The position numbers and the translations under genes are program-made. This document shows positions 1 through 64,000 of a stretch of DNA of 64,000 nt, piece after piece; within the stretch, counting starts at the first letter, position 1; each line of letters opens with the position of its first letter. This DNA is from Paragordius varius (Eukaryota; Animalia; Nematomorpha), in contig OZ176055.1 in the NCBI GenBank assembly GCA_964247055.1, positions 8,556,001 to 8,620,000 on the forward strand, read 5' to 3'. A model generated the notes under the pieces. That model ran no database searches, was not told where the DNA came from, and saw only the letters and a list, made by a program, of their open reading frames with translations.

Positions 1-1416
1 TTAGTTTTATTTCTGGAAGTATTTTTTTGTTTAAATCAATTATAATAAATTTTTCATATTATTTAATGATTATAGATTTTTTCGAAAGAACTTGAATGAT
101 AGTTATCCATTTATCAGAGGGATAAATAGACGATAAAATAAACTTAACCTATCATTTTACAACAAAAATAGATATATAATTATAATTGGACTGTGTACAT
201 TTATAAATAATTTTAGTCATTGTTTTTGAGATTAAAACCAATAACACTCAAATAAATAATTCCTGATAAAATATATATATTCTAATAAATAAATGTACCA
301 GGACATTTAGTTTTGGGGCTTATGAGTGTTATAAAAAAGTATTTTACACTTTTGTAGCGATTGCTCGATATCGTAAAATTGCAAAATTTACGCACATTAT
401 GTGTGATAAATTTTTTAAAAAAATCTAAATGGTTTATTCCAAAAATATCATTAAAATATGATATATTTAATAAACAGCACAATAAAAAAATTTATTTTTT
501 AGATCTAGGCTCCGTAAGTCCCTATTTTTTTTTGCTCTCATGGAATTCTCTTAAAATAACCCCAAAAATGTCGAGATTTCTATATGATTTTTTTATATAT
601 GCTAGATTATGTCATAAAACATATTTTTTATAATATACTTTGAAAAATTTAATTTTTAGCAAAATATTCGTACTTTACACTATTTTGAAGCATGATGGAA
701 CGGCGTAAAAATGCTTTAAGATATATAAAACCCCTTTTCCATATGATTTAATGATGCTGAATAGTTCTATACCTCAGAATTAGCCAATATCTGTTCGTCT
801 TCAAATTTATCTAAAAAATCAATCAAAAATTCACCCAAATTTAACAGCAACCATCTTAAAAATAAATTCTGTGGTGATAAAAATGTTCAGCATTATTGGA
901 ATATAAAGAAAAAGTGTTTATTTGATATCTTAAAGTGTTTTTATAAAGTTTTCACCAAGCTAAATAACATAAACTCGCTTCACCAAAATTTTACTATATA
1001 ATAAATTTTTAAGAAAAGTATCCATTTTTTCGGAAATAACTTTGTGGATGTCAAAATCATATTTAAAGTTTTCATCTGCCATTTTTTAAAGAAGACTTGC
1101 CCATCGGAGCCCACAACTTAAATAACCATTTTTTTAAAAATATTGGTTTGCTTTTTATTGGTAGTTTATGAAATATAGTGATATTTTTTGAAATGAATCA
1201 TTTTAAGTTCCAAAAGAATTACAAAATGTGTCATTTTCTCATATGAATCACCACAAATGTAACTTTCTTAAATCACTCGTTAGGGCCAAAACAAAAAGCA
1301 TCATACTAATCTTGATACATTTGCTTGTCAGAATATATATACATATATTAAGATATTTTTTAAAATTATTATATTGATCACTTGCATTCAAAATTACTAA
1401 ATTTAAATATTTTTAG

Positions 1417-4400
1417 GGTTTGGACTAATGAACAAGATACTTATCAAGTTTGACCATGTATTTTGGCCAAAATCTTATCATTCGTTTGGATTGTTGCCCA
1501 AAAAATATAACTGCAAAGATTCGCAAAGAATCTACACTGAATCACAGTCCATATATGAATCGCCTCCGCGGTACTACAAACCAGATAGGCGATCTCGCCT
1601 CAAAAAGGACATTGGAATAATGCCTAACCAGCTAAAGAATGCACTGTATAAAGCTATAGGAAATCGTGCACTTTATTTAAAAAGTTATAACAAATTAATT
1701 TATGAATTTCCTACCTCTTTGTTCTTTTTGAGGATTTATTTTGATTAAAATATTTCCTAAAGAGTTTAGGTTTTACATTACTTGGTTTTTTATAAAATGC
1801 GCGCCCGCAATGTTTTAATACTAGTAAAGTTAATATGTCAAGTTTTACCTAATTATAATCTATATACTTATAAAAATGGAAAATGCTGGCTTTGTGATCT
1901 GTTTCCGGAAAACCGGTAGACTCAAGAACCACATGTCTTTCATTAATATAACAAATTAATAGTTATAATCTCAAAATTTACAAATTTATAATTTCTATAG
2001 ATGTTGACGTGAATCAAACGGTGATTCGACAATTACTTAATTGTGATGAATTGGATGCATCTCTTTTCCACAGTTGGATCAATGGTTATATGTACACGGG
2101 TGAACGCGTGTTAATAGGGTATGCAATGGGGAAAGCGGCTTATTTTAGCGAGCAATTATCTGATATCGAAATAAAAAATATTGGTATTTTAATTGGACTT
2201 CTTTCTTAGAAGATTAAACATTAATATTTTAATTTAAGCTTTACTTCTTTAGATCATAAAGCGTCGAATTTTGGGCATATACTTTGAATTTTACTATTTC
2301 AATAAAATTGCGAGTTTTCAAAATGTGGGAAAATTTGGTTCACATTGCTTTTGTGGCGTAGCATTTAAATGTCAAAACATGAATTTTTGGCGATCAGTTT
2401 ATTAATATTTGACTAATTTCGAGAAATTACTCGCAAAAGTTTACCCTGAACGCAAAATGACTGTCAGTTTATATTAAAATTTCGTGTCTTTTTATAAGAA
2501 ATAAAATTTTACAAACATTTTTGACGCTCAAAAATTTGACACACACTATTGTGTGTGCGTATGAATTTGTTTCCAAATTTAAATTTCAAAAAACAAATAT
2601 TTTAGCTTATAGCAAACTGCGTGCCATGTTTGGAGACAAAATGAATGGTGTAAAAATTGTGGCTTTTAATCGAACAAAATGGGGTACTGATCCATTTTCT
2701 ATGGGCACATGGGCTTATTCAACCATCGGTTAGATAAAATAATTCAATCCAATTTGCTTTCTTTCTTATATTGTATATGGATATCATATTTAAGGTGACC
2801 AGACGTCCCGCTTTTGGCGGGACAGTCCCGCTTTTTCACACTTTGTCCCGCCTCCCGCTACGTTTTAAAATGTCCCGCTTTTTCACGATTATATAAAACT
2901 GTCATCATTATCAAAAGCCAAGTTAATACCAAAAATCGGTAGCTTAAAAGACAAATTGATACCACAAATCGGTACCTTACACGTTGATTCTAGAAAATTA
3001 AGGTAATATAATATTTATTATACAAATAGTAGTTTATAAATATGAGCACAAAAAGAGGTAAATTCAACGATGAATTAATGAAAGATTTTCCTTTTATCAA
3101 AAAAACGAAGAATGTAAATGTCTTATATGCGAGGGGAAATTCCCCCTAGCACATGGAAGCATGATACTACAAAGCATATGGAAACACAGAAACATAAAAA
3201 GCGTTTAGATATGGCGGCATCATATTACAAAATGAGCGATTTTTTTCGAAAAACCGCTTTTGGAGAGGAAGAAAAGAATTTGGCACTAGCTGAGGGCGTG
3301 TTATCTTTTCACGCCGTTAATCACAATCATTCCTTTAGATCTATGGACTGTATCTAGGTTATTCGCACATTATTCCATAAAAAATTTACATGTGCCCGTA
3401 CAAAGGCTGAAGCCATTGTGTGCAATGTCCTTTCGCCACATGCATTTTCTGAAATACAAAAAGATTTGCTGAAAATTAATTTCTTATCCCTATACTCTGA
3501 TGCATCAAATCACCATGAAACAAAATTATTTCCCAAAATTTTAGATTTAATTTCTCTAACCTGTGAAAATTTCGAAATAATATTTACTCCAATAATGCAT
3601 ATTCTAGAAAAAAATAATTTAAAAGACAAAATTATCGCATATTGCGCTGACAACACCAATACGAACTTTGGTGGAAAAGCAAGGAGGGGAACAAAAAATA
3701 CTTTTCATAAAATAACAGATAATCTTAATCAAAACATTGGCGTTGGGTGTGCAGTGCATACAATACACAACGCTATTCAAACTGCTGCTGATTTGTTACC
3801 CCTAGATGTGGAAAATGTAGTTGTTAAAATATATTCCTATTTTTATATATACACGGTACGTGTTGAAACGCTTAAAGAATTCTGTGAAAATGCAGAAATA
3901 GCAAAAAATGCTTGGATATTGTAAAACTCGTTGGTTAGATTTTATGCCAGCTATCGAAAGTATTTTAAAAATGTATGATCCTTTAAAATCTTTTTTGATC
4001 ACAGGACAAATGTCCTTCAACTTTAAAAAAGTTTTTTGAAAGTTCTTCAAAAATATGGTTATTCTTACATAATCAAGCTTCTCTGCTTCAAAATGTTATT
4101 AAATTTATAAAAGGTGACAAAATTTCGGCAATCGAAGTAGCCAATGAAGTTAGTAACCTAAAATTCCAATGTCAAGAACGGTTAGAAAATATTTTTATAC
4201 CATTAATCATCCGTAATATAATAAATAATTTAGAAAAACAAGGAATAAATCGCCAAGATATCCTGTACCATATAAAAATGTTTTATACAAACTGTAAAGA
4301 CCATTTGGAAGACTGGACGACGCAATTCTATAAAATGGATCATTTTCATTGAATAACATTAAAATCAGAATTAATTGGTGCGATGTTCAAAAATCATTTG

Positions 4401-6662
4401 GTTATATCTGGTCCCAAAAATTCTCATAAAGTAATCTCAGAAAATGATCTTTTTTCTGAAGTATCATTAGTTAAAAGATATATTAATAATGAAAAACTTA
4501 AATTATGGACAAAAGAAAAATATACAATAGAAAAGAAATGGTTGGAAATATTTCATCATTTTGAAGCCAACTATTTTACATACAATAATATTTTAAAAAT
4601 TGTGGAATTCGCACTATCTTTACCTGGAACCAACGCTGCTATTGAGCGCGTTTTTTCCACAGTAAATCAGGCGTAGACATTGGAAAAATCAAATTTAAAT
4701 GTTGAAACTTTAAAGGCCGTCTTATCTGTCAAATATAATTTGACAAATGCTTGTGAAGACTTCTACAATATTTTAAAAAATGATGACAATCTGCTAAAAC
4801 GCATTCGCTCAAAAAAATATACCAATGAATAAAATATTTTCTTATATTTATAATTTATGTTAAAAAATAAACAAAATTACTTAAAATATTGTATAAGTCT
4901 TTATAATTTGTCAAATTATATTTGAACACATAAAATGGTTTTTATTCAACATTTAAATTTGATCTCGTGTCCTTACTTAATTTACTGTGGAAAAACGCGT
5001 TCAATAGCAGTGGTTCAGGTAAAGATAATGCAAATTTTATAATTAAAATATTATTGTATGGAACATAATTTGTTTAAAAATGATTATTTTAACCATTTCT
5101 ATCCTACGTATTTTTTTCTGTTGTCCATAATTTAAGTTTTCATTCAATATATATATATTTAATAATGAAACTTCATAAAAAGTGTCATTGTGCACCGTCT
5201 TGTCTTCCAAATAATCGTTTCTGTTTGTATAAAACATTTTTATATTCTGGCTATTCATTGAGCCTTGTTTTTCTGGATGTTTTATAAAATTGCGATTAGG
5301 TAATCGCATAAAATTATTTTCTAACCTTTTTTGACTTGGAATTTTGACCTTTGTCCTGTGATAAAAAATAGGATTCTAGGAGATCACATTTTTATAAATA
5401 TTTCAATCGCTGGCAAAAGAGCTAACCAACAGTTCTACAATATCCAAGCATTTTAACAATATTTTCTACATCCAGGGTTAACAAATCAGTAGCTGTCTGA
5501 ATAGCGTTGTGTATCTGCCAATAATGCTTTAATTAAGATTATTCGCTAAATTGTGAAAATATTTTTTGTGCCGCTTCTTGCATCACCCAGCGCACTTTGT
5601 GATGATTTCGTCTTTATTATTTTTTTTCTAAAATATTACAATCACTTCACCCTTTGTTCGTGCACATGTAAATTTATTGAATAAGGTACAAACAACCTGT
5701 AAGGTACAAATTTTTTTATTTTTATAATGTATTTGTATTAAAAATAAATAAATATTACAATAATTTTTTATATAAAAATTTTTGGTTGTACCCCCCAATG
5801 ACCCCCCTCTCAGATTTGTCCCGCTTTTTCCTTAAAAAAATCTGGTCACCTTAATCATATTACAAAAAATAAATTTGTACAAATATGTATGCTATGATAA
5901 AAATTGAAATTATACACACAAAACGTAAAAATATAAAAAATATTTTTTTTCAAACACAACAATACTTTAAAAAGTAAGAAATCACGCATTTATGTATATA
6001 TATAGTTAAGGTAGATGGCAAAAACGCGTATAATTTTTTCCAGTAATGTTTACTGGTTTTTTTCACTAGTTATATATATCTTTACCACACTTCATTTTCA
6101 CCATTTTATATTTTTTTAATTTTGTTTTAATTTTTTTTTATTTTGAAAAAATGTTATACAAGTATAACCGAAAATGAGATTATTAAACATTTTTTTAAAA
6201 CATTTATACGCGTTTTTGCTATCTACCTTAACAACAATACTTTATAAAAACTCATAATTTTTCTTATATAAACTATTTAATTACAATAATAAAATAGATA
6301 ATTATTTGTATTCCCTTACATCTCTATTCTTTACAGTTAAAACCAGCAATTATATATATAACCAAGTTTATAGCGGTCGGTCTATTGAAATAATACGTTT
6401 TGTCTGTATAAATTAATTTTTATCATAATGCTAAATAGGTTCCGATGAAGGGATGTGGGAATCCTTTTCCAACAGTCAAGGTCCACTCTTTTGGGCAGGG
6501 GAACATACCCATTATGAAAATATGGGAACCGTTTCTGGTGCATATTATAGTGGTTTAAATGCTGCCCGTAAAACTATTCAATACCTCTATGAAAATTTTA
6601 GAATGGATTGTTTTGGAAATGCAACCATTGACCTATCTACACTTTTAATCAATTTTGATTGA
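1417..6662 (+). CDS. Flavin-containing amine oxidase (polyamine/spermine oxidase-like), 3' exons only; 5' part lies upstream of the window
   Basis: Phase-compatible exons 1417-1683, 2001-2183, 2606-2728, 6439-6662 (stop). Family motifs: GFGLMNKILIKFDHVFW, VLIGYAMGKAA..SEQLSD, WGTDPFSMGTWAY, LFWAGEHT..GTVSGAYYSGLNAA. Confidence 0.88.
3042..4830 (+). pseudogene. hAT transposase pseudogene (frameshifts and in-frame stops)
   Basis: Fragments read MSTKRGKFNDE..KCLIC..H..H (zinc-finger-like), [30 protein letters not shown] (CxxH) and LSLPGTNAAIERVFS (C-terminal dimerisation/catalytic Glu region), split across frames. Confidence 0.88.
4900..5700 (-). pseudogene. Inverted, internally deleted copy of the same hAT transposase inside the element
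   Basis: The reverse complement aligns to parts of 3355-4745, e.g. CTGCTATTGAACGCGTTTTTCCACAGTAAA vs CTGCTATTGAGCGCGTTTTTTCCACAGTAAA and CACAACGCTATTCAGACAGCTACTGATTTGTTA vs CACAACGCTATTCAAACTGCTGCTGATTTGTTA. Confidence 0.85.
6010..6227. mobile_element. MITE with TTAA target duplication and GG..CC termini (Kolobok-like)
   Basis: 24-bp TIR GGTAGATGGCAAAAACGCGTATAA with one mismatch; TTAA on both sides (6006-6009, 6228-6231). Confidence 0.7.
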
Positions 6663-8130
6663 TTAAATTTCCCCCCCAAAATACAATTACTTTATTTATG
6701 ACCATAAATCATTTAAGCATTTAGAAATCACAAATTTGTTCAGGATATCATTTCATATTATCATGTAAATAGTAATTTATTTATCAAAAAATAAAGTCGC
6801 GTTATATTCACATTATGTGTGATTAATATCGATATTTAATCTTAGCAAATTATTATGAAATAATAAGCAGCAGATCGCAGCGGGCCCAGACTAGAGACCC
6901 TATAATAGGCAGACTTTTTGTTGTTTTAAATTAATCGATAACTTAATCAAAGTCAGAGGTTTAAAATTATTAACATTAATAAATGCGCCGAATAAAGATG
7001 CGTCAATTTTTAATTTGCTCTTCATTCAAGTTTCGACGTGTTGTAAATAGGGATTTTTTTAAAAAAAAAGCGGTAAATCGTGTCTTTGAGATTAATTTCT
7101 AGAGAATCCCATTCAATTTTAAAAATAATTTCTTTTTAAATTAGGTGGCTTAAAAAAATTCTAGGCCTTAACTATTTTGAGTCATTAGTTGAAAACATTT
7201 TTAAAGTAACCCTTGAAGGCCCCACCCTATCTAAATGAGCCACTATATAAATTAGAGTGGCTTTGAAGAAACAGTCTAGGAATACTGGCGTACAATATTA
7301 GACATATGAAGTTAAAAATCTCTTTTGCTTGTTCGAAATTAAACTACTAGGGCCTACCTTACATAAAATACGTATCCTATAAACAAAAATATTATTTGAT
7401 AACTTTTTCCTGTTTGGGGTTAAAAAATATACCTTTTTTATATGTAAGTACTGTTTTAATTAACAAAGAATGTGATCAAATATTAATTATATATAAATAA
7501 CTTTTGAACAAAGTTAATTAACTTTTACAGTAGTGCCAAACAAAATTTATGTGGTTACATGTGATACCTTAAAGTATATTTTTAATCACGATAAACGGCT
7601 TTAGATCAGGTTTTAATTTCTGTCAGTGCATTAGGGTTTTACAATGTTTTACAGGTTTTTATGTTTTAATGTCGAATTGACAACGCATAAAATTTTTACC
7701 ACGCTACCATATGGATATAATTAATTGCTCAATAGACTGTATTAAAGAAACCATTCCAATAGATGATGATGGATACAGTTGAGACAGCTTACCATAGCCA
7801 TGTTGATACATATATGTGGAATATGGCTTAAAATTGTTTAGTTAATACATGCAGATATATTAAGTTTCATTTACCGAACCGGTTTTTTGTAGTTGGAAAT
7901 TTATCAAAAATCGTGATTGGTTGTTTAAAAGATATTTAATACAGATTTTATTATATTAGAGACTCTACCAATTCACAATATCTATTTTTTCATAGTTAAA
8001 AGGTTGATAGCACATGATTATTCCATGTTTCGCAAATTATTAAACTAATTCCTGCCCTTATCATTAAATCTTTATTTTTTCACTTATTTTTAAATTTATA
8101 AAACATGATGAATGATATGACAAATTTTAC

Positions 8131-9243
8131 ATCAGGCGTAGTTAAGTTACTATAAGAAGACGTCAGCGAAAATTAGGCAGACGATTAATTTGACACAGAC
8201 CCTATTTTTATATGTTAAACTGCAAATAACCAGAATTTAAGTCTACAAAAGGTGAGATCATGCTGAATTTTGTGTCTGATAAGGAACATTGCGGCACACA
8301 TTGCCACCAGAAAAAATAGTTTGTTGAAAGTTATCGTTTGCTGACAGAACATATCATTAAAATGCTCTATCGATTAACACATGTGAAACATCTTCTCAAA
8401 CAAAGTTGATTTTATGTGAAAGAGTGAACGTTGGATAGACCACAATTTCAAGAAGCTATCGTGCAAAATTTATTGGATGTTGACCCAACTCAAACTTAAT
8501 AACAATTGGCAGAATTGAATTACATGTATCACAAAAAACAATCAAATTTCTACGAGCAATGAAAAAAACAGAAACCTCGCTAAATGGGTTTCACACAATA
8601 TGTGACTCTTGTAATTCCGATTCAACCTACGAAAAGAATCATTTTCGCATCGAATCGGGACTGGAAAGATTTTATTTTTCCTATCCAAAGTGGAAAAGTG
8701 GTAGTTTCCCCTTGTCAAGCATGACCATCAACACCAATGCCAAATCGCTTTGGCCAATAGACCGTAATTCTGTGTCTGGTGGGACCAAAGCGATATTGTG
8801 TATAAATGGTATCTTGAAACCCGGCAAAACCATCAATACACAACGCTATCGCCAACAAATGATTAATTTAAACATAAAAAACGCCATTGGCCAGATGTCA
8901 TAACGAAGCGATTTTGTTACTTGACATCTCCTACCTTAATATCGCTTCAATTGGATATTCTTTCGTATCCGTTGAACTCACATGACCTGGCGCCATCTGA
9001 TTCGCATCAAAAGAGCACACACTCTCAGAGCAGGACTTCATTAATTTCGAAGACGTTAGAAAATGGTTTGACGAAGAATTTTCCAAAGACAATCAGATTT
9101 TCTGGCACGGCGTCCATATTTAATCGGAGAGATGGGCGAAATTTGAAGAAGCCGAGTCACAATATTTTACATAAAATAAATAAGTGATTTCCTATCAAAA
9201 TTACATGTTACCAAAAAACCGTAAGAGCTTATAACTACATATA
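8131..9243 (+). mobile_element. Decayed mariner (Mos1-like) transposon
   Basis: Broken translation includes QNLLDVDPTQT*QQLAE (HTH), LKPGKTINTQRYRQQ and YPLNSHDLAPSDSH (degenerate YSPDLAPSD); degenerate terminal repeats; ends approximate. Confidence 0.8.
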
Positions 9244-10231
9244 TCTCTTGAAGTATAAATTGGATCTAAACCTAATTTGATGTGATAAATTAGATAAGTT
9301 GATGGATTAAAACTAAATAGTAAGCACAAAGCCAGGTGTTCAAAAATTGTAAATTGAAATTTTTAGAAGAATCTCAAATTCTAATACGGTAATGTTTTAT
9401 GGCATACGGCTGCATTATCTGTCAAATGTAGTAGCAAACATTTAAATTTATGCTTTACAATTTCAGGAGCCCGATTTAATTTTTAGTTGCTTTTTCCGTT
9501 TTAAACATTTAGCGTATAAATAAATTATACTCTGGTACGATTAATACAAAATCATGGTTAATATGCAATATATTCGCTCAAAATCTTGAGCGTTAAAATT
9601 ACAAATTAAAAAACTAATCGACAACCTTGCCCCCAATTTTATCTTCATATTAGCCAAAAATAGATTTAAATAATAAGAAATATCCACGAAGGGTAATATA
9701 AATCAAAACATACTTTTTATATAAGGTCGGTCCTTTTTATGTCTTTAGCAAATATTTAAAATTGTATGTGTTAGCGTTAAAGGGTATCCATCTATCTACC
9801 TATAAAATCAATGACCCATTTTGAGCTCGCTGCTATATTATCGGCGCGTAAATCAACAAAAAAAGCTTTTTTATCTCGATATAATTTTTTTTAATATCGA
9901 CACAAAAGGAAAAAAAGGGGGGCACATTGAAGGTTAAACTGGTTTACTCAAATCATTGTAGATACGAAGGATTGTATTATTTGATATATTTTGCAGGGGT
10001 TACTATTATTAAAAGGTCGTATATGTATATTTGTATCAATTTTCTTTTGTATGTGCCCTCGCCCTCCCTACCCAATTGTGTTAAGGTCATTCAAATTAAA
10101 CATATACTCGCAATATTATGAGTTGACAAAACGTATAAATACTATACACGGTTTAGTATTGAATTATTTCTCGCTTTTTTTCGAAACTCAGATATTATTC
10201 GTTTAAACTCTTTTAAACACCTCACACAGCC

Positions 10232-11178
10232 ATGAAATTCTCACTCATCAATTTTCTCCTCATTGTTTTGGTCGCTTTGGCTTGCAGTTTGACAAGTATG
10301 GACTTCTGTTTTAGACACACACACACCATTAAAACATAATAACTCAAAACATTATTTTTCAAAGCAAATTATTGATAACTATATATCTGTAATTTTTATT
10401 GACATTTAGCATATGCCCGAGGTATTTTTACAGCTTTTTATCATAAATAATAATTTATATGAATGTCAAAAACAATTAATTGTATTAATAAAATTTTGAT
10501 GAATTTTCCTAGAATCCTTCAAAGTCCCATCCGGCAGGAGAGTCATCCCAGACCCAGAAGATGAAACTGACTCTGATATGAGTAATTATCCAAGCTTAAC
10601 TTATCTTTTAAGAATATTTCAGCTCAAATTTTTTTTTGTATTTCATTATGAATATTTTCAATTTTATTATAATTATTTTTCGTGTTTGAATAGTCTTAGC
10701 TCGTAAGTCCATTATTTTATCCTGAAATTTTTTTTTTAAAATCAATTTAATTTAGAATATATTTATATTTAAAATATAATAAATATTTTTTTTTGAAAAA
10801 CCTTAAAATTTTCTTTATCGTTTTAGGTCAAAATGCCGCTAGACTTATGGTAGCAATGGGTCTCAAAAGTAATGCACATATAATAATCAATCATTAATTT
10901 TTGGATAATTTTATTCAAAAAATTTATTATATTTATTTCCAATTAATTTTCATTTTTCCATAATTTTAGTCCCAAAGGCCGGTATAATACTTGGAACTTT
11001 ATTTTAACTTTAATTTATTTTAACTTTAAATATTTTTATACATAAATTTAATTTAATTTCTTTTTTACAAAATATTTTTAGCCAACAAATACCACAGGTA
11101 CATACAAATTTTCACCATTTTTTACCGTTTGATCATTTTATATAAATTTTTATTTTTATACAATTTAGATCTGAATAA
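10232..11178 (+). CDS. Predicted 70-aa secreted peptide precursor encoded by six small exons
   Basis: Exons 10232-10295, 10513-10581, 10827-10868, 10970-10981, 11082-11097, 11169-11178, all GT-AG and phase-compatible, give MKFSLINFLLIVLVALACSLTKSFKVPSGRRVIPDPEDETDSDMSQNAARLMVAMGLKIPKAANKYHRSE*. Hydrophobic N-terminus; TATAAA at about 10134; AATAAA overlapping the stop. No homology recognised. Confidence 0.62.
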
Positions 11179-11709
11179 ATAATGATATGATCTTGGACCA
11201 ATTTTTATCCTATATATTTAACAAAAAAACTACTATACTACTTTCTAAACGTGTGATTTGATTACCCATCCTTAGTTGCAAACTTTTGTTTTAAGTCGCG
11301 CATTTCTGTTTTCCTTTTCACACCATTTTTTTATTTTTTTTTTCTTAAAAAAACCCTACCAAAATAGTATTATTTTTCGTTACTTTAAGTTAAAATTACT
11401 ACTTATATATAATAAATATTCTAATATTATTAGACATTTTTCATTATAATTTATAACTTATAAAATTTTTATTCATATATATTGGCTTGCTTTTCAATGC
11501 ATTACCGACTACCAAAATATACTCTTTTTTATTTATTATTTGTTTTAATTACCGCTTCATATACCAACTGTAATCAAATGGCATCTTGAGGGAGAAACAA
11601 TATATCATATAAATAAATTATATTTATTTATTTATTATTTAGTTTAAAATATTTGATTAAAAAATTAATAAGCTTAAATTAAGAAATCCAGAGTAGTAAA
11701 TTTTAATTA

Positions 11710-11843
11710 TAGTAAAAACTGAAATTATACGGACAACACGTAAAAATATAGAAAGAATAATATTTTAAAAAGTATGGTTGTCTTTTAAATAATATTTGTC
11801 TTTATATTTTTTCGTTTTGTCCGTATAATTTCGATTTTTACTG
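11710..11843. mobile_element. MITE family B copy (TA-flanked, CAGTAAAAA.. TIR)
   Basis: Inverted ends AGTAAAAACTGAAATTATACGGACAACACGTAAAAATATA / TATATTTTTTCGTTTTGTCCGTATAATTTCGATTTTTACTG. Confidence 0.7.
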
Positions 11844-12580
11844 TATTAGTCCTTGATACCAATAAAATATTTTTTTTTAATATGTTAAAATCGAAATGTT
11901 TTCAAACATAGGGCTAGTCAGTCAGAATATTCCTGAATAAAAATACAATTATTATGCAAGTTTCGTAATAATTAGTAACCATCTTTCAAAATTCAAATTT
12001 GGTGATTTTTATATAAGCTTTTATCCTTTTAAAAGTCAAGAGCAATGAGTATTTGCATTGCTAAAAATATTTCATCAGATATCTTTTTTTAATTTAACGA
12101 TCAAATAATATTTATCTTAAAATAATTTTCTATAGATATTACAATGTTTTTAATAAGATACTCCAGAAGCATTAAGTTACCCCTTTCCCTATTCTAATTT
12201 CTTGTGCTAATTAAAGGGTTGAGATTTTCTTAAAAGCCATTAAAATGGCATAGAATAGAATGTATTAAACTATGAGATTATAATAACTTTTCAAAAGTTG
12301 ATAGTGAGTTTTTTAAAGGGCCAGAAAATTTTTAGATATTAATTTAAATTAATATCAGCCATCAAGAATATTAAATTCTATAATTACGCACAATGTGGTT
12401 TACTAACCTAAAATAAACATTAATTAATGTTTTTATCCAAATATAATGAGAATATAAGATACAAAATTTCTGATGAATGAAATATATTCAGTTGGAAAAG
12501 TTTTGATATTCCACACTATTCCTCGTAAAACCTAAAGGCACTTATACCATTTCAAATTTTAAAAGCCCCTTTGATTTCTA

Positions 12581-15500
12581 ATGTATCAAGAGGTTGGGGT
12601 AGATAACCTTATTTTGCTGGAAGATATTGCTGCAGAAAGGATTGTTGAAAATTTAAGACTTCGATTCGAAAAGGATATCATATATGTAAGAGTAAATTTA
12701 TCCTAAACTCAAAAGTATACATACGAAAACGGTAATAAAAATTAAACGACAAATATTTTTTAGTAAAAGACAACCAACCATTTTTGAAATATGGGGGGAT
12801 ATAGAGATGCCTAATTCATATACTTAATTGTATTATTTAAAATTCTTATTAAATAGTTAAAAAAATCATGAATTAAATAATATAGCGCTCTTTTTGAAAA
12901 AAATATATTTGTTATTATGCTTTGTTTGTATAATTTTAATTTTTACTGTATATTAAAATTTCTGTTACATAATTAATAACGCTATCGAAAAATGATTGAA
13001 TAAACCATTTTATTTTTTAAAAGACGTATATAGGAGCAGTGTTAGTTTCCATGAATCCCTACAAAGCTCTCCAAGTATATTCCGATAAAGTTATTGATGA
13101 TTATCGAACCATGAATTTGGCTGAATTACCACCTCATATGTATAATCATACACATTTTAATTCTATAAATTTGAACAAAAAAAACATGGGGCACATACGT
13201 TTTTAATATAGAAAAATTTATATCTTCCCATTGAAAACGAACGAATAACAAATAAGTTTAGGGTTTGCTGGTCCAAAATTAAATGCTTCATAGTGTGAAT
13301 TGATTGTATAACTCAAAATTAAAATACAAGGTTAAAACTAAAATTGACAACTTATTTTGACTTAAAAATGGTAGATATTTATGCCAATAAATTTCATTAT
13401 ATTTTACATATTTTATAATGAATGTGTTTATTTATATCATATGATAAACATTGACAAGTTATTTTTAGTGGTCATGATCGCGGTCATAAATACACCCTAT
13501 ACCAATCCATCTCACTCTATATTTAAATATTCCCTTTTCCATAGATAAAATAATTTAACTATTTAAAATAAATATAGTCAATTGGTGCATTATAATCTCA
13601 TGAGGTATTTTAATTTAAGTGCGGTGTATTGTTGCCTTAATAAAAATATGTCTTTTGCCTTTTGTTCCCGGACACCAAAATTTCATGGTAAAACCACTTG
13701 GTTTTTATTGCAACCTCCTTGATTTTAACTTTCCAATTCCATTTTGTAAAAGATTTATAAACTTTACAGTTTTGCTCTGTCAGACAATGCGTACAAAGCA
13801 CTCATGAACAACAATGTTAATCAAAGCGTCCTTATATCCGGAGAATCAGGTGCTGGAAAAACTGAGGCTCTAAAACGAATTATTTTATACATTTCACGGG
13901 CCAGTTTGCAATCTAGTGAAGTCGAGCGCATATGTTATCAACTTAAGGAGAGTGTACCCTTCTTGGAGGTTGATTTATCCCACTAGTCACAAAAATTTGA
14001 TATTTTATACTAAATTTTATGTTTTATTTTACAGTGAAAATTGAAAACATACGGACAAAATGTAAAATAAAGGCAAATTTTTTTTTCAAAAGACAACCAT
14101 ACTTTTTTTAACTTTAATTTATCCTATAAAAAATAATTAATTACAATAGTAAAATACATAATTGATTGTGTTATTAATTTACATTGCTAAATTATACTTT
14201 GGTTTAAAACAATGAGTTGTATTTAAAAAAATCAAGATTAAAAAAGTATGGTTGTCTTTTAGAAAAAATATATGTCTTTATATTTTCACGTTTTGTCCGT
14301 ATAATTCAATTTTTACTGTAAATTTACATTAGTAAGAAATTACTATACAAATACCCTAGAAAGGTCGAATATATTAAACACAAATCATTCCAATAATCAA
14401 AAATTATTTTTAGGGTTATTTTTTACGTTTGAACGTGACCTTTCTTTATCTAATCGAGTTTATGCGCGTTGAGTAAATATTATTAATATTACACACTATT
14501 ATATTTTTACTTGTGTCCTTGAAGGATAGAAAAGAATGTCAAGCATATCAAAGGTATTTTAACATAAGGGTACGCATAATTTTAAAAAAAAGCTATATGT
14601 AAATTGAAATAATTAATGAAATTCGACTATTTGCAATGGTTATAATAAAAAATAATTAGCAATTGAATGAATACAAATTATATTCCCTAGTCTTTCGATC
14701 CAGATAGGGGTCTGAGACGTGCCTTGCCCTGTTAAAATCAAATAATTTATTATATATGGAATTTTTTCAATCCTTATCAAAAGTTGGCACACTTATATAA
14801 CATTGATGCAACATAATATAAATAACTCATCCAAAATGACTAGATATCTCTAAAAACATGGTATAAACTAAAAGCAAGATTTGGGCAGTTAATGAGTGCA
14901 TGAGCTAAAATAAAAATATTACAAATTTAGCCGTTTTTTCTTTAATTTTTCTTAATTATTGCCCAATGTATTAATCAAATCCTATGTTTTACTGCCACTA
15001 TCAAAATTCCAAAATTGAAATAGTTTTATATATAACTTTTTTCTCAGACATAAAACATAAAATTAATAAAAATATTTACGCTTATATAAATTATTTTAAG
15101 CATAAATTTAGATTGGAAAAGCCCACTTCGAGAGTTTTAAATATGTGCAGTTTAAAGTTGGCCTGGAATAACCTGTTACACCAATTTTTTTCAAAGAGTT
15201 AAGCATATTAGAATACTAAAAATGCAATAAGTATTCTTTCTTTAATAATGCTTACCCAGAAATAAAATTAAGTGATAACTTGATAATATTGTTCTTTATC
15301 CATTAATTTGCTAGTTATTAAAATTTGAGATTATGAAAAAATGTTTAATTTTTATAAATACTGTTGTACAACTATGTAAAATATTATCAACATAAAATAA
15401 TTGAAAATTGTGAGGTGCTATCATTTGTTAAATGGATGTGGAATATCACGATTCCGACATATTACAATTAAGCCTTGGGTGGGAAATGTTTCTATCAGCT

Positions 15501-18500
15501 TATTTGATATTGCAATTATATAAAGACTTAAAAGAGGGGTGCCCATATAGGCGTAATTTACATTTCTGGTCCCCCTCCAGACTCCTTGCATTTAAAAAAA
15601 ATTATAAATTCAAACCGTGGTCATGAACACTCATAAATGGGTGATTTTTTTGTATATTATTTAAAGTAATAACTTTTATATACCTATTTTTTGAAATAAA
15701 ATTATTTTTTTCCAAAAAAAATCCGGCACACCTTTTAACTATAGCTCCCGGTAAATCAGCTCTCCTTTCCACCCTCCAGCTACTCCCCTGGGTGTTTAAA
15801 ACGCGGCACGCGGGCCGCATAGGGCACCCGAGAATGTCAAATGTAAAATTTTACGAAATTTAGTAATCGATTTTTAAATATTCTAAATAAGTTGATTCAA
15901 AGTTTGGCAATGATCTAGCATAAATAGTTAAAATATATACAGTGGTTTTTACAGTTTTAGGCTGGAAGTTTAAAAAATTATTAATGCCCCCAATATATTT
16001 TGTGAATGTGGCTCATCAGATTTTTCGATGCAAAAATGCTGCCCGTGAAGCCATTTGTATTGGACACTCCTGATTTAGAAGATGATGATATATATTATCA
16101 TGAACTATAAAGTAAGTTTTCCGATAAAATTTGTATAACTTCACTTATGATTGTAAAAAAATTCTTTTCGAGTTATGATAATTGGGGCTTTGTTTTATGA
16201 ATTTTTGAAAACCTCTTTGTTCTTAACACGTTGTTTAAACTTTATTGAGGCTTATAATTCAGGTATTAGATATTATTTATTATATTACCTCTTTTCATCC
16301 CAATATCAGTGCCTTTTTAAAATTTGGTTCCATGATTTAACCAATATAAGAGATTTTAAGGTGTAAAGAATTTTTACGGGAAACACTGATCCAGGCTTTA
16401 CTTTACACAAGATCATGGTGTTACATTTCAATTACGTGTTATTTTGAGGGTAAAAGCAAACCTTGGTAACATTAACCGCTTGATATTATACATTAGAATT
16501 AACAATCTTTGTGTCAGTCTTCTGTATTAAAAACTAAATTGACACTACACTAACCTATAATAATACTAATACTCTTTTACAGTAGCGTATGGCATAAATC
16601 ATTATTAGTCCATAAAACAAAAAAAAATGTTTTTTCTTAAAAAAACGACTCTAGTTGTGTATACACATGTCCATAATATCCCCTTGTTTTTAATAAAACA
16701 TTTTTTTATTCTTTTATGGAATAATATTGTTTTATGCCACACGCTACTGTATTAGAAATTAATATCAAACTTTTATTCTATATCTGCATCATACTATTGC
16801 TTTGAAAATAATGTGTTTACCACCAAATATATTTACAGGCTTTTGGGAATGCAAAAACGATACGTAATGATAATTCCAGTCGATTCGGCAAATACATGGA
16901 TATCGAAATCAATTTTAAGGTTTAACCTATAATTTCCAAGAAAATGTTGTTACTTTATGTAAACCCTGATTACAACTCACCATAGATTAATAAATTAACC
17001 TTAAAATATTTCAATAACTGAAAAAATTTATAATATACAATTATCTGATTTTTCATTTGTTTAATCATATTGATATTATGATATAAAATGTTTATTGTCA
17101 ATTATAAGGGAGACTACAAAATACGCAAAGATGAATATATTATGAAAAGCGAGAATTTAAAGTTTATAACTGTAAAATTGAAGTAAAAATCGCATATAAT
17201 TTACACAGTCAAAATTTAATTTTCAAATTTTTTTATTAGGGTGCAATTATTGGGGCTAAGGTAACGAATTATTTGCTTGAAAAGGCGCGAGTGATTAAAC
17301 AAGCAAAAGGCGAACGCAATTTCCACATTTTTTATCAACTCCTAGCGGGTGACAAGGAATTGAGAGAAAAATTGCATTTAACCAAAGCCCCAGACCAATA
17401 TTGCTTAATAAATCAAGTTTTTCGATTAAAATTTTAGTTATCATATATTATTTAATTAAGTAAGTTTAGATTATATTATGGACAGAAATTTTTTAAAATG
17501 GAAAAATTATTTTACTTATATCGTTATTGTTTTATAATTTAAATAAAAAGTTATTAAGATCAGATGTTTAAAAGGTTGATTGAGCCATTGTTTATTTTTT
17601 AACCAAATTGATGTTCCAATTATTTTTTTATTAATTAAAACAGAAATATAAAATAATAAAAACAAAATCTAAAACTCAATTTTCTAATAATATTTTTCGA
17701 AGTGAATTCGGTTAATGGTCTCGAATTTTAATGGCTATTTAGTAATCATAAAAATGTATTTGAGCCAAAAAAATATTATGTAAATGTAAAAGTGTATTCA
17801 AAAATATAATTTAATTATTAGAAATATATATTTTCTATATTTACTCTCAACTTTCTGTTATTCAGGACTATATTTAGTATATAAAACAATTGAATTACCT
17901 TTTTTTCTTTTAATTTTTAACTTATTTAATTATTAGGGTGGGTGCATGACCGTAGAAAAAATAAATGACAAAGAGGATTTCGATCAAAACGTTAAAGCTA
18001 TGGAAGTTTGCACATTCACCACAAAAGAAACTTACGTATTAGATTACAAAATTATTTTAGCTAACAAAATTTCAGTATATTAAAAACATAGCTGCTCGTA
18101 TAACTGATATGAATATAATGTTTGTAATACTAAAATAAATAGTACAGATCAAGGCTTAGAAATTTTTCATAAAAAAGGGTTTCTAAATCAGGTTTTTTTA
18201 AAGAAATAAAATTGATTATAATTTAATTAAACTCTAAGTGCCATAGTTATTGAAGCCGACCCTCAAAACACCTACATTTTTATCAGTGGATATGCACAAC
18301 ATTGATAAAGAAAATCTAAAAGCGCCTATATAATTGATATGGATGCATGCATTTTACAAATATTTTAATGCTTTCAAACTATTATTAGCAAGTTTTTTTC
18401 ATAAAAAATGAAAACAAAATGTTTAATTATAAAATTCAAGAATCAGTATGATAATTTATGAATATCTTCTATGAAAATAAACGCTTCAGATCTTTAAATA

Positions 18501-21500
18501 CAAAAGCGGTTGTAGGAACCCAAAAGCGTTTTGAATTCTAATTTTTTTATTTGTGATTATTTTAAATCTACATGGATTTTCGTTTTTTACATCCTATATA
18601 TTTTTACACAATTAAAATTATAATTATTTTTTTTTTAAATTGATTTATTTATGTATAGGACGTATATTCATTGGTTGCTAGTTGTATGCATTTAGCCGAA
18701 CTTGTTTATGAAGGCAGTGGTGATAAATGTAATTTGGTCCAAGCTAATGAATTAAATTATATCGTTGAGGTAAAATTTATATTTTTATCAAATTTTACTC
18801 TAACACAGTGGTACTTATACCGTGTTTTACGCATGCTGCCCTCATTATTGCCATTTAATGGCACTGAATTATTTTTTCTTTATTTTGATGGACTTATTAT
18901 GAAAACCATAAATATATAAATATCTGCAAATGGTGTTAAACAGCAATGAATTTTTATCGGGAATTTATAATGCACACGGCCTTTGCAAGATAATTTTTGT
19001 GGCCTTTCAAATTTTTTTAACGAGAATCCAAAATGTAACTTTAAGTTTCCGCCAAGACTAGATTCAAAAATATCTAGCGCAATTTGATTCGATAATTGAT
19101 ATTAAACCTATTTAATATATTTTTTATATAAATTCTTTTTTAAGATACTTGAAGCCGATTTGAAATTGTTAAATGATTGCTTGATTGGGAGAACTATGAT
19201 GGTTGCCGGTGAAAAGGTATTCCATCAAAATTTTTATAATTCACATTTATCGAAAAATATTTTAACATTTGTAAAATAATTTACAGGTTAAAAAAGTTTA
19301 TACCAAAGCTCAAGCCGTAAACTCCAGAGATTCACTGATTAAAGCCATGTATGAAAGGTGCTTTAATTGGCTTGTTAATCGAATGAATAGAACTTTGTCT
19401 GCAGTAATTCATATTTTAATGATAAATATCATTATTATCATTTCAGATTTTATATTAACTTTAACTGATTATAGAATGTTCAAGGGAAATCGACAAAAAT
19501 TGGCTTGTTAGACATTTATGGGTTCGAAATTTTCGAGAAAAATGGATTTGAACAATTTTGCATTAATTTTTGTAATGAACACTTACATCAATTATTCATT
19601 CAAAGAACGTTGAAAATGGAACAGGATGAATATCTCAGAGAAGGCATTCCGGTAGGTATCTTAAGAAAAATTTCGGCTAAAAATAAATACTGATGTACTA
19701 GGTTGCCAATCCAATGAAATCGTATAAACGGGGAAATGCAAACTTCTCTTTAAAGATGAATCTGTTTAAATTAAATCTTTATTTGTTTTCTTTAGAAAAA
19801 GTAGGGATTAGAACTAAATTGGTATTTGGTAATAAACGCTACCATATATTATTAGCAGTTTTCTACCAAAGAGGGTTTGCCTTAAACGGTTTTAAAACAG
19901 TTTTTATAATCAAAAAAGCGATTCAAAATAAGATTTTGTAAGTTTTTTTTTAAAATTTTTTATGATTTTAACCATCTCACATTGAGCGAATTTTGTCGAC
20001 ATACACTGTGTCAAATAAACGAAATAGTGGCTCATTCATTTAAATTCTTTTGGATATCGCACCATTTTATTTAATTAAAAAAGTCATTTGTATGGGAACT
20101 AGAACTAAATACAACAGTTGTATGACGGCCAAAATAACATTGGATACAGTTATATATGTGCAATTTATCGATATTAACAAAAAAAGAAACCAGATAAATT
20201 GTTACCCACAGAAAATTATTTTTTAACAGTAAAAACAATATTTTGAAATTAAAATTTAAAATGGGAATGCGGTCGGTCATGCTTATTCTGGTTTCAGTAA
20301 CTTAAAAGGATTGAATATTTTGTTACAGTTTTATACCAATGCATATACAAATATTTTTTTTATTTTTTAGTGGGAAAAAGTTGATTTTTTCGACAATCGT
20401 CCGATTTTGGATTTGATTGAGGAGAACAAACTTGGCATCATTTACGTTTTGGTATGTATATAATTTTATTTTTGATTTATATTTACTTTCAATAGTACAT
20501 TTTGGAAAAAAATCAGTGTTTTAATATAAAAAGTTTTTTTAGTAGAAAATCAAATTAATACTATTATAATTAAATTAACATGACCCTATATTATTTTAAT
20601 CAAAAAAATAAAATCCATACTCTATGTTATCAAAAAATAAATGAAAAAATTATTTTAATTTGGTTAAAAAAAGAGAATTAAAATTATAATATATAAGGAT
20701 GAAGAGTGCGTTATGCCAGGAGAACGGACAGATTTAACTTTTTTGGCTAGTTTGGAAAAACGGCAGGCAACCAATAACTTTTTTGCCGCTTACAATATAT
20801 GTAAGGATCCAGTTGTCAAAAAAACTTTAAATAAAGACGTAAGCCTGTATTAATTAATTTTTAAACTGATATAAAATCCAACTTTTTACAGTATTTTTGG
20901 ATTTTTATGGACATTTATTGCTTTTTTTCCTTAGGTATTTTTGATCAAACATTATGCCGGTGATGTGAAATACAGTGTTGACGGTATGAAAAAAATTAAG
21001 TAATATAACGCCTATAGGTTTCATGGAAAAGAACAGAGATGCAATTGTTAAGGATCTAAAGATATTTATGAATAGCAATGAAAATATCATCTTGAAAAAT
21101 TTTTATACCCAAGAAGAAATTGATGAAGCTAAGAGACCTCCTTCAGTAATCAGTTTATATTAATAAATATTTGTTTTAATATTTATAATTTTACCAAAAT
21201 CTCAACCTTTTTACAAATAAAAATTCTTTTTAAACCCTTGTTCACGTAAAGATTGAAATTATACAGACAAAATTTAAAAACTAAAAGACAATATTTTTTT
21301 GTAAAGAAAATACTATTTGAAACCCCGATATTTATCCGTATTTTTTAGGCCAAAGTTAAAAAATACGGTAAAAAAGCATTTTCTTTTAGTGCTTACATTT
21401 TGTCTGTATATATATCTATTTTTTACTGTACATTAGGCCGGAATGCAATTTAAGAGCAGTTTATCATCTCTGGTTAATGTTTTAATGCAAGAGGAATTGC

Positions 21501-23173
21501 ATTATATCCGTTGTCTCAAGCCGAATGAAGAAAAGAAATGCAGTATATATCATATCATTAATACTTTATTCTAAGACGTATTTCGGGATATTAATGTTCA
21601 ACACCAAGTCTTATATTTGGGACTGATTGAAAATATTAGAGTGTGTCGATCTGGCTATGCCTATCGAAGACAATATGAATCCTTTCAAAAACGGTTTTAT
21701 ACCTCTAAATTATATTGTGGATAGATTTTATTGTTTAAGCAAAACGACATGGCCCAAGTGCGGTGGTGATGCAAAAGCAAATTGTATAAATATTTTGTTG
21801 GCCGTTTCAAACTATCAAGAAACTACGCATTATGGAGTAGGGAAAACTAAGGTAATTTATATTTTTACTGGAGGAGTTATTTGTACAAAATGAGCAAACT
21901 AGGAGATAAAAAGAAAATTATTACCAAAACGTTTTTAAAATTCTTGTAGAGGGGTTATTTTTAAATCATTGCGCCCATTTTAAATAAAATTGATTAAAAA
22001 TTTAATATTTTTGATGTTAAACCTTGAAATTTTTATAAAATATTGTACACCAAATTAATAAAAAATAAATGTGGTTTTGAGTAAAATAAATTATAATCAA
22101 AGTGTTGTGGCTGATACGCACGAAATTAGTTTTGGAAAGATAGGGAAGTATGTCAAACTAAACTATAAAATATCAAAATAATATGAACCATATGATTATA
22201 ATAAAATAGTTATACACAGTTGTGAGCATTACATGTTTTAACATGGACGAAAACATAGTCGAAAGCCTCATTTACAGTCATGTATCCTTTATTTTATCAA
22301 AAATTATTTTTCGTTAATTGGGTATAAATATTTGTTAAAGAATGGAAAAAACAAGAGCTCTATCGTATTAACAATATCATATTTATCAAAAAGTATAAGA
22401 ATTACAATAGAGCTTTTGTTTTTTCCATTCTTTACCAGATATTTAAACCCATTTAACTAAAAAAAAATAAATTTTTGATAAAATAAAGGATACATGAATG
22501 TATATTTTCAAATTATGCATATATTATAATTTACCAGATATTTATACGGAAAGCTAAAGATGTTATGGCAATCGAGCAAGCGTTTCAAAAACGCCGTAAT
22601 TTACTCATAGCCGATATACAAGCACTTAACAAAGCTTATGCCCAAAAACAAAAGTATCATAAAATGAGAGGAGCCAGTATATATTTTTATCTCACTATCT
22701 ATCATCCGTTTTAGTTATCGTTTTACAAAAATATTGTCGGAGATTTTTGGCTGTTAAGAAAAGAAAAAAACTGAAACAAGCAAATTTGATCATCAAAAAG
22801 TATGGTTTCAAATAAAATATGTAGGTTTGTAGTTGGATACGTTCATTATAAAAAGGGCCACGCAAGTCCAGAATCTGCTCATGTATGTAACTCATATTGT
22901 ATTTCAATAAAATTTAAAATCAGACAGACAAAACGTAAAACATAAAGATAAATATTTTATAAAAACCGCTGTACTTTTTAAACTTCATTTTTTTAAATAT
23001 AATTCATTGTTTTAAATTCCCAATAATAAAATAAAGATGTAACTTAGTAAAACAATCATATATTTTACCCTTGTAATTAATTATATAATTATTTAAGAAA
23101 AAATAAGGTTTATAAACTTTGTCTTTAAAAAAAATTATGTTATTACGTTTCGTCTGTAAAATATCAATTTTTA

Positions 23174-23209
<36 letters not shown>

Positions 23210-26200
23210 AGTATTGAGAATTCCGTAAAATTAATTGGCAAATAGGGTATTTAATTTACATGTCTGGAAGCATGTTTAAATTTTGCATTTTTTTGTAAAT
23301 ATTTAACGAGTGTATATTTATGTCGTCAAAATTTTCAAATATGTGACTGATAAAAACGAAAGATCTCAAACATGGTTAACAGAAATGCAAATTAAATACT
23401 TTTCTGGCCAATTCAAATACCGTTATGACTAAGGTGACCAGATTTTTTGAAGGAAAAAGCGGGACAAATCTGAGAAGGGGGGGGGGTATGAGGTGGGGTT
23501 TACAACCAAAAATTTTTATACAAAAAATTTATTGTAGTATTTATTTATTTTTAATTTTAACACAAATACATGATAAATATAAAAAAATATTTAATTCCTT
23601 GGTATATTTTTTATTTGAGTGAATGCGTTTTAGCAAATTGTCATCATTTTATAGTAGATTTCACAAGAATTTGTCAAATTATATTTGACAGATAAAATGG
23701 TAAAGTTTCAACATTTAAATTTGACTTTTCCGATGTCCACATCTGATTTACTGTGGAAAAAACGCGCTCAGTAGCAGCGTTGGTTCCACGTAAAGATATT
23801 CCAAATTCTACAATTTTTAAAATATTGTATGGAACATAGTTTGTTTCAAAATGATGAAATATTTCTAACCATTTGTTTTCTACTGTATTTTTTTCTGTTG
23901 TCCATAATTTAAGTTTTTCATTATTAATATATTTTATAACTAATGATACTTTGGAAAAAAGATATTTTCTGAAAGGTTACTTTTTGGGAATTTTTGGGAG
24001 ATGCAGAAATGATTTTTGAACATCGCACCAATTAAATTCTGGTTTTAATGTTATCCAATGAAAATGATCAATTTCATTAAATTGCACCGTCCAGTCTTCC
24101 AATAATTTTTACAGTTTGTATGAAACATTTTTAATGGTACAGGATATCGCGTTTTATTAAGCCTTGTTTTTTTAAATTATTTATAATATTGCGGATGGTT
24201 ACTGGTATAAAATTATTTTATAACCTTTCTTGACATTGGAATTTTAGGTTAACTTCATTGGCTACTTCGATGGCCGAAGTTTTGTCACTTTCTATCAATT
24301 TAATAACATGAAAGAGAAAAGCTTGATTATGTAGGAACTCTAACCATATTGAAGAATCACTTTCAAAAAACTTTTCCAAAGTTGTAAGACATTTGTATGT
24401 GATAAAAAATTAGGATTTTAAAAGATCATTTTTTAAAATTCTTTCGATAGCTGGCAGAAGAGCAAACCAACGAGAATATCCAAGCATTTTTTAATATTGA
24501 ACTTCTGCATTTGCACAGAATTTCATAGGCGTTTCAACGCGCACCGTGTATATAAAAATAGGAATATACCTTAACAACTACATTTTTTACATCTAGGGGT
24601 AACAAATCAGCAGCTGTTTGAATAGCGTTGTGTGTTATATGCGCTACATACCCAACGAATATTGTTTTGATTAAGATTATCTGCTAATTACTGAAAATTA
24701 TTTTTTGTTCCCCTCCTTGCTTTTCCACCGAAGTTCGTATTGGTGTTGTCACCGCAATATGCGATGATTTTGTCTTTTAAATTATTTTTTCTAGAATATT
24801 CATTATTGAAGTAAAATTATGTCGGAATTCGTACCGGGTAGAGAAATAAAATTTTAATTTTACTCCGGTTTCTGGACCAAAATATTTTATTAACGTAGTA
24901 TGGCGATATGAAATTAATTTTCAGCAAATCTTTTTGTATTCAGAAAATGCATATGGCGAAAGGACAATGCATACAATGGCTTCAAATAAAAAACTTTAAT
25001 TTTAAATTGATATAGATTTTAAAGATAACTAATTATAAATTTAAACGGATAAAAAAATAAATTTTTTTTAATGTATTTAAAAAATTTAATTTTATATAAT
25101 CGTGAAAAAGCGGGACATTTCTAAAACACAGCGGGACGCGGGACAAAGTGTGAAAAAGCGGGACTGTCCCGCCAAAAGCGGGACGTCTGGTCACCTTAGT
25201 TATGACTAATAAGAGCTCTCGTTACTGTGTATATTTTTGTTTATTTTTTCATAGTTTTTCAAATTTCAACGCTATGCATTCCTACTCAAAATGGCAAAAG
25301 GTTGTCCACTCAGTGTTTTGCAAAAGAAATGGCCCCATATAATACCTTTGTTTCAAAAGGCTTTCGTTATCCTAAAACTCACATGTTACAGAAATTTGGT
25401 TAGAAAATATATGAATAGTATTAAACCCGGTGATCCCAAAGATCTGGTATATATTCTTAGCCAAAAATCTATGTTTTAACAAATGTATATGGATAGATAA
25501 ATGAATATTAATTCGTCTAAAAATAAAATAGTATTTGCAAAAAGTTACGGCAGAAAAATTGGCCCGCGAAAAGGAAATGCGAGAAAAGGAGGAACTAGAA
25601 AATAAGAAGCGTCAAGAGATGGGACTCCCGCCGGTTAAGGCTTCACGGGCTACCCGTCGAAAAACGTTGTTTGGGGAAGATATTGTGGAAACTATCATAG
25701 ATATCGATGATTACGAAGAGTGTGGAGATTTCGAAGAAGGTCAAGAATATTACGTGGATGGAGAAGGGAATGAAGTTCCCTTTTTACCGAGCGATGGTAA
25801 GTTTTCAATATAAATTGACATTTTTCTCATTTTTGGATGATAAAAACTAATTTAATTTTTGTATAAATTGTTGCATTGAAATAAGCTGTGTTGCTCACAT
25901 TTATGTTGGCTAATTCACATTATTTTTGACCAATTGGCAATATAGCGTGTGGTTTAAAACAAATTTTGTCCAAAACGAAATAAACAAATTAATGAAGTGT
26001 GCTGGAAAAAAATTGTTTAATTTCAACATTTTATTGTTTTTCCCATACACTACTGTGTTGCCAAAGGACCAATTATAATATGAATAAACCAGCATAAATG
26101 TGCATGTCCATAACTCAAAATATTTTCGCGAAATTATATTAATTTAATATATTTACATGCAGATATAGGTCAAAACTTTGTAAAAAAGAAAAGGAAAAAG

Positions 26201-28499
26201 AAGAAAAAAGTTTTAGCCCCTAGTCAACAGGCGTGGCAATGCCTGTATGATGCCATGCTTTCATCATATGAAGTATATATAGTTAAATATCCTAAATAAG
26301 TTTTTTAATAACATTCAAAAATTTCTGACCTGGTAAAAAACTAAAATGTTCCTAAAAGCCTCTAATAAACACAAAATAATTGGGGAAACCAGAAAGGAAC
26401 GTGTTGATTATTAAATATTGTATATTTTTTATATATATGTTCGTTTTAGATATTAACTAATTTAAATATATTTCTGTATATTTACTTTGTGGCAAATAAG
26501 GGAATAGATTTTAATTCCGACAATATACCAATCGAAGATGACGAGCTTAGAGAATGGGTTCAAACCCGATGTAAAGAAACACTCAAGCATGGTACACGCT
26601 ACATAAATCGAATTCGAGAATTGTTGGATTTGGCTAATTTACCCGAAGAAGAACGAAATCCGCCCATTGTTCCACGGGTGTTTACACAGCGCATTAGCAT
26701 TATGCGAAAAGTTTAAATTTTATTTTTACAAAAAATGGTGTGTTTAAGATCTTGTTTTTTTTCAAACTCTGAATGAGCCACGTGAATAATTCATTAAACA
26801 GACTCAATTTTTTTAATGTCATTGGACCTTCATTATTTCCATATATAATCCTACTTTTCATATCCTAAAGGTTTATTAAGTTTTTTTACGTTGAAAAATG
26901 GAGGTTTCTAAAATTTTTTCCACCTAAACTTTTGTGCCAAAAGAGAGCAAATTAGGCTATTTGAGCCGGTTCATTTACTAAAGAGCCTGGCTCAAGCTCA
27001 TCCACTAATTTGTACAATATCTTCTAATACATAATGTTACCTCATATTATTGACAAATGATTAGTCCTCTATAACTTACAACTAGTTAATGTTAAAAAAC
27101 CGTTACCAATGTCCTAAGACGAAACAGCTCTCTTATTTCATGATATTTTTAGCGTTATAAAACTATATACCTATTTTTGACTATGGAATTTTATTGTTTT
27201 TAGCTTAAAAAATAACATATATAATATATATATGTGTCATTTTTAGTTTCTTTATATACCCTTTGTAAAACCAAAACTTTCTTACATATGTATTGGTAAC
27301 AATACTCTAACTGTAAATTTATGTTTTTTCAGGTACCATATTATAATGACGAGAAACCAAACAATATATTATCACTCAAAGACTTTAGCTTTCCACCCAA
27401 TCCTGAAATCGTTCGGTTTACGAAATGCACGCGATGCAAATATGAATATGGTCCAATCAAATTGGATGAAAATAAATGTTACGATGGAAAGTTGTTGGAT
27501 CAAATTGGGAAATCTTTGATATATTTACTCAACAACTATTCCCATTCAAAAGATACATATGCCAGTTACGTACTGCAGAATCGAGCAAGATTGGAGAAGG
27601 TAAATCAAATTACGTTAAAAATTAAAATTCTACGGACAAAACATAACAATATAAAGACAAAAATGTTTTTCATCTAAAGACCGTTGTACTTTTTTAAATT
27701 TGATTAATTAAATTATAACTCAATTTTTGAATTGCAAAGTATGAAATAGAAATGTATTTTGTCACAATCAATATTGTTTTTCCAATTATTATTAATAATT
27801 TTTATGGGAAAAATTAAGGTTTACAAAAGTATGGTTGTTGTTATAAAATTATTTGTCTTTATATTTTAACGTTTTGTCTGTATAATTTAAATTACTAAAA
27901 TTTGGTATTATAATAAAAATATTTTTTTTAATAGCATACAAAAAATTTGTTTCATTATTGTATGTTTTTTTTATATATAAGAAAAATTTGCCATCCAACA
28001 CAACTATGAACACATATCCAGGTACAAAAACAACGAGTGCCAAAAGCTCAAAATCAAACACCAAATTATGTCAATCCTGTTTATCGAAAAAATCTTCAAA
28101 GTCAAATGTTACATTTGGAGGTTTTTCAACTACTCACTATATAATTTTTGCATTTTTACTCCGGGTTTAAATTAAATTTAGTATTATCAAGGTAATGCCG
28201 AAAATAATTATAATTTTAAAAATAAATAAAACTATAATATAAATTTTGATTAAATGGGATCGATTAGAAGGAAAGTATTTGTAAAACAAAAATCTCTCTT
28301 GAAGAGGTAGGAAAATGTACAATTAATTTACTTATAAAAGAATATGACCATGTATATATTTAGATGATTTTACATCTTAGGTAATCCAAGTAATACATCC
28401 TACGGAACAAATAATTCAAATGAATGGGGTAACCTATTAAACAATGTCACAAACCGGAGAAAATATATTCAAAGTTCATCGAATAGTGGCATTTATTAA
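12581..28499 (+). CDS. MYO1C: Unconventional myosin class I (Myo1C/Myo61F-like motor and neck) with atypical tail
   Basis: About 27 phase-compatible exons starting 12581-12685, 13024-13139, 13770-13968, 16839-16919, 17240-17416 and continuing to 27333-27599, 27982-28120 and a last exon ending at 28380 or 28499. Motifs: GESGAGKTE (P-loop), NDNSSRFGK (switch 1), DIYGFE (switch 2), [19 protein letters not shown]-like repeats, and the Myo1C-like tail start [19 protein letters not shown]. Subclass and last exon are less certain. Confidence 0.9.
14032..14318. mobile_element. MITE family B (TA TSD, roughly 80-bp TIR; Tc1/mariner-pogo-like termini)
   Basis: TIR CAGTGAAAATTGAAAACATACGGACAAAATGTAAAATAAAGGC..AAAAGACAACCATACTTTTT. 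Related copies near 11710, 12715, 21245-21430, 22915-23178, 27630-27895, 39960-40210 and 55905-56102. Confidence 0.75.
16580..16749. mobile_element. MITE family C (TA|CAGTAGCGTATGGCATAAA TIR)
   Basis: Inverted ends flanked by TA; second copy at 59864-60043. Confidence 0.75.
22275..22500. mobile_element. Fold-back MITE (TA|CAGTCATGTA TIR)
   Basis: Almost the whole 226 bp is an imperfect palindrome (CAGTCATGTATCCTTTATTTTATCAAAAA..TTTTTGATAAAATAAAGGATACATGAATG); TA flanks. Confidence 0.75.
23430..25198 (-). mobile_element. Second hAT (Blackjack-like) copy, internally deleted, in a myosin intron
   Basis: Same 13-bp TIR; 8-bp TSD GTTATGAC at 23422-23429 and 25199-25206; 5' 100 bp nearly identical to 2791-2900; transposase 5' region missing, remainder degenerate. 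Confidence 0.93.
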
Positions 28500-28627
28500 T
28501 AAATAGAATCATTGTTACAAAAAATTTATTAATGTTTTTACATATGTAAAATAAATTATACCATATAATTAATTGTTCGAGAATGTGCTATTCTTAAACC
28601 TAAAATATATTATACGATTAATTACAC

Positions 28628-29143
28628 ATGGCTTTATCATCTCAACCATATTTGAAAGCGGTTGAATCAACCCTATTTGCAGCTCTGTGTTTAACAAATT
28701 TTCCATCGGAATACATAGAAAAACATGATAAACCGGAGATCGAAACTCTATTCAGTCCTGAAATCATTATGCCGGCCCCTATTATCATAGCAAAAAGTGA
28801 AAAAGAACGTGTTAAATTTGAATTATCAATCAATTCGGTACGATTGAGCATACTGGTAAAACAAGCGGATGAAATTGAAAAAATATTGTGCCGAAAATTT
28901 ATGAGACATATGATGATTCGGGCAATAACCGATTTCCCCGTGCTAAGAAAAAGGGTTAGTTCACCCGAATACAGCATAACATTCTTGTTTACACATAAGC
29001 ATATGACAAGTTTCAATAAACAGCGTTTAATTGATTTTGTCATTGCGTTTATGCGGGATGTGGATAGAGAAATTAGTGATATGAAAATTGGATTGAATGC
29101 TCGAGCAAGATTATGTGCTGAAGAATTTCTCAAACTTTTTTAA
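28628..29143 (+). CDS. ARPC4: Actin-related protein 2/3 complex subunit 4 (p20-ARC), intronless and divergent
   Basis: 171-aa ORF colinear with ARPC4: PYLKAVESTL.AALCL.NF, SINSVRLSI.VKQADEIEKILC.KFMR, NARARLCAEEFLKLF. Confidence 0.93.
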   Translation: MALSSQPYLKAVESTLFAALCLTNFPSEYIEKHDKPEIETLFSPEIIMPAPIIIAKSEKERVKFELSINSVRLSILVKQADEIEKILCRKFMRHMMIRAITDFPVLRKRVSSPEYSITFLFTHKHMTSFNKQRLIDFVIAFMRDVDREISDMKIGLNARARLCAEEFLKLF

Positions 29144-29338
29144 AATTATAACTAACTAGCAAACCCATATATCTAATATATTTATTTCCAATACAATAAA
29201 TATTTTATACGGCAATGAAGCGTGAATATTTATAATATGAATACAATTTAAATAATTAAATAGCTTATGGGCATCAATTTAATAATATATATCTAGCTAA
29301 AAATATTATAGTATCAAAGTTAATGAGAAGAAAATATG

Positions 29339-32300
29339 TTAAAGTGTGGTCGTCGTAACTTTGTTAACACCATGAACCAAGCACAATGGTGGTAGTCCCC
29401 TAGTTAATAATTCTAACTTTTCATGCCAAAGCTGAGCATTTGTGATATTTTGGGATTGGCTACTAACTAAAATAGGCGGACGCGGTAGCAACATAAAACA
29501 AATTGCGGTTGGTAATTCTTTGGAAAGTGAGTAATTAGTTGGTAAAGTATTTTGATCATCAATAGTGGAGGATGCAGAATGAAGGGTAAAATTATTCCCA
29601 TTACCCCCAGTTATGATAGAGGGTTTAGGCAGCACAATATGTTTAAGGATTAATCTATTTACGTAAATTAGATATTCATTATCGGGCAAGGATTTGTATG
29701 AAGTATTCATTTTTGGTTCTACGTTCGTTGATTGTGCTTGGTGTTGAGACGATTTGAAAGTGTTGGTGTGAATGAAATCAGACTCAAAGTTTAGTTTTGA
29801 TTTGGTGACGGATAAATCACCTGGGCCATATTGATTGTTAATGCGCATACCGGAGAAGAGACGACTTGGTGACCAATTAATTACGTGTATTTTGGCAGGA
29901 ATCCTGAGTTGATTCAAAAGGTTCCTTAACGATTGTACAATTTTATGATTGTGCGGGTACGAGGTATGTTTATTGTAACTCGTTTTAACGCCATAAAAAG
30001 CTACAGAAGGGCTTGTAGTAGCAGAATGATTTGTATCAACCGTGTTTAGCATTGTTCTCGATGTCGTTTCACTGCCACTTAGCGAAGGAGTTGCCTGTAA
30101 ATCATCATCTTCCAAGCATAACATAATTCGCAATAAACTGCGTTTGCGCCAACCCCGTTTCATGTTAAGTATACAAGCTAGCTGGAGCATAAAAAGCGTG
30201 GCCGTACATTCCGTATCAACTTCGGGTTGCGCAAACGGATAAAAAAAGTTTTGGGGCCAAACATCAATGTAACACTTTACACCCGTTGCTCTCCTACGAT
30301 TAACCACTGAAGATGGGTATTCAGGATTAAATACGTGGGATAATTGCTTGACCATCGGGTAAAAGGCACGATAAAGTGCATTTGGTGGTTTGGTATATTC
30401 GTGAAACGTTGTATCGATGGAATCGTTAAAATCATTAAAACTATTATTATGACTGATTCCTTCATCATTATTGGAAGCAACATTAGGTTGTTGCCAATCC
30501 AAATCGTCCTCTTTACCCATAGAGGCAAATTTATATTTCGAATCAAATTTACGTTTAAACAGTTTCCGTTTATTCAAGGCGTTATGGAAATTGCGTGTAA
30601 TAACAACATTTTTATGCATGATCAAACATTCACGCACAATATTAACATAATTGGCTAATTCAAATGAATGCTTATCCGAAGGGTTTTCAGTATTTTCTTT
30701 GGGTGCAGAAAATTCATTTTCCAAAAACAATGATTCCGTGTTTTTAACCAATGGATACATACGTGCTAGTTCAGTGTACATGGTTGATCTACCTCTAATT
30801 TTTTCATTTTTAGCACTATTTTTTCCATCCCAAAATCCTAAAACAACCGTATTTGGTTTCATAGCGCCTAAACCCGCAAGCCGTATAAGTTGAACGGCTC
30901 CAGCATACAGAGATTCAGATTCAGTTATTTCAATAAAAGCTTTAACTCTCATGGCATCTATCAAATTCATCCAAAAGGGAATCATAGCATTCACCTTATC
31001 TACAGGCTTTCCATCTAAGGAGAGAAAAAGATTGAATGACAAAAATTTATATTACCTAAATAAATTTTTTAAAAAAACGTCAGGACTATATTTTTTTTTA
31101 AAATAAGGCACAAAGTCAAAAGACACCTATCCATATTTAACAAGCGCGCTTATCAGGCCTTTCGTAAATTGGCCAAAAAATCAAAAAAAGTTAGTTAATT
31201 TTATAAATAAATTACAGTCTCTTATATATATTTTATAAATTGAATTTCTCTCAACATAAATCTTTTTAGCTTTATTTATGTTCAACGCATTATTTTGTAA
31301 AATCGATCTAAATGCAAAAATTACCATTGACTGCTAAATGCCGTGAGCTTTGTTTAATAATGTGTCCGATGACAAATAAACCACTTTTCTTTAAATCGTT
31401 GGCGAAATCAATTAGCTCACAATTTTCCCTTGGGTCTGAGATAAGCAGTAAGATTTGAGGCCTCCAGTATTTAACATGTTGTTTACGTGGATCCAATAGC
31501 AATAAGTATTTGCGTACCTTAACAAGACAAATACCAAATGCATAATTTTGAAAGTTATTGAGTTATTTTAGTTTTAAGCACAATAAGGAACAAATATTCC
31601 TTTTCCTTTATTAATTTTAAAATTTGTCATAACATATAAGATTATATCCTAAAAATAATTGTTATAATTTCGCTTCTATCCATACCTTTTTTTCAATATT
31701 TACAGCGAAATTGGGCTTCAAAAAAACAACAACTCAATTTTTATTATATTATAAATCATAATTAAATAATCCTAAATCCGATAAAACCATAATAATTTTG
31801 TTTAAGATTCAGGTTTAATATGATTTTAAATTTAAATTGTATTGAAAATATTGAATATGGAGTATCAGCTGACCTTTTTTGTAAGATGCTCTTTGCCTCT
31901 TTAATTTTACTTAAATAGCGCTTTTTAAACCACTCTTATTTTTCACAATATCAGGCTTAAGACTGTCCATTTTGTAATATTAAATAACTTTATATATCCA
32001 TTTCTTTTCATCCATTTTGGATTTTTCTCCTTTCTTTACCAAACTCAAATCTTTTTCAAAAAGAGGTTTAAAAAAATGCATATTTGGTGTACCTTTTTTG
32101 TCAAACTAAAAAAGAAAAAAAATTCTTTAATAACCAATTTTTAACCTGATGAAACATAAGGGCTTGACTTAAACTACCCCACGAAGAAGCCGGCGTTTTC
32201 CAATGCAACAGGGAAACTAAAGCCCCACAAATCACTAAACCAAGGGTGGAAAAGGTTGGTGTTACAGCAAACATACCAATCAGGCAGGAAAGAGCTCCCA

Positions 32301-35300
32301 ACAGCGCTGTATGCCAACTAAAAACCTAAGGAAATAAAATGAAATAAATCAGTAAGCTCTTCCCCTAGAAAAAATAAAATATTTTTTTGCGTAAAATTCA
32401 TTTTATTTCATATATATTTTAAGATTTTTATTTTAACATTATTTAAAAAAAATAATATAATGTTGAGTTTATAGTTTCTTCTTTATAATGGTTCTGTTCA
32501 TAAATAAGTAGTTTTGTGAGAATGCCCACGGAATTTTCAGCGGAATTTTTTGAGAAATAAAAAAAGATATTCAATTCCAATATATTGTAATTAATTAAAA
32601 TTGGTTTAACCATCAATTAGTTAATTAGTTTGTGGTAGTACATGCAATTTCTAGCGCAACATTTTTTAAAATCCACATTTATTTATTAAGTTAATAGTTT
32701 AGAAACTTATTGCGGGAAAGAAACAAGCATCTTTTACCTGTTGTCTCTTAAAAACTGATTTAAACTTAATTTATGAATAGTTATATATTCGCATAAGTTA
32801 GTTTTAGAAAACACCCATAATATACCATTTACAATTCAAATTCACCCTAAAAATAAATTATGTGTTTTCGGGCACTAATATAACTCATTACTAATATGAA
32901 ATATCTCTTTATGGCTTAGTTTATTACTAATATGAAATATATTTAATTACAAACGAAATTTCATTTTTTCAAATCATAAAAAATATGGGTAATATTCAAT
33001 CTTTAAAAAACACAAAATTTATTTAAGGTGGGTGAATTTGAATTGTTCAAGAGTGAATTTGATTGTTTAAGAGTGAATTTGAATTTTTCAAGGGTAAATT
33101 TGATTGTTTAAAGGTGAATTTGATTGTTTAAGGGTGAATTTGAAGTGTAAATATGCATAATTTACCGTAAAAGATGGTCTAAAATTTGGGGCGGATGCCA
33201 ACTCAAGCGCAAAACATGCCACATTAATAGCCAGGTAGGAGAGTAGGAAAAAAACTGTCACGATCCCAGCAATCTTATTGAGGCTACCACCGCCCCCCAG
33301 GATGGCACATTGGACCAGGAACCAAGTAACGAAAACGGATACAATCGGATTACCCGAGCGCGTAGTTCTCGTTACAAACGTTAGGGAATGCCCAAAAATT
33401 TTGTCTCGCCCTACGGCTTCCAATATACGTGATGCTCCTATATTTATTTATGACAATGTGATTTTTGTGAAAAATGTTTACAAGAGATTTGATAATATGT
33501 ATTATTGTTGCTTTTTGGTTCATTTTTTACCATAATAATCCTGATGAGCGAAAATATAGGAATAAAGTGTTTTAATTTCAATGTATTTACAAATACATAC
33601 AGAATGCCCAATGCTGGCTTATTCACATTATTGTTGGCCAATCGGTGATACAGTAGCATATGTTACACAACAAATTTGTCCAAAATTAAGAAAACAAAAA
33701 GGAAAAAATTGTTTATTATTCCAACATTTTTTGTGTTTACCCATACAGTATAAGATTCATGTTTTTTCAAACAAAATTTTTTAATTTTCAATATATATAT
33801 ATATATATATAAATTCTTAATAAAATCTATTAACCTCTAAATATTACAAAAATAATTAAATTTAATACTTTATTATTTTTGATCGGAAAAGTGCATGAGA
33901 ATAAGCAAAAACTTATTAATTTATAGGCGCTATTTATATAAATTTATAATAATATTTCCAAACCGTTAAAATTAATCATTCAATATAAATTTAAATAAAA
34001 CAAAAAAATCATACCTATCAAATTACTCAGACCCGCAGTAATAGTTGCCAACAAAATGCCAATCGTAATAAATGGGGCCCATACATTTATGTAGGCCAAG
34101 ACCATATTATTGTTTCGAAGCAGGTACCCCGTACAAGATGAACCAATTAACAGTGTTAAACTAATGTACGTAAAAAACGTAAAAGCCACAGCTAAAAGTG
34201 TTCCCCGAGGAATAGAAGTTTGAGGATTTTTAAGGTCTCCAGACATATTAGCTCCGGCCATTATACCTGTCGCACCCGAAAACACGACGGCAAAAACAAT
34301 CTAAAAAATGTTTAATAATAATCAAACATTCAAAGGTAAAATTTGGCTTAGCACGGGTAAATTTTATCAAAAACGTAAAAAAATTAAAATTTATAAAAAA
34401 ATAAAAATGGAATAAAACTAACATATCTAAAAATTGCTACGTAGCGAAGATGTTTAAAAAATCATTAATACATATTAGCTCCGGCCATTATACCAGTCGC
34501 ACCAGAAAACACGACGGCAAAGACAATCTAAAAAATGTTTAATAATAATCAAACATTCAAAGGTAAAATTTGGCTTAGCACGGGTAAATTTTATCAAAAA
34601 CGTAAAAAAATTAAAATTTATAAAAAAATAAAAATGGAATAAAACTAACATATCTAAAAATTGCTACGTAGCGAAGATGTTTAAAAAATCATTAATACAT
34701 ATTAGCTCCGGCCATTATACCAGTCGCACCCGAAAACACGACGGCAAAAACAATCTAAAAAATGTTTAATAGCAATAATCAAACATTGAAAAGGTAAAAT
34801 TTCGCTTAGCACGGGTAAATTTTGTAAATAAAAAATTAAAACTGGAATATATATATCTGTGATATTATATGTGTAAAAAATGTAGCGAACAAGAAATTTT
34901 AAAAAAGTCATCAATTTATTAGCCCCGGCCATTATATCTGTCGCACCCGAAAATACGACGGCAAAGACAATCTAAAAAATGTTTAATAGCAATCAAACAT
35001 TCCAAAACGTAACTTTTTTCATTTAGTACGGGTAAAATTTATCAAAAACGTTAAACTTTGTAAAAAAAATTAAAAAATATAAAATTAAAACAGTTATAAA
35101 ACCAATATATCTGCGATGTTATATGTGTAAAAAAATGTAGCGAACAAGAAATTTTTAAAAAAGTCATCTATATATTGGCATGTGTCATTATATTAATCGC
35201 ACCCGAAAAAACGAAGGCAAACTATTCAAGAACAACAAGAGTAATAAAATTTTTCAAATTATAAGCCATGTTTTTTTAAACTCAGTGATATATTAAAACT

Positions 35301-37821
35301 TTGAATTTTGTTCGTTGAATAGCGAAATATTTATATGGATTTGGATTGGGCACCAAAATTTCTATTAGACAATTCTAATCATATAGGTTATAAGAACAAA
35401 AATCAAGGTTTAAGAAAAATGTTTTCTTACTAACAAATATACGTCTTTTATTTTGTATATGATGTGTCTTTATAATTTTAGTATATTCCAATCATAAGGA
35501 TATAAATGTATTACCAAAACTTAGTAAAAATATGTTTTAGAAATTGAAATATAAATGGAAATTAGGAATTTCGTACTGTGCTTACACATAGATTAAGTGG
35601 AAAAATAATAATATATACTTTTAGTTTCATGAACTGTAAGAGTAATAATGAGAATAAAATTGAATCCAAAGAAGTATACAATAATTTTTAACATGGAAAT
35701 TTAAAATGATAAAAAGATTTTTATAAAATTATAAAATATTACAAAAACTAATCAAATTATTCAAAATATAATGACGTGATGGTATAGTAGATAGGGCGCC
35801 GGACTCTTATACTGAATGCCAGAGTTAGAACCCCGAAACTACGCAATTTTTGCATTATCACTGTCAGCCCTGGGCAGGAGAGTGTTAAAAGGCTTCATAT
35901 GTCCGGATACAATTTAAGTCCTTACGCTTATATAATAAAAAATGAAAAGAGACTTTAAACTGTATAATATTATTAGAAATCATTTTTGCAGAGCCCAACA
36001 TGATAAAGGGTAATGGCTCAAAATATAAATCCCTTTTTAAAACTCATTAATCATATTCTTTTAACAAATTTCAAATGTCAAAAAAAAATAAATTTAAGGG
36101 GAAACCATGAACGATGACATAAATCCTGTCGTATAATCCAGTCCGTATTGAGGTTTAAGATTTGAGAAAAGGGTGGAAACTTTGACCCCTGTATAATTTC
36201 CACATGTCGGATAATGAATGGGTTGAGGGGTAGGTATGGTGGGCGGTATTATTGTAGTCACAGGACTTATTGTGGTCGTTATATTATCATTATTGGATAT
36301 ATTTGAAAGTAAACTATATATGTATAAAAGAAAAATTAAAATTATAAGGACAAACAAAGCATAAAACATGTAAAAAACTGATATTTTCCGTATCTTATGA
36401 TCCTTGACTTTCTATATTAACTGTATGATTGCAATTATTAAATATAGAACTAGTTTATTGTGTATTTCACATCCAAAAACGATATTTTATCGCATAATAA
36501 TATTGGAAAAAATAAGGTATTTATATAAAATAAAATAATTTTAATTTTTAAAAAAGAAAAAAAAACTTATTAATAGTTAAAGCTGAAAAAATAAAATTAT
36601 AATATTCAGAAATTTAAATCCTCACAAACCAAAATATAATTTTCAATATAAAATTGACAAAAACATCTTTAGACCAAAATCTTACATAATTACAAAAACA
36701 TATTGAAACATAAAATTAACCTAGAAAACATTGTCACATTCAAAGGTCCAAAACTTGTCGTCGTCGTCGGGGTTATGTTTGTCACAGTAACACCACTAGA
36801 CGGAATAGTAATAACGGGTAAAACTGTAGACGAAGGGGTAGGTCCTAATGCAGGAGGAGGAGGAGGAGGGAAAACTATCAAATTATTTTTGGGGATTTCA
36901 ATGCACCGCGGTTCCGTTTTAACTATCAAGCTGAGTGGAATAGACAAGGCACAAATGACAATGGCAGCTAAAACCGTAAGTGAAGCTCGGGCAAAAGCAG
37001 ACGAACCAATCAGACAAACTCCCAAGTTTACTAAGCAGACGATTGAAGCGTAAAGAAGGGCCCACCACTTACTATCCGGGATATTGTTGACGTGATAAAA
37101 GAAGTGGGCATACGTGCCCCCCGGCCCAAAACTTTCAATGAGAGCTTCGGCACAACCCACGCAATACAGGGCACTGCTAAAAACGTTTGCAAAATAAAAA
37201 ACGACCCCAATGGCACCCCCAAATTCGGGCCCCAGTGTTCGACTAATCATAAAGTATGCGCCACCTCCTTCAACGGCTCCGTTCGTGGTTATGGCTGCTA
37301 CGGATAAGACCTAAAAGAGCAAAATATTTTTGGGTTTTATTAAGGAAGTGTTTACTAAAATTATAATTATCAACTAAAAATTTATTCAAAAATAAACGTT
37401 ATACATGGGTAGTTTTTAAATTAAATAGTAAATAAATTTATAAATGTTTATAAAGTTAAATAAATTATCTCAAATAAATTCATAAATATACCGTTGTCAG
37501 CAGAATAAAATAAGTTATGATATATAGGATTATAGCATGAGCTATCCCGGCTTGACCAACAACAAAACCCAATCGTAAGAAAAGTAGAACGCTAAACATT
37601 GAAAGTGCAACCGGACTAAAAACGCCAGATAGGGTGGAAAGCATTTTCCTGTTATTTTGCGCGTTAGAGCCTGTATTTGCAGGAGCAAAATCGGTTTCAA
37701 TACTATTATTTATATGATTATCCATATTTGTCATGGAATGTTTTTCAGGAGACTCGTTTATATCAATGGTTCCAAACAATTTATGGGCAGTTTTGATTGA
37801 AACACTTTCGTTTTTTTGCAT
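29339..37821 (-). CDS. SLC12A9: Cation-chloride cotransporter family member SLC12A9 (CIP1)
   Basis: Eight phase-compatible exons: 37821-37492, 37310-36721, 36313-36106, 34300-34015, 33437-33166, 32325-32146, 31517-31325, 31014-29339. Motifs: [73 protein letters not shown]-terminal [13 protein letters not shown]. Confidence 0.95.
32825..33152. mobile_element. MITE family A copy (CCATTTACA TIR with subterminal 21-bp tandem repeats)
   Basis: Left arm CCATTTACAATTCAAATTCACCCTAAAAATAAATTATGTG; right arm has about 5 copies of GAATTGTTCAAGGGTGAATTT-like units. Confidence 0.7.
34245..35230 (-). repeat. Tandem array (about 220-250 bp period, 4-5 units) duplicating the SLC12A9 exon-4 acceptor and its first roughly 55 nt
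   Basis: TTTTTAG|ATTGT(T/C)TTTGCCGTCGT(G/A)TTTTC.GGTGCGAC repeats, with exon-copy starts at 34300 (true exon), about 34527, 34754 and 34971, plus a decayed unit near 35220. Confidence 0.9.
35773..35940 (+). mobile_element. Possible tRNA-derived SINE or decayed tRNA-like sequence
   Basis: A-box-like TGGTATAGTAG (about 35780) and B-box-like GAGTTAGAACC (about 35822) at tRNA spacing, followed by a GC-richer body and an A-rich tail; no intact cloverleaf. Confidence 0.4.
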
Positions 37822-37874
37822 TCATATGAAGCTGGGAATAATGTAAAAAGGTTAAAAAGATTGATCTAAAACCA
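37822..37874. promoter_or_regulatory. Putative bidirectional promoter region between SLC12A9 and OTUB1
   Basis: 53 bp between divergent ATGs; contains the TTCATATGAA palindrome (37821-37830). Confidence 0.5.
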
Positions 37875-39841
37875 ATGACACCTGATGATAATTTTGAGTT
37901 CGATAATGCCATTCTTGAGCAGCAAAGAAATATTGAAAAAGAAGTTTTATCCATATATTTAACACTAACACTAATTTAGACTTCGATTAATGAGTTAATT
38001 GGCCCCAAGTTGGACATTAATTTTCCATTTTACGATGATAACATATATAAGCAAAAAATTAAAGTTAAATCATAATTATTATATTAAAGAATCTCACTAC
38101 CCAATATTCAAGTATACGACATGTTCGAGGTGATGGCAATTGTTTTTACAGAGCTTTTGCATTTTCTTTTTTTGAATATTTATGGAATCATAAACATGAA
38201 ATTTTAAAGTATAAATTTTTTACGCTATTATAATGCAAGATTTACAGAAATATGCGATGCTTATCGAAATTTAATTATAAGTTATGGATTGGCCGAATAT
38301 ATTTTGGATGATTTTTTGGATGCGGTTTTAATGGCTACAAAAGTCGCCGAGGAATCAAATTCCGTTCTATTTCAACTTGAAAACATTTTTAATGATGAAA
38401 CTACCTCAAATTATATAGTCATGTTTTTTAGGTTTTTTACTTAATATATTTTGTAGATTAATAACTTCCTGCTCAATAAAAAACAATGCGGAAATGTATC
38501 AAAATTTTATCGAAGGCTACAAAACGGTTGATGATTTCTGTGCAAATGTAATAATTTTTGTTTTCTTTACCATATTTTATTGCAGAGATTATTTAGATTA
38601 GTTTTTAGACTAAAATCACTGTTTTTAACCGTTTGTAGAACAGAATATATATGATTTTGTTAATTTTTTTTCAATTTAATGGTATTTTAGGCGGTTTAAT
38701 AATAAGGTGTAATAAATGTAAAAGTGCAAAAAATCACGGCACCAGATATTTTTATTTAATTTTCGAAAAATGGATCCTTACTTATATATCGAACATCCCA
38801 AATTTACCCTTGAACATTCGATACAATGTATTAAAAAGGTGAATGTTGGTAAGTGTATTAGAAAGGTGAAAAATTAGAAATGTTTAAGGGTGTTGTAGTG
38901 TTTAGGGGCCAATTTTAGGTGTAAATGGTCTTATTATAATAATAGCATATACTTAATTTACAAGCAAATTTATTAATTTTATAAAATCAGTCTTTAGGTT
39001 TAATATTATTATGTTACATTATTTTCCCTAGTTTGATGATTAACCTAAAGGATATCCTTATAATATAATGAATGGCCAATACCAATTACTTTAATTATTT
39101 GGATACTTATAAAAAATAAATTTAACCCCTTTGTGTTTTAATTTTAAATTTAACTTTTCTTCATACACTATATTTCAAATTTTAATCATTTTAGCTTTAT
39201 TTTTGATTATCCTTAATTTGTTTTAAGTCATAGTGTTTTTCGAACAAATCAAAATTGATGAATGTGGCTATTTTTATATATTTGACTATACATGGCATTC
39301 TTATTATTTACATTGGTATGGAGGGCTATTAAGGTTTATTCATTACGCTTTTTTTGCATACTTTTTATGAATGTTTTGAATCAGGAGTTTACATACTTTT
39401 TTGGCTTTTGCAGCTTAATTAATTCGTTTGGAACTGGCTTTTAAGCATTTTCATATAACCTATTTACAATGTAAGCCTAAAACTCGATTACAATTGCGAT
39501 TTATTATGGCATTATGTATACCATTTACTCTTCAAATCACCCTTGAACAATTCAAAGTCACCTTAAAATATATTATGTGTTTTTTAAAGATTAAAAACTA
39601 CCTATATATATTTTTAAAAATGAAATTATGTTTAAAATTAGAAAAATACGGAAAAAATAATAAACTAAACCATAAAGATATATTTTATATTAATAATAAG
39701 TTAATTAGCCCAAAAACACATAATTTATTTTTATGATAAATTCGAATTGTTCAAGGGTGAATAATTAAAAGTGAATTTTAATTGTAACCTTAATTATTAA
39801 GGTGTGTTTTTTAACAATTTTGAGAAACCATATATTTGATC

Positions 39842-39880
<39 letters not shown>

Positions 39881-40469
39881 TGCTTAAGAAATAGTTTTCA
39901 ATCTTTATGGGGTGGGTCCTACTAATTGGCAAACTTCCTAGTTAACTTTTTTTTATATAAGGAGGATAAAATTAAAAAACGTATAAGACAACTAACTATT
40001 TTAAACATTGTTTTTTCCACATAATCGCATATGATTACAATCTTGAAATATATATATAATTGATGAATGGGATGATAAAAATTCAAATCTCATTTATTTA
40101 ACACAAAATGATAAGTTTTATACGTAAAAAATATAGGTTTTTTGAAAAAGTATGGTGGTTGTCTTTTAGTTTTTTTTACGATTCGTCCTGTATAATCAAT
40201 TTATAATTGCATATGTTTAGGAAGTTGAAGTTATGAACCGTGAAAGTGATCATATCCATATTTTAGCACTAACAACTGCTTTGGAATGTTGTACCCTTAT
40301 AGAATATTTAGATCGTTCTTCCTCTACGTCGACGACGACAAATGCCACCGACGCAATGACTCATCATATATTCGCTGCAGGGCCTGATGAAAAAACTCAC
40401 CCTAAAGTCTACTTACTTTACCGCCCTGGTCATTATGACATTATATATCCTGTTACACGCGCTGTTTAA
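37875..40469 (+). CDS. OTUB1: Otubain deubiquitinase
   Basis: Exons 37875-37943, 37980-38063, 38090-38208, 38240-38431, 38457-38547, 40221-40469. Catalytic RGDGNCFYRAF and YRPGHYDI intact; also ESDHIHILAL. Confidence 0.95.
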
Positions 40470-40570
40470 ATATAATGCATTACACCTCTAATTCACACTT
40501 GAACTTTTTCAAATTCCCCCTAAAAATAAATTACTCTGTGTTTTTTGGGGGCTAGTTTAACTTATCATTA

Positions 40571-40778
40571 CAATCATGTGTGTTTAGAATTGTCAAACAT
40601 ACGTTTTTAATTGGTTTGTTTTACTTTGTTTTTAATTGTTAACAATAAATAGGCTATTAATATTTTAAGGCTTAAAAATGCGCATGTTGAAAGTTGACAC
40701 ATCAAACAGCATAACAACTAAAAACAATTTAAAATCAATTAAAAACGTATGTTTGACACTTCTAAACATACATGACTG
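40571..40778. mobile_element. CAGTCATG-type MITE nested inside a family A MITE (about 40488-40914)
   Basis: TA-flanked inverted ends CAATCATGTGTGTTTAGAATTGTCAAACATACGTTTTT / AAAAACGTATGTTTGACACTTCTAAACATACATGACTG. Confidence 0.7.
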
Positions 40779-41111
40779 TAATAAGAAATGTTTCCCTATC
40801 GCATATCTATATTATGTTAATTTAAACAAAGTTTTATAAATGTTTTTTGATTCAAAAATATATGATCATTTTTTGGGTGAATTTGAAATTAAGGATGTTG
40901 TGAGGTGTAAATGGTGTACATATATATATCAATAAATTGATTTATATGATGGTTGTAATTCAAATATTAACAATAATATAAAAATACTATAGTATATATA
41001 AAATGTATATTAATCAACATACTACAAACGTACAATGAATGCTTGAATGTGTATATTTAAATAACACTGATTTATTATTTGTGAGTTTGATGAATACAAA
41101 ATATTATAAAA

Positions 41112-43546
41112 TTATTTTTTTCCACGTGTACCCCAAAAGCCTTCGGGCGGGCCCCGTTTTCCTTCGAAATCCATCAATAGGTTACTTAAAGCTGTCGCCC
41201 TAGCCTTTTTCCGTAACACATGAATTAAAGGGATAGAGTATGCATTATATTCGTATCCTTCATGTTCTTTGTTGGCGTCAACTAATTCTGTAAAAAAATT
41301 TATGTGATCACCCCAAATTTTTATTTTTTAGAGTGCAGAATAATCATTGGTAAGCTAAATTTACCACATTTTATAGTTTATAAATATGATAAAATTATTG
41401 GATAATTGTTATTTTGAATGCAAACTATAATATTAGAAAAAAATCAGCTTTAACACTTCATAAACTTATAAATTTTTACGTGAAGAATACAATTTTAAAG
41501 GGGCTTTTTTAATAAATCACAGTAGTCAAAGGTATTTTGGCTAAATATATATATATGTAAACATACCATTTTTATATTGAACACAAAATTTTACTATTTG
41601 ACATTTTACAACCTTCATGGTTTAAAATTTGGATATAATTTTGACAATTGAAAAAACAGCTTATATAATTAAACAATTACCCAAAATTTGGTGAAAATTA
41701 CATATAAAAGCCTGCTATTTTTAAGAATTTTAAAAATTTGTGGCAAAAAGATGGAAATCAAGATTAATACAGCTAGGCCATAGCAAATTGGCCTAATATC
41801 ATAGATATTTTTTACATTCACGGGTTAAACTACCCCAAAGATAAAAGAAGTTTTAATAATTAATTTTTCTTATTTGAGACGAATAGTTAGAAAATACTCA
41901 AGAAATATTGATTTTAAATATATAAATAAAAATAACCTGAATTCTCAAGCAAATACCGATTTAATTCTCTTCTGCGTCTTTTACCTGTATTAATAAATTT
42001 GTAAATTTTAGATAACCCTTTTATGTTTAATAAAAGCATTATATAATTGAAATATATTTTAGAATATATAATAAACTCTTCGTCATTCTTATGAGATAGT
42101 TACGCGATAGGCAAATTTTAGTACCAGATAATTAGTCTAGGACACATACTTTTTATTTAAATACCATCATGTCTAATTTTTGGGTTTAGTTTTTAAAGAA
42201 ATTTTTGGACAGAGGGACGCACAGGCTTTTCCGATAAAAATTTTAAGGTGAAAACGCCATATAATAGATATACATCCAAAAAAGGAAATCCGCAAAACCG
42301 ATGATTATTAGTATTTTGTATGACACATTTTAAAATATGGACTAAAGGCTCAGGATTTTTATCATATGTTAATAATAATGTAATAGGTTAAAAAACCAAG
42401 TATATTAGGGCAAATTAGTTTTGGATTGTGCATGTAATGGTTTTCGCAAAAGTTTTAGTTATCGAGTTGTTAATGCCAAAACGTATGTATATTATTGAAT
42501 TATGCTCAGCCTATATTAATTTTACCGGATTAGGCTAGAACACCTAGAGTTACACCAAAATAATGATTTTTTGCCAAAAAATTATGGGACAATTATCGTT
42601 GAAAAATGAAAGTCATAAACTTTGACAAATTTTTTGACATGCAACTATTTTAATTTAGAATAAAGTTTCGACCGAAGGCATAAACTTTAAAATTTTGCAT
42701 GAATCCGTATTTCATTTCAAAATATCCAAAGTTTTATACTATTTTTACATAAATAATGATTTGTTAAATTTTAAGACTTTTAGGGAAACTACTTTTTTGG
42801 AACATGTAGTATTATAAATTTATTATACTTGAGTGTAACCCTGAAATTCTTTAACCAGATTCAAACTTTAATCTTTGGCTATCTATTTCTCCAAAAAACG
42901 CACAAAAAGGAGGAAGAAAATGCAATCATTCATACGATTTATCTTACTCTATATTCTTAAATATAAACAAAATTTGATGATAGTCTTTATATTTTAATAA
43001 TATGTTTAAAGTTCATTTAAAGATAATTAAATACCCAAGAATATTCAAACTTTGACGCTTTACTCATTGCCTTATTTATATTTGTAAGCGTAATATACCG
43101 TAATTCAGGCCTAAGAAAGGTAGGAGTTTTCTGTAACCTTCCACATCAATTTCATTGGGTTTTTCCATTTCACGGTTTTGATTATGTTTTGTGCCCGAAG
43201 AAACATATTCCAAGGGGGACTATTTTTAATTATTCAATTTGGCCNNNNNNNNNNNNNNNNNNNNNNNNNNNNNNNNNNNNNNNNNNNNNNNNNNNNNNNN
43301 NNNNNNNNNNNNNNNNNNNNNNNNNNNNNNNNNNNNNNNNNNNNNNNNNNNNNNNNNNNNNNNNNNNNNNNNNNNNNNNNNNNNNNNNNNNNNNNNNNNN
43401 NNNNNNNNNNNNNNNNNNNNNNNNNNNNNNNNNNNNNNNNNNNNAGAGATCATTAGTTATAGTTTATCTACCTTAAATTGGGCCATATTGCTTTGACATA
43501 ATACTGTAAGAATAATTAGATTTGTAAATAATACTAAGCCAAACAT
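41112..43546 (-). CDS. Tk: Tachykinin-related neuropeptide precursor (about 139 aa, more if exons lie in the gap)
   Basis: Exons 43546-43472, 43219-43099, 41984-41937, 41287-41112, all GT-AG and in phase: MFGLVLFTNLIILTVLCQSNMAQFK/SPLEYVSSGTKHNQNREMEKPNEIDVEGYRKLLPFLGLNYG/KRRRRELNRYLLENSE/LVDANKEHEGYEYNAYSIPLIHVLRKKARATALSNLLMDFEGKRGPPEGFWGTRGKK*. Contains a signal peptide, basic cleavage sites and FxGxR-G-KK. Confidence 0.82.
43245..43444. other. Assembly gap (200 N)
   Basis: Run of N; lies in intron 1 of the neuropeptide precursor. Confidence 1.
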
Positions 43547-44922
43547 GATGTAAAGATAAAATTATTAAAATTTATTTATCTTATACAAATAGTGGGAATC
43601 ATATTGCTTTGCATGAGAACGAAAAATAAAATTATGGAAAAATCATAAAGTGTACACAAAAAAATTATTCATAATTTTTCAAATGCGCTGCTGCGCACTT
43701 TAATTTAATAAAAAATTTATTAGGTGTTATAGTTGAAAATTAAAACAACAGGTATCTCTGCATGGAATATTAACATTAATAATTAATGGGATATATGAAA
43801 TGTGAAAACGATATGATCACGAAAGATATGGAAAGTATAAAAAATTAAAAATAAAATAATCCTAAATTATTGGATACTAAAAAACAGAGTAACACCTAGC
43901 GTGCTTTGTGTTGATTTAAAAAATTATAAACCCTTGAAAAAACTAATCAAAGTTAGAAATTGTACCTTTTTCCCTTAAAATATTACTTTAACAAAAAATA
44001 TCTTTTTACAGTTTTTATTTTTTTAGCAAAGAGTGTTGTTTAAAATAAAATCAAAATTTAATTTGGATTCATGATTGCATGTAACTTAATACGCATAATT
44101 ATTTTATTAATTAATAAATTGAGTGTGTGTGTGACTGAGCTCAATTCATCCAGAAGAAACACATGGGGTGATTTTTTAATTATTTTAGTAACTAAAATGG
44201 TTCCTTTATTCTATCTCGGATTTATATAATGTATTTTTTGGTGGTTCATTACGTTTAATAACTGTTTTCTCAAACCATTGGACATCTTAATAATAATTTT
44301 TTTTAATGGATCTGCTATAAATAAGGTAGGCAAATGTATGCTTAAAATTAAATAAAAACACACATAATAAACCTTGAGATTTTTCTTTAATTAAAATGAA
44401 ACGTTGAAAATATAATTTTCTATTTCTTTTATTATTAAATTAATTAATTAGATCATTTTTAGATGAGATGGTGGATCTTATCTTAGGATAAAAAAATTGA
44501 TCATTTAATTAATATTATTACAGACAACACAAATCAGAAAGATACTTTTAGATTCAACTAGATGGAAATTTTCTGCAGACTAATATTTATAAGATTTTTT
44601 GAAACGAAAGTCTCTAAAACCTTAACATAAATTTTGGCCATTTTATAATTAAAATTATATTTCAGCAATTAACTTAATTAACATACACAAGCTATTTCTT
44701 AATGCATACATATTACATCATTTAGTAACAAAAAAATTTTTTTTGCTAATCTATTATGCATATTACATATAAAATACAATAATCATATATTTATGAGCAA
44801 ATTAATTTATTTAGATATATTAATGCGTACTACATAAAAATATAATTTAAAAATTTAGGTAGGTTTTGAATCTTTTTTAAAAAATATTTATATTATTTCA
44901 AAATGATTGGAATTCGTTTTCG

Positions 44923-47900
44923 TCAATCATAAAAGATATTGGTAATGTGACCGATACCACGCATAGACGCTTCCCTTAAAATTAATTTGGAGCCAATTTT
45001 TAAATATTGCGGAGATCGTAAAAATCTGAATACTGCGGTTCCAGATTCGTTGGTTTTAAGGTTTTCCTAAAGATTAAAAATATATGTTAAGCACAAAAAT
45101 AATTATTTTTTCAACAGCAAAACGCGAAAGAACCGTATATTTGAAGCTTTTTTTTAAAAAACCCACATCAGACTTTATTCTTGGTATATCACCCTAATGA
45201 TTAAGGATATTGGACATGTTAACATTAAAGCTATAAAAAATAAAATAAATCAAAGAGTTCACTCTTTGCCAAAAAAAGATTGTAGGATATGGTGAATTTG
45301 CTCATACAGGTGCGGGGAATAATTAATGAAAAAAAACCTAGTAAAATTGAGTTTAATACTACTGGAAAAAATTAACTTTGTGAAATTGTGTAATAATTTA
45401 TAAGCATAACAATTATGATAGTGCATAATCCCAGATTGACGATAATATAAGCCATCGTCTACTAACTTTGCGTTCTTGGGTTTAATTGATTCACGTTGTG
45501 TCGTTTGATTGAGTTTTCGATGTTGGTGATTACCTCTGTTTTTATCATTTGGGGATTCCCTTTACATATATGTTCTGATAGACCAAAAAGTAGTTTATTA
45601 TTGCGAATGAGTATGAGTTGTGTTCATTGAGTCTGTGTTAATACTTCCAGTTTCTCCAATATATATTTGATCACAGGAACACGTGGCTTGATATATTCCT
45701 GGTAATCGGTCACGTGAAATAAGATCTTTGTATTTAATGTGATTGATCAATCTAGACATTGGTTTGTTAACTGTTCGAATGTTGAATTTATTTAAAATTT
45801 TCCCACGTTTTTGTAGTAACACTGTTGACAAAAGGTAAACAGGCTGTAAAGATAAACTCTTCGTTATTGTTATTATTTTGTTTGTAGCTTTAAAGTGTAT
45901 TCAATCAAAAAGTTTAAAAGAAGCCATTTTGGTTGAAAGATTGTAGGAGAAATTATAGCTCAGTAGTTTTGACTCATATTGAATCGCAGATACCATATGA
46001 TCTGTGGATGAGAGTTCGGATTACAGATTGTTCTTGTCTAAGGTAGTGGTAGTAGGAAAACGGGTTGAGGTACAAGGGTGCCAAATAATAAAAACATATA
46101 TTAATGCCCAACATTGAAAACCCAATCAAACGACACGTACGTGAATCAATTGACATTAAAAAACGCAAAGTTAGTCCAAACAGAGACGATGGCTTATTGT
46201 GTTATCGTTAATCTGGGATTATGCACTATCATAATTGTTATGTTTATATATTACACATTTCACAAAGTTAATGTAGGGATAAATGGTTTTTTTTCAATAG
46301 TATAATCTTATTGTTATTGGTGTTTTTTTTATCAATTACCTTTCCCCGCACCTGTATGAGTAAATGGAATTTACAATTTTATACAATCTTTATTTGACAA
46401 AGAGTAAACTATATCACTCGAAAATATATTTTTAATTTTTATTTTATAAATTCGCATTTATTCTTTACTATTCTATTATAAAAAAACAAGTTTTATGCAA
46501 AAATTTATTGTTAAATTGCTTTACATTCACACCGTACTTCTTATAATTCAAAATTATTTCAACTATGTAAAAAAATCAATTATATAGGCTAACCACCTGT
46601 TCAAAAAGTTTTTCTAGTATAAGAGTTTGTCGTATATTTCGGACATATACGGTTATTTGTGAGTTTGTGGATAAATGAGTAGCATGATAAAGGATATGAA
46701 TTTCGGCTTCAAATCTGTACACTGCTTTAGGATTTAATTCAGGGGCTAATATGACCATACCCTATATGCATACACGAATAGGTCAAATTAAAAAATCTTT
46801 TTTTTGAAATATTATTAAAATAAAGTTGCGTTTTCCTAAATTTAGGAATAAATCCATCAATAATAATAGAAAAAAAAACTTAAAAATTTCATCGATTATT
46901 ATAACAAATTAGCTAAAATATAGGGATTTAATTTATTTAATTTAATAATACATTATATTTGCCCTATTTTTAAATTACTAAATGGGATCTAAACATTAAT
47001 TTCAAAAACTGTTGTTAATAAATAAAAATTTACTTTGGATATTATTTTTGAGAGCATATCTCGAATGCGTTTGTTAAGGGCTTCATTAGCATCGTATCCA
47101 ATTTTATCGTAAGTCGTTTCCCGTATAATCCCTAAAATAAATAAAAAATACAATCCAAATTAAATAATTCATTAATTAAGTAATTGTTTAAAAAGTATTA
47201 GCTATTAAAAAATAATATTAATAATTGAATATTAAAGGAGAGTTCATGTAGGTTAACAAACAAAGATAACTCTATTAGAGAAAAGGTTTGAAACTTAAAG
47301 AAAAAAATACAAAATATGGTAAAATACTGAGAGTTATAAAAGTTAGAAAAAAAATCTAAAAAGAAAGTCATAAAAGAACCGATTATAACTGTAAAAACAA
47401 AAACCAAAAGTCAAAAAACTAATATATTAACATGTTACAAGATTTTTTAGATAGGAGTATAATCCTAATTAATATATTGCCTCCCCCCATAAAATATAAC
47501 TTAAAATCCTTAGACTTTGCAAAAAAAGTAATTAGGTAATTATTACGTTTATGTTGATGACTAGCAGTGTAATGATTAAATTTAGTTTTATCATATGAAT
47601 TCGTTGTTTCTCCATTTTTTATTCCATGATTGTGATTCGTTTTATTAGAGGTTGATAACAATTGAATCTCTATGGTGGCACATTCACCCCGACATATAGC
47701 TTTACGAATCATTCGACATCTCCGGATAGATTTTACACAAATAGGCCAAAATTCTTGGCTGTTGTTTGAAATTGAAAATTCCATTAAAGTACTTTTATTT
47801 TCATTTTTGTTTTTGTGTTCGTTATTTAAAGAAAAACTGTTTATATTAGAATTGCTTATATTTGCGGTACTATTTTGATGGTATTGTTGGGGTATAGGAC

Positions 47901-50900
47901 CAATGACATACAGTCCATTTTCATGCATAATTCCAGAATTCAGAATACCGCTAAGGACTAGTCCACAACACTCTTCAACCAAAAATATTTCATCAATCTA
48001 AACACGTAATGTGAAATGCAGTAGTTTGAAATAAAAGTAATGTAAAAATGATATTTATGAAAATAATATTTTATTATAAAATTAATAATCCGTATATTCT
48101 AAAATGTATAAAAAATATAAAAAAAATTTGGATCTAAATGATCCTTAATCAATATATGCATAAATAAAAAAAATAAAATATTTGTAAAATTATATATGGT
48201 GAAAAAACGATTTGCGTCCTAGAACTAATAGGAGATGCTAACAGTAAAAAAAACTTTTAGGCGGATATAAAAAATTACGTTGATTAAAAGTGTGTTTAGT
48301 TTAATTTACGTTTTAATTAATTTGTAATTTTATCCATCGATTTGTATATATATACATATAAATTACAAAAGTCAAATCTTTGGCAAAAAACTATACTGTA
48401 ATATAAAAATACCAAAAACTCGGCTAAATCATTGCATTCCACATCAATTAAGAATTTATCCGTATTATTGCTATTTTTTAAAGGGTTATTATTTGGTAAT
48501 AATTGTTGATTTTCAATAGCACAAGAGGAGGTAGGAAAATTATCAGTATTTTGTTCACCTAAACTCTTAGATGAATAAGAAAGTTTGCGTTTTCGATCAG
48601 ACTCTAAATATTTTACAAACAAGAGAATGCAAATATAATTTAATAAAATTTTTCGCTTTTACCATAAATACAAATTAAAAATTTCGTATTTGATACAAGA
48701 TAAAATGCAGTTTAATTTTTATAAATTTTTAATTCAATATTAAATCGCATCAAAGCCATCATTTTTTGAACTAATAGTTAAAATAATTTGTGAAATTCAA
48801 CAATATATGTGATATAACAATATTTTTTTGTCATACGGTTTTTAATCTATTTATCCTTAATTGGAACAAATATCACTCATTATTAACTATAAACTTTTAA
48901 AATACCATTTTATTTAAGGTTAAAACAGCCATAAAGAGTTTTTGATTTAATTTATTATATATAAAGTAAATATACACTTTATTCACAAAAAAGTAAAGAT
49001 ACTTATTTCCACTTTGCTCGAGGAAGAGGCCAGTACTAATGATTCTTGAGATGTTGTCGAGTCTGAGTTTGATATGTTATTACCAAGTTTATTATCCCCG
49101 TTTTTATTTTGATTGGAATTAAAATTGTTTAGGGGAAGTAAAAGTTGTAGGAATTTAGTTAATATATCCAAATGATAACCGGTTACACACGAAATTTCAA
49201 TGATAGGTACTATACGTGTACAACCATTACAAATGTTTTGTCCTCCTTTAGCCATATTGTAGGCTGCTGTGAAACCCTGATCAAAATTAGTTATTAACAG
49301 TGGGACCTTATTTATGTTTGTAAGTGCTTCAATGATAACATCACAAGTTGTTAAGGAGGTGGTATTTTTATTGCTTTTGTCATTTGAGACTGAAATATTT
49401 GGTGACTTTAATGTCGAGTTTTGAGAGTCTGACGAGGTTAAATTTGGACTTATTAACATTGTCGGTGTCGAAGGTATTGTTAAAGAACCATCTTTCCGAT
49501 CACACTTTGTTATGATGATAAAAAGGGGTAAGTTTAGTGCTAGGGTAAGACCTAAATGTTCTCGTGAAGTTCCAACTATTAAGAAATATATATATTTTGC
49601 GTCAAAAAGAGACAACCAGAAACGTTTTTGTTCAGTTGTTAAGGGTATCTGTTCCAATTAAATAGTTTCGTTCTCATATATATTTTTTAAAAAATGGTTT
49701 CAAACTCAATGGTGGTTAGAAAATTTTTTTTATATTCTTTTGAATTTAGATGCCATTTTACGTTAAGATAATCGATTGTCTAATTTTACTGATCTTAATA
49801 AGGATGATGAATAGCCAAAAAAGCAATAGGGGAATATTAAAAATTTTCTGTACCTTTGACTGAAATATCCATGAAAAACACGAACAATAACAATAATAAT
49901 TGAAAAAATAAAAAAATCTAATTTTTGCGCTTTCGAAAGCGTTTTTTAAAACCAAAATGAGCCTTAAAGCTTATGGTTTCACTAAAACCATTTCAGTAAC
50001 AAAAATCTATTTTAAAAAAGGTAAAAAAGATTATAAAATGTGCAACCAATTTTTTTAATATTTACATACCTAATCCTTGATGATCATCGATAAGAAGCAT
50101 TATATAATCGGGCGAATAATTAGCAAGGCCAAACAAAGTAGTTTTTTGATATTTATAAAAACCAGCGAGATCCAGGAATGTAAGAAGTTTGGTTGATGTT
50201 TCATACACCTCTTCCACTGTTCGGGGTCCTTTGTAATTTATTAGCTAAAAAACAAATAAGATAAAGTTTTGATTAATTTCTTAATTATATATCAGAGGCT
50301 TACAATCAATTTTAAGAGCTTATATATAAATATAAGCCTTTACTTGATTTAATAGTAGTAAAAATCAACAAAAAACGTTATTACTACATCTCTTTTGTAG
50401 TCAAACACTTTTAAATCCTATTTAGCGAGGCATGTTTAGCCAAATTCGAAAAATCGCAAACATTCATTTCCATTATTCATACTAAAAGCCTAAGTCTTTA
50501 TAAACTTTTCGGCTTTTAAAGCCTAGATAAATACTAAAAGGCGCCCCTCTTCCCTACCTGGCCATCATCATCGAAACCTATAACGTCAATGCTTATGCTC
50601 GATGTTTTGCCAGACTCGACCTCATGAGCATGGCGAAATAAGCCAAGTCGAGCACTCCCCTTCCCATCATCAAGGTCTCCACGGGTTAGGACTCCAATCA
50701 TGGTTGATTTACCGGAACCGTGGTTACCTAACACAGCCACACGCAAATCTATAAACTATATAAAGTAAAAGAATTATAATTACGAATAAAAAATTTTTTT
50801 ATCTATAGTTGTAGGTTACAAAAGAGGAAACGTGGATATTGGTTATACAGACGAGTGTATTACATATTTTTCATATAGTCGAATAAATTATCGATTAAAA

Positions 50901-51445
50901 TCATTTATTTACAAAAGTGGATTGTTTTGCAAAAATATGTTTAAGTATTTTATCAATAAAAATTTAATATAAATTAGTTATAAAGAACAATTTTGATAAG
51001 AAAGAAAACCGGTTGTTCATCGGACACTTTTCGGACCAAAACTTCACAAATATATTTTGGCAAATCATTATCAGATTTGAAGATGGATTTTTCTCGAATA
51101 ATTTGTGTCGTTGCTTGTAAACTTTTAGCCATTCGGTTTAGCGTTAATTTTGATGATTCGAGTTCTTGTTTGGTTAAACCAATTATGCCACCCTGATCTT
51201 CGATTCCAAGCTCGTACACTGCTTCTCCATTCCCTTCTTTCAAGCGCCATTTCAGTTGGGTTATCAAACCATCTAACCGAGCTTTCGATGGATTTATTAA
51301 TTTCAACTAAAATGTAAAAATTAAATAAGATCTTTTGTCAAACTTTGTATTCGACATTTCCTTCTTCAATCTATCGTAATATGGTAATAAAGGGAGAAAT
51401 TAATACTTCAGGTGGTAAATCCTGCAACGAATTTTTTCTGGACAT
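44923..51445 (-). CDS. GTPBP2: GTP-binding protein 2 (translational GTPase family)
   Basis: Eleven phase-compatible exons: 51445-51407, 51370-51344, 51306-51010, 50755-50558, 50244-50070, 49575-49003, 48603-48413, 47997-47547, 47131-47034, 46761-46597, 45066-44923. Motifs: [73 protein letters not shown]. Confidence 0.93.
45255..46412 (-). mobile_element. Penelope-like retroelement remnant (RT thumb plus GIY-YIG) with inverted terminal repeat, in the last GTPBP2 intron
   Basis: Minus-strand fragments [23 protein letters not shown] and [18 protein letters not shown]; about 45255-45530 and 46100-46412 are inverted copies (e.g. CTCATACAGGTGCGGGGA / TCCCCGCACCTGTATGAG). Confidence 0.8.
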
Positions 51446-51513
51446 CCAAAGACAAAATTTTGGACGGTACAAAAATCCTGGTCATATGATAAAATGTAAT
51501 TCTGCTTTTACAC
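51446..51513. promoter_or_regulatory. Putative bidirectional promoter region between GTPBP2 and NDUFS1
   Basis: 68 bp between divergent ATGs; contains the TCATATGA palindrome (51482-51489). Confidence 0.5.
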
Positions 51514-54500
51514 ATGTCTATACTGCTAAAACAACGCATTCTTTTGCCCATAAAATATTTTAAATCCCTGTTATCTTCTACAGCGGCACCACCGCCATTA
51601 AATGAAAACAAAATCGAATTATTTATTAATGATCAACGAGTTTTAGCTGAACCTGGGATGACCATTTTGCAGGTATGTGTCCTTTAACATTCTGAATATT
51701 ATATATAACCATTAAAGCCTGTTTTTAACTTTTAAATTTTTCTTACTTTAAATCCCTAAAACAAAATATTTTAAAACTAAACATACGCTTTATATAAAAA
51801 GTTATATATTAACTAAATAAGTAGATAACTTTATTTTAGTTATTTTAAATTCTTTCTTCACCCTAGAAATTACCTTCTAAAATAAAATTATTTTACCATT
51901 TTATTTTATATACTGCACACTGGATCATTTAGGCGTGTGCTTTGATTGGAATCGAAATACCCAGGTACTGTTATCACGAACGGCTAAGTATTGCTGGGAA
52001 TTGTCGAATGTGCTTGGTTGAGGTTGAGAAGTCAGTTAAACCGGTCGCTTCATGCGCTATGCCCGTTATGAAAGGTATGAGAGTTAAAACTGACACAAAC
52101 TCTGCTGTTACTCGAAAGGCCAGAGAAGGGGTAACCGAATTCTTGCTGGTTAATCATCCGTTAGATTGTCCCATCTGTGATCAAGCAGGGGAATGTGACC
52201 TGCAAGACCAGGTTTGTACCTCTTTTTTGAGATAATTTATCAAGGATTTGAACCGTGATCATTTCATATTAAACCGAAATTATTAACTTTTTTATGGTCC
52301 AAAAAACCGTTTAAAAACTGTTTATTCTAAAAATGCATACTCAGATGTCGGAAAAGATGTTAGCCGTTAAGATATGACTTGAACCCTGTTAATTATTCAT
52401 CTGCTAGATTGTTAAAAATTTAATTAAAGAGTCAAGGATTTTAACGGCTTTTTATGGCTTAAAACCGTTTTGGAATTGTTTGAAACAAGTTGGAAAGGTA
52501 CATTTAAACCGTTTTTAGTTAAATTATGCCAGAGGGTTGTAACTTGCAAGACCAGGTTTTTTTTGTTTGCTTTAGACCAATTTTTATGGGATTGGTAAGT
52601 TTTTTAGGTTTAAATTGTAGAATCTTTAGAAAATTTCTATAATGTTAGGAAACAATAATTTTTTTTCTTAGATGCTATTTCACAAAAATGATAGCAATAA
52701 AATCCGAACCAATTTTTTCCACCCTTACAAAATTATTGAATCCACGGGTTTAAATATAGAATCATCTAGAAAATCCAAAAAATGATTTATTGAAACTATA
52801 CGCATAATCATTTTTTCATTAACTGTTTTTTTTGTAAAAAGCAATTTTTTTCGTTATATATTTTGTGTTTTTCATTATTCCTGGTTTGCGATAGACTATG
52901 GCTTTTGGTAATGATCGGAGTCGATTCGTTGATATGTGGTTTTCAGGCAAACGTGCAGTTGAAGATAAAAATATTGGTCCACTTATAAAGACATCCATGA
53001 ACCGTTGTATACATTGTACCAAATGTATAAGGTAAATTAAAGTTTTTATGGTGAAAACTTTTTTTTTGAAACTTATGCAGTAAAAATTGAAAATATATGT
53101 TTGAATGATATAAGAATTTATATTTTTGGATATTGTTTACGCTGAAGTGTGATTGTATCATTATATTGCAATAATAATTCAGTTAAAATTATATGAAATT
53201 ATTGTGAAATTACTACTAATAATCTTTGTCAAATGTAAAAAATAAAATTAAAATATAAACTAATTTTTACTTTATACTTTAAATTTTAGTTTATATTTTA
53301 ATTTTATTTTTTGCGTTTGGATTACTAGTAGTAATCGAAAATTCACAATTTCATATAATTTTAGCTAAATTATAATTGCAATATAATAATTAGATTTTTA
53401 ATATATGGCGATATCTTAAGAGTGAAAATATTTTACTATTTTCATTGAAACAATCATTTTTATTTAAAATTATTATTCATGTGATTGCAGCTAGGAAACG
53501 TGAAATTAAGGGTGTACATATATAGGTTATAACAAGAAATTAAGGAAAAATTTTTATGATTGCCATTATATTAAAAACAAAAGTCGTTTTCCGTTTATCT
53601 TTAAGATTCATATATTTTATTTAAAAGCCCATGCGTATTTACTTTACTGTATTTTATTCACTCAATTATTTAAAATACCATTTACAGTGTAATTCACCTA
53701 AAAAGAAATTATGTGATTTTTTAACATTAAAAATTTCCTATATTTTTTTTATATTTTTCAAAAAAATGAATTATTGTTTAAAATTAATATAATACTAAAA
53801 AACTAATAAACTATGCCATTGAGATAAATTACATATATAAATGATGAGTTTTATATTAGACCGATAACACATAAATTATTTTTAGGGTGAATTTGAATTG
53901 TTCGAGGGTAAATTTGAATTGTTCAAGGGTAAATTTGAATTGTTGTAAATGGTATAATTGTTAATTTTAGATTTGCTTCAGAAATTGCTGGAGTCGACGA
54001 CTTAGGCACTACAGGCCGAGGTTCTGACATGCAAGTTGGAACGTTTGTTGAAAAAATGTTTTATTCGGAACTTTCAGGAAACGTGATTGATTTGTGTCCG
54101 GTTGGAGCGCTAACATCAAAACCATACGCTTTTAGAGGTTAACTCATCTTTTAACAACCTTTGTAAATTTTTTTCTTTATGGTTTTTAGCGCATTTTATT
54201 ATGAGCTTACAGATCAGTTGGTTTATATATATATATATATTTATACATATATTTAACATTTGTAGGGGGGGGAGTTTATATTTCATGGAGTTTTTTGTGA
54301 CTAATTTTTGGTGTATTTGAGCCATATGCCTGTAACATTAAGTCCTACAAAATTTTTTAATTTTATACTGAAATGAAACATAATTTTATTAATTAAAGAT
54401 TAATAAGGAATATATATAATGCATTTTTTTCATTTTAATAACAGTTGAGACATCTAAATGCAAAAACGGTAACTATTATCATAAAAGCATTAAATTCTAT

Positions 54501-57500
54501 ATTTTAGTGATAGAAACTTTTAATTAATTTATTTTTATCTACGTGACGTGGTTCCATCATTTATAATTTTATATAAAAATTAATCCTGAACTTTTAATAT
54601 TAAAGTTTATTCTTAAAAAGATTAATTATATGGGGGGAAAGTAGGTTTCAGTTGGCAATATGTTTATTATATAAACAAATACTCTTTTAATGTAATTAAC
54701 TAAAAATATTAACATTATAATTACGTAATGTATTAAATATGTATTGTATTAGAATAAAGATTTAATAATAAGCATCGTCTATACACACTTTCATTTGAAT
54801 CAATTATATAGGTTAATTTTGTTCAGTATAGATTGATTTTTGTGCATCATATGATAACCAACCTATCGTTTTGGGCTTTGAAGTATATAGTCTTTAGATG
54901 AAGTTTTTTTGTCTTTTAATAATTTTTTATTTGTGAAATATATGGTTAAAAGAGTTGTAAATTGATAAGTGAGACCCTACTCATTTGTATATACAAATAT
55001 TGCCTAAGCTTTCGTGATTTCATCCCCCCATATTAAACCGATTATAGGAAATATCAAAATTAAACAGACGCGTGAACAAAATTATAAGAATAATATATGA
55101 TTAAATATAATTTTTCATATATTTATTTTGGCCCTTTGTGAGGATTTCAAAATACTTAGAAATTATGACTTTCAAAACGATTATAACTAAAAATTAGGGC
55201 TTTATCAGACAAAAATGCATGATGAATTTATAGGCGCTCTTTGGTATCGTCTTTGTGTAATGGATAATTTGCCATTCTGCCAGGCGTTATCATTAATGTT
55301 AACAACACTTAAATCATTATTTTTGTTTTTCCTTCCCAGTTAAAAGTTGGTCTACCCCTGCGATCCTTACCTTTAAAATGTAGAGTTAAAATTTATTTGT
55401 CCATTGTTCTAGGGCACGTTTGATGTGTCCGAAATATCTGAGTCAGTTTTTCTAAGCATTATATTTAAAGAGGTTCGATGTGATACAGTTGATGCAAATG
55501 TGAATTTGACTTTATTGAGGTCGAATAGATTTAGCATCCGCTTTTCTATATCCAACATTTTTTTTTCTCGATTAAATCTGTGATCAGCCATGTCTCGCTT
55601 CCATACAGGAGTATGGGACTTATGCCGGTTTTTTGGATTAGGCCTTTGTTATTTAGAAAAAAATTCTTTATACTTTTTAACGTTTTTACTGTTTTTTAGC
55701 CAGACCATGGGAAACTCGTAAAACTGAAAGTGTAGATATAATGGATGCCGTCGGTTCCAATATTGTGGTAAGTAGTCGAGCTGGAGATATCATGAGAATA
55801 TTACCCAAAATCAATGATGACATCAATGAAGAATGGATTAGTGATAAAACACGGTTTATTTACAAAGCTTTTTTTTTAATTTATATAAAGGAATAAAAAA
55901 ATTGTAGTAAAAATACGTAAAGACAAACAACTTTTTTTTCAAAAGACAACCACCATACTTTTTAAACCTCTTGATATTTCCTACAATAAATATTTATTTG
56001 CAAATTTAATTTATATTAAATATTATTGTTATCCATTTACATCTAATATAAATTTTGGTATTTATTAAAATATTCCATAAAAGTGTAGAGCATGTTTTGA
56101 AAAAAAAATGTTTGTTGGTTTTTAATATCAATTTTTACTGTACGATATACGGTTAAATCTATAACTGCGCGAGTAAAATATGGTAAACGTATGTTTATTT
56201 AAATTTATATTGTCAAAACATAAAAAACCAACATTTTTTTTTATAAATTTAAAGCATTCAAGTATTAAGTAAGTATTTTTTTAATCTAAATTTACTATAC
56301 AGTAGCAAAATATTGAATTGATTACAACTATATTTTATATTTCGATATCCAAAATTACATTTTGTCATGAAAAAATTAATAAAAATGTTAATCTTTTAAC
56401 TTTTTATGTTTTGTCATAATAATTTGGCAAATTGAGGGAAAATTATTTGGTGTGCGTATATTTTTGTCTTTTGAAAAAAAAAGTTTTTTAAATTTCTGAA
56501 ACGGCTGGAAATATAAGTGCTTTATATATATATATATATAGAATGCCACAATAAATTAATAAATTTTTATATATAATATATATCAAACATAGATTTGCTT
56601 ACGATGGACTTAAATATCAAAGGCTAACAAGTCCAATGATTAAGGGTGCGGATGGATCTTTTAGAAATTATGATTGGGAACATGCCTTAAATTTCTTAAC
56701 CCAAAAATTGGTTCAAACAGATGGTATTATAAAACAGATTTAAGTTTATATTGACAATTTTTTTAACCGAAAAAAGTTTTTTAGTTTTATTTTTTAAAAC
56801 TATATTGGCTACGTAGAAAGTCCAAAGTTTATATTATCATCCTTATTTTTTCTTTTTTTATGGCTTTAAAGCTAATTATTATATAAAGCAAAAAGTTTAG
56901 GCATATATTTGAAGAAAAATTAATTTAAGCTTAAAAATGGCGTTATTGAAATATTTATAAATTTATATGAATAAAAAATTTTTTCCTTGTAAAAATTTAG
57001 CTTCTTAAACATTAATTTTTAAAAAATATTAAAAGTTTAATAAATGACATACTTTTTAAAGGATAATTTTCATTATTACCGCTTAAATTTTTGGCATTTT
57101 AATATTTCTCTAAATTTACAAGAACAAAAGCCAATCATTACTCCCTTATTGAATTTAAGCTTTAATGAACTTATATGTTATACATATTCTTTAATTAACA
57201 TAACAATTAATTACCTTTTAAATCTTAGTAGAGCTCTATAATATATACCATTCACAGTTCAAATCCCTCGAACAATTCAAATTCACCCTTAAACAATTCA
57301 AATTCACCCTTGAACAATTCAAATTCACCCTAAAAATAAATTATGTGTTTTCAAACTAGTATAACTCATTATTAATATAAAAAATATCTTTATGGCATAA
57401 TTTACTATTTTTTCAGTTAAAATATAGAATTTTTAATCTCAAAAAACAGGTTATATATTTGAGGGTGAATTTGAATTGTTCGAGGGAGAATTTGAATTGT

Positions 57501-60500
57501 TTAAGGGTGAATTTGAATTGTTCAAGAATGAATTTGAATTGTTTAAAAGTGAATACGAATTGTTCAAGGGTGAGGTTGAACTGTAAATGTTATATATAAA
57601 TTTAAACGACAAAATATTTTTTGTTATCAAATCCTAGCAAATAAAATTATGGGAATCGTTGGAAGTTCTAATGATGCAGAATCTATGGCAGCTTTCAAGG
57701 AATTGTTTAATCGATTGGGTTGTGGTCACCACGTTTTTTCCGAAGAATATTTTCCTGCACATTTAGCAAGTTTTTATTTTACTTCTTTAAGCGATTTTAC
57801 TAAAATAGAATATTAAATTTGTAAATTTATTTATAAATATGATTTATAAATTGTTCCAATTGTATTTGTTATGAATTTTGTTGAAATTTAGAAAATTTCT
57901 ATATTAATTTAATACTTTGAATTTATTTAATTTTACGGGGACTGGACTATACGTCTTTTAACATTATTCTTAATCAAACTATGTTGGAATTTTCACTTTT
58001 GTTCAAATCTTTATTAAATATTAAATCGAACTGAAATATAACAAAATCTAACTATTATTTTGAGATAAATTTTATAAATTAGGCCATCTTTTTGCGATTT
58101 AATTTATATCATATCTTTATTTTGTTTTACCCTTTCTTTTTCTTAATATTTTTTCCCATGGCACCTAATTAAAACGCCAAATGCTAAATCATTATGTTTT
58201 ACAAATGTTTGAAATTTTTTTTTACAATTATATTACGAAAGTTAACTCATTATAAATTAAATACGCTTTTTTATCCCAACTATTTAGATTGACACCGTAT
58301 TTATATAATAATTATTAATGTGGTTTAAATTAAACCGATAAATTTTGGAACCATTTTGATATTTCATTTCCTGAATTATTATCACATTTTAAATTATATA
58401 TATACCATTTACAGCTCAAATTCATCCTTAAACAATTCAAATTCACCCTTCAATTCTAATTCACCCTCGAACAATTCAACCCTAAAAATAAATTATGTGT
58501 TTTTGAACTAATATAACTCATTATTAATGAGAAATATATCTTTATGGCAAAGTTTAATATTTTTTCAGTATTATTTAAAATTAAAATAAAATTTTTATTT
58601 CTTAAAAATATATAAAAATATTGGGTAATTTTTAATCTTAAAACATATATTTTATTTGAGGGTGAATTTAAATTGTTTAAGGGTGAATTTGAATTGTTCA
58701 AGGGTGAATTTGAATTGTTTAAGGGTGAATTTGAATTGTAAATGGTATATTAAAATAAAATTTATTAATGTTTTTATTTTTTAACTTTTAACACAACTAA
58801 TATTTAGATCAAAGATCTGCCTATCTATTTAACACAAGCATAGCCGGGATAGAAATGTCCGATTTGATACTTATTGTAGGTTGTAATCCCAGACTCGAAG
58901 CCCCTATTATAAATGCTCGGATTCGTAAAACTTGGCTTCAACAAGAAGCCCAGGTCGCTTATATTGGCGAATCGGTAAGTTTTTTCGGTTTTCTTATTTT
59001 GGTTCTGTCCAAAAATAAAATGTTTAAAAAAATATATATTAGGTATTTTATAAAGTTTTGTTTGTGGAAAATGGAAAAAGCGTTTTTATTTTACTCGATA
59101 AATATGCGGATTCGTAAAACTTCGCCTAAAGCTCAAATTGCTTTTTTGGTAAATCTATGTGAACTTTTTTTCGGTATTTGTTTAAAATTAAATGAAAAAA
59201 AACTTTTTTTAATGAAAAGCTTTCCTCAAGGATCGTTTATGTAAAATGTTTATGGTTTATATCAAGTTTGGGGGGGGGGGGGGGGAATTATATCAAAAAT
59301 TTGTTTTTTTATAATTAAATATTTTATTTTATAACCATTAAAGTGCTTATGTTAAATTTTGTTTTTTTAACATATATGGTAAACGATTTGGGATGCTTTA
59401 TGTTGAAACTTTTTATTATTTTTTACTCGTACATATTAATAAAGACAAATGTTACATAAAAAGTGAAAGTCAAATTTATTTTAAATAATGTATATTATTT
59501 TTTTATCTTTGATTTTATAATTTTAAATATCAATAATTGAAATTTCTTAACCTGCCAAAAATATAGGCTATATAAAAAAATCAAGGTTAATTTAGGTTAT
59601 GAATCAGAAATTAGCAATCAATTTTTGATTTGTCTTTACAAATGTTTAATTTTTATTGTTATATGTTAATAAGTAGAATACAAAAAATATAAAAATTAAA
59701 ATATATATAAGCCTTAACTTAATAAAATTATTTGCAAAAATAAGGTTGGTATTAAAAAAATCGATAAAAATCCTAAACCTGTCCAACTTAAATCCATCCA
59801 TCAATACCTTATAGAAATAAGTCAAAATATCCATTTTTCCAGTTTGCGTATACTTTCAAATTACAGTAGCGTATGGCATAAAACAATGTTACTCCATAAT
59901 AGAATAAAACAATGTTAGTCCATAATTTAAAAAACAACCCTAGTTGTTAATACACATAATATTCATAATATCCCGTTGTTTTTTTAAAAAAACCTTTTTT
60001 TATTCTTTAATGGACTAACATTGTTTTATGTCATACGCTACTGTATATATTATTTTCCTTTTTACGTGTGTGTTTTAGGTAAATTTGGCCTATGAATACG
60101 AACATATAGGTACTCGAGTATCCGATCTACTTAAATTGTGTAAAAATCCAAGTAGCCACCCTTTTGGAAAACGCCTTATGCAAGCCAAAAGTCCAATGAT
60201 TATATTGGGTTATACCGCTGTCAAGGTAGGTTATTTAATTATATTTTTTTGTCATTAAACTAAAATTTGGTTTAGATTTATAATGAGTTTTTTTTATAAA
60301 TTAATTAGATTATGTTTAGATTTGGTTATATTATTATACCATTTACAATTCGAATTAACCTATAAACAATTTAATTTCATCCTTAAACAATTCAAATTTA
60401 CCCTCCAATTCGAATTCACTTTTAAATAAAATATATGTTTTTTTAAGATTTAAAAATTAGCTAATAAATTTTGTTTTAAATTAAAATAATACTTAAAAAA

Positions 60501-61966
60501 TAATATTCTATACCACAAAGATATATTTCATATTAACAATGAGTTATATTAGTTTGAAAATACATAATTTATTTTTAGGGTGAATTTGAATTGTTCTAGG
60601 GTGAATCTGAACTGTAAATGGTATATATATTTCAGGTATTTTGAAGTAAAAGTGTGAGTTTTTTAAGTTTATAACTACCGCATCTTAAAAATATGAAAAT
60701 TAAATTTTCAATTCTTATTTTATTTACCCCTATATATGATTAGGTTAACACGAAGTTTTGAAATGTGGACCTTAGTAAGGACCCATTAATCTTATGCAAT
60801 GTAATGTGCCATATAAAACAAACATAGAATATTAAAATAAATATTTTTATATAAAATTAATAGGTTTTTTTTATGTTACTCAAAGTTAATAATCTTGAGA
60901 CTTTAAATTTATGTATTTTAGGTAAATTTTTTACACATAATTTATGTAATTTTTAGAACGAAAACGGGGAAGATATAATGAACGCTGTGTTAAAACTCAG
61001 CTCACAATTACAATCAAACATAAAGGATGAGAATTGGAAAGTGTTTAATTTGTTGCACACCAAAGCAAATATGGTATATAAATTTTTAATAAAAAAAATG
61101 GTGTTTTTAACCAAGGCTTGGAACCAAAACTTCATGAAACAGCTTAGTAAATTTAAACTAATAAGCTTTTCAAATAGAGAACAATAAAACGCCTACAAAC
61201 TAAAATAGATTATTCATTCTGCAGTTTTTTGATTGTTAATAATGTTGTCCTACTTATCAAATTACAATCGTTTAAAGTTGAGTACACCTTTCCACAAACC
61301 TACTCATTTGGGGTATTTTTTGAAGCTCTTTAAATGAGCCAAAAAACTATAGAAATGTATAATTTTTTACACATATTAGCTGTATAAATTAAATAATCAG
61401 AATATTTATTTTGATTTTCCCTAAAAATGCGAATATTGAATTATGTATTACCCTCACAATTGGTTTTCATTTTGGAAGGGAGATTAATCATTGCTCAGGT
61501 TTTAATGCCAATTTTTCGACCAATATTTAGGATATTTTTTCAAATATTAAACAAACGCAAACCGGTTTTCATTTCGCTCATGTTGATTATTCCGTTTTAT
61601 TTTTTGTTTTTTGGTTAAAAAAAGGTATGTAAATTATTTTTTTCCTATATTTATCTATCAATTTATTGTAGGTGGGGGCCTTAGATCTTTCCATAAATTG
61701 TGGTTTAAACAATTTTAACCAGCATCTAAGTAAACATAACCCTGAGATAATTTATCTTTTTGGTGTTGATGATAATACCCATGTGTTAAACCAATTGCGT
61801 GATTATAAGAAGAAAAAACAAGGAAACTGCACTATAATATATCAAGGACATCATGGGGATATTGGGGCATCTCTAGCTGATTACATCTTACCAGGTAGGG
61901 TATGGTAGATTTTATGAAAATTAATCTTTTTTGAACACTTAATTTTACAAAAAAAATTGAAATAAA

Positions 61967-62009
<43 letters not shown>

Positions 62010-64000
62010 TTAAATTTACCCTTAAACAATTCAAATTCACCCTTAAACAATTCAAATTCACTCTTGAACAATTCAAATTCACCCTAAAAATAAATTTTAT
62101 ATTTTCGGGCTAGTATAACTCATGATTAATATAAATTATATTCTTATGGCATAGTATATTATTTTTTCAGTATTATATTAAATTTAAACAAAACTTTATT
62201 TTTTGAAAATATAAAAAAATATAGTAATTTTTAATTTTAAAAAACACATAATCTATTTTAGGGTGAATTTCAATTGTTCGAGGGTGAAATTGAATTGTTC
62301 GAGGGTGTATTTGAATTGTAAACGGTAGTTAACCAATATAGTATAATGTGGTTAATCGTTAAAAAATGTTAAATAATTATGATGTTGATACAATAATTAC
62401 TAAATTAAATTATATAAATGGTAGTATATTAATTTAAAATTTGAATAGAGTATGTAATGTTATGTAAACCTTTATAATTGTTCAAATATATATATTATAT
62501 TCCATGAAAAGCATTTTTGCGATTAAATTTTTGTATAATATAGAAAATTATAGTTTATATATATGTTGTTGATAGAGCCTTTTTATTGTTTCACATGATT
62601 AAAATCAATTTATATGATGGTTTATTTTTAAAACATTTTCTTTTAAAAAAATTTTTTTATTACATACATTCAAGGTTGCGCATATACCGAAAAAACTGGA
62701 ACGTACATTAATACAGAGGGCCGATCTCAAACCACACTACAAGCCATAACACCCCCAGGCCGTGCCAAAGAGGATTGGAAAATTCTGAGAGCTTTTTCCG
62801 AATTTATACACGAATTTCAAGTTATACATAAACTTGTGAGCAGTGATCCTTTATCATTACCCAGGGGTACTCAACCCAATGCAACGGCAAAAAGTTTAAC
62901 TTCAACCCTAAGTGGGATAGGTGAATTGGATCAAGAGTTACAAACTATTACCACCGACAAAAATTTGACAAAGTATGTCTTTTTTTCAACAAAATGCATT
63001 CAATATATGTATATCATTTCAATTTTCATATTTTTCTGAAGTAAAGATCGATAATAATCCGTTTTAGCCACATAGTAGTGTTTGTACCTAGGTGTACTCA
63101 TAAATTTTAACCGATTTTTTTGGTAAAAAAACTATGCAATTTTGTAAGGAAACAAAATAATTTATTTTAAATTATAGACTTTTGAACATTTCGCCCATCT
63201 CTCAGGTAATATATAAATGCCATCTCATAAAAACTGATTTTATCTTGTGAAAAATTCTTCAAGCCATTTTTTAACGTTTTTTAAACTATCAAAGTGTTGC
63301 TATTTGGCGTTGATTCAAATCGTGGGGGACCCATTTTTTTCCGAGTATATTGGTCTCTCCTATTGCTCGTAGACATATATTGATTGTTTTTTGTGATATG
63401 TGGAATGCTTCTGCCAATTGTTGTTAAGTTTGAGTTGGTTTACCCAATAATTTTCGTACTTTAATCTCTTTGCAGTTGTGTGGTATAGAGTACTCACTCA
63501 TTTTCACGTGATATATTAATGTATCGTCTGCGTACTTTTCACTAGCTTCTTCTCTTAGTTAAATCGGTATAATTTATGACTACGTCTGGTATATAATGGT
63601 ATATTTTTGGTATATAAAGATAGATTTTTATTTATCTTCAACTTACGACCCTTTAAATTTATATTTAACACACTCGATGGAATATTGTTAGACACTTTTA
63701 TTCAAAAAAATATTTAAACCAATTATATTCAACTATGCATAGACCATGAATCAATATATGATTTTTGCAAACGTCTGACAACAATATGTATGATTAGTTT
63801 AAAATTTATGTACTGATTTCTTTCGTTATGGAACATTTTATCATAAGCAGTTATTATTTTAAAAAAGTCATAAAACTATTTGATGTAAAGCATTGTAGAT
63901 GATATCGCCATTCTAATTTTATAATTAAATCCTTGTTTCTAGACATTATGTGTTACCGTATGAAGATTTACGTGGAGTGCGTCATTTATTGCACACTTTG
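51514..64000 (+). CDS. NDUFS1: NADH:ubiquinone oxidoreductase 75 kDa Fe-S subunit (complex I); 3' end beyond the window
   Basis: Phase-compatible exons 51514-51672, 51933-52211, 52895-53031, 53971-54137, 55700-55853, 56593-56723, 57638-57769, 58808-58974, 60079-60225, 60957-61073, 61672-61894, 62675-62972, 63943->64000. Basic, hydroxylated presequence; [59 protein letters not shown]. Confidence 0.96.
53678..53952. mobile_element. MITE family A copy
   Basis: TA|CCATTTACA..TGTAAATGG|TA with 21-bp subterminal repeats. Confidence 0.72.
55230..55650 (-). mobile_element. Non-LTR retrotransposon (RTE-like LINE) 3' fragment in an NDUFS1 intron
   Basis: Minus-strand frames give [34 protein letters not shown] and GKDRRGRP..W, which match post-RT motifs of RTE/CR1-type LINEs. 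Confidence 0.72.
57248..57591. mobile_element. MITE family A copy
   Basis: TA-flanked CCATT(C/T)ACA TIR; several 21-bp AAACAATTCAAATTCACCCTT units on the left and their complements on the right. Confidence 0.75.
58405..58745. mobile_element. MITE family A copy
   Basis: TATA|CCATTTACA..TGTAAATGG|TATA; same internal core (CCCTAAAAATAAATTATGTG..ATAACTCATTATTAAT). Confidence 0.75.
59864..60043. mobile_element. MITE family C copy
   Basis: TA|CAGTAGCGTATGGCATAAAACAATGTTA..TAACATTGTTTTATGTCATACGCTACTG|TA. Confidence 0.78.
60339..60621. mobile_element. MITE family A copy
   Basis: TA|CCATTTACA..TGTAAATGG|TA. Confidence 0.72.
62006..62325. mobile_element. MITE family A copy next to a (TA)n tract
   Basis: 21-bp repeats and shared core; left end abuts the (TA)n microsatellite at about 61968-62005. 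Confidence 0.72.
63087..63812 (-). mobile_element. Internally deleted mariner remnant in an NDUFS1 intron
   Basis: Minus strand reads [35 protein letters not shown] and [21 protein letters not shown]; TA|CCTAGGTGTACTCATAAATTTTAACCG resembles a Mos1-type TIR, with a partial partner near 63795-63812. Confidence 0.8.

Follow-up and report, generated by a model that had tools for sequence, protein, structure and literature searches.

The locus and its gene model

We analysed a window of 64,000 nt (the whole stretch of Paragordius varius DNA, GC ~27%) in which a gene predicted to encode a tachykinin-type precursor lies on the minus strand, between a gene for an OTUB1-like otubain (Pfam Peptidase_C65) and a GTPBP2-like gene. 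Four exons join in frame into a predicted precursor of 139 amino acids plus a stop codon (420 nt in total, with no internal stops in a scripted translation). Every intron of the gene has a GT donor and an AG acceptor, and the exon phases are 0, 1, and 1. An earlier note on this DNA had proposed four minus-strand exons spliced in phase, and all four were found. The features, all on the minus strand, are as follows:

43472..43546, minus strand: exon 1, coding; 75 nt, ATG, 25 codons; signal-peptide-like; phase-0 donor (exon AG, intron GTAGAT)
43220..43471, minus strand: intron 1; encloses a 200-N assembly gap (43245-43444) and may hide an exon
43099..43219, minus strand: exon 2; 121 nt, phase 0 to 1; spacer, RK site, body of LLPFLGLNY (43126-43100), first base of a Gly codon
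41937..41984, minus strand: exon 3; 48 nt, phase 1 to 1; completes the Gly codon, then KRRRR (41982-41968)
41112..41287, minus strand: exon 4, coding; 176 nt; acidic spacer, RKK, possible ARATALSNLLMDFE-amide, KR, tachykinin peptide, G-KK-stop
41204-41160, minus strand: possible third product, ARATALSNLLMDFE-amide, with its Gly; in exon 4
41121..41153, minus strand: predicted tachykinin-related peptide GPPEGFWGTR plus the amide-donor Gly; KR upstream at 41159-41154, KK-stop after
41071..41076, minus strand: candidate polyadenylation signal AATAAA, 36 nt past the stop; a consensus match only, of a kind frequent in AT-rich DNA

The predicted N terminus of the precursor is signal-like by hydropathy (Kyte-Doolittle maximum of 2.43 in an 11-residue window) and by the -3/-1 rule, which exon 1 satisfies after residue 17 or 19 and also after residue 14; the signal peptide proposed by the earlier note is thus borne out at the level of prediction. 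The ATG of exon 1 has an A at position -3 and an in-frame stop five codons upstream. GC content is approximately 0.34-0.42 in exons 2-4 (values for exons 2 and 3 were taken with near-final boundaries) and 0.20-0.26 in the introns, and the GC3 of the gene, 0.33, falls within the range of neighbouring housekeeping exons (0.24-0.44). Order-3 Markov simulation of the window (150 copies) yielded the motif FxGxRG[KR][KR/stop] by chance at a rate of 0.007 per window, and in no copy was the motif preceded by [KR]R at a distance of up to ten residues. The in-frame four-exon model is far above chance expectation.

Neighbouring genes

The otubain gene (37875-40469, plus strand) is convergent with the tachykinin-type gene, and its ATG lies ~54 nt from that of an SLC12A9-like gene on the opposite strand. 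A MITE-like inverted repeat (40562-40787), with 56-nt arms that are 89% complementary and nested 23-nt arms, separates the 3' end of the otubain gene from that of the tachykinin-type gene. The P-loop of the GTPBP2-like gene (50537-50755, minus strand) reads GNHGSGKST, with His-Gly at the variable positions. Elsewhere in the window, a signal-peptide-like ATG exon (10232-11178, plus strand) is followed by several tiny AG..GT segments in AT-rich DNA.

The window also contains a gene for ARPC4 that is 72% identical to ARPC4 of the nematomorph Gordionus sp. m RMFG-2023, whereas all other matches are at most 59% identical. The arrangement of ARPC4 on the plus strand with SLC12 on the minus strand is common to the window and Gordionus. 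By these two features, the window most likely comes from a horsehair-worm genome. The Gordionus ARPC4 locus (L001), examined for a tachykinin orthologue, ends within the SLC12 gene. Both hairworms encode ARPC4 in one uninterrupted reading frame (28628-29143, plus strand, in the window; 10001-10516 in L001), and hairworm ARPC4 is only ~50-59% identical to the retrieved non-hairworm relatives, an unusually low value for such a conserved protein. In the window, the final exon of the SLC12A9-like gene encodes ~567 amino acids (29339-31042, minus strand), as against ~400 in Gordionus (L001 10669-11871, minus strand), with Ser/Thr/Asn-rich insertions. In Gordionus, reverse-transcriptase-like retroelement open reading frames lie within an intron of SLC12 (L001 12928-14991, minus strand).

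Predicted peptide products

The precursor ends in KR-GPPEGFWGTR-G-KK-stop, that is, in a C-terminal FxGxR-amide sequence with its Gly donor and basic cleavage sites, and both the position and the letters are those that the earlier note had given. A second predicted product, absent from that note, emerges at the junction of exons 2 and 3, where splicing yields RK-LLPFLGLNY-G-KRRRR and the intron interrupts the Gly codon. LLPFLGLNY-amide is probably a second amidated product, as predicted from these sites, and the fact that splicing creates a clean amidation signal provides independent support for the exon 2/3 junction. If the 48-nt exon 3 is skipped, the frame is kept and the amidation signal of LLPFLGLNY is lost; from this frame-keeping skip, exon 3 could be optional. 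The third candidate, ARATALSNLLMDFE-amide, may be a mere spacer.

LLPFLGLNY combines an FxGL sequence as in vertebrate tachykinins with a PF dipeptide as in many natalisins; its Phe is at position -6 and it has no terminal Arg or Met. Exon-wise Pfam searches, searches of sequence and structure databases, and a comparison with the 105 FxGxR peptides of the retrieved proteins all left it unplaced.

Probable assignment to the tachykinin family

The exons were searched singly rather than as a joined protein. Exon 4 gave 12 matches among 1.84 billion representatives (E<=0.001), 11 of which are precursors of FxGxR-amide peptides, and the remaining one is an unrelated repeat protein. Two matches are named as tachykinins, namely the Periplaneta preprotachykinin (1e-7) and Anthonomus 'tachykinins', and a protein from the annelid Paralvinella (P0026) is also among them. 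E-values of the multi-copy matches are inflated by repeats, and the similarity is limited to the ~15 residues of the peptide unit. The closest match found, P0028 (Logan run ERR12040025), is an unnamed protein of 95 amino acids with two PPQGFWGxR-amide peptides, one of which, GPPQGFWGSR, is the nearest peptide to GPPEGFWGTR (8 of 10 residues identical); annelid and insect tachykinins reach 7 of 10. As in GPPEGFWGTR, Gly precedes Phe in 97 of the 105 FxGxR peptides, whereas P0028 supplies the only two with Trp at x1, the first variable position of FxGxR, and no named insect contributes any; Thr at x2 was seen in six. Tachykinins are typically ten residues long with Pro at position 2, and GPPEGFWGTR agrees with both.

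Several searches returned nothing. Pfam gave no match for any exon of the gene, and its Lem_TRP model likewise misses P0028 and the annelid protein; PDB sequences and the ESM Atlas yielded nothing usable for these exons. The search of 1.84 billion representatives with exon 4 did not recover a hairworm orthologue, and no hairworm protein appeared in homologue searches in which exon 4 was aligned to its tachykinin relatives (candidates of 52-166 and 77-245 amino acids); these are weak negatives. Nematodes possess a tachykinin system, NLP-58/TKR-1/2 (PMC11004728), and a survey of priapulids and rotifers contains a tachykinin alignment, so that a tachykinin is to be expected in a hairworm.

The exon 4 matches and the peptide comparison back the claim of a tachykinin-type precursor. 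We consider it likely, with a probability of roughly 0.78, that the gene encodes the worm's own tachykinin-related neuropeptide, whose FxGxR-amide would act on the worm's TKR-type class A GPCR as a neuromodulator or myotropin. By the standard neuropeptide pathway, the precursor would enter the secretory route, prohormone convertases would cleave it at RK, KRRRR, RKK, and KR, a carboxypeptidase would then trim the products, and PAM would amidate them. The predicted products would be GPPEGFWGTR-amide, probably LLPFLGLNY-amide, and perhaps the third peptide.

Tachykinin or natalisin

The gene might instead be of natalisin type, or its precursor might be a mixed one in the style of tardigrades and the spider mite, carrying both a tachykinin and a natalisin; LLPFLGLNY-amide would then be a second, degenerate ligand. 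The FxxxR-amide ending, often FWxxR-amide, by which natalisins are recognised is present in GPPEGFWGTR, and FWxxR-amide is the natalisin motif in Lepidoptera and Hemiptera (PMC4730192); this ending does not discriminate between the families, however, and motif models do not tell them apart. Bombyx NTL6 ends in PFWGSRa, natalisins of Varroa carry a Gly before the Phe as GPPEGFWGTR does, and the PF dipeptide of LLPFLGLNY is found before the C-terminal motif in many natalisins. Residues of the (D/E)PF type before the motif are absent from the hairworm peptide, in which EG precedes F, although mite natalisins lack them too. Against a natalisin, LLPFLGLNY does not have the terminal Arg and has its Phe at position -6, natalisins have been reported only from Panarthropoda, every named match is a tachykinin, and the xPxGF start of GPPEGFWGTR resembles tachykinins. 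The last three observations favour the tachykinin side, and we regard a natalisin or mixed precursor as unlikely.

The question of host mimicry

The earlier note suggested that, if the organism is a parasite, resemblance to host tachykinins would be worth testing. The organism is most likely a parasite and its peptide matches some insect tachykinins at 7 of 10 residues, but nothing tested favours mimicry. The corresponding explanation is that of a parasite effector: the peptide or its precursor would be released into the insect host, act on host tachykinin receptors, and contribute to erratic or water-entering behaviour. Several points speak for it. Hairworms manipulate their hosts by a mechanism that is still unknown (PMC12456768), at least four lineages have evolved tachykinin doppelgangers (PMC13311285), insect tachykinin receptors can be promiscuous, and the tachykinin in jewel-wasp venom is active in the brain of the cockroach. 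However, the likeness to insect tachykinins is explained by shared ancestry, and known mimics copy the motif of their target (FQGMRa, FxGLMa), whereas the Trp at x1 of the hairworm peptide is rare among the retrieved peptides. Furthermore, PFW(A/G)NR-amides left the honey-bee tachykinin receptor inactive, and neither a second tachykinin gene nor signs of host origin were seen. An effector role is very unlikely in our estimate, and so is the broader reading in which the tachykinin or LLPFLGLNY-amide is released into the insect host and, through host peptide receptors, helps to drive the jump into water; if true, this would put names to the ligand and the receptor behind a classic case of host manipulation that lacks an explanation. 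Horizontal transfer from an insect host was considered separately and is not favoured, given the native GC3, the presence of introns, and the non-insect architecture.

The assembly gap and the number of tachykinin copies

The first intron contains a gap of 200 N (43245-43444), with 27 nt read after the exon 1 donor and 25 nt before the exon 2 acceptor. The gap lies wholly inside the intron, and the reading frame is therefore independent of its length. Its flanks do not overlap, and their longest common word is 11 nt. Signal-like phase-0 first exons were found at 3 loci in 128 kb of strand (~1 per 43 kb). That the model is a chimera, with exon 1 taken from another gene and joined across a scaffold gap, or that the locus is a pseudogene or a product of chance, is very unlikely: although the gap letters are unread and both flanks end within 27 nt of the exons, exon 1 agrees with exon 2 in strand and phase, exon 2 has an in-frame stop just upstream and no signal sequence of its own, a signal-like phase-0 exon would fall within 150 nt by chance in ~0.4% of cases (a rough estimate from the density above), and frame defects are absent.

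In its 5' part, the otubain neighbour has frame-restoring GT-AG introns of 36 nt (37944-37979), 26 nt (38064-38089), and 31 nt (38209-38239). With micro-introns of such lengths, both flanks of the gap could be near-complete micro-introns around an unread exon. The gap may therefore conceal an exon, including further tachykinin copies, and the single copy is a minimum count. In the read letters of the gene there is one copy of FxGxRG[KR], with no other in any of the six frames. As candidates for additional copies, we tried single cassette exons in the read introns, and none of the 15 open ones adds a tachykinin. The earlier claim of only one canonical copy stands for the read letters.

The same note had called both the single copy and the Trp at x1 unusual, and here we differ. 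Several copies are customary in tachykinin precursors without being obligatory. Tachykinin copy number spans 1-15, with tardigrades at the low end and cockroaches at the high end, and each tardigrade precursor holds one tachykinin and one predicted natalisin (PMC6880623). TK-1 of the tardigrade Hypsibius is AKPSGFWGARa (PMC6880623), which, like GPPQGFWGSR of P0028, has Trp at x1. Both features are thus already known from a second ecdysozoan outside the arthropods, and the low copy number would represent a compact form of the precursor, known from mites as well as tardigrades. Thr at x2 also occurs in honey-bee AmTRP4.

Novelty and implications

A literature search, from which subscription papers were largely excluded, found no described tachykinin in Nematomorpha. 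The gene appears to be a real and expected member of the tachykinin family that has probably gone undescribed, and it seems to fill the nematomorph gap in the family. As a predicted precursor with one tachykinin ending in GFWGxR-amide, it would support this compact type as an old ecdysozoan form and would bear on the timing of the split between tachykinins and natalisins. It also offers a ten-residue, easily synthesised candidate that could be tried on receptors of both worm and host, in a case of manipulation whose mechanism is unexplained. Any insect parasite with a tachykinin of its own allows the same test, and the presence of the gene is thus expected and unsurprising. Host mimicry finds no support in our results, which describe an ordinary-looking member of the tachykinin family together with one unplaced companion peptide.

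Comparison with known systems

In the sister phylum, C. elegans has a tachykinin system, NLP-58/TACH-1 with the receptors TKR-1 and TKR-2 (PMC11004728), a likeness at the level of the system. The exocrine tachykinin mimics (Ampulex venom tachykinin, sialokinins, eledoisin, and OctTK) are likewise made by parasites or predators of animals with tachykinin receptors; in contrast to them, no duplicated gene, gland expression, or copy of the host's commonest motif is on record for the hairworm. Natalisins such as Bombyx NTL6 (PFWGSRa) and those of Varroa (PGFVGARa) are comparable in the FWxxR-amide ending, and the hairworm peptide differs in having no (D/E)PF. The Periplaneta preprotachykinin, Paralvinella P0026, and P0028 share with the hairworm precursor a KR-xPxxGFxGxR-G-KK/KR unit, acidic spacers, and a predicted signal peptide, whereas the retrieved protostome precursors contain 2-13 copies of the peptide and the hairworm precursor contains one in the read letters.

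Tardigrades, like hairworms, are non-arthropod ecdysozoans. They have two tachykinin precursor genes, whereas one was seen in the hairworm, and their second peptide is a predicted natalisin, whereas that of the hairworm ends in FLGLNY-amide without Arg. Yet in peptide content the hairworm and tardigrade precursors (e.g., that of Hypsibius dujardini TK-1, AKPSGFWGARa; PMC6880623) are alike: each combines one tachykinin that ends in GFWGxR-amide with one other peptide predicted to be amidated.
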